Shown piece after piece: positions 1 to 37,759 of a DNA stretch of 37,759 nt (position 1 is its first letter; every line of letters starts with the position of its first letter). Both the position numbers and the translations under genes were made by a program. The notes beneath the pieces were generated by a model, which saw only the letters and a list, made by a program, of their open reading frames with translations, did no database searches and was not told where the DNA came from. This DNA is from Prochlorococcus sp. AG-455-E15 (GTDB lineage: Bacteria; Cyanobacteriota; Cyanobacteriia; PCC-6307; Cyanobiaceae): the NCBI GenBank assembly GCA_003212115.1, contig QCQS01000001.1:1-37759 (forward strand). The letters run 5' to 3'.

Positions 1-698
1 CAGATGGACGTTTTGGTGATAATCCAAATAGGGCGCAACATTACTTTCAATATCAAGTGATAATTAAGCCTTCCCCAGATGGGATTCAAGAAAAATATTT
101 GAAATCTCTGGAATCTCTTGGAATAGAACCTAAAAATCATGACATAAGATTTGTTGAAGATAATTGGGAATCGCCAACTCTTGGAGCTTGGGGCGTAGGT
201 TGGGAAGTATGGCTAGACGGAATGGAAGTTACTCAATTTACTTATTTTCAACAATGCGGGGGGGTTGACTGTCAACCTATACCAATTGAAATAACATATG
301 GTTTAGAGAGAATTGCAATGTTTTTGCAAGATAAAGAAAGTATCTGGAACTTAAATTGGAACGAAGATCTTAAATATAGCGATATTTGGCTCCAATTTGA
401 GAAAGGTCAATGTTCATATAATTTCTCTGAATCTAATCCTGAAAATCTAAGGAAATTATTTGAGATATATCAAGATGAAGCAAACTCATTAATTGAAAAG
501 AAGCTAACTTACCCCGCGCTTGACTATGTTTTAAAGTGTAGTCATACCTTTAATTTGCTTGATGCCAGAGGTGTAATATCTGTAACTGATCGTGCCCAAT
601 ATATAGAAAAAATCAGAAAGTTAGCAAGAGAAGTTGCATCCTCTTGGATGGAAGAAAGAAATGTTTTGAATTTTCCCTTAAAAAACACTTTTAAATAA
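1..698 (+). CDS. glyQ: Glycyl-tRNA synthetase alpha subunit (5'-truncated by window edge)
   Basis: Frame is open from position 3 ([19 protein letters not shown]) into the ORF with [26 protein letters not shown] and [10 protein letters not shown] motifs. Confidence 0.97.
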
Positions 699-707
699 TT
701 ATCTTAA

Positions 708-733
708 GTTACAGATTATGTAACATTTGTTAC
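708..733 (+). promoter_or_regulatory. Putative NtcA-type box (GTA-N8-TAC, 720-733) overlapping a GTTACA-N5-TGTAAC inverted repeat upstream of the porin
   Basis: gttacagattatGTAacatttgtTAC; matches the NtcA consensus; a TACAAT -10-like hexamer lies at 778-783. Confidence 0.45.
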
Positions 734-824
734 TTGAAGTTGAATCTATTATTCCTACCCAAAAAAGTTGTCTTGGATACAATTCAATTACCCATTTCTG
801 TGGGTATTTTTAGTGTGAGGTAAA

Positions 825-2150
825 ATGAAACTCTTCCAACAAATGTTGGTTGTTGGTGCTTCTATGAGTTTATTAACTCCTATTGTTGCACAAGCATCCG
901 ATATTAATATTGAAGAAATGAATGACTACGTTCGTAGCAGCAAATCTTCAAAAAAATTTAATAGCAAAACTTTTACTAACGAGGTTAGTGGCAAAATTGT
1001 AAATCTAAATGGTCGTTTTGACGGTTTAGAGGTACAACAAAATGGTTTAGAAGCTGGCAGCTTTTCAGATACAACTACACTTGATGGTAGTGCTGTTTTT
1101 GCTGCTGCTGCAATAGATGGTGCAACTAAGGTAAATTCATCTGCAACAGAGAATCTGCAGACGATGTATACCTACACCATGAATTTAAATACAAGTTTTA
1201 CTGGTGACGATAATCTTTATGTTCGCTTAAGAACAGGTAATGGTAAGGTCACCGGCGGGTCTTTCTACGAAAAGACTGCTTTCTATCATACAGATACTTA
1301 TTCAGGTGGTGTTGATGATTTTAAAGTTGATAAAATCTGGTATACAACTCCAATTGGTAGTAGTGAAAAATGGACAGCAACAATTGGTCCAAAGATTGAA
1401 AACTATTATATGTACGCAGCACCTGTCTCAATTTATAGACCAGGATTTCATAAGGCTTTCAAGTTAGGTAGTCTTAGTGGTGCTTTCGGTGCGAGTACAG
1501 CTACTGGAGGTGGTGTTAAATATGTTGGGGATAATGGATTAGCTTTTAGTACTAATTTAGTTTCCAAAGGAGCCTCTGGTTCATCTGGTTTATTAACTAA
1601 TGAAGATGAACATAAGTGGGATACAATGCTCGCTTATACACAAGATCAATATCATGTTTCTCTTTCATTATCTCAGCAACATGAAGATTGGTCTTCATTT
1701 AGTTACTACGCAACTGATGCTGCAGTAGCTGTTGAGGAAGACTCTAATGCCACAGCTTATGCGGCAAGAGCATACTGGAGGCCAGAGGAATCAGGAAGTG
1801 CGATGCCTGAAATATCTGTTGGTTACGATATCATCAATCTTGAAGGGCAAACAGGGAACAGTGTTAAAGAAGCAAGTAGTTACTTTGTTGGTTTAGGCTG
1901 GCCTGATATGTTCCAAGACTCTGATTACATCGGAATAGGTTTTGGTCAGCCGTTAAAGGTTGATGAAACAGCTAATGGTGCAGCAGCTGATGATGCAGGC
2001 TTAAGTCCTTTCTTATGGGAAGTAAGTTACTCATTCAAACCAAATGATTCAATAACAGTGATTCCTGCTGTATTCGGTGGAACTGATATCCAAAGTTCAA
2101 CTGATCAAGACATCTTTGGAGCAGCAGTAACTACTAAGTTTAAATTCTAA
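825..2150 (+). CDS. som: Cyanobacterial outer-membrane porin (Som/OprB-like)
   Basis: Signal peptide, FSDTTTLDG and LNTSFTGDDNLYVRLRTGN motifs, C-terminal TTKFKF beta-barrel signature. Confidence 0.9.
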   Translation: MKLFQQMLVVGASMSLLTPIVAQASDINIEEMNDYVRSSKSSKKFNSKTFTNEVSGKIVNLNGRFDGLEVQQNGLEAGSFSDTTTLDGSAVFAAAAIDGATKVNSSATENLQTMYTYTMNLNTSFTGDDNLYVRLRTGNGKVTGGSFYEKTAFYHTDTYSGGVDDFKVDKIWYTTPIGSSEKWTATIGPKIENYYMYAAPVSIYRPGFHKAFKLGSLSGAFGASTATGGGVKYVGDNGLAFSTNLVSKGASGSSGLLTNEDEHKWDTMLAYTQDQYHVSLSLSQQHEDWSSFSYYATDAAVAVEEDSNATAYAARAYWRPEESGSAMPEISVGYDIINLEGQTGNSVKEASSYFVGLGWPDMFQDSDYIGIGFGQPLKVDETANGAAADDAGLSPFLWEVSYSFKPNDSITVIPAVFGGTDIQSSTDQDIFGAAVTTKFKF

Positions 2151-2172
2151 ATTTAAATTCTAAACTTAATAT

Positions 2173-2201
2173 AAAAAGGGGCGCTTAAGTGCCCCTTTTT
2201 T
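2173..2201. terminator. Bidirectional intrinsic terminator
   Basis: AAAAAGGGGCGC-TTAA-GTGCCCCTTTTTT hairpin between convergent genes. Confidence 0.85.
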
Positions 2202-2243
2202 CTTTTAAAAATTCGTAACTGTAATTCTAGAGTGGTTTAGAGT

Positions 2244-2483
2244 TTACCAACAATTTTCTCCTTCTCCAATAGGAACACATACACTTGCTTTCGCCGCTTC
2301 ATCCGCTAATTTTTGAGCTTGTTCATCAAGAATGAAATCAGCTTCTATAGACATATCTGTATTCCATTCTTTAAGTCCTCCTAAGTCACTTTCTTCTGCT
2401 TTTAAGCTTGAGCTCCCAGTGGAGGTCAGAGCTACTACGCTAGTTGTTGCTAAGAATAATGCAATGGAAGTTTTTTTGTTCAT
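2244..2483 (-). CDS. Small secreted hypothetical protein with a C-terminal Cys pair (CVPIGEGENCW)
   Basis: 79-aa ORF with an N-terminal signal peptide. Confidence 0.7.
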   Translation of the reverse strand: MNKKTSIALFLATTSVVALTSTGSSSLKAEESDLGGLKEWNTDMSIEADFILDEQAQKLADEAAKASVCVPIGEGENCW

Positions 2484-2569
2484 TCAATTAACCTTACTTA
2501 GTACATAATAATTAGTTTGGGCTAATCTTTCTAATCGATGTATAAAATGATGCTTGTTAAATTGCTTAT

Positions 2570-3235
2570 TCAATTGGCTAGTCTTCTTAAAAAATTTGAA
2601 TATGATTTATAAATTAGATCAACTTCGTCTGATCTGCCATATTTAGCAAGTAATGATCTTGCCGCAGCATCAAGATCAAATAAATATTCTCTTTCTTCAA
2701 TGCTTTTTACATAGCTTTCAATCCAACCAATAAATACTAATCTCTCACCATCAATAACTTTTTCTACTGAATGTAAATATGTACTTGGGTAAATTATTAT
2801 CTCTCCTTCATCAAGTTTAAATTTTTCTTCTGAGTTTAAACCCTCTATTGTTAAAGCGCCTCCTTCATATTTTTTTTTACAATTTAAAAAGACTGTAAAA
2901 GATAAATCTGCTCTTCCAGACGACATAAAAGCATTATCAATATGACGTCCATATTTCATCCCACTTGTTGATTTTGAAAAGATTGTTCCATGAATTTTTT
3001 TTGGTAAAGCAAAGCTCTTGATTAGCTCATTACTAAGGATTTTTTTTGTAATCAATCCAGAAAACTTTATTGATAAATCTGAATCTCTTCTCAGTTGTAA
3101 ATTATTTTTTTCCTTTGCGGCATGATTTCCAGCAGTAAGCTTGCCATCTTCCCATGCTAGTGATTCTTTTTCTAAATTTTTTCTGAGGATTTCTAATTCT
3201 TCAGAGTTCAATAGTTTATGAGTTAAATAATTCAT
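2570..3235 (-). CDS. piuC: PKHD-type Fe(II)/2-oxoglutarate-dependent hydroxylase (PiuC/YbiX family)
   Basis: YGRHIDN (HxD), ADLSFTVFL, YEGG, YPSTYLHSV and GERLV motifs. Confidence 0.9.
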   Translation of the reverse strand: MNYLTHKLLNSEELEILRKNLEKESLAWEDGKLTAGNHAAKEKNNLQLRRDSDLSIKFSGLITKKILSNELIKSFALPKKIHGTIFSKSTSGMKYGRHIDNAFMSSGRADLSFTVFLNCKKKYEGGALTIEGLNSEEKFKLDEGEIIIYPSTYLHSVEKVIDGERLVFIGWIESYVKSIEEREYLFDLDAAARSLLAKYGRSDEVDLIYKSYSNFLRRLAN

Positions 3236-3337
3236 AATAGATATAAAAAATGATACAAATTGATGTATAGAAATTCTCTTTATGAGGCCTTGCTATGAAG
3301 ATAGATATAAAGTAACCATAGATACTATTTTGTAAAA

Positions 3338-4360
3338 GTGCAAAATCTAAAAAAACTACTTTACTCAGCATTTACATGTACATTTTTGCTAAACGTTAAT
3401 ATATCTGCTAATTCAACAGAAAAAGAAGTCAAAGTTTTCTCAGGGAGACATTACAACACAGATAGAATTATTTATAAAAAATTTGCAGAAGAAACTGGTA
3501 TAAAAGTTCGACTAATCGAAGCTGCTGGCATCTCCTTAATAGAAAGGTTAAAAAGAGAAGGAAAAAATTCTCAGGCTGATTTAATATTGCTAGTAGATGC
3601 CGCAAGAATTACTAATGCAGCCAAAGCTGGATTACTTCAATCAATAGAATCTTCGAATTTAGAAAATGATGTACCTGTTGGATTAAAAGATCCAAATAAG
3701 GAATGGTATGCATTAACAAGAAGAGTAAGAGTTATGGTCGCTAATCCAAAAGTTGTAGATATAAATAAAATTAACGATTATACAGATTTAGCTGATCCAT
3801 CCTTAAAGGGTAAAGTGTGTCTAAGAAATAGAAAAAGTCCATATAATCAATCTTTAGTTGCCAATCAGATAGTTAATAAAGGTGAATCAGAAACTAAAGC
3901 TTGGTTAAGTGGAATGATTTCTAATGTTTCCCAACCATTCTTCCCAGGCGATATTTCCATAATTAGAGCAGTTTCTAAGAAAAAATGTGGAGTAGGAATC
4001 GTTAATCATTATTATGTCGCTAGAATGCTATCTGGAGTAAACGGAAGAAGAGATGCTTTATATTCGAAAAGAACAAAAGTCATTACACCTAATCCTGCAC
4101 ATGTAAATATTAGTGCTGGTGGTGTAGCTAAATATGCAACAAATAAAGCTGAAGCAATTAAGCTTCTCGAATTCTTAGCATCTCCAGAAGGAAGTAAGGG
4201 TTTAGCTGCACCAACTTTTGAGCATCCTTTAAAGGAAGTTAATCAGAATGAAATAGTAAAGAATTTTGGAGAGTTTATACCTGATAATGTCACTGTGGAA
4301 GACCTTGGAGAAAAAAATTCTTTAGCTATTGAATTGATGAAAGAAGCAGGGTGGAATTAA
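3338..4360 (+). CDS. futA: Fe(III) ABC transporter periplasmic binding protein FutA/IdiA
   Basis: SGRHY, ADLILLVDAAR, YNQSL, NHYYVAR and HVNISAGG motifs. Confidence 0.92.
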   Translation: MQNLKKLLYSAFTCTFLLNVNISANSTEKEVKVFSGRHYNTDRIIYKKFAEETGIKVRLIEAAGISLIERLKREGKNSQADLILLVDAARITNAAKAGLLQSIESSNLENDVPVGLKDPNKEWYALTRRVRVMVANPKVVDINKINDYTDLADPSLKGKVCLRNRKSPYNQSLVANQIVNKGESETKAWLSGMISNVSQPFFPGDISIIRAVSKKKCGVGIVNHYYVARMLSGVNGRRDALYSKRTKVITPNPAHVNISAGGVAKYATNKAEAIKLLEFLASPEGSKGLAAPTFEHPLKEVNQNEIVKNFGEFIPDNVTVEDLGEKNSLAIELMKEAGWN

Positions 4361-4423
4361 AAATTAAGATAATTACATAATTCATAATTTTCTCTTTATT
4401 GTGTGCATACTTATAAATAATTG

Positions 4424-4508
4424 GGAGAGGTGGCTGAGTGGTCGAAAGCGAACGATTCGAAATCGTTTAATAGGAAACTATTCGTGGGTTCGAATCCCAC
4501 CCTCTCCG
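4424..4508 (+). tRNA. tRNA-Ser(CGA)
   Basis: Acceptor stem GGAGAGG/CCTCTCC, anticodon arm AACGA-TT[CGA]AA-TCGTT, long variable arm, T-arm GGTTCGAATCC, discriminator G; CCA not encoded. Confidence 0.97.
4498..4508 (+). repeat. attL core (3' end of tRNA-Ser)
   Basis: CACCCTCTCCG, identical to 13829-13839. Confidence 0.85.
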
Positions 4509-4632
4509 GATATTTACTCAGACAGAACGTAGTCAGGGATAGTCAAATTGTCCAAAATGACTGGTATCACAGTGAAAATCAGTGAGTCACCATAGTCAGA
4601 CACACCCAAACACTATCACAAATAATCTGATG

Positions 4633-4676
4633 GTGTCAGGGATGTGTCAGGGATTTCAAGATTCGGTGTCAGGGAT
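4633..4676 (+). repeat. Left integrase arm-type repeats, GTGTCAGGGAT x3
   Basis: Copies at 4633-4643, 4644-4654 and 4666-4676, plus a partial GTCAGGGAT at 4532-4540. Confidence 0.8.
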
Positions 4677-4677
4677 T

Positions 4678-5181
4678 TTAGAAGAGAATTTCTTCAGTTT
4701 CTTTCCTCACAAATTTTGGTTTATAAAATTCAGTATCAGTATTTCTATAGAAATCTCTAAATTTTTTCTTACCTCTTTTTACTTTTTCTAAAAGTCTTAA
4801 ACTCTCAGGAATAGTCATCTGATTTCCGATACTAATCAGATTTTCTTCTCCATCAGGAGAAGGAAGTTCAAGGACATGGGAATCATCTTTTTTATCCTGT
4901 TTAATTTTTTTTATATCTACAAAGTCACCTTTATTATTTTTAATTCGACAGATTTTCTTATTTGATATTTTATTTTTCTTATTTGATATTTTTCTCTTGG
5001 AATTACCCTCAATTAGTAACTGTAAGTGTGGATAATCTTCTTCGTAAAATTCATCAACTCCATCATAATAAGTAGGATTATTGTTAATAAACTCTGCAAA
5101 TGTAAGATTCTCTTCTAATCTTTTTTGTTTTAGAAAGACATCTTTTACCATATCCATCTTTCTACTAATTGAACTTTTCAT
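4678..5181 (-). CDS. Hypothetical protein (element)
   Basis: 167-aa ORF; start overlaps the upstream stop (ATGA); a ~21-nt tandem duplication encodes KISNKKNKISNKK. Confidence 0.65.
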   Translation of the reverse strand: MKSSISRKMDMVKDVFLKQKRLEENLTFAEFINNNPTYYDGVDEFYEEDYPHLQLLIEGNSKRKISNKKNKISNKKICRIKNNKGDFVDIKKIKQDKKDDSHVLELPSPDGEENLISIGNQMTIPESLRLLEKVKRGKKKFRDFYRNTDTEFYKPKFVRKETEEILF

Positions 5182-5324
5182 AATGGTTTTCTCCCTGTTC
5201 TTTTCATCTCTGTATAAAGATTATTCACCAAAGTAGAAACAAAAGAATTGAGATTAACCCCTTGTTTCTTACTTAGTTCCATCAACATTTGATAGTCGAT
5301 ATTATTTAAAGTGACATTTTTCAT
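5178..5324 (-). CDS. Small ribbon-helix-helix-like protein (48 aa, not in ORF track)
   Basis: Hand-translated MKNVTLNNIDYQMLMELSKKQGVNLNSFVSTLVNNLYTEMKRTGRKPL; Arc/CopG-like pattern; its stop overlaps the next start. Confidence 0.6.
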   Translation of the reverse strand: MKNVTLNNIDYQMLMELSKKQGVNLNSFVSTLVNNLYTEMKRTGRKPL

Positions 5325-5333
5325 GGTTAATAA

Positions 5334-5513
5334 TTAAATTGCGAGTAATTGTTCTTTAAGTTCTTTCTTAATTAGTCTCTTAATTGCACTACTTCTAGTG
5401 ATGTGATTGTCACAACAGTATTCATCCCAACGTCTTGCAAGTTCTAATTCTCTTGAATTAAAAGAGACTGGGAGATTGTGTTGGTTGTTTTTGTTGAGGT
5501 TAATTGTTCGCAT
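5334..5513 (-). CDS. CopG-like ribbon-helix-helix protein (59 aa, not in ORF track)
   Basis: Hand-translated MRTINLNKNNQHNLPVSFNSRELELARRWDEYCCDNHITRSSAIKRLIKKELKEQLLAI; TRSSAIKRLI resembles RHH helix 2. Confidence 0.6.
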   Translation of the reverse strand: MRTINLNKNNQHNLPVSFNSRELELARRWDEYCCDNHITRSSAIKRLIKKELKEQLLAI

Positions 5514-5686
5514 AGTTCTTGTTCTTTAATTAGGTAAAGTTTGCGTTCAGTCTTACGAATTGACTCAATAAGGAAGTCCTCAAACCCAGTCCAGAACGGA
5601 TCTTTCAACTTCTTTTTGTAATCAATTACTAATCCTGATAAATAATTACACTCGTGTTTAAATGACATAAAATCCTCCAAAGTCAC
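5444..5686 (-). CDS. Hypothetical protein (element)
   Basis: 80-aa ORF with GTG start; its 3' end overlaps the RHH ORF by 70 nt. Confidence 0.4.
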   Translation of the reverse strand: MTLEDFMSFKHECNYLSGLVIDYKKKLKDPFWTGFEDFLIESIRKTERKLYLIKEQELCEQLTSTKTTNTISQSLLIQEN

Positions 5687-5802
5687 TGTCCCTTGTGATG
5701 ATGGAGGATTTTATTTAAGAAACGGAATAAAAATAATTCAAGTCACGTCCCCATCTTTTGTATAAATTAATATGTAATTATTTATATTTAAATATTTTTT
5801 AG

Positions 5803-6378
5803 ATGTCGGTAAATGATACAAAATCACATAGAAGTCTAATTTTTAAAGGTGTTGGACTGGAATTTGAAATTAAAAATTTCACTTCCCTAAACAGATTTGA
5901 TAAAGAGACAGGAGAATTACTTGAGAGAGATGAATGGGAATATGAAACTGATGAGGATTTAGATATTGAGGGTGGAGTTACTTATGAATATCTCAAAATT
6001 TATTTAAGAAATAATGATACTGAAGAAGAGATTTGTTTGAATGAAACCAAGACTTTTGAAGAACTAGGAATTGAAGTCATAGGTCTAGAGAACTGTCTTG
6101 AAGAAATGGATAAAGAGGACAAGAAAGAAGTCAAAGAAGAAGTTGATGATAGTCAATTAAAAGATGATGACTATTGGTTAGTAAAAACAGAAAATATGAA
6201 AGGTGTTTGGGGTGAGGTCGATTTTTATGAAGGAGATGAATTTGATATTGAACTTATAACCATCACTGTTAATCGTGATTGTGGAGAAAATCTCTGTAGG
6301 GTTGAATATGATGGTCAGGATTTAGAACCAATGGAACTCAATGGTGGTGGGGTTACAGAGGAAATCCGTCCCCTTTGA
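5803..6378 (+). CDS. Highly acidic hypothetical protein
   Basis: 191 aa; about 56 D/E versus about 20 K/R by hand count; no alanine. Confidence 0.75.
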   Translation: MSVNDTKSHRSLIFKGVGLEFEIKNFTSLNRFDKETGELLERDEWEYETDEDLDIEGGVTYEYLKIYLRNNDTEEEICLNETKTFEELGIEVIGLENCLEEMDKEDKKEVKEEVDDSQLKDDDYWLVKTENMKGVWGEVDFYEGDEFDIELITITVNRDCGENLCRVEYDGQDLEPMELNGGGVTEEIRPL

Positions 6379-6435
6379 TAGAGAGAAGTCTTAGATAGAG
6401 AAGACAAGTATATTTAAAATGACATTTTTAATGAT

Positions 6436-6576
6436 TTAAATCACCGATGAGACTTTAATCACTCTTGCAAATGGGTTTCTCTGGAGTGCAACTTTCTTAC
6501 CATCTTCATAACTGATTGCAGTCACAACCTCTTCATGGACTGTTCCTGAGATCCAAAGACTGACCTTGAGTTTCAT
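6436..6576 (-). CDS. Small conserved-looking protein resembling cyanophage hypotheticals (46 aa, not in ORF track)
   Basis: Hand-translated MKLKVSLWISGTVHEEVVTAISYEDGKKVALQRNPFARVIKVSSVI; has its own promoter, TTGCCA-N16-TATGAT at 6630-6603. Confidence 0.7.
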   Translation of the reverse strand: MKLKVSLWISGTVHEEVVTAISYEDGKKVALQRNPFARVIKVSSVI

Positions 6577-6602
6577 CTTAATTGTTTATATCAATAATTT
6601 AA

Positions 6603-6630
6603 ATCATAGGAATTAATAATAGAATGGCAA
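6603..6630 (-). promoter_or_regulatory. Sigma70-type promoter for the 46-aa ORF
   Basis: TTGCCA (6630-6625), 16-nt spacer, TATGAT (6608-6603). Confidence 0.5.
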
Positions 6631-6780
6631 TTTATTTGATTCTAATTAATAATTAAAACTGATTAATATTAGTTCTTATTTGTTATTAATTACAATCATA
6701 TTAAAGGTAAAAAGAATAAAGAATTAAGACTCAAGTGATACTCTCAGATTCCTTAACTTTGATTGGTATCACTAGGTTCT

Positions 6781-6832
6781 TGTTAAGAAAGTGTTAAGAA
6801 TAATAGACATCCTAGATTCAAATTGCTATAAT
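6781..6832 (+). promoter_or_regulatory. Strong sigma70-type promoter of the cargo operon with an upstream 11-bp-period direct repeat
   Basis: TAGACA (6804-6809)-N17-TATAAT (6827-6832) with an extended -10 TG; TGTTAAGAA repeated at 6781 and 6792. Confidence 0.75.
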
Positions 6833-7003
6833 AAAGACAAGAAAGGGAACAGTGAGAAACTACCCCAGACTTTAACTACTTCGGACAGTTATTAAACCCT
6901 CTTAATTTAAAATTAAGAACCGAGATTGAATAAGAGATTATAAACAATAAAAGTCTTAAATCAATACCAACAACTTAATACTTACATTTTTAATATTTAA
7001 ACT

Positions 7004-7468
7004 ATGAACCAATCATTCAGAGTGGGTTCTGATGTCAGATACCACGAAAGAGATGAAAAATCATATGGAGAACATTACTTCATTGATTATCACGATAACG
7101 ACCACTGTAAGTGGGTAAGAATTCCAAATTGCAGAATTCTTGAAGTCACTGAAATCCTAGAAGACCTTACTGTTCAAGTAATGCAAGGAAAGATTTCAAA
7201 GTTAAGAGTTCAATCTGAAACTTTTCTCTCTCAACTTGCAAAAAATTGGGATGAAGAAGAACAAAGATATGTGAATGATGAGGTCACATGGAGATCCAGA
7301 TTCTTCGATTATTTCAGATACGGAAAATTGGAAGAGAGATTCACAGGTAAATCATTAGACAAGATGAATGAAGAAACATTTGAACAGTGGAAAGAAAGAT
7401 GTTTAAAAGACCCAAAACATCAAAAATCTAATCCGTTCAAAGGAGACCCAAAAAAAAGAGGTAGTTAA
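7004..7468 (+). CDS. Hypothetical protein, first gene of the element cargo operon
   Basis: 154-aa ORF; its stop overlaps the next ATG (TAATG). Confidence 0.75.
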   Translation: MNQSFRVGSDVRYHERDEKSYGEHYFIDYHDNDHCKWVRIPNCRILEVTEILEDLTVQVMQGKISKLRVQSETFLSQLAKNWDEEEQRYVNDEVTWRSRFFDYFRYGKLEERFTGKSLDKMNEETFEQWKERCLKDPKHQKSNPFKGDPKKRGS

Positions 7469-7602
7469 TGTCCTACCTCAAAAAACAAGTCTTGATGAAT
7501 GTTTTCACAGACTTACAGATACTTCATAGAAATTATCTAAAAACTTATGGAGTTTCAAAACCAACATACAAATTTAACCAACAGGATAAAGGTAATGACT
7601 GA
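7468..7602 (+). CDS. Small hypothetical protein (44 aa, not in ORF track)
   Basis: Hand-translated MSYLKKQVLMNVFTDLQILHRNYLKTYGVSKPTYKFNQQDKGND; overlaps both neighbours. Confidence 0.5.
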   Translation: MSYLKKQVLMNVFTDLQILHRNYLKTYGVSKPTYKFNQQDKGND

Positions 7603-7774
7603 ACTTGAACAACAAACTTACGTCTCTACTGTCTTTAACGTCTTGGAAGTTTATCCATACGAAAGAATGAACAGAAAATTTGAGATGTCAATTGATATGT
7701 GTGACTCAATTGATTGGAGTCACGAAGACGAATGTGGAAACATTTTTGATTCCATTATTGGGGAGGTTGGGTAA
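7595..7774 (+). CDS. Small acidic hypothetical protein
   Basis: Track ORF 7547..7774; the ATG at 7595 (MTELEQQ...) fits translational coupling better. Confidence 0.6.
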   Translation: MTELEQQTYVSTVFNVLEVYPYERMNRKFEMSIDMCDSIDWSHEDECGNIFDSIIGEVG

Positions 7775-8043
7775 TGACTAACAGAAACGAGTTTTCACAA
7801 GAAACTCAAGATAAAATTCTTGAGTTTGTGTCTAATCATCTTCTTGATGTATTTGCATTTCACTCTTTTCGTCAGGAACTAAAAAATCTTTTTGAGAATG
7901 AAACAGACAAGACAGTTACTACTCTTGATGGAGAGGAAGTAGGAATCTTGGAATTGTTTGATATATGGGATTTTGAAGGACGAATCAACATGGATCTCAG
8001 ATTCAGTGATGAGGAATGGAAAGTCAAAAGGGAGTGTGTGTGA
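7774..8043 (+). CDS. Acidic hypothetical protein
   Basis: 89 aa; GGAGG RBS; TAATG overlap with the upstream ORF. Confidence 0.7.
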   Translation: MTNRNEFSQETQDKILEFVSNHLLDVFAFHSFRQELKNLFENETDKTVTTLDGEEVGILELFDIWDFEGRINMDLRFSDEEWKVKRECV

Positions 8044-8044
8044 C

Positions 8045-8404
8045 ATGAGTCCTTTATATAATTTCTCTCCTGTAATTCCTGACCATGTGAAAGACCTTGA
8101 GTATCCAACTTTAAAAGAGATGGTTGAGGAGTTTATCCGTCACTATGGAAATACAACAGAAGAAGAACTAGATGACTTTGATTTAGAAGATGCAGTTCAA
8201 AATATTGTTTCTCTGTGGGATGAAAAATTTAAAGATGATCCTTATTGGATTATTAATCCAGATGGAGAATTGGGGTGGTATGGATGTGATGAATTTGAGT
8301 CCTGTTATGAACAACTTATGGAACATTTTGATTATGAATTTCCAGACATAGACGAGTTAATTGAGGAGTTTGACTTCGATGAGAAACTTATCTTCTGTAA
8401 ATAA
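8045..8404 (+). CDS. Highly acidic small protein, candidate DNA mimic
   Basis: Likely start is the ATG at 8045 (MSPLYNF..., 119 aa) right after the upstream stop; about 35 D/E versus about 7 K/R. Confidence 0.7.
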   Translation: MSPLYNFSPVIPDHVKDLEYPTLKEMVEEFIRHYGNTTEEELDDFDLEDAVQNIVSLWDEKFKDDPYWIINPDGELGWYGCDEFESCYEQLMEHFDYEFPDIDELIEEFDFDEKLIFCK

Positions 8405-9104
8405 TGAATTTGTTCTATGTAGAGGGTGGATAGATGAATGGAAGGATGTTGATGATGAAAACGTAAGATACATCATCAAAAATCCAATCTTTAAAAGACC
8501 CAAGAAGAATATTCTTTTTGATGACCTTCCTGTAATTTCTCAAGAAGACCATATAAATCTTTTTCTACCTAAAGATACAGTCAATGAGATGTTGGTTTAT
8601 ACGAGGAGAGATGCACCTCTAGAAAGATATGAAAAAATTCATTTTTCTGGGATTGTCAAAGACTACAAAAGAAAAAATGGTTCTTCTGATTATGGTATTC
8701 ATCCAACTAAATTTTTTAATATCCATTGGGACTTAGAAGAACTTAATAAGGAGGTTAATGAGTATCTAGATAATGTTTCTAATGACAGTAAGAGATTCAC
8801 AACACCAGAAACTCTTTACTTCTTGGAATACAAAATCAAACTCAAACTTCATTCCTATAGAAGAAAATTAGAAGAATCAGGAAATCAACTACCAACTTTT
8901 ATTCATACATTTCGAGACTATGTCACTGTTCTAGAGACTCACTTGGACGGATGTCAAAAACATATCGACTGTATTAGGTGGAGTGTAAGTTCCAGAGAAA
9001 ATCGAAGAACTTACAAAGTTAAAAAGAATTTTTCAAAAGATATACCACCCCTTGAACAAAAATGTCCCAATCTTATTTTTAACCCCGAACTAATTATTAA
9101 TTAA
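8379..9104 (+). CDS. Hypothetical protein
   Basis: Track ORF 8361..9104; the ATG at 8379 follows a GAGGAG RBS. Confidence 0.7.
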   Translation: MRNLSSVNNEFVLCRGWIDEWKDVDDENVRYIIKNPIFKRPKKNILFDDLPVISQEDHINLFLPKDTVNEMLVYTRRDAPLERYEKIHFSGIVKDYKRKNGSSDYGIHPTKFFNIHWDLEELNKEVNEYLDNVSNDSKRFTTPETLYFLEYKIKLKLHSYRRKLEESGNQLPTFIHTFRDYVTVLETHLDGCQKHIDCIRWSVSSRENRRTYKVKKNFSKDIPPLEQKCPNLIFNPELIIN

Positions 9105-9118
9105 TCAAATTTAAATCA

Positions 9119-9412
9119 ATGAAATTTTACAACCAAACAATTCAAAACCTTGTCAGTGATGTAATGGAAAATTCCTATTACCTAGAGACAAAAGGATGTT
9201 ATTGGACAGATTATTTCTGTCGTGATGATGACATCAGTAATCCCAAATTCCAATCTATATGGTCTGAGGGAAGTGGAAGAAATAATGAGAATCTAGATTC
9301 TTTTAATCAACTTGTAAGAGAGGATGCAATTAGATATTTAGAACTATATCCACACAAAATCAGAGAGTTTTCTGATAAAAAATTTAGTCCAAAGAAAAAA
9401 CATTTTAATTAA
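9119..9412 (+). CDS. Hypothetical protein
   Basis: 97-aa ORF in operon orientation. Confidence 0.65.
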   Translation: MKFYNQTIQNLVSDVMENSYYLETKGCYWTDYFCRDDDISNPKFQSIWSEGSGRNNENLDSFNQLVREDAIRYLELYPHKIREFSDKKFSPKKKHFN

Positions 9413-9423
9413 GGAGATTACTA

Positions 9424-9720
9424 ATGAAAAAAACAAATAAAGGATTTGGTCAAATTCCAGAAGGTAGAAAACAATTTCTAGAAAATCTTAGAAATAAAAT
9501 TGTTAATACTTTTTATCCTGATGGAGAACCAGATAACCTTCATATCAAGTTATGGAGAGATAAGGATACAAAAGACTTGTTGTTTGCGGATGTAACCGAT
9601 AGTCCTGAGTTCTGGGATTTACCAAACTACATTGAAAGTGAGGATCAAAAGTCTGATAAATTCAAACTTTTACTTAACTCTATTTCTGAAGAGTCTGAAG
9701 TAAATCTGAAGTGGAGTTGA
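9424..9720 (+). CDS. Hypothetical protein
   Basis: 98 aa; AAGGAG RBS. Confidence 0.7.
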   Translation: MKKTNKGFGQIPEGRKQFLENLRNKIVNTFYPDGEPDNLHIKLWRDKDTKDLLFADVTDSPEFWDLPNYIESEDQKSDKFKLLLNSISEESEVNLKWS

Positions 9721-9724
9721 AGTA

Positions 9725-9886
9725 ATGGGTTCTAGATATTCCGAAAAATGCAATCAAATCTACTATCTAATAAAACTTTATGATGAGTATGAAAAATCAA
9801 CTACTCAAGAAGATAGGGACATAATCCAACATAAGATGTTGTTTTTTATAAGAGATATCAAACTAAATGAAGAGTTTGATTATTAG
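9725..9886 (+). CDS. Small hypothetical protein (53 aa, not in ORF track)
   Basis: Hand-translated MGSRYSEKCNQIYYLIKLYDEYEKSTTQEDRDIIQHKMLFFIRDIKLNEEFDY; GGAG upstream; last ORF before the terminator. Confidence 0.55.
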   Translation: MGSRYSEKCNQIYYLIKLYDEYEKSTTQEDRDIIQHKMLFFIRDIKLNEEFDY

Positions 9887-9930
9887 ATATAAATAATCAC
9901 GGATCATAGAAACATCCAGTTTGATTATGA

Positions 9931-9974
9931 AAAAAAGACTCAGGGATTCTGGACACTTCCTCTGAGTCTTTTTT
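9931..9974. terminator. Bidirectional terminator between the convergent element operons
   Basis: Inverted repeat AAAAAAGACTCAG ... CTGAGTCTTTTTT. Confidence 0.75.
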
Positions 9975-10082
9975 ATTGTCTTGTTAAATCTGAACACGAC
10001 CATGTTTCTAGAAACTGTATGTAAGTTTTCTAAAAAGTAGTTCGTTTCATAAAGATTCCAGGTGGATTTGTTTTGATGTATC

Positions 10083-10235
10083 CTACTTCCCTCTATAAGA
10101 CTGGTCTAATAGAACTGAAACCATTGCAACTACCTTATATTTGTTGATTGATTGTCCTGTTCTCTTCAAATAACTTTCAACCATATTTTTAAAGTGATGA
10201 AGTCTTCTAAAGTATTCTTTATCTCTTTTAATCAT
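10083..10235 (-). CDS. Small basic hypothetical protein (50 aa, not in ORF track)
   Basis: Hand-translated MIKRDKEYFRRLHHFKNMVESYLKRTGQSINKYKVVAMVSVLLDQSYRGK; TGATG overlap with the upstream gene. Confidence 0.5.
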   Translation of the reverse strand: MIKRDKEYFRRLHHFKNMVESYLKRTGQSINKYKVVAMVSVLLDQSYRGK

Positions 10236-10423
10236 CAAATAACTACTGGTTCAATTCTACGTTTTTCATTCAGATTGTGATACTTGAGTAAGTAATCTAA
10301 AGTCCCTGTTCTACTGCGTCTGAGTGACTTCTTGAGAGAGTCAAATTCTTTGAGAGTGTCAAAGTGTCTCTCACCAAAATACATAGTTATAGTCTCTTTT
10401 AATGGTGTTTCTGGATGGTTCAT
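10235..10423 (-). CDS. Small RHH/CopG-like DNA-binding protein
   Basis: 62 aa; beta-strand ETITMYF followed by helices ending RSRTGTLDYLL. Confidence 0.55.
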   Translation of the reverse strand: MNHPETPLKETITMYFGERHFDTLKEFDSLKKSLRRSRTGTLDYLLKYHNLNEKRRIEPVVI

Positions 10424-10429
10424 AATTGA

Positions 10430-11059
10430 TTAAAAAAAAGTATTCAAATGGTCAAAACTGTATATATCTAACTCTGGTCTTCCTACAAAATATTCTTTCA
10501 TTTTTTTCTTTTTATTATCGATGTTGTAATTTGCATGATGACTGTGATTCCAAATTTTTACATCCTCTTCATCTAAATAACAAATATTTTCTAACTGTCT
10601 TTTATCATTTTTTCTTTTCTTCTTCCTACATTCATGAATCATCTCATTAATAAAAAATCTGACCTCCTCTGAATTTTTAAAATATCCTTTTGTATTAGAT
10701 AGATGAGTATGAGTATGAAAAGGTTGGATTAATTTACCTGTCCTTTCATTAACCATGTCACTTCTTTCATGAAAATGAACCATCCCAATACCTTTGGGAA
10801 ACATAGGAATATTTTGACTTCTAGTTGTTCTACCTTTAAGTTTCCAATGGAATTTTCTACGAAAGATTTTATGAAATTCACTGATGTAAGTTTCAACAGT
10901 TTCAATTTTTCTAGGTAGTGTTTTGTATTTAAGAGTTATAAACCATTCGGGTGGATACTCATCCCAAGTCTTCTTTAACCATTCACTTTGAACAGTATTA
11001 ACTTGTTTAGGACTTAAAACTCTCATCCAATCAATATCAACAGTTTCTAGTTGTTTCAT
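10430..11059 (-). CDS. Putative HUH endonuclease / rolling-circle replication initiator
   Basis: WFITLKY (RCR motif I-like), HFHE...PFHTHTHL (HUH motif II), candidate catalytic Tyr in HHANYNIDNK or MKEYF. Confidence 0.55.
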   Translation of the reverse strand: MKQLETVDIDWMRVLSPKQVNTVQSEWLKKTWDEYPPEWFITLKYKTLPRKIETVETYISEFHKIFRRKFHWKLKGRTTRSQNIPMFPKGIGMVHFHERSDMVNERTGKLIQPFHTHTHLSNTKGYFKNSEEVRFFINEMIHECRKKKRKNDKRQLENICYLDEEDVKIWNHSHHANYNIDNKKKKMKEYFVGRPELDIYSFDHLNTFF

Positions 11060-11256
11060 TTAACAGTTTTATTGTTTGATTATTTGTTTATCTGTTTTGT
11101 TAGACACACTGAGTTCGTCTCAAATGCGAGTCTGAGTCATCAATATTTATTTAAGTTGAATGAATCCTCATGACTTACCCATTGGATAAACATCACTCAA
11201 ACAGAATCTCAACTATTTAAATTTGTTTGTTTTAACTATTTAGAAAATATTTATTT

Positions 11257-11868
11257 TCAAGAGGATGTTTTACTTGGAATACAATCTGAAAGTTTTTGAC
11301 TCACTTCCATTACTTCTACTTTTTTGAGAAGTCTATAAACACTATCTCTGTGAATTCCTAATTCTCTACCGATTTGAGTTGCACCTAGTCCTCTTAATTT
11401 GAGTTCCTTAATCTTCTCAACATCGATTCTGGACTTACCACCTTTATAAACACCCTTCTGTTTTGCACGTTGGATTCCTTCCATTTGACGTTCTTTACGA
11501 AGGTTGGTTTCCAATTCTGCAAAAACACCCAACATATCCAAGAAACACTTTGATGTTGCATCTTTAGTTGATATTGGTTGTTCTGTTGCGGTTAGGGTGA
11601 CTCCTCTGTCAGTTAAATCTTTAACTAACATTTGAAGATCCAGTGAATTTCTTGCGATTCTATCGACTCTAGTAAAAACAAATTCATCACCTTCACGAAC
11701 AAACTCAAGACAATTTTTTAATTGTTCTCTTCCTGTTGTGGTTGTTCCACTCATGGATTCAGAAAATATTTTTTGAACCCCATTCTTTTTCAAGATTTCA
11801 ATCTGAGTTTCTAGTCCAGTTTCCTGACTTCCATCAATTGAAGAGACTCTTGCGTATCCAACTTTCAT
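11257..11868 (-). CDS. Small serine recombinase (resolvase/invertase family) with C-terminal HTH
   Basis: GYARVSS catalytic Ser, GREQL, TRVDRIARN, ERQMEGIQRAKQKG and HTH ATQIGRELGIHRDSVYR. Confidence 0.95.
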   Translation of the reverse strand: MKVGYARVSSIDGSQETGLETQIEILKKNGVQKIFSESMSGTTTTGREQLKNCLEFVREGDEFVFTRVDRIARNSLDLQMLVKDLTDRGVTLTATEQPISTKDATSKCFLDMLGVFAELETNLRKERQMEGIQRAKQKGVYKGGKSRIDVEKIKELKLRGLGATQIGRELGIHRDSVYRLLKKVEVMEVSQKLSDCIPSKTSS

Positions 11869-11873
11869 AAAAC

Positions 11874-11974
11874 TGTCGTATCTACATCCAGTTTAGTCGA
11901 AGTGTCGTAAATGGCAATAAATGACCCTAAAACGGCAGTATATTGAGTCAAAAGTGTCGTATTTTCTTAAGACA
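11874..11974. promoter_or_regulatory. Putative res site and resolvase promoter
   Basis: TGTCGTA at 11874, 11903 and 11955; inverted pair TGTCGTA-N6-TAAGACA at 11955-11974; minus-strand promoter TTGCCA (11917-11912)-N16-TAAACT (11895-11890). Confidence 0.65.
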
Positions 11975-12005
11975 TCAAACTATACCGAGATACTACAGAG
12001 AATTT

Positions 12006-13331
12006 TTAAATTTTCATTCCCTGTAGTTCCTTCTCTACTAAATTCATCCCCTGTTTGACCAGTTCTTTATTCCACCACTCCAAGAATTTTTTTCTTTCAT
12101 CTAATTTTTCTGAGAAATCATATGAACCGATTGAACCTTTTTTGTGGTCGGTATGTCCTATCTGTCGAGAAATAATATCTGAATCAAATTTACCAACATC
12201 AACTCCAACAGTAGTTACAACGTGTCTCCAACCATGTGCATTTTGTCTTCCTGTGTAACCTAATTTGCGAAAGAAATCATTGATACGTCCTTTGTCTGGA
12301 TAGGGTCGATTTTTACTGGTTCGGGTTTTAAAAACATATTTCTCATTTCCATTAATCTCTTTCAACTGTTTGATTAAAACTTTCATTTCATCAGTGATAG
12401 GAATCAAATGACTTAATTCACTACCCCTCTTTCTTTTTAGTCCAGATGTTTGAGGAGGTATTACTATCAAATCATTTTCAAAATCAAACCATTCCCATTC
12501 AAGACAACAAACTGCATCCACTCTGATACAAGACAATAAGTAAAACTTCGTTAGTAATCTGTTTAAGACATAAGAATTACAAGAATTATTTTCAATACTT
12601 TCTAAGAATTCTGGAATCTCATCCCAACTTAAATGTGGATGTGGTTTTTTTACATGACCTTGCATTTCTCCAATAACCTTTCGGGTTGCAGGGTTGTATT
12701 CAGTGTCATTCCACCATCCTCTGTCTATTGCATATTCAAAGACTTGTTTTATTAATTTCCGACACTTAGATGCGTGAGTTATTGCAGTCTTTCCATATAC
12801 TCTCCCCCTCTTTATGTGGTCGTGCATTTCGCAGACTAACTCTCTACCCTTACTGGGTAAATAAAAATCACTTATAGGTCTATCTCCATCCAAAAATTCT
12901 AATATCTGATTCAATCTCCCTACACTTGTTTTATAAGAGAGTTCTTTGACTTCTAGTTTGTGATAGTCCAAAAAATTATCAACAACTTCACCTAGAGTCC
13001 TTTCAGTTTTAATCTCTACCTGTCCAAATTTATAAGGATGTCTTCCAGTGGTTTTACAAAATAATTTTTGTTCTAACCAAGTTCTATAAATTCTCTGAAG
13101 ATCCTCTTTGGTTGATATATCCTTACCCCAAACTCCAAATTTAACTTCTACATTCCTACCTTTCCGTCCAAGAGGATAACGTGTATATCCAACAATCCTC
13201 TTACAACTCTCTCCCTTCTCCTCTTTCTTTTCAACTACTACAAACAGTCCAGAACCTTTCTGAAGTGAGTAAAGTTTTCTTGAATCTAAATGAGGGAGTG
13301 AATTTATTTTTGATGTTGATAGAAGTTTCAT
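12006..13331 (-). CDS. Tyrosine integrase (P4-like, with N-terminal arm-binding domain)
   Basis: Catalytic set is intact: CIRVD (R), GLKRK (K), AHGWRH (HxxR), QIGH (H), GSYD (Y); likely start is the ATG at 13331 overlapping the xis stop (ATGA). Confidence 0.93.
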   Translation of the reverse strand: MKLLSTSKINSLPHLDSRKLYSLQKGSGLFVVVEKKEEKGESCKRIVGYTRYPLGRKGRNVEVKFGVWGKDISTKEDLQRIYRTWLEQKLFCKTTGRHPYKFGQVEIKTERTLGEVVDNFLDYHKLEVKELSYKTSVGRLNQILEFLDGDRPISDFYLPSKGRELVCEMHDHIKRGRVYGKTAITHASKCRKLIKQVFEYAIDRGWWNDTEYNPATRKVIGEMQGHVKKPHPHLSWDEIPEFLESIENNSCNSYVLNRLLTKFYLLSCIRVDAVCCLEWEWFDFENDLIVIPPQTSGLKRKRGSELSHLIPITDEMKVLIKQLKEINGNEKYVFKTRTSKNRPYPDKGRINDFFRKLGYTGRQNAHGWRHVVTTVGVDVGKFDSDIISRQIGHTDHKKGSIGSYDFSEKLDERKKFLEWWNKELVKQGMNLVEKELQGMKI

Positions 13332-13552
13332 CTCACACATCCTTTACTAATTTTTTCTAGACACTCAAAAGTTAAATCGGTTCTATATCCGTATCTGTTT
13401 TTAGAAATTTGAACTCTAGGAGGGATGGGAATCTCTTTTGATTTTTCCTTTCTTTTTAAAGATTTCTCAGAAAAATTATATAGTTTGCAAACTTGACTAG
13501 TTGTCAAAAAGAAATGACCCGCAAACTCACTAGGAATAGTGACTTTCTTCAT
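13328..13552 (-). CDS. Excisionase / AlpA-like recombination directionality factor
   Basis: 74 aa; FLTTSQVCKLYNFSEKSL HTH and IPPRVQISKNRYGY wing; coupled to the integrase. Confidence 0.75.
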   Translation of the reverse strand: MKKVTIPSEFAGHFFLTTSQVCKLYNFSEKSLKRKEKSKEIPIPPRVQISKNRYGYRTDLTFECLEKISKGCVR

Positions 13553-13635
13553 ATTGTTAAATTAGAAAATATTTTAAATCTTATAACTTCAGGAGAGAGA
13601 CTTTGACCAGTGCATACTTCCTTTAGATATACTAT

Positions 13636-13664
13636 ATTATAGTCCAAAACGTTCGTCATGTCAA
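13636..13664 (-). promoter_or_regulatory. Perfect-consensus sigma70 promoter for xis-int
   Basis: TTGACA (13664-13659)-N17-TATAAT (13641-13636). Confidence 0.85.
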
Positions 13665-13736
13665 TAGTTTTACAAAGATTTAATCTTTATATTTAAGGAC
13701 ATAAATTACGTTACTAAAGTTACAAGAATTAAATAT

Positions 13737-13758
13737 GTGTCAGGGATGTGTCAGGGAT
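13737..13758 (+). repeat. Right integrase arm-type repeats, GTGTCAGGGAT x2
   Basis: Copies at 13737-13747 and 13748-13758, same sequence and orientation as the left arm. Confidence 0.8.
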
Positions 13759-13778
13759 TTTGGTGAATATTTCTTTTT

Positions 13779-13810
13779 TTACTGGACAAATAGGGTCATT
13801 ACTGGACAAA
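13779..13810 (+). repeat. TTACTGGACAAA direct repeat, candidate excisionase sites
   Basis: Copies at 13779-13790 and 13799-13810, 20 bp apart, between the arm repeats and the att core. Confidence 0.55.
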
Positions 13811-13828
13811 CTAGAGACAACCCACTAA

Positions 13829-13839
13829 CACCCTCTCCG
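13829..13839 (+). repeat. attR core (duplicated tRNA-Ser 3' end)
   Basis: CACCCTCTCCG. Confidence 0.85.
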
Positions 13840-14086
13840 TGCATTTACTCCGAAAGAAAGTAGTCGGAGATATTCAAATCACTTTAGATTAATTTTAAAC
13901 AAGAGAAAAATTGATAATTGTTTAAGTCAAACAAATTCAAAGCTTATTAAATTATTTGTTGGAGTTAAGAAAACTTTATTGAATAAATGAATTTAATTAT
14001 AAAATTCCTAAGAAAATTTACATTTACCAATAAATGCTTGCATAAATAAATTATTAATATTAGTTTCATAATTCAGAATTTCGATT

Positions 14087-14413
14087 ATGTTAAAAAAAAA
14101 TCAGAAAATTTTAGTTTTGTTCTCGACTTTATTTCTACTAGCAGGATGTTCATCAGGAGGGAAATGGTCAAATGAAGAAAAAAATTCTTTTCTTAAAGAA
14201 TGTCAAGGGGAATTTAGTCCTAATACTGAAGTAGGGAAACTACAGAAAAATTTTTGCGAGTGTAACGCTGATTTTTTAAGTAAAGATTACGAAATAAATG
14301 AAATATCTGAAAGTGATGAGTTTGCAGCAATGGGATTCTGCGCTTTTCATATGAGTGAAGAAAAAATGGAGAAAGCAATAATGAAAGATATGAAAGATAT
14401 GATGGCTTTTTAA
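14087..14413 (+). CDS. Putative lipoprotein
   Basis: Lipobox LLAGC; further Cys residues (KEC, FCEC, GFC). Confidence 0.75.
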   Translation: MLKKNQKILVLFSTLFLLAGCSSGGKWSNEEKNSFLKECQGEFSPNTEVGKLQKNFCECNADFLSKDYEINEISESDEFAAMGFCAFHMSEEKMEKAIMKDMKDMMAF

Positions 14414-14581
14414 GGATTTAAATTTTTAATCAAAAGACAGTCAAAATATACCATGAAATAAATATATGTTTCTGTGATTTGTATCAAATATGGATTATCA
14501 TCTATTCAGTTGAGGTCACAACTAGACTTTTAAAACTGAGTCTAAGCCCCCCTCTCTGCCAACATTTAATTTTAAAAAAAA

Positions 14582-14908
14582 ATGACAACTAAATTAGAAG
14601 GATTTCAAAATAGGCAAAAAGATATTGGATGGGGTTACGCAATAGCTCATTTAGTACCTTTTGTAGGGCTATATTATGCCATTACCCGCAGAACTATTAC
14701 ACCATTATTGTTTGCTATTTTCGGTAATCTTGCCATTGGATTTGCTTATGGATTTATTGTTGGAATAATAAATCCAAATTATGATGAGGAAAAGTTAGAA
14801 AACTCTGCAACATTAATTGGATTGGTGACTGCGCCAATACTTGCAAAAAAAGGAATCGAAAAGGCTAGAAAATATGGAAAAGAAAAAATTGATTCGAATT
14901 TATTTTAA
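14582..14908 (+). CDS. Small membrane protein
   Basis: 108 aa with 2-3 hydrophobic segments. Confidence 0.7.
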   Translation: MTTKLEGFQNRQKDIGWGYAIAHLVPFVGLYYAITRRTITPLLFAIFGNLAIGFAYGFIVGIINPNYDEEKLENSATLIGLVTAPILAKKGIEKARKYGKEKIDSNLF

Positions 14909-15252
14909 GGTTTTTTATGGGATTATTAACTATGAGTTAACAAACTCTTCTCTATCCTCCCCATATAAGCTCATATGGTCTGAATTCAACTTCTAGAATC
15001 TTCGGATTATTTTTTGTGTCTTACATTGTCAGAGATATTCCGTTAGGGTCAAATATTTGTAAATACTTGCAATAACGTTAATTATTGTATTTTCTTCTTA
15101 AAAATATTGTCTCATAATGTAAGGTTAACTTAGAAAATGTCAGAACAATTTCTCTAAAAGTGTCGGAGGAATGGTTTAAATAACGGAAAACGAACTTTCC
15201 TTGACTTAATTATTAATATCTTTATCGTTTAAATAATAAATTTTTTAATTAA

Positions 15253-15570
15253 ATGACTCTTACACCTAATGAAAGAAGAGAAAAATGTAATCCTATTTTA
15301 ATTGGTGCCTGTGTAGGTTTCATTTCTCCTTTGACTTCTGTTATTTGGGGAATAAGACAGAGGTCTTGGAGTCTTGCTTTAGTTCCCTTTCTTTTAGGTT
15401 TTTTTATTGCACTTTTAACTATGTATAACACTGGTAAAGAAGAATTAAGTCGTGAAGTTAAATATCCAATTCAATTTTTTATGGGCTTAATATCCTATGA
15501 AATGACTAAAAATATGAAAAATAAAGCAATTAATGATAGAAAAAAAACTTTTGAAATTAAAAAAGAATAG
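15253..15570 (+). CDS. Small membrane protein
   Basis: 105 aa with 2-3 hydrophobic segments and a topology similar to 14582..14908. Confidence 0.65.
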   Translation: MTLTPNERREKCNPILIGACVGFISPLTSVIWGIRQRSWSLALVPFLLGFFIALLTMYNTGKEELSREVKYPIQFFMGLISYEMTKNMKNKAINDRKKTFEIKKE

Positions 15571-15680
15571 ATAATTTCGTCCCACTATTTTGTCTTAAAA
15601 AGTTTTGGGGGGGAAATAGACCTAATTATTAAAATATTGGTGTAAATAAGTGTCTGATAATGTCTAATGTAATCACTTCA

Positions 15681-15694
15681 ACTAACACCTCTCC
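15681..15694 (+). repeat. Degenerate att core of an older element
   Basis: ACTAACACCTCTCC versus ACTAACACCCTCTCC at 13824-13838 (one C missing). Confidence 0.6.
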
Positions 15695-15731
15695 TTCAAT
15701 ATTATAGTTTCTGGTAGTCCTAAAAATAAAT

Positions 15732-15755
15732 AAGAGGGCATTTATTTGCCCTCTT
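15732..15755 (-). terminator. Intrinsic terminator for a minus-strand transcript
   Basis: AAGAGGGCA-tttatt-TGCCCTCTT hairpin followed by a T-rich run on the minus strand. Confidence 0.7.
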
Positions 15756-15761
15756 CGAGTC

Positions 15762-15857
15762 TTATGCACCTCGTTGTCCACAAAGTCGATGAAGTGCTTT
15801 TGACTCCTGAATTATTTCTACTCCTACTGAATGGGAAAAGATAGACGCGATAACCAC
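15762..15857 (-). other. Short transcript: 31-aa peptide ORF or small RNA
   Basis: GTG-start ORF MVIASIFSHSVGVEIIQESKALHRLCGQRGA ending just before the terminator; GC-richer than its flanks. Confidence 0.35.
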
Positions 15858-15941
15858 AAAGCACTAATACTCGGGTATTAATACTCTATTAATTTCAAGT
15901 GAATAGGAGGATAATTAAGGAGTAGAGATATAGGAGGTTTT

Positions 15942-16106
15942 ATGTTTATGAGACTCACCACTCCATTCACTGCCCTAAAAAATGCAACTTCGGATATTTG
16001 GAGAATGCATGATTTTAATTATCAACTACCAAAAGATCCAAGACAAGATTATTGGGAGAAAGAGTGCATAAATCACCCAACAAGTTCTCATTGCAAAGTT
16101 TACTAA
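15942..16106 (+). CDS. Small protein with a CP12-like C-terminal Cys motif (54 aa, not in ORF track)
   Basis: AGGAGG RBS; hand-translated MFMRLTTPFTALKNATSDIWRMHDFNYQLPKDPRQDYWEKECINHPTSSHCKVY with CxxxPxxxxCxxY. Confidence 0.7.
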   Translation: MFMRLTTPFTALKNATSDIWRMHDFNYQLPKDPRQDYWEKECINHPTSSHCKVY

Positions 16107-16198
16107 AGGTAATATAAATTCAAGACATTAAAAAAAACTTTTGAGGTTATTTTCTTCTAAGTAAGCAGATATTCTTTTAGTATAAAACTAAAGAAAAT

Positions 16199-16801
16199 AT
16201 GGCTATTAATAATTCAATATCTAAGTATGACTGGCAGTTTTTAGCAACAGGATTTTTTTTAATTTCAGTTTTTATTTTTACAGATTTAATTGGCGTAATT
16301 GACAAAGAATATTTTTACTTTGTACCAAGATTAATTAGTGATCAACCCCATAGGATTTTCACATCAATTCTAATTCATGCAGATTTAAATCATTTATTAA
16401 GTAATCTTGGAGGAATAATCATCACTAGATATTTTTTGATGAGAAGTGGAATCAATAACAGATTTTTTTATCTTAAATTTATTTTAATTTGTTCTTTTTT
16501 AAATTTCTTTATTATCTGGTTTTACGAAAAGATCTTATCCTATTTTAATATCTTTCCAAACTATGCTGCTTTAGGATTTAGTGGAATAATTTATGCTTTA
16601 TTTGGATTCTTACTATTAACTTCTTTTTATGGAAAGAAATATTTTTTAGGCAATGAAATTGGTTTGAAGTCCAGTTATGAGGTTCAGAAAATGTCAAAAA
16701 CAATAAGCTTTATAGGTTTGATTTTCTCTTTTTTGCCAGGGATAAGTTTATTAGGTCATTTAAGTGGATTTATTGCAGGGTGTTTTTTATTCTTGATCTA
16801 A
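16199..16801 (+). CDS. Rhomboid-family intramembrane serine protease
   Basis: HADLNHLLSN, GFSG (catalytic Ser) and GHLSG (catalytic His). Confidence 0.85.
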   Translation: MAINNSISKYDWQFLATGFFLISVFIFTDLIGVIDKEYFYFVPRLISDQPHRIFTSILIHADLNHLLSNLGGIIITRYFLMRSGINNRFFYLKFILICSFLNFFIIWFYEKILSYFNIFPNYAALGFSGIIYALFGFLLLTSFYGKKYFLGNEIGLKSSYEVQKMSKTISFIGLIFSFLPGISLLGHLSGFIAGCFLFLI

Positions 16802-17061
16802 AGAACATAATTCTCTTTTGATCAAATTAATATAGATATTCTCACAGATATCCAACTTTTTTTAAAGTTATTTACTTTTAAACTGATCAATTTTGATATC
16901 GAAAGTAACTATTATTCCAATACTTATAAGAAGTAGTCCAATCGCAATTTGGGGTGAAGGTAATACCATATAAGAATTATTTACAGCCACTCTATCGAAT
17001 CTTTCCCAGTTACTAAGAAAGATTGAGTAATATTAACTTTGAATAAAGCATCACCTTGAAA

Positions 17062-17256
17062 ATGGCAAAAATAGAAAATGATCTTGATATATATTATGCA
17101 GTTGGAAATGCAAATACTCAAAGACAAGAAAACGAACTTACAGCAATTATGAAAAAACGTAATTCTGCAGGATGGAAGTTGATCTCAACAAGTACCGCAA
17201 TAGTAGATACTAAAAACCAGTTTTCCAATCTTTATCTATTTTGGGAAAAGAATTAG
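17062..17256 (+). CDS. Small hypothetical protein (DUF4177-like GWKL motif)
   Basis: ORF ends NSAGWKLISTS...YLFWEK; ATG at 17062. Confidence 0.6.
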   Translation: MAKIENDLDIYYAVGNANTQRQENELTAIMKKRNSAGWKLISTSTAIVDTKNQFSNLYLFWEKN

Positions 17257-17390
17257 TAATTAATATTGTAGATACTTTACGTGTTTCCCCAGTAAGTTTT
17301 ACAAATTAGAAACTCTTCACACATTAATCTCTTATAAGTAAATCCCCTTTTCTCTGAATTAGGGTGATTTTCTTTATGCCCATAAATGGA

Positions 17391-17410
17391 AACTGTCACA
17401 TGTGACAGTT
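17391..17410. promoter_or_regulatory. Perfect 20-bp palindrome upstream of the Yfr2-family sRNA
   Basis: AACTGTCACATGTGACAGTT. Confidence 0.55.
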
Positions 17411-17468
17411 AAGTAACATTCCCTTTAGCGCTTCCACGAAAAAGAATTTAATGGCATAGTTTGTATAC

Positions 17469-17561
17469 GTGTGAAGGAGTGGATTTACTAAAGCAGTGGA
17501 AACAAGGAAACACTTGTTTTGGTAGAACCATAAAGACCCCATTATAAGGGGTCTTTTTTTT
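17469..17561 (+). ncRNA. yfr2: Yfr2-family cyanobacterial sRNA
   Basis: 5' GTGTGAAGGAG, central GGAAACAAGGAAACA motif, terminator AAAGACCCC-attataa-GGGGTCTTTTTTTT; GntR-like TTGTATAC immediately upstream. Confidence 0.8.
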
Positions 17562-17746
17562 ACGGAAATTTTTTGCTTTTATATTACTTTCCTGTATCGT
17601 CCCAGGGATTTCTTATAAAAAATTTGATAGTGGATAACATGAGTTACTTTCTAAAAATTACCTGTTTGGTTATATAATTTCCTCTGTAGGAAAAGATGTT
17701 ATTTGCCCTTTACGTTTTTGATAATCATCATTAATGTTCATCTAAT

Positions 17747-18289
17747 ATGAATAAAAAAGACCAAAATTTTAAATCAGTAATTTTTAAAATATTTTTTACC
17801 TATTTAGGGGTTTATTTTCTTGCTCTAATATTCAAGTATACCTATGATCTTGAGTCCATATTTAATAATATTCAATACAAATATTTGATTGCTTTAAATA
17901 TAGTTTCTATATTTTTAGGCCTCCCTTTATCAATTATTTTTGATTTTATCTTAATAAAGATTTATGGGTTGAATTATGTTTTATTCTTTTCTCCTGCTTT
18001 AACCATTTTAAGTGTAATTCAAGTTCTTATTCTGAGGAAAATTAAATTTAAATTTTCTAGAAATATATTATTTTTAAAAAACCCAGAAAAAAATAATCTT
18101 TATAAATTTTTTGACAATATTACTTTCAAATCTTCTTATATTTTAATCATAAGATCTTTCCCAATCCTACCTCATGTTTTGGGTAGCTATATTATTGCCT
18201 CGTCAAAAATTAAAAAGAAAGTTATTCTAATAAACACATTTTTTGGATCATTTTTTTACTATGTTTTCCTTTATTTAATAATTAGGTAA
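17747..18289 (+). CDS. VTT/DedA (TVP38/TMEM64)-like membrane protein
   Basis: Hydrophobic; IIRSFPILPHVLGSY motif. Confidence 0.65.
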   Translation: MNKKDQNFKSVIFKIFFTYLGVYFLALIFKYTYDLESIFNNIQYKYLIALNIVSIFLGLPLSIIFDFILIKIYGLNYVLFFSPALTILSVIQVLILRKIKFKFSRNILFLKNPEKNNLYKFFDNITFKSSYILIIRSFPILPHVLGSYIIASSKIKKKVILINTFFGSFFYYVFLYLIIR

Positions 18290-18302
18290 TCTTTAGTGAA
18301 AT

Positions 18303-18557
18303 TTATTTTTCCCAAAAAGGGTCTGTAGTTAAAGAAACCCGTAATGTACATTCTTTATTATTTTTAATTTCACTTATACAAGCCCTCACTGTTTCACCAT
18401 TTACATCTATTTCACAGGCTCCACAACTTCCTGTGAGGCAGCCAGAAGGGATATCTAAACCTGCTTTTTCAGCAGAAGAAAACCAATCATCACCATCTGA
18501 AACTAATGTTTCGTTATTGTTTGGCCATATTACTTTTATATTTTTTGTCTCTTTCAA
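18303..18557 (-). CDS. 2Fe-2S ferredoxin-like protein
   Basis: GCLTGSCGAC ... RAC. Confidence 0.85.
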   Translation of the reverse strand: MKETKNIKVIWPNNNETLVSDGDDWFSSAEKAGLDIPSGCLTGSCGACEIDVNGETVRACISEIKNNKECTLRVSLTTDPFWEK

Positions 18558-20083
18558 CTTAAAAATGATTTGAGATTTAAATGTTTGTGGAATTCATTCG
18601 CAAGATTATCAATTATGGATTGTCTCTTCTCTTTATAAGATATTGATTTTTTATTTAATATTGGTAGATTTTTACTCTTCCTTATTAAATTAATATATTG
18701 TGCTCTCCAACTGTCATTTTCAAAGATCCCATGAATGTATGTTCCTGCAATAGTTCCTCCTTTTTTATTTTCTTTGTACCAACCAAGATCTGAATCTTCA
18801 AAAATAGGATTAATCTTTAATGGACTTTGGATTTCATCTAATACAGTTTGACCATTATGAATTTCAAATCCATTAATTTCTGATTGGCACGGCCATATAG
18901 ATTTAGAGTTAATTTGACGTGTTAATTTTTTTTTAAAGAAAGTCGTTTTTAATGGTAGTAATCCAATACCTTTAATTTTTTGTTCAGAATAATTTCTGGA
19001 ACCCTCTTTAAAATGCGGATCTTCAAGTGTAGTCCCCAACATTTGTAAACCTCCACATATTCCAATAATATTTCCTTCGTTTTTTGAATAGTCCCTTATA
19101 TCTTGAGATAAGCCAGAATTTTCAAGAAATATTTGATCTTTAATCGTTTGTTTGCTGCCCGGCAGAATAATGAAGTCATAATTACTTAGGTTTTGTGATT
19201 TTCTAATCCATTCCATTAAAATTGTTTCTTCATTTTCTAGGGGATCAAAATCCGAGAAGTTACTAATAGATGGTAATTTTATAATTCCAACTTTGATTTC
19301 AGGATCTTTAGAAAGTGATTTTTTTTCTATTAAATCTAAAGAATCCTCTGGAGGAAATGAATCATTTAACCAAGGAATAATTCCAATAACGGGGATTTGA
19401 GTTTTATTCTCTATCCATTTTTTTCCATTTTCAAATAATGAGAGGTCTCCTCTGAATCTATTTATAATAATTCCCTTAATAAGTTTCCTTTCTTCAGGCT
19501 TCATTAATTCAAGAGTACCAATTATTTGTGCAAATACCCCGCCCCTTTCAATATCAGTAACTAATATGCAATTTGCATTTAAATATTTTGCAATTCTTAA
19601 ATTAGTGAGGTCTCTATGAATTAAATTCATTTCTACTGGACTGCCAGCCCCTTCTATAATTAAGCGGCAATTCGGATTCCGTTCGTAAATAGAATTTAAA
19701 CTTTTTTTAATTACTGCCCAGCCTGGAATAAACCAATCTTTATAGTAATTTTGTGCGGTTGTGGTGCCTATGCTTTTGCCAAGGTGAATCACCTCGCTTA
19801 CTGAGTTTCCTTGTGGTTTTAATAAAATGGGATTCATCTCTGTGGAGGGATTAATACCACAAGCAAAAGCTTGAAGTGCTTGAGAATATGCCATCTCTCC
19901 ACCTTCCCAATCAACCCAGGCGTTGTTACTCATATTTTGTCCTTTAAAAGGTATTGGTTCTTCTCCTAAATTTTTAAGAATCCTGCAAATAGCAGTAACC
20001 GTTAACGATTTTCCTGCTCCACTGGAAGTACCTAAGACCATTATTGGTTTCCTTATTTCATGTAATTTTGCTTCTAACTCCAT
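18554..20083 (-). CDS. cobQ: Cobyric acid synthase
   Basis: GTSSGAGKS, PFKGQNMS, EGAGSP, GICGGLQMLG and GTYIHGIF motifs. Confidence 0.95.
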   Translation of the reverse strand: MELEAKLHEIRKPIMVLGTSSGAGKSLTVTAICRILKNLGEEPIPFKGQNMSNNAWVDWEGGEMAYSQALQAFACGINPSTEMNPILLKPQGNSVSEVIHLGKSIGTTTAQNYYKDWFIPGWAVIKKSLNSIYERNPNCRLIIEGAGSPVEMNLIHRDLTNLRIAKYLNANCILVTDIERGGVFAQIIGTLELMKPEERKLIKGIIINRFRGDLSLFENGKKWIENKTQIPVIGIIPWLNDSFPPEDSLDLIEKKSLSKDPEIKVGIIKLPSISNFSDFDPLENEETILMEWIRKSQNLSNYDFIILPGSKQTIKDQIFLENSGLSQDIRDYSKNEGNIIGICGGLQMLGTTLEDPHFKEGSRNYSEQKIKGIGLLPLKTTFFKKKLTRQINSKSIWPCQSEINGFEIHNGQTVLDEIQSPLKINPIFEDSDLGWYKENKKGGTIAGTYIHGIFENDSWRAQYINLIRKSKNLPILNKKSISYKEKRQSIIDNLANEFHKHLNLKSFLS

Positions 20084-20149
20084 TAGTAATTTATATTAAT
20101 TTTAAAATTTATTAATTATTAAATTGAATTATAATTTGGTAAAAAATTT

Positions 20150-20761
20150 GTGTTAATTCTAGCCTCTGCTTCTCAATCTAGAAAGAAATTACTAGAAAAT
20201 TGTCAAATCGAATTTATTCAAATAGCAAGTAAATTTGATGAAACTACTATTCAAGAAAAGAATATATTTAATTTAGCTTTGGAATTGTCTTTTCAAAAGG
20301 CTAAAAGTTTATCTGAAAATATAAAAAACTTATCATTGCCTAAAGAATTTAATTATGGATCTATAGAAATACTTGGGTGCGATTCAATTTTTGAATTTAA
20401 AGGAAAAGCTTATGGAAAACCATCTAGTAAAGAGGAGGCATTTATTAGATGGAAAAAAATGTCTGGAGAATTTGGATTTTTACATACTGGTCATACTCTA
20501 ATAATTGGGAATTTTGATTCAACTTCTAATATTTTTAAAATCACTGAAATAATAAAAAAAACAGTAAGTTCAAGAGTTTATTTTTCTAATTTGGAGGATT
20601 GGGAAATCAAGAGTTATGTAGATACAAATGAACCTTTATATTGCGCAGGAGGATTTGCCTTGGAAGGTATAGGTGGTAAATATATAGAAAAAATAGAGGG
20701 TTGTTTCAGTAATGTAATGGGTTTAAGTTTGCCATGGCTCAGAGAAAATTTATATAGATAA
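20150..20761 (+). CDS. maf: Maf nucleoside-triphosphate pyrophosphatase
   Basis: [17 protein letters not shown] and NVMGL motifs. Confidence 0.93.
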
Positions 20762-20772
20762 TAAAATTGAGC

Positions 20773-20807
20773 AAAAAAAAACCCTATCTAAAGATAGGGC
20801 TTTTTTT
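20773..20807. terminator. Bidirectional terminator between maf and psbC
   Basis: A-run, CCCTATCT-aa-AGATAGGG, T-run. Confidence 0.8.
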
Positions 20808-20822
20808 AATATGAAATAGAAA

Positions 20823-22205
20823 TTAATCTAAATCAGGCATTTCTAGAGCTGGTTCACTCTTTCTGTCGATTCCTTTCTCGAAACCAGCAGCGGCAGCTCT
20901 AGCACGTCCAGCATGCCAAAGATGACCAATAAATGTAAACCACCCTAGGAAGAATTGGGCTGCAGCTAACCATTGTCTTAAGTTAACAAAATTAACAGCA
21001 TTTGGCTCAGTAATGATTCCACCAACAGAGTTGATAGAAGCGTTAGGAGCATGAGTCATATATTCAGCAGCTCTTCTTACCTGCCAAGGCTGAATATCAT
21101 TTTGAATTTTCTCAAGACTCAATCCATTAGGACCTCTTAGAGGCTCTAACCATGGACCTCTGAAATCCCAAAATCTCATTGTTTCACCACCAAATATAAT
21201 TTCACCAGTAGGAGATCTCATGAGATACTTACCTAGACCTGTTGGTCCCATTGTTGAACCTACGTTAGCTCCAATTCTTTGATCTCTCACAAGGAAAGTA
21301 AAGCTTTGAGCCTGTGAAGCTTCAGCATTTGTTGGGCCATAAAACTCTGATGGGTAAGCAGTGTTGTTAAACCAGATGAATGTTGAAGCAATGAAACTTG
21401 CTACACAAATTCCACCTAGAGCATAACTTAATAGTCCTTCACCATTCCAGATGAATGCTCTTCTTGCCCATCCAAAGGGTTTTGTGAAGATATGGAATAT
21501 TCCTCCAATAATTGCAGTAATACCCACGTAAACATGTCCACCAACAATATCTTCAATGGAGTTAACACCGATTATTGAACCAGCTCCTCCCCATGGAGAT
21601 CTGAATAGATAACCAAGAATAACTCTTGGGTCTAAGGTTGGATTTACAAGTCTGACTTCACCACCGCCAGGTGCCCATGTATCATATGCACCGCCAATAA
21701 AACACCAGTTTACTGACCATGCTAGTGCACCTACACCTAAAACAATCAAATGATAACCAAGAATATTGGTCATTTGATTTTTATCTCTCCAATCGGTAGA
21801 GAAAAATGGAAAATCTTCTTCGAGTTTTTCTGGACCTGCTAATGAATGGTAAATACCACCAAAACCAAGTACAGCGGAAGCTATTAAATGAACCACGCCA
21901 GCTTGGAAGAAAGGCATGATATCAGTAACTTCACCACCAGGTCCAATTCCATAGCCAAACATTGCGACGTGTGGCATACAAATTAAACCTTGCTCCCACA
22001 TTGGTTTATCAAATGTAAAATGATTAACCTCAAAGAGCATCATTGCTCCCGCCCAAAAGACTATTAGTCCAGAGTGAGCAATGTGAGCTCCTAATAAACG
22101 TCCAGATAAATTGATTAGTCTAGCGTTACCTACATACCAGGCATAACCAGTTTCCTCAATACTTTGGTTTGGAGCTCTTAATAAGTTATTAAAGGGCGTT
22201 TCCAC
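20823..22205 (-). CDS. psbC: Photosystem II CP43
   Basis: [10 protein letters not shown] and [24 protein letters not shown]; GTG start at 22205 overlaps the psbD end. Confidence 0.98.
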
Positions 22206-23265
22206 GTGGAAGAACCTCCTCAGGGAATACAAAGTTTTCGTGTGGTTGATCCACAGAAGACATCCATGCTCGCATACCTTCGTTCAAAAGTATATTTTTT
22301 GTATAGAAAGTTTCAAATTCTGGATCTTCTGCTGCACGGATCTCTTGGCTTACGAAATCATAAGCTCTTAAGTTTAGTGCTAAGCCGACGATACCAATTG
22401 AAGATGTCCACATACCCATAACAGGTACAAATAGCATCAAGAAATGTAAGAAACGCTTGTTTGAGAAAGCAATACCGAAGATTTGACTCCAGAATCTATT
22501 CGCTGTAATCATTGAATAAGTTTCTTCTTCTTGGGTTGGGTCAAAAGCTCTAAATGTTGAACTTTGAACCTTACCATCTGTGTAAATACTTGTATCTTCA
22601 TACAAAGTATTTTGTACTGTAGCTCCATGGATTGCGCAAAGTAGAGCACCACCAAGAATTCCAGCAACTCCCATCATGTGGAAGGGGTTTAAAGTGATAT
22701 TGTGAAAACCTTGAATGAACAGAATGTAACGGAAGATTGCTGCAACACCGAATGAAGGTGCGAAGAACCAACTATGCTGTCCTAAAGGGTAAATAAGGAA
22801 AATACTTGTGAATACTGCAATTACTGCTGAGAAAGCTAATGCGTTGTATGGTCTAATTCCAACAAGGCCAGCAATTTCAAACTGACGAAGCATAAAACCA
22901 ATTAGGCCAAATACTCCGTGTAATGCAACGAAGTTCCAAAGACCACCAAGTTGTAGCCATCTTACGAAACTACCTTGGGCTTCAGGACCCCATAAAAATA
23001 GAAGACTGTGACCCATGGCATCACCAGGGGTGCTTACAGCTGCTGTTAAAAAGTTACAACCTTCAAGGTATGAGCTTGCAACTCCATGTGTGTACCAGGA
23101 GGTAACAAATGTTGTTCCGACGAACCAACCACCTATAGCAAGATATGCACAAGGAAGTAGAAGTAGTCCGGACCAACCAATAAATACAAAGCGGTCGCGC
23201 TTCAACCAATCATCGAGGACATCAAACCATCCTCTTTGTGGGGCGCTACCAACTGCGATCGTCAT
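22189..23265 (-). CDS. psbD: Photosystem II D2 protein
   Basis: [21 protein letters not shown] and [10 protein letters not shown]; Prochlorococcus-type insertion after TLYED. Confidence 0.99.
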
Positions 23266-23447
23266 GAGAAATCGTTTTTAGCTTCGGGATACGCAGTGAC
23301 TGTAACAAAGATTGAGAGTAATGTGGGGAAATATTTGTATATCTGAAATGCCTTGTAAAGCTTTCCTGACTTTTTTATTAAAAATTAGGTAAGAATACTC
23401 CCTTAGTTTGTTAAATTATCTGAATTAGGCTCTAAAAAAAGATAAAA

Positions 23448-24005
23448 ATGAACCCAGACCTTTCGTCTTTCGATAAAATCGAACAAAAAATTGGTGGATC
23501 AAGAAAAATTTCAAATTACATTATTGGAGGAATGCTGACTATAGGAGGCATTGGTTTCCTTTTGGCTTCTATATCTAGCTACACAGGAAGGGATTTATTA
23601 CCTTTAGGAAATCCTTCAACTTTATTGTTTATCCCTCAAGGAATAATAATGGGAGCCTATGGAGTAATAGCTAATTTATTGAATTTTTACTTGTGGTATT
23701 TGGTTTACATAAACTTTGGTTCAGGAAGTAATTATTTTGATAAATCCTCAAAATCTGTAGAAATAAAAAGAAAAGGACTTTTTAAAGATGTTGAAGTTAA
23801 ATTAAATTTCGATGAAATTAAATCTGTTAAGTTGGATATAAGTGAGGGATTTAATCCTAGAAGAAGAATTGCTTTAGTTTTAAAAGGTAGAAAAAAACCT
23901 CTCCCTTTAAGCGGAGCAGGTGAACTTAAACCTCTTCTTCAAGTTGAAGAAGAAGGAGCTCGTCTAGCTAAATTTTTAGATGTTAATTTGGAGGGCCTAA
24001 AATAA
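23448..24005 (+). CDS. ycf4: Photosystem I assembly protein Ycf4
   Basis: GSRKISNY, FIPQGIIM and GARLAKFL motifs. Confidence 0.92.
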   Translation: MNPDLSSFDKIEQKIGGSRKISNYIIGGMLTIGGIGFLLASISSYTGRDLLPLGNPSTLLFIPQGIIMGAYGVIANLLNFYLWYLVYINFGSGSNYFDKSSKSVEIKRKGLFKDVEVKLNFDEIKSVKLDISEGFNPRRRIALVLKGRKKPLPLSGAGELKPLLQVEEEGARLAKFLDVNLEGLK

Positions 24006-24052
24006 AAAAAAAATATTTTTTAAAAACATTATCTTTTATACAGGTTTTATTT

Positions 24053-24658
24053 TTGGTTCAAGCTTGTAGTTATAAAAATAAGATTGATTCGAATTATTAC
24101 TGCCAAAAACTTAAACTTAGTTGTACTCAGATTAATAAAGTAGTAAATTTTAAAACTTCAAAAGGTGATTTTGAGGTTAAATTATTCGGTAAAGATAATC
24201 CAGTCACAGTATCAAACTTTCTGGAAAACATAGAAAATAATATTTATGTAAATCAAAAATTTTATAAAATAATAAACTATCCCCAAATAAGGTTTGTACA
24301 TGGTGGTGTTAATCCAGAAAATAAATTTTATATTGAACGAAAACAAAAACTAAATAAGACAATTCCTTCAATACCTTTAGAAATAAAATTCAAAGAAGAA
24401 AAAAAACCAAGATATAACTATCAAATAAAAAATCCCAATGAAACTGAAAATTTAGTTAACACTTTTGAAAGTGGATCAATTGCTATGGTTAAGAGAGGTA
24501 AGAATAAGTCTTCATCTACTGAGTTTTTTTTTGTAACTAGTAAGATCCCAGAACTAGATGGAAGGTATTCGATTTTTGGAAAGATTATTAAAGGATTAGA
24601 AGTACTCGAAAAAATCAATAAAGAAGACTACATTAAGGCAGTCCAAATATCTAATTAA
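24053..24658 (+). CDS. Cyclophilin-type peptidyl-prolyl isomerase (start uncertain)
   Basis: TSKGDF, PVTVSNF and [14 protein letters not shown] motifs. Confidence 0.85.
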
Positions 24659-25179
24659 ATTTCTAGGGAATATTTGTTTATTTTCAACATTTCTGTATTA
24701 ACTCCAGAAGAGCGTTTAAGAGCTACCTTACCAGTCCTCGCTATTTCAAGGATTCCGTATGGTTCGAGTAATTTCTCAAGAGCAACTAACTTCCCGGGAT
24801 CTCCAACCACCTCAAGAGTTAAGGCCATATCTGATACATCAACAACCTTTGCTCGGAAAATCTGTACTATATCAAGGATATTACTCCTAGTATCTTCTTT
24901 CGATGAAACTTTTAGTAACATCAATTCCCTCTCAACTGCTGCGAGATTAGTAAAATCTACAACTCCCAGAACATTAAATAACTTATTAAGTTGCTTAGTC
25001 ATTTGCTGAAGAGTTTCATCATCACCCTCTACCACCATTGTTAACCTTGAAATCCCTTTAGATTCTGCAGGGCCTACTGCAAGGCTGTCTATGTTGAAGC
25101 CCCTTCTAGCAAAGAGACCTGAGATTCTACTCAAGGCTCCAGATTCATCTTCTACAAGAACTGATAATGTATGTTTCAT
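24655..25179 (-). CDS. ilvH: Acetolactate synthase small subunit
   Basis: ACT domain [20 protein letters not shown]; ERELML. Confidence 0.95.
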
Positions 25180-25182
25180 GTT

Positions 25183-26142
25183 TTAAAAAGTTTTTAAATC
25201 TCTAATCCATTCATAAGAGATTCTATTGAATACTGAAGGATCTTCATCATGGATACAATGCCCTGAATTGGATACTATTTTTAATTTTACCCATCTATGG
25301 AAATTTGCAATCTTTTTACCAACAAACAAAGGTATGAAATTATCTTTTTCTCCCCAAATCAATAAAAAGGGAACTTTTCTTGAGGCGCTGAGTTTTCTCA
25401 AAAGGTAAGAGGCTTGAAATTTTTCATCTCTTGAAGACATCCCAATACACATTGCTCGTAATGATCTGGCTGAAGTTTTCCTTAAAACTGGTTTTGTCAC
25501 CAAATCTATTAGTTCGCGATCAACATTATCTTTTTTGAAATAGGCAGAATTTAGTCCCAGTTTTATGACTCCTAATTTGGTTATTAAAAATAAAATAATC
25601 TCCAGAGGGAAAAATATAAAAAATATTCTTATAAATTTATTTTGAAATTTTATAAGTGATGATTTTTTGGTTATCGACTTTTTATTTTCTTGAATTCGGT
25701 CTGGGAGCGGGGATGCAATAACTTTTGAAATCTGATCCTCCAATGAAACAGCACATGTTAAAGCAACCAGTGATCCAAGGGAATTGCCAATAAGAATTAC
25801 TTTCCCAGAATTCTTTGGTCTTATCACCTGTGCAATGAAGTCTTTTACTTGATTAGACCAAATCTCATTATCTAGTTTTCCAATTTGTCTTATCCCAGGT
25901 TGATCTGAATCTCCAAAACCTATTAAATCTAGAGAATATGTGGCGCAATTCCTTTTCGCAAAATATTCTAAATTGTTTCTCCAATGTTTTCGATTGGCGC
26001 CAAATCCGTGGAGAAAAATAATTGGAATTTCATTATCTTCGCCTGTAACACTCCAGCAAATTTTAAAACCATTCCAATTCCAGTAATTAGGTAAGTTTAT
26101 ATTTTCTGCAAAATTATTATTCATTTTCTTAAAAATTTTCAA
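25183..26142 (-). CDS. Alpha/beta fold hydrolase
   Basis: LHGFGA, GNSLG and GHCIHDE motifs. Confidence 0.9.
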   Translation of the reverse strand: MKIFKKMNNNFAENINLPNYWNWNGFKICWSVTGEDNEIPIIFLHGFGANRKHWRNNLEYFAKRNCATYSLDLIGFGDSDQPGIRQIGKLDNEIWSNQVKDFIAQVIRPKNSGKVILIGNSLGSLVALTCAVSLEDQISKVIASPLPDRIQENKKSITKKSSLIKFQNKFIRIFFIFFPLEIILFLITKLGVIKLGLNSAYFKKDNVDRELIDLVTKPVLRKTSARSLRAMCIGMSSRDEKFQASYLLRKLSASRKVPFLLIWGEKDNFIPLFVGKKIANFHRWVKLKIVSNSGHCIHDEDPSVFNRISYEWIRDLKTF

Positions 26143-26217
26143 GATATTTGCATTATCTACTTTTTTAACAAATAAATGTATATTGAATGTAAATTATAGT
26201 AATCATTAAATTTTACT

Positions 26218-26316
26218 ATGGCAAAAGAAATTTTTAGTATTGCAGCAGTTTTTTGGATACTGATACCGATTGGATTGGTTGGTGGTGCTTTGTTATTAAA
26301 GTTTCAGGGAGATTGA
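26218..26316 (+). CDS. petM: Cytochrome b6f subunit VII (32 aa, not in ORF track)
   Basis: Hand-translated [32 protein letters not shown]. Confidence 0.9.
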
Positions 26317-26373
26317 TTCTCACGAATACATCACAATTTGGGTTATGGTCTACAAGTTAAGTAAATCTTAAAT

Positions 26374-27336
26374 ATGAAGATTCTTTTAGTAGGAGCAACA
26401 GGGACACTTGGTAGACAAATAGCAAAGCAAGCTATAGAAGATGGACACGAAGTTAGATGCTTTGTAAGAAACCCAAGAAAAGCTTCCTTTCTTCAAGAGT
26501 GGGGTTGTGAACTAACAAAAGGTAATTTATTAAATTCTTCTGATATTGAATATGCATTGCAAGATATTGAAGTCGTTATTGATGCTGCTACCAGTAAACC
26601 AGATGATCCTAAAAGTATTTATGAAATAGATTGGGATGGAAAAGTTAACTTGTTCAATGCTTGTGAATCTTTTAATGTAAAAAGAGTAATATTCATTTCA
26701 ATTCTTCTAACAGAAAAATTTAGAAATGTTCCATTAATGGATATTAAATATTGTACTGAAAAACTACTTGAGAAATCTGATCTAGAATATACAATTTTCA
26801 AATGTGCAGCTTTTATGCAAGGAGTTATAGGTCAATTCGCTATCCCAATTTTAGATAGTCAAGCAGTATGGATGAGTGGAACTCCTACTAAAATCGCATA
26901 CATGAATACTCAAGACATGGCAAAAGTTATTGTCTCAGCAGTTAATAATCCAAAAACTCATAGAAAATCATTTCCATTGGTTGGCCCCAAAGCTTGGGAT
27001 TCAAATGAAGTCATATCCTTATGTGAAAAATTTAGCGAAAAGAAGGCTAAAATTTTTAGAGTTTCACCTTTTCTGATTAGTGTCACTCAAAAAGTAGTTT
27101 CTTTTTTCCAAGACTCTTTAAATGTTGCTGAAAGATTGGCTTTTGCCGAAGTAACTAGTAGTGGTGAATCATTAGATGCTGATATGAGTAAAACTTACGA
27201 AATATTGGAACTTAAAAAAGAAGATATGACCTCACTAGAGAGTTACATAAAGGAGTACTACCAACAAATACTTAAAAGATTAAGAGAAATGGAAGCAGAT
27301 CTAAATATTGAGGAAAAAAAGAGATTACCTTTTTAA
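26374..27336 (+). CDS. ycf39: Ycf39-like NAD(P)-binding (atypical SDR) protein
   Basis: GATGTLGRQI, DWDGKVNL and VPLMDIKYCTE motifs. Confidence 0.85.
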   Translation: MKILLVGATGTLGRQIAKQAIEDGHEVRCFVRNPRKASFLQEWGCELTKGNLLNSSDIEYALQDIEVVIDAATSKPDDPKSIYEIDWDGKVNLFNACESFNVKRVIFISILLTEKFRNVPLMDIKYCTEKLLEKSDLEYTIFKCAAFMQGVIGQFAIPILDSQAVWMSGTPTKIAYMNTQDMAKVIVSAVNNPKTHRKSFPLVGPKAWDSNEVISLCEKFSEKKAKIFRVSPFLISVTQKVVSFFQDSLNVAERLAFAEVTSSGESLDADMSKTYEILELKKEDMTSLESYIKEYYQQILKRLREMEADLNIEEKKRLPF

Positions 27337-27388
27337 TATTGCAATTTTAGACTTATATAGTATATTTGTACTATATATAAAATTGATT

Positions 27389-27601
27389 ATGTCTGTTTCT
27401 AAGTCTAAAAATCTTGAACGAAAACTAGATAATTTTGCAAAAGAAGCAAAAAATGAATTGAATAATGTTTGCGGATCACCATTATGGGAAAGCCTTGGGT
27501 TTGTTTTTTTTGATCAATTAGAAGATTCTGAAAAAATTGCGAAAGCGAATTTTTATTATGGTCAACTTCAAATAATTAATGAAATTAAATTTTCTATTTG
27601 A
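27389..27601 (+). CDS. Conserved hypothetical protein
   Basis: Likely ATG at 27389 (MSVSKSK...); ends ANFYYGQLQ. Confidence 0.7.
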   Translation: MSVSKSKNLERKLDNFAKEAKNELNNVCGSPLWESLGFVFFDQLEDSEKIAKANFYYGQLQIINEIKFSI

Positions 27602-27693
27602 ATTGAATTTCATATTTTTACGTATGTAATTTTTCTTAAATCAATTTTGGCCAATCTTTTTCTGATAATATGAACTTAGTAAAAGATTAATTA

Positions 27694-27960
27694 ATGATTG
27701 AAACTTCAGGTGTAATAGAAAAAGAACAGGGGAATGGATTTTATTTGGTTACATTAGAACAACCTGAAGGACATCAATGTTTATGTAGAGCTGCAGGTAA
27801 ATTGACTAAATTTAGAATTAAATTATTAGCTGGAGATAAAGTTTTAGTTGAGATAAGTCCTTATGATCTCTCAAGAGGGAGGATAACTTATAGGGAAAGG
27901 AATGCAGGTGGCGCTAGACCTACTACTAATAAAAATAACCCTAAGAGAAATAATAAATAA
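27694..27960 (+). CDS. infA: Translation initiation factor IF-1
   Basis: IKLLAGDKVLVEISPYDLSRGRITYR. Confidence 0.95.
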   Translation: MIETSGVIEKEQGNGFYLVTLEQPEGHQCLCRAAGKLTKFRIKLLAGDKVLVEISPYDLSRGRITYRERNAGGARPTTNKNNPKRNNK

Positions 27961-27969
27961 AAAGATACT

Positions 27970-29346
27970 TTAGATAATATTTTTTATCGCTTCTTTAAAC
28001 TCACTTCTTTGCTTAACACCTTGCCATTGTTTTTTTAATAATTTGTCTTTAAAAAGTTGAACTGTTGGTGTGCCGTTGATACCAGCTTGTTTTGCAATAT
28101 CTTGATCTTTATCAATATCTATTTCAACGCCAAGAACTGCACCATCAAGTTCTTTAATTACTCTTTTTAACTGAGGTTTCAAAACATGACATGGGCCGCA
28201 ACTTGGAGAACTGAAAATTACTATGATAGGTTTTTTACTCTCGTGATAAAGTTTCCTTAATGCGTAACTGCCTTTTTGCCATTCAGAATTTGAATCGAAA
28301 GTTTCTTCATTAACTTCTTCTTCATTAAAATCTGATGAATTAAGTTTTTTTTCTGGTTCGGGTGTTCCTCTGACTATAGTTTTTGCTAAGTTTTTCTCCG
28401 CTAGCCACCTTTCCGTAGCTAATGCAGCCATGCACCCAGTTCCTGCAGCGGTAACTCCTTGTCTCCACTCAGAATCGACAACGTCACCTGCTGCGAAGAT
28501 GCCTTCAATAGATGTTTCTGGCCTTCCTGATTTGCAAGCAATATATCCTTTATTATCTAAATCAATTTTGTTGCCTAAGAACTTCGTATTTGGTGTGTGA
28601 CCTATCGCGTAAAAAAGACCTTTTATATTGATTTCCCCTTTACCTTCTTGAGAATTAATAGTTTCTATTCTCTCAAGCCATTCAGAACCATCAGCCTTAT
28701 CAACTTTTGTGTTCCAATGAATTTCTATCTTTGGATTAGCTTTTACTCTATCTACCATTGCTGCGCTAGCCCTTAATTTCTCTGATCTAACAATTAAATG
28801 CACTTTGCTGCCATATTTTGTAAGGTACGCTGCTTCTTCACATGCAGAATCTCCTCCACCTATAACGGCTAGTTCTTCATCTCTGAATTGTGGAGTTGCT
28901 CCATCACAGATTGCACAAGCACTTATTCCTTTACTCCAGAATTTATCTTCATTTATCACACCTAATCTATTTGCACTAGCTCCAGTTGCAATAATAATTG
29001 AGTTAGTTTTTATAGTCCCTTCTAAAGTTTTTAATTCAAATGGGTGTGAATCAGTATTTATTGAGACAACATCACTTTCGTATAAATTAGTACCCCATCT
29101 TTCTGCTTGAGCCTTCATTAGATCCATCAATTCGGGACCTAGTACTCCATCTGGGAAACCCGGATAATTTTCGACAAATGTTGTAGTCATTAATTGCCCA
29201 CCAGGAATTCCACCAGAATTGAACCCTGTTACTAGCAATGGTTGAAGATTTGCTCTTGCTGCATAAATTGCAGCAGTATAACCTGCTGGTCCTGAACCTA
29301 TAATCACAACATTTTCTATGTTTGAATGGTTCTCTTTATTCTCCAT
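27970..29346 (-). CDS. trxB: Thioredoxin reductase with fused C-terminal thioredoxin (NTRC-like)
   Basis: GSGPAG, CAICDG and GGGDSA motifs plus a C-terminal CGPC domain. Confidence 0.93.
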   Translation of the reverse strand: MENKENHSNIENVVIIGSGPAGYTAAIYAARANLQPLLVTGFNSGGIPGGQLMTTTFVENYPGFPDGVLGPELMDLMKAQAERWGTNLYESDVVSINTDSHPFELKTLEGTIKTNSIIIATGASANRLGVINEDKFWSKGISACAICDGATPQFRDEELAVIGGGDSACEEAAYLTKYGSKVHLIVRSEKLRASAAMVDRVKANPKIEIHWNTKVDKADGSEWLERIETINSQEGKGEINIKGLFYAIGHTPNTKFLGNKIDLDNKGYIACKSGRPETSIEGIFAAGDVVDSEWRQGVTAAGTGCMAALATERWLAEKNLAKTIVRGTPEPEKKLNSSDFNEEEVNEETFDSNSEWQKGSYALRKLYHESKKPIIVIFSSPSCGPCHVLKPQLKRVIKELDGAVLGVEIDIDKDQDIAKQAGINGTPTVQLFKDKLLKKQWQGVKQRSEFKEAIKNII

Positions 29347-29425
29347 TTATTTGTTAATTTCACTACTAATAATAATAAACAAACCCAAATAATGTAGGGC
29401 GGGTTTTACTCGATGGATTTATAAT

Positions 29426-29650
29426 TTAATCGTTGATTTTTTGGTCTAATAAATTTTTTAATTCCTTTGGAAAGTTCAAAACAGAATCTTTTAAATTATC
29501 GTTCTTTTCTCCAATATGTAATATCCACTCTCTAAATTCTTCTGCGATTGCATAACTGTCTTCATATCTTTCTAGAGTATCCATTGCAGAAATTCTGTTG
29601 GTAGCCCAACAGGTTGCAATGTCGATCCGTTTTCTAATGAAATTGTCCAT
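29426..29650 (-). CDS. Conserved hypothetical protein
   Basis: 74-aa ORF (YAIAEEFREWI). Confidence 0.65.
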   Translation of the reverse strand: MDNFIRKRIDIATCWATNRISAMDTLERYEDSYAIAEEFREWILHIGEKNDNLKDSVLNFPKELKNLLDQKIND

Positions 29651-29804
29651 TGAAAATTAAAAGTTGTATATAGATAAACACATCAAATAGCTTATGTATT
29701 GTCTAATAAGTTACAACTTTGTACTTCCAAACAATAATTTAATCTTTAATTTATATTTGAACAGATTTTTGGGCTAATTATAAAGAAAATATAAAGAATC
29801 AGGG

Positions 29805-30383
29805 TTAAACTGCCTCGCTGTGATTTGCAAGTAGCCTTTCCACTTCCTCAAAACCCTCTTTAGCTGAATTTATTGCAAGTTCCTCGCTAACTTTTTCTTC
29901 TGATATTAATTTTGCAGAAATTTTCTTTAAAAGAGTTTCTTTTTTTTCTCTTAGTGAACTAACAATTTCTTCTTCAATGATAGATTTTATTGCTTTAGAA
30001 ATTATTTTTTTGTCATTTGCCTCCTCAAATGTGCCCTGGACTAATTCCTGAATAAATAATCGATGCACCTCACTACTTCTTAGAAAGCTTTCTGTGGCAT
30101 TAATAATTCCTTCAACAAGAGCTTCATCAGGTTCAGAATCATTTTCTGCCAGCTTAAATTCCCAATCTAAATGTCTTCTTTGCCAACCTGCCGAGTGGAG
30201 ACTAGGCATGACTGTCTGTGAATAAGTATCAACTGACATTTCATAAATTCTCTCTGCTAATTTCTCGCACCAGTCTTTACCATGTTTTTCTAGATTTTTC
30301 TGCATAGCTTGTCTTGGAACAGCATGACCACCATGATGACTGTGACATACTCCATCAGGACATTCGATTGCTTTTATACTCAT
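29805..30383 (-). CDS. Conserved cyanobacterial hypothetical protein with N-terminal CPDGVCHSHHGGH
   Basis: 192-aa ORF divergent from pntA. Confidence 0.75.
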   Translation of the reverse strand: MSIKAIECPDGVCHSHHGGHAVPRQAMQKNLEKHGKDWCEKLAERIYEMSVDTYSQTVMPSLHSAGWQRRHLDWEFKLAENDSEPDEALVEGIINATESFLRSSEVHRLFIQELVQGTFEEANDKKIISKAIKSIIEEEIVSSLREKKETLLKKISAKLISEEKVSEELAINSAKEGFEEVERLLANHSEAV

Positions 30384-30510
30384 TGAATTATTTAGTGCCT
30401 ATATATTCTAGATAGCTATTTTTTTTAGAAAAGAAAATATATTTTTAACAAAAATCCAAGACTTTTGACTTTCTTCAATTTATATTTAGTATGTTAAAAA
30501 AATAAATAAA

Positions 30511-31641
30511 TTGACAAAGATACTTATTCCTTCCGAAACAAGCTCTGGTGAAAGGAGAGTTTCAGCTACACCAGAAGCGGTAAAGAAATTAAAAAGCCTA
30601 GGATGCGATGTTTATATTGAAAGTTCAGCAGGAAAATTATCAGGATTTAGTGACTTATCATATGAAGAATCGGGTGGAACAATAATAAACAACGTAGATC
30701 AAAAAATTTGGGGTGAAGCTGACTTAATATTTTGTGTTCAAACTCCATCAGAGGATAATTTAACTAAGTTAAAGAAAGGTGCTGTTCTTCTTGGTCTTCT
30801 TAACCCATATGGTAATAAGGAGCTTCTTAGGATTATAAATAGTAATAAGATTTCAGCTTTATCACTAGAGTTGCTTCCGAGGATTAGTAGAGCTCAATCT
30901 TCTGATGTTCTTTCTTCACAGGCCAATATCGCTGGATATAAAGCAGTTCTCTTGGCTGCAAGTGAGTTAGATAGATATTTCCCAATGCTTATGACTGCAG
31001 CAGGGACAGTCCAACCTGCAAAAGTAGTGGTTCTTGGTGGAGGCGTTGCAGGATTACAGGCAGTTGCGACGGCGAAAAGACTTGGAGCAATAGTATTTGT
31101 ATCTGATATTAGACCTGCTGTTAAAGAACAAGTAGAGTCCCTCGGAGCAAGATTTATAGAACTTCCTGAGGTTGAAGAAAAGCCAGGAGAGGCGGGAGGT
31201 TATGCAAAAGCTGTAACACCCGAGTTCCTCTCAAAACAGAAGGCAATTTTAACTAAATATTTATCTGAAGCTGATGTTGCTATATGTACTGCACAAGTTC
31301 TTGGTAAAAAGGCCCCTGTTTTAATAGACTCACCCATAATTGAAAAAATGAGGCCTGGAGCAGTAATTATTGATTTAGCAGTTTCTCAGGGAGGGAACTG
31401 CGAAGGAACAAAATCAAATGAAACTATTATCAAAGATGGGGTAAAACTTATAGGAGCGAGCGAATTACCCTCTTCAGTTCCTTATGATGCAAGTTCACTT
31501 TATGCTAAGAACTTAACATCTTTGATTACACCTTTTATAAAAGATGGTGTAATTAAATTAGATAAAGAGGATGAACTCATTTCTGGATGTTTATTAAGCG
31601 ATGAAGGAGTTGTTCTTCAAAATAAAGTTTTTGAAAATTGA
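30511..31641 (+). CDS. pntA: NAD(P) transhydrogenase alpha subunit, domain I
   Basis: ERRVSATP, RISRAQS and GGGVAGL motifs. Confidence 0.95.
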   Translation: MTKILIPSETSSGERRVSATPEAVKKLKSLGCDVYIESSAGKLSGFSDLSYEESGGTIINNVDQKIWGEADLIFCVQTPSEDNLTKLKKGAVLLGLLNPYGNKELLRIINSNKISALSLELLPRISRAQSSDVLSSQANIAGYKAVLLAASELDRYFPMLMTAAGTVQPAKVVVLGGGVAGLQAVATAKRLGAIVFVSDIRPAVKEQVESLGARFIELPEVEEKPGEAGGYAKAVTPEFLSKQKAILTKYLSEADVAICTAQVLGKKAPVLIDSPIIEKMRPGAVIIDLAVSQGGNCEGTKSNETIIKDGVKLIGASELPSSVPYDASSLYAKNLTSLITPFIKDGVIKLDKEDELISGCLLSDEGVVLQNKVFEN

Positions 31642-31653
31642 GGTTTTAAAATT

Positions 31654-31947
31654 ATGTCTTTTATAAGTCTTCTTTGGGTTCTTTTACTAGGTAGTTTATT
31701 AGGTCTCGAGTTAATTGGAAAAGTTCCTCCTACTCTTCACACACCTCTAATGAGTGGAGCAAATGCAATTTCAGGAATAACAATGCTTGCAGCCTTGACT
31801 TTAATAGTAAAAGCAGAAGGTAACGTACCACTTTTAATTATTGGTTCAGTTGCTCTTGGATTTGCTCTTTTCAACGTTGTAGGCGGTTTCTTTGTAACTG
31901 ATCGAATGCTCGCGATGTTTAGTCGTAAACCATCAAATAAGAAGTAA
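31654..31947 (+). CDS. pntA: NAD(P) transhydrogenase alpha subunit, membrane part
   Basis: LHTPLMSGANAISG and GGFFVTDRML. Confidence 0.93.
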   Translation: MSFISLLWVLLLGSLLGLELIGKVPPTLHTPLMSGANAISGITMLAALTLIVKAEGNVPLLIIGSVALGFALFNVVGGFFVTDRMLAMFSRKPSNKK

Positions 31948-31955
31948 TTTTTAAC

Positions 31956-33395
31956 ATGAATCTACCTGAAATTATTAATTTCGTTATTGACCTTCTAGCT
32001 GTACTTTTACTGGCTTTAGGAATAAAAGGATTGTCAAAAGTAAAATCAGCAAGGGATGCTAATAGATTAGCTGCATTTGCAATGTTGCTATCAGTAGTAG
32101 GATTACTTTCTTATTATTTGGGCACTTCTGGAATTGCTATTGAGTCTTGGATTTGGATAATAATTGGATCAATCATAGGTAGTTTATTCGGAGCAATTCT
32201 TGCAAAAAAAGTACCTATGACCTCCATGCCAGAAACAGTGGCATTGTTCAATGGTTGTGGAGGAATGTCATCGCTTTTAGTGGCCTTAGGAGTAGCTATT
32301 TTTCCTATATCCGGTGGCCAAGAAAATTTTGATTTTTTCAAATCACTGATTAACGAAGTTTCAATATCTGTTTCTATATTTGTTGGTGCCATAACTTTCA
32401 CAGGTTCAATTGTGGCGATGGCAAAGTTACAGGGTTGGTTGTCAACTCCAGGATGGACTCAGAGCAAAGTTAGACATTTTGTAAATATTGTTTTTGCAGT
32501 TGCTTCCTTGATAGCCTTTTTTGATTTGACAAACGGCAATACAAGTTCTATTTGGCTTTTAGTTATAGTTTCTTCTTTATTAGGCATTGGAGTTACATTA
32601 CCAATTGGTGGAGCTGATATGCCAGTCGTTATATCTTTATTAAATAGCTATTCAGGGATTGCAGCAGCAGCAGCAGGTTTCGTTGTAGATAGTCAGCTTT
32701 TGATAGTAGCAGGCGCAATGGTTGGAGCAGCAGGCCTAATACTTACTCAAGTAATGTGCAAGGGTATGAATAGATCATTGGTCTCAGTTCTTTTTGGAGG
32801 ATCATTATCTGCACAAAGTACAGCATCTTCTGGTTCAGGAGAATATACAAATATAACTTCTTGCAGTGTTGAAGAATGTGCATTGACTTTAGAGGCAGCC
32901 AACAAGGTAATTATTGTTCCTGGTTATGGTTTAGCGGTAGCTCAAGCTCAACATACTTTAAGGGAAGTGACAAAAAAACTAGAGCAAAACGGTATTGAAG
33001 TTGTTTACGCAATTCATCCTGTAGCAGGGAGGATGCCTGGACATATGAATGTACTTTTAGCAGAAGCAGATGTTCCTTACGAACAACTTAAAGAGATGGA
33101 CGTTGTAAATCCTGATTTTCCAGCAACGGATGTTGTTTTAGTTTTAGGAGCAAATGATGTGGTTAATCCTCAAGCTAAAAATGATAGCTCTTCTCCTTTA
33201 TATGGCATGCCAGTACTTGATGTGCAGGAAGCAAGAACGGTATTTGTAATTAAACGTGGTATGAGTGCAGGTTACTCCGGAATAAAAAATGATTTATTTG
33301 ATTTGCCAAATACTTCAATGGTTTTTGGTGATGCAAAAAAGGTACTGAATGATTTGATTGGAGAATTAAAGGATCTTGGAGTTGGGGAGAAATAA
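31956..33395 (+). CDS. pntB: NAD(P) transhydrogenase beta subunit
   Basis: IGGADMPVV, HPVAGRMPGHMNV and GANDVVNP motifs. Confidence 0.96.
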   Translation: MNLPEIINFVIDLLAVLLLALGIKGLSKVKSARDANRLAAFAMLLSVVGLLSYYLGTSGIAIESWIWIIIGSIIGSLFGAILAKKVPMTSMPETVALFNGCGGMSSLLVALGVAIFPISGGQENFDFFKSLINEVSISVSIFVGAITFTGSIVAMAKLQGWLSTPGWTQSKVRHFVNIVFAVASLIAFFDLTNGNTSSIWLLVIVSSLLGIGVTLPIGGADMPVVISLLNSYSGIAAAAAGFVVDSQLLIVAGAMVGAAGLILTQVMCKGMNRSLVSVLFGGSLSAQSTASSGSGEYTNITSCSVEECALTLEAANKVIIVPGYGLAVAQAQHTLREVTKKLEQNGIEVVYAIHPVAGRMPGHMNVLLAEADVPYEQLKEMDVVNPDFPATDVVLVLGANDVVNPQAKNDSSSPLYGMPVLDVQEARTVFVIKRGMSAGYSGIKNDLFDLPNTSMVFGDAKKVLNDLIGELKDLGVGEK

Positions 33396-34461
33396 TAGTA
33401 TATCTCTTAGTTTTTCAGATTACGTAAAAAATCAGCCATTTCGAGAGGTTTTACCTTGGATAGGTGGCGACTTACAAACTTTGAGAGATACTTTTGTTAT
33501 TGATTTTGGTAAATCAAAAAAAAATAAAAAAATAATCTTTCCGATTAATAAAATTCTTTCTAAAAAATTTGAATATGATTATCTTCTAGGGTTTTTAGAA
33601 TTACCTGAAAACTTAGACTCACTTAAGGGTTTTGTAATCGTTACACATGGTTTAGGGGGCTCAACTAAACGGTTTGGTTTAAGAAGAATCTCAAGGAAAT
33701 TAGCAAATAATGGTTTTGGAGTTCTTAAATTAAATCTAAGAGGATCTGGATCTGCGAGATATTTAGCTAAAGGAAATTATTGTGCTAGATGCTCCAGTGA
33801 TGTTATTTCAGTAATTAATTATTTTAAAAAATTCATTAATTTAGAGTTTAAAGATCTCATTAAGATGAATAATCTTCCAATTTATGGAGTTGGATTATCT
33901 TTAGGCGGAACAATTCTTTTAAATGCCTGCTTAGATTACGATGAAAATAATGGAGAAAAACTTTTAGATGGCCTAGCCTGTGTGAGTAGCCCTTTAGATT
34001 TATCATCATGCAGTCTCTGTATTGAAAAATCTAGAAATCATATCTACCAAAAATGGTTACTTCATCGCTTAAAAAATCAGTTATGGGACGGATTTAATGA
34101 TGAAGGCAAAATTCTTAATAATGAGAAATTAAGAAAAAAAATTAGAGCTCTAAAAAGTATAAGGGAATTTGATCAGAAATTTACAGCTCCAAGTTGGGGA
34201 TTTGATTCTTTAGAAGATTATTATGTTAAAGCTTCCCCAATATTTAGAATCCAAAACTCAATAAAAAAATTACCTCAAATGCTTTTTATTCATGCTAAAG
34301 ATGATCCTTGGGTTCCATATGAGGATACTTTGAATTTAAGAGGAAAATTTATTGAGAAATTTACTATTCTTATAACTGAAAAAGGAGGTCATAATGGTTT
34401 TCACTCTATTAATGGCTGCTGGTCAGACGAAGTAGTAAAGAAATGGTTTATTAGTATCTAG
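33376..34461 (+). CDS. YheT-like alpha/beta hydrolase
   Basis: HGLGGS, GLSLGG, DDPWV and GGHNGF motifs. Confidence 0.88.
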   Translation: MELGRNNSISLSFSDYVKNQPFREVLPWIGGDLQTLRDTFVIDFGKSKKNKKIIFPINKILSKKFEYDYLLGFLELPENLDSLKGFVIVTHGLGGSTKRFGLRRISRKLANNGFGVLKLNLRGSGSARYLAKGNYCARCSSDVISVINYFKKFINLEFKDLIKMNNLPIYGVGLSLGGTILLNACLDYDENNGEKLLDGLACVSSPLDLSSCSLCIEKSRNHIYQKWLLHRLKNQLWDGFNDEGKILNNEKLRKKIRALKSIREFDQKFTAPSWGFDSLEDYYVKASPIFRIQNSIKKLPQMLFIHAKDDPWVPYEDTLNLRGKFIEKFTILITEKGGHNGFHSINGCWSDEVVKKWFISI

Positions 34462-34792
34462 GACTATTTAAAAATGGTGTTTTTTTAAAAATCCATTTTT
34501 CTATTGGCTTGTTGTTAATAATATGTGAGGTAAAAATTTCTGAAATTTTTTCTGGAGAAACTTTCTCGTACCAAATACCATCAGGCCAAACAAGAAGAAT
34601 TGGGCCGTTCTTACATATCCTTAAACAGTCAGCTTTTGATCTTAATATATGAATGTTTTTAGTACAGGGATCATTCTCAAATTTTTTTAAAGTCTTTTTA
34701 AGACATTCCCATGTTTTTTGACCTTCATTGCCTTTAAAGCATTTCTGTTTTGAGGGTGTTGCGCATAGTAGAAGATGCTTTTTAATAATCAC
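34451..34792 (-). CDS. Thioredoxin-like [2Fe-2S] ferredoxin
   Basis: HLLLC...KC and CLRICKNGP...WPDGIWY. Confidence 0.85.
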   Translation of the reverse strand: MIIKKHLLLCATPSKQKCFKGNEGQKTWECLKKTLKKFENDPCTKNIHILRSKADCLRICKNGPILLVWPDGIWYEKVSPEKISEIFTSHIINNKPIEKWIFKKTPFLNSPRY

Positions 34793-34794
34793 TT

Positions 34795-36024
34795 TTATCC
34801 AACACTTACGTATTTTTTCCCTTTTTTAATTTCTTGCTTAACAAAAAGTCTGGCCCACTTGTCTACTTCAAGAATATCCTCCAATTGGGGATTCAAATTC
34901 AAATTCTCCATATGTGATTCACAAGCTTTACTTATAAAAATTGGGATTTCTTGAAAAGAAATTTTTTCTTTAAGGAATTGTTCAACAGCCATTTCATTAG
35001 CAGCATTTAAGACTGCAGGCATAGTCCCAGAAGATTTTCCTGCGGCATAAGCTAGTCCCATGCATGGATATTTAAACTTGTCTGGCTCTCTAAAAGTTAA
35101 TTTTCCAATTTCACTTAGGTTTAATCTTTTCCAATTTGTTTTATATCTCTCAGGCCAACTCATCGCATATAAAATAGGTAGTTTCATATCTGGCCAACCT
35201 AATTGAGCTAATACTGATGAATCTTCCATCTCAATCATTGAATGAATAATACTTTGAGGGTGGATAACTATTTCGATATTTTCGTAAGAGGTCCCAAATA
35301 AATAATGAGCTTCTATAACTTCTAGTCCTTTATTCATAAGAGTTGCAGAATCTACAGTTATTTTTTTTCCCATATCCCAATTAGGATGTGAAGTCGCATC
35401 TTCCACTGTGACATGCTTTAAATCCTCAACGGGCCAATCTCTGAAAGCACCACCAGAAGCTGTTAAATGTATGGCTTTTAAACCTTTAGGCATCTCTCCT
35501 GTTGAAAAATCTGCATTTTCATAATTCGGTAATCCTTGTAAACATTGAAAGATAGCAGAGTGTTCTGAATCAGCGGGTAAAAGCCTACTATTATTTTTTT
35601 TTAATGCAGGAATAACAATTGGACCTGCCGCAATTAAAGTTTCTTTGTTAGCAAGTGCAATATTTTTCCCCGCATTAATTGCTGACATTGTTGGAATTAA
35701 GCCTGCACATCCTACTATTCCCGTAACCACAGTATCTGCCTTATCCCATGCTGCAACTGTGTTAATCCCCTCCTTTCCACCTAAGACCAAGGGAGCACTA
35801 TCTAAATCTAAGTTATTGATATTATCTTTTAAATCATCTATAAGATTTTCATCCTCAATCGCAACTACTTCTGGTTTATGGTTTTTAACTTGTTCGGTTA
35901 ATAAATTAATATTTCTTCCTGCCGATAGAGCTACGGCTTTAAACTTATTAGGCTGCTCACAAGCTATTTCGAGAGTTTGAGTCCCAATTGAACCAGTAGA
36001 ACCGAGCACAGTAATGTATTTCAA
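34795..36024 (-). CDS. dxr: 1-deoxy-D-xylulose 5-phosphate reductoisomerase
   Basis: GSTGSIG, LANKE, PADSEH and HPNWDMG motifs. Confidence 0.97.
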
Positions 36025-36106
36025 TTTTCTCTGATATTTCTAATATCTTCCCATTTAAAGGTGTATTTAAAAAACAAAAATTTCAAATTGGTTTTTTTCT
36101 TAAAAT

Positions 36107-37576
36107 TTAGATCCTTATCCATGTTGTTATTTCCTTTGATTGATCAATAAGTTCAATACCTTTTTCTTTTAACAAATTCCTAATTTCATCGGACTTCGTA
36201 TAATCCTTGTCCTTTTTTGCTTTCAATCTTTCATTAATAAGCGTCGATATTTCTTCATCTGTTATTTTACTTTCTTTTACTAAAACCTCTTTTTTAAGAC
36301 CAAGTACCTCAGTCAACTTTTCAAGAGTTTTAAAATTCTCAAGTAGTAAGAATTTTTCATTTAGGTCTATTTTAAAACCTTCGACCCTTTGAAATTGGTT
36401 TAAAAAGTTTTTTAATGGTTTTGCTAAATCGTAAATAATTGCAATAGCACCTGCTGTATTAAGGTCATTTCCCAAAGCCTCAGAAAATTTAAGCTTTTTT
36501 TGAGATAATTCAAAGCTTATTTTCTCTTTATATTCTTCTTCGATATGTTCATTTTTATCAATAGATCTAAAAGTACCTTTTGTAAGGTCCATAAAAGAAA
36601 GGGCTACATTAATGTTTTTCCAAGCTTCTGAAGCACTCCTTAATGCTTCTTCAGTAAAATCAAGTGGTTTTCTATAATTCACAGTCATAACAAAATATCG
36701 CAAAGTCATAGGGCTTATACCTGACTTAATTAGCTCTCTGATAGTTTTAAAATTTTTAAGGGATTTACTCATCTTTTGTCCATTTACATTGACCATCCCA
36801 TTGTGTAACCAATAGTTCGCTAGCTTTTTGCCATTGGCTGCTTCTGATTGGGCGATTTCATTCTCATGATGTGGAAAAATCAAATCAGAACCACCTAAAT
36901 GGATGTCAATAGTATCTCCTAATTCATCTTTTACCATCGCCGAACATTCAATATGCCATCCTGGCCTACCTTTGCCCCATGGCGAATCAAAAAATGGTTC
37001 ATCATCTTTGGCTTTTTTCCATAGTGCAAAATCTTGCGGATTAAGCTTTTTACTATTTTCATCATTAGCCATTCTTCCTTGCTGATTGATATTTTGTTCT
37101 TTTATATTTTGATTACTTAGCTTTCCATAGTTTTTATTTTTAAAAACAGAATAATAAACATCTCCATCCCTAGAGTATGCATAACCTTTGTCCTCAAGGA
37201 TTGTTATAAATGAGCAGATATTGCATATATGATTCGTTGCTCTTGGCATACTATCGGGACGCATTATTCCTAAAGAATCCATATCTTTATGAAATTCAGT
37301 AATATTTTTCTCAGATACTTCCTTCATTGAACTGCTTTCTTCTTTAGCTCTTTTTAAGATCTTGTCATCAATATCTGTAAAATTTTGAACATACTTCACT
37401 TTGAAATCACTGTAAATTAAAAATCTTCTCAATACATCCCAAGCTATATAACTTCTGGCATGACCAAGATGACATAAATCATAAACAGTTACTCCACAAC
37501 AATAAATTTTTACTACATCATCAATAGGCTTAAAAACCTCAACTCTTTTGCTTAACGTATTAAAAAGTTTGATCAT
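36107..37576 (-). CDS. cysS: Cysteinyl-tRNA synthetase
   Basis: HLGH and KMSKS class I motifs; GWHIECS. Confidence 0.97.
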   Translation of the reverse strand: MIKLFNTLSKRVEVFKPIDDVVKIYCCGVTVYDLCHLGHARSYIAWDVLRRFLIYSDFKVKYVQNFTDIDDKILKRAKEESSSMKEVSEKNITEFHKDMDSLGIMRPDSMPRATNHICNICSFITILEDKGYAYSRDGDVYYSVFKNKNYGKLSNQNIKEQNINQQGRMANDENSKKLNPQDFALWKKAKDDEPFFDSPWGKGRPGWHIECSAMVKDELGDTIDIHLGGSDLIFPHHENEIAQSEAANGKKLANYWLHNGMVNVNGQKMSKSLKNFKTIRELIKSGISPMTLRYFVMTVNYRKPLDFTEEALRSASEAWKNINVALSFMDLTKGTFRSIDKNEHIEEEYKEKISFELSQKKLKFSEALGNDLNTAGAIAIIYDLAKPLKNFLNQFQRVEGFKIDLNEKFLLLENFKTLEKLTEVLGLKKEVLVKESKITDEEISTLINERLKAKKDKDYTKSDEIRNLLKEKGIELIDQSKEITTWIRI

Positions 37577-37600
37577 TTTAAATTAAGTATTTCATAAAAT

Positions 37601-37759
37601 TTATTTTGTCTCCATCCAATTGTCTCCAATACCAATATCAACTAAAAGAGGCACCTTTAATTTTACACAATCTTCCATAGTCTTCTTTACTAATTTCGTC
37701 GTAATTTCCAAAGAATCTGGTTCAACTTCAAACAATAATTCATCATGTACTTGTAAAAG
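37601..37759 (-). CDS. polA: DNA polymerase I, C-terminal fragment (5'-truncated by window edge)
   Basis: Hand-translated LLQVHDELLFEV...VPLLVDIGIGDNWMETK* (motif C VHDE). Confidence 0.93.
   Translation of the reverse strand, partial: LLQVHDELLFEVEPDSLEITTKLVKKTMEDCVKLKVPLLVDIGIGDNWMETK

What the first reader, a model, noticed from the sequence alone, without database searches (positions are those of the whole stretch)
4509..13828. The 9.3 kb element has purged every GC dinucleotide except YGCR, leaving nearly alanine-free proteins
Seen: a line-by-line manual scan between attL and attR finds only about 46 GC dinucleotides, against roughly 200 or more expected at this base composition. About 42 are TGCA, TGCG or CGCA. 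No AGC, GCC or RGCY was found, and none of the RGC/GCY triplets lies in a coding region. Host genes on both sides are full of GCT and AGC (e.g. gctgctgctg at 1101, aagctt at 13940), and the bias stops at the att cores. The bias reaches protein level: the 191-aa ORF has no Ala, the 154-, 167-, 209- and 247-aa ORFs have one each, and the 441-aa integrase has about six, all GCA/GCG after a pyrimidine. Established: 'all GC sites except YGCR' is the reported relaxed specificity of the chlorovirus endonuclease CviJI* (RGCY, RGCR, YGCY). Inference: the element has evolved under strong selection from a very frequent RGC/GCY-targeting nuclease or DNA-modifying toxin. Candidates are the host-DNA-degrading nuclease of a helper cyanophage, a host defence enzyme, or an element-encoded enzyme that uses motif absence for self/non-self discrimination.
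Basis: partly seen in the sequence, partly recalled or inferred. Interest (0 to 1): 0.92.

Follow-up and report, generated by a model that had tools for sequence, protein, structure and literature searches.

The report
Alanine-poor element purged of RGC sites
A 9.3-kb mobile element in a marine cyanobacterium, and a family of relatives, has removed nearly every AGC/GGC-type word and several restriction-like words from its DNA, losing most or all alanine from its proteins, likely to survive sequence-specific DNA cutters that are probably carried by the large phages infecting its host.

Summary
Observation confirmed. Between attL and attR there are 46 GC dinucleotides against 238 expected. Of these, 42 are YGCR and 4 are intergenic RGCA. 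Codon-preserving nulls give 40-70 RGC/GCY coding sites; 0 are observed.

The element belongs to a family with excised attP forms. Some members lack almost all GpC and have alanine-free integrases, and conserved alanines become Gly/Ser/Cys, not the Val/Thr expected from deamination.

Avoidance is nested across the host's mobile DNA. RGCY obs/exp is 1.31 in the host, about 0.2-0.3 in T4-like cyanophages and 0 here. Only the elements also lose RGCR/YGCY, the CviJI* order. T4-like cyanophage contigs carry nuclease-methylase pairs, and marine myovirus-like genomes are reported to be methylated at RGCY, CCNGG and GGWCC (PMC8919816).

Best reading: selection by restriction-like nucleases, likely phage-borne. 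The RGCY cutter is not identified, and my one candidate failed a blind test. This scan reported GpC-free, alanine-free elements on other DNA before.

The parts
4424..4508 (+). tRNA-Ser(CGA), integration target; intact
   Evidence: ARAGORN
4498..4508 (+). attL core, 11 nt (3' end of the tRNA)
   Evidence: direct repeat D1; same core at attP junctions of L050, L053, L055
4633..4656 (+). 24-nt repeat, identical copy at 13737-13760; inferred integrase arm-type site
   Evidence: D2; both copies flank the core in attP junctions; function inferred
4678..5181 (-). 167-aa protein conserved in the family, 1 Ala, function unknown
   Evidence: no family hit at useful E
5178..5324 (-). 48-aa ribbon-helix-helix-like protein
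   Evidence: Pfam RHH_3 E 0.0014, below cut-off
5334..5513 (-). 59-aa putative small repressor, identical protein in L029
   Evidence: weak PHROG repressor hit E 0.003
5803..6378 (+). 191-aa acidic protein, 0 Ala, shared with L028, L029, L050, L053
6627..6628 (.). residual GGCA site, intergenic, kept in L050, L053, L052
6825..6826 (.). residual TGCT site inside a TG-N-TATAAT extended -10-like word upstream of the cargo ORFs; not kept in L050, L053
   Evidence: promoter role inferred from the sequence
7004..9886 (+). eight small cargo ORFs (154, 75, 89, 119, 247, 97, 98, 53 aa), 0-1 Ala each; variable among relatives; the 247-aa ORF is shared with L050, L053, L064
   Evidence: no informative family hit
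10235..10423 (-). 62-aa protein conserved beside the Rep-like gene, 0 Ala
10430..11059 (-). 209-aa putative HUH rolling-circle Rep (invariant FIT, HTH, late Tyr), 1 Ala
   Evidence: alignments; ESM Atlas cluster with REP_ORF2-G2P on 40% of members, score 0.95; fold searches inconclusive
11257..11868 (-). small serine recombinase (resolvase), 7 Ala
   Evidence: Pfam Resolvase E 3e-35
11914..11936 (.). two residual GGCA sites upstream of the resolvase, kept in L053, L055, L061, L029 (the first also in L050); likely cis sites
   Evidence: function inferred
12006..13331 (-). tyrosine integrase, 441 aa, 6 Ala; R270, R369, H393, Y404 invariant in the three aligned
   Evidence: Pfam Phage_integrase E 1.7e-8, PHROG 1 E 2e-36
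13328..13552 (-). 74-aa excisionase-like HTH protein
   Evidence: Pfam HTH_17 E 0.007, PHROG 66 E 0.012; weak
13829..13839 (+). attR core, 11 nt
4509..13828 (.). whole element: zone free of RGCY, GTAC, GTNNAC, GGNCC, CCGG; 4 RGCA-type sites; GATC reduced

Best explanation
This is a small tRNA-integrating element whose DNA lacks RGCY, nearly all RGCR/YGCY and several 4-6-base palindromes, likely because restriction-like nucleases select against those words, and the main cutters are likely carried by T4-like cyanophages. Step 1 (shown): the element has integrase, att sites and relatives assembled as excised junctions. Step 2 (shown): the word loss acts on both strands, in all frames and between genes, and alanine loss follows from it. 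Step 3 (inferred from substitutions): the loss is selection, not mutation. Step 4 (shown): T4-like cyanophages avoid the same core word, RGCY, and carry methylases, some beside nuclease genes. Step 5 (inferred): on infection the phage would cut unmethylated DNA at RGCY and, less strictly, at half-sites, while protecting itself by methylation and partial site loss. The element has no recognisable methylase, so it would survive, excise and be passed on only if it has no sites. Step 6 (untested): how it then moves between cells.
For: Null models. Family: RGCY is 0 in 16 of 20 metagenome loci and in both other single-cell genomes with an intact Rep-like gene. None of the 14 nearest database integrases has Ala after K/E/Q/M/W, and 4 of 14 have no Ala. 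At the four columns most conserved as Ala in 25 other integrases, the six Ala-free ones carry G, S, C or L in 23 of 24 cells and V/T in 1 (two lineages). Nested obs/exp for RGCY | half-sites | YGCR: host 1.31|1.18|1.01; P-SSP7 1.27|1.17|0.91; S-TIM5 1.13|1.18|0.80; psbD-bearing phage contigs 0.29-0.34|1.1|0.8-0.9; element L030 0|0.65|0.89; four Rep-bearing loci of other genera of the family 0.02|0.49|0.83; window 0|0.03|0.70. RGCY is below 0.5 in 44 of 52 and 61 of 62 phage loci of 7 kb or more. Phage nuclease-methylase pairs go with self-site loss: an MjaI-family nuclease (Pfam E 3e-44) with CTAG 5/48 (one contig; 3 of 114 background loci that low); a ThaI-like pair with GTNNAC near 0 in 2 of 3 contigs; one methylase cluster with CTNAG near 0 in 2 of 2 (found after the fact). 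PMC8919816 (passages, section 16, supplement part 10): Myoviridae-like marine genomes are methylated at RGCY (9 genomes, the commonest motif), CCNGG, GGWCC, GTAC, CATG, also VGCY and GCT, and these motifs are rarely shared with prokaryote genomes. The P-HM1-type N4-cytosine methylase occurs in 1 of 285 host-genus genomes. Precedent: virion-packaged restriction enzymes presumed to degrade host DNA in chloroviruses (PMC7019647, passages).
Against: No RGCY or RGC nuclease was identified. The one candidate family failed a blind test: five cultured carriers have RGCY 0.09-0.22, like the non-carrier P-HM1 at 0.14. No viral locus of 215 loses half-sites (lowest 0.76), so the half-site purge needs relaxed cutting plus phage methylation, neither shown. 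A Pfam scan of 107 P-HM1 ORFs (about half of its genome) found no restriction-endonuclease family. Over 42 palindromic words the element's profile correlates no better with T4-like phages (rho 0.39-0.47) than with P-SSP7 (0.44-0.46) or, for profile A, the host (0.44). Hosts carry their own type II systems of the CCNGG and GGNCC families. CTAG and CTNAG, which some phages purge, are not purged in the elements. The element was not found in viral contigs with two queries, its ORFs have no homologue in the phage loci held, and no packaging gene was recognised. The parts of PMC8919816 that I read do not name hosts for the methylated viruses.
Confidence: 0.5

Rival explanations
1. Host- or island-borne defence nucleases scattered through the host population select against these words in everything that moves between cells, phages and elements alike; phage methylases are a counter-defence.
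For: 74 of 285 genus genomes hold a C5 methylase. Neighbours in the 30 loci read include LlaMI, TdeIII, EcoRII-C, HaeII, NgoFVII and BglI-like families (their sites CCNGG, GGNCC, CCWGG are recalled, not from a call). Island DNA downstream of this tRNA has 0-2 RGCY against 6-11 expected in 18 of 28 relatives. Small plasmids avoid restriction sites by composition (PMC10359461, abstract). PMC12801897 (passages) reads cyanophage methylases as counter-defence.
Against: Host core DNA is not RGCY-poor (1.31 in G000; 1.23 in 48 kb from 28 relatives). P-SSP7 infects the same genus and keeps RGCY (1.27) apart from GGCC. In the PMC8919816 supplement rows seen, the only prokaryote bin with RGCY is a 224-kb bin of 0% completeness (10 of the 11 RGCY rows seen). 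No C5 methylase was found in G000, which is only 55% complete.
Confidence: 0.28
2. The words are dangerous because phage methylases mark them: element DNA copied in an infected cell is methylated and then destroyed by modification-dependent restriction in the next host.
For: The purged words match reported viral methylation motifs, including the relaxed VGCY/GCT (PMC8919816 supplement). All 13 residual sites in pooled profile A are RGCA, outside RGCB/VGCY (several are homologous positions).
Against: The phages themselves would suffer the same restriction yet keep the methylases. RGCA is still reduced about 30-fold. No search for type IV enzymes was made.
Confidence: 0.08
3. The element encodes its own RGC-specific nuclease or DNA toxin and is immune by lacking the word.
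For: Several conserved proteins have no known family (167, 191, 62 aa). RGCY avoidance in phages could be a response to such an enzyme.
Against: No nuclease or methylase hit for any ORF in Pfam or PHROGs (19 ORFs) or in PADLOC or NCBIfam (10 ORFs). Relatives with the same core genes purge different word sets: GATC and CATG are kept in L050 and L053 and absent in L049 and L029. One enzyme would not give eight words.
Confidence: 0.07
4. Mutational decay: methyl-cytosine deamination at methylated words erodes them without selection.
For: GT/AC is higher than in the flanks (rho 0.95 vs 0.75-0.78). In pairwise comparisons GC most often changes to AC (small counts).
Against: Conserved Ala becomes G/S/C/L, not V/T. 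GA/TC rises more than GT/AC (1.36). S-TIM5 and 14 related contigs carry a C5 methylase and keep GpC at 0.85-1.12 (that S-TIM5 methylates all RC is recalled, paper not read). The viral motifs reported are mostly m4C, which does not decay to T as m5C does (established chemistry). Counts of exactly zero over tens of kb imply removal of each new site.
Confidence: 0.05

Closest known systems
Cryptic integrative elements and tycheposons of Prochlorococcus (Hackl et al., bioRxiv 10.1101/2020.12.28.424599; part 2 of 6 and word searches read)
   Same: Tyrosine integrase and excisionase, insertion at an island tRNA, small serine recombinase, variable cargo, no conjugation or capsid genes.
   Different: No primase, helicase, terS or capsid gene recognised; a putative HUH Rep instead. 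The preprint's main text has no occurrence of dinucleotide, alanine, methyl, restriction or codon. Its supplements are closed, so whether this element is catalogued there is unknown.
Restriction-site avoidance in small plasmids and phages (PMC10359461, abstract only)
   Same: Small mobile DNA without a methylase tunes its sequence to lose type II target words.
   Different: Here the ban reaches a three-base word, goes to zero, and removes an amino acid from conserved enzyme positions. The likely source is a phage, not the host.
Chlorovirus R.CviJI / CviJI* and virion-packaged restriction enzymes (PMC7019647 and PMC3526282, passages)
   Same: Same order of sites (RGCY, then RGCR/YGCY, YGCR spared); virus-borne adjacent methylase-nuclease genes; methylase broader than nuclease.
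   Different: Eukaryotic virus. No CviJI homologue was sought or shown in cyanophages, so the match is by specificity only.
m4C methylomes of marine Myoviridae-like genomes (PMC8919816)
   Same: Same words: RGCY, CCNGG/CCWGG, GGWCC/GGHCC, GTAC, CATG.
   Different: That work reports methylation in viruses. In the parts read it does not report motif loss in host elements or name the nuclease.

Membership tests
Prochlorococcus integrative elements (cryptic class of Hackl et al.) | site-specific tyrosine integrase with excisionase | tested here: met
   the excisionase hit is weak
Prochlorococcus integrative elements (cryptic class of Hackl et al.) | insertion at an island tRNA with duplicated 3' end | tested here: met
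Prochlorococcus integrative elements (cryptic class of Hackl et al.) | host is Prochlorococcus | tested here: inconclusive
   no tool names the host; inferred from psbD 96% identical to that of Prochlorococcus phage P-HM1, 32% G+C and 1.6-1.8 Mb complete genomes in the genus
Tycheposons in the strict sense | hallmark replication genes (primase, helicase, polymerase) matching the published profiles | tested here: inconclusive
   none found by Pfam or PHROGs; the authors' own profiles were not available
PICI-like satellites | terS or capsid gene for hijacking phage particles | tested here: not met
   no hit in PHROGs for 19 ORFs; no ORF matches the phage loci held
PICI-like satellites | induction and packaging by a helper phage | not testable with these tools
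   attP junctions exist in metagenome contigs, but helper and particle are unknown
HUH rolling-circle Rep (209-aa ORF) | motif I, HUH motif II and catalytic Tyr on an RRM-like fold | tested here: inconclusive
   FIT, HTH and Y178 invariant in 13 sequences; Atlas lead; RepB of pMV158 appears at Z 5.0-5.1 among many ties; no Pfam or PDB sequence hit
Restriction-site avoidance | loss of target words beyond base and codon composition, stronger than in host core genes | tested here: met
Restriction-site avoidance | a cognate nuclease met by this DNA | tested here: inconclusive
   host families for CCNGG/GGNCC and phage pairs for other words exist; none shown for RGCY
CviJI-type R-M system as the agent | site order RGCY > RGCR/YGCY > YGCR | tested here: met
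   against the specificity
CviJI-type R-M system as the agent | homology of the agent to R.CviJI | not tested
   no CviJI sequence came from any tool

The most novel reading that the evidence does not exclude
T4-like cyanophages destroy host and rival DNA with a shifting kit of restriction enzymes led by a CviJI-like RG^CY cutter. A family of tiny elements rides out or exploits that lysis by being site-free, paying with alanine, and has twice reached fully alanine-free integrases: immunity written into sequence composition rather than into a gene.
Probability: 0.4. Interest if true: 0.88.

Novelty: new variant of a known kind. Interest (0 to 1): 0.72.

Why it matters
It shows that pressure on a three-base DNA word can override protein conservation, giving natural integrases, resolvases and Rep-like proteins with 19 amino acids. 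The graded loss across host, phages and elements reads out the specificity of an unknown marine nuclease and ties it to reported viral methylation motifs. That makes two open questions testable with cultured phages: how T4-like cyanophages tell their DNA from the host's, and how cryptic island elements survive infection. Word depletion could also serve as a marker that links an element to the phages it meets.

Tried and rejected
Candidate RGCY nuclease (L271/L290 family, alignment A4). It was picked because both first carriers had RGCY 0.01. The five contigs found with it are the same two lineages, so they are not independent. In a blind test five cultured carriers (P-TIM40, S-MbCM6, syn9, S-RIM4, MS29; 40 kb each) gave 0.15, 0.12, 0.13, 0.09 and 0.22, no lower than P-HM1 at 0.14. 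Rejected. Its fold model was unusable (pLDDT 38), and it was not found in 285 host genomes, with no positive control in that search.

Second candidate family (A5, 80 loci). RGCY was 0.05 or less in 42% of 57 loci against 11% of background, but TCGA showed the same pattern and both track phage lineage. Unresolved.

Palindrome-profile correlation does not single out T4-like phages. S-TIM5-type phages as the source are not supported, since AC is not depleted in the element.

A translation-level cause (tRNA-Ala shortage) is rejected, because off-frame and intergenic sites are lost too.

An empty attB identical to the window's right flank was not found in 28 relatives. The right flank resembles the end of another element, so attR rests on the repeat and the attP junctions.

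Laying four sequencing runs (contigs only) showed cover across the element but no informative att joint among the rows shown. The careful integrase tree did not finish; only the quick tree was used, L015 was left out because its longest ORF was not the integrase, and the two origins of the Ala-free state are provisional.

Literature. Ten searches listed no paper on RGC/GpC loss or alanine loss in these elements. The library lacks most subscription papers, and the original CviJI* paper and the S-TIM5 methylation paper were not read.

Full report
Observation. Window 4509-13828 has 46 GC dinucleotides against 238 expected; 42 are YGCR and four are RGCA-type sites between genes. AGC/GCT occurs once against 162 expected. 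Recoding the 17 ORFs with host codons gives 70+-7 RGC/GCY sites and shuffling their own codons 40+-5; none is observed. The loss covers all codon positions and intergenic DNA (4 vs 37). Alanine is 1.0% against 5.7% in the host, always GCA/GCG after a pyrimidine. Nothing like it occurs elsewhere in the 825 kb of G000.

Anatomy. The element sits behind an intact tRNA-Ser(CGA) with an 11-base core repeated at 13829 and a 24-base repeat inside each end. It encodes a tyrosine integrase, a weakly supported excisionase and a small serine recombinase. A 209-aa protein has HUH-like motifs; the Atlas places it near REP_ORF2-G2P clusters, but fold searches were inconclusive. The other ORFs have no informative family hit. 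I infer a high-light Prochlorococcus host from psbD, base composition and genome sizes; no tool names it.

Family. The integrase query matched 24 of 285 genus genomes. The two closest integrases (G153, G210; 41% identity) contain no alanine, and their elements share the window's core genes. The Rep-like profile matched 5 of 285 genomes, two of them broken, and 20 metagenome loci. Sixteen of the 20 have no RGCY; L057, L062, L063 and L065 have some, and in L057 and L063 the sites lie outside the Rep-like part. Two profiles occur. Profile A keeps TGCA and usually GATC. Profile B loses nearly all GpC (37 vs 812) plus GATC, CATG and GTAC (0 vs 124, 79, 57). The window is profile A with partial GATC loss. 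In L050, L053 and L055 the window's right end is joined to its left end through the core, and L053 (9.4 kb) has a 108-base terminal overlap, as expected of an excised circle (tandem copies could look alike, and L053 and L055 are near-identical). Three of the four residual sites are kept in relatives, which suggests cis functions. Nineteen public runs from ten studies hold at least part of the element, nearly all labelled marine.

Selection, not decay. At the four columns most often Ala in 25 other integrases, the six Ala-free proteins carry Gly, Ser, Cys or Leu in 23 of 24 cells. Deamination of methyl-C would give Val or Thr. The quick tree puts the Ala-free state on two branches. None of the 14 nearest database integrases has Ala after Lys, Glu, Gln, Met or Trp, the residues whose codons force RGC. 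S-TIM5 and relatives carry a C5 methylase and keep GpC; the full RC methylation of S-TIM5 is recalled, not read.

Who shares the pressure. Obs/exp for RGCY, half-sites and YGCR is 1.31, 1.18, 1.01 in the host; 1.27, 1.17, 0.91 in the T7-like P-SSP7; about 0.3, 1.1, 0.9 in psbD-bearing phage contigs; 0.16, 1.12, 0.8 around other integrases of the genus; 0, 0.65, 0.89 in element L030; and 0, 0.03, 0.70 in the window. This is the order given for CviJI and its relaxed form (PMC7019647, passages). P-HM1 over 180 kb has RGCY at 0.14, GTAC 178 vs 623, and no CCGG or GCGC. Island DNA behind this tRNA is RGCY-poor in 18 of 28 relatives while DNA before it is not.

Enzymes. PMC8919816 reports SMRT methylation of marine Myoviridae-like genomes at RGCY (nine genomes), CCNGG, GGWCC/GGHCC, GTAC and CATG, with VGCY and GCT variants, rarely shared with prokaryote genomes. 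One 248-kb, 34.9% G+C genome has 644 RGCY motif sequences, by my hand arithmetic 0.17-0.34 of expectation, so it is both methylated and depleted. P-HM1 and P-SSM2 encode an N4-type cytosine methylase that is common in viral contigs and found in 1 of 285 host genomes, among genes that look phage-like by eye. Its specificity is unknown. Around it lie further methylases with adjacent nuclease-like ORFs, and several go with loss of one word in the carrier: CTAG (MjaI family, one contig), GTNNAC (2 of 3 contigs) and CTNAG (2 of 2); a methylase cluster without a recognised nuclease goes with CATG (2 of 2). Each word is that low in only 2-3 of 114 background loci. These links were found after the fact. 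Hosts also carry type II systems: 74 of 285 genomes have a C5 methylase, and neighbours in the 30 loci read include the LlaMI, TdeIII and EcoRII-C families, whose sites (CCNGG, GGNCC, CCWGG; recalled) are purged here.

Against the preferred reading. My candidate RGCY nuclease failed a blind test on five cultured carriers. No phage locus of 215 loses half-sites, the overall palindrome profile does not single out T4-like phages, and CTAG and CTNAG are kept in the elements. The element was not found among viral contigs and has no packaging gene.

Verdict. Selection by sequence-specific DNA-targeting enzymes is well supported (about 0.85 in total). That the leading RGCY cutter is phage-borne is my best single reading (0.5), followed by host defence (0.28); both sources probably contribute words. 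This is restriction-site avoidance taken to a three-base word and to loss of an amino acid, in a cryptic-type integrative element. Ten literature searches did not list it for these elements. Earlier notes of this scan describe GpC-free, alanine-free elements and RGCY-poor phages on other DNA; these are unchecked leads, not support.

Noticed in passing
L028 2413-3063 and 4241-5521; L029 2926-4200; L049 2049-3317 and 4560-5141: Full-length tyrosine integrases, and in L028 and L049 serine recombinases, with no alanine at all; conserved recombinase motifs carry Cys, Ser or Gly instead.
   Followed up: partly
L220 2208-2726 with 1456-2211; L221 843-2199; L222 1426-2896; L257 11681-13032; L271 10986-12447: T4-like cyanophage contigs carry adjacent nuclease-like and methylase genes, one of the MjaI family, in a variable region near a helicase; several go with loss of one palindrome in the carrier.
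   Followed up: partly
L426-L430 (P-TIM40, S-MbCM6, syn9, S-RIM4, MS29): All five cultured carriers of the A4 nuclease-like gene have GTAC at 0.09-0.25 (background median 0.79), but carriers L271, L305 and L306 do not (0.74-0.95). A possible GTAC link, seen after the fact.
   Followed up: no
L310-L389: A second nuclease-like family: carriers lacking the adjacent methylase mostly have TCGA at or near 0, as if protected by site loss alone; some may simply be cut off at contig ends.
   Followed up: partly
L198-L206 (P-HM1): No CCGG, GCGC, CCSGG, GGSCC, ATCGAT, TTCGAA or GTCGAC in 180 kb.
   Followed up: no
L149 (P-SSP7): GGCC is at 0.09 of expectation while AGCT is at 1.93: a different, narrower avoidance.
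   Followed up: no
L036-L039: Rep-like genes in higher-G+C genera of the same family sit in DNA with RGCY 0.02 and half-sites 0.49, an intermediate stage.
   Followed up: partly
window 13840-13879: The DNA right of attR resembles the element's own left end (82% over 51 nt with the core) and the tRNA-adjacent DNA of L416; probably the end of an older element at the same tRNA.
   Followed up: partly
L425 (G108:C3:65239-69159): A phage-type N4 methylase (81% identity to P-HM1) among phage-like genes in a host assembly; possibly DNA of an infecting phage.
   Followed up: no
window 825-4360: Porin-like gene, 2OG-Fe(II) oxygenase and iron-binding-like protein beside the tRNA; host genes with normal RGC content.
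   Followed up: no
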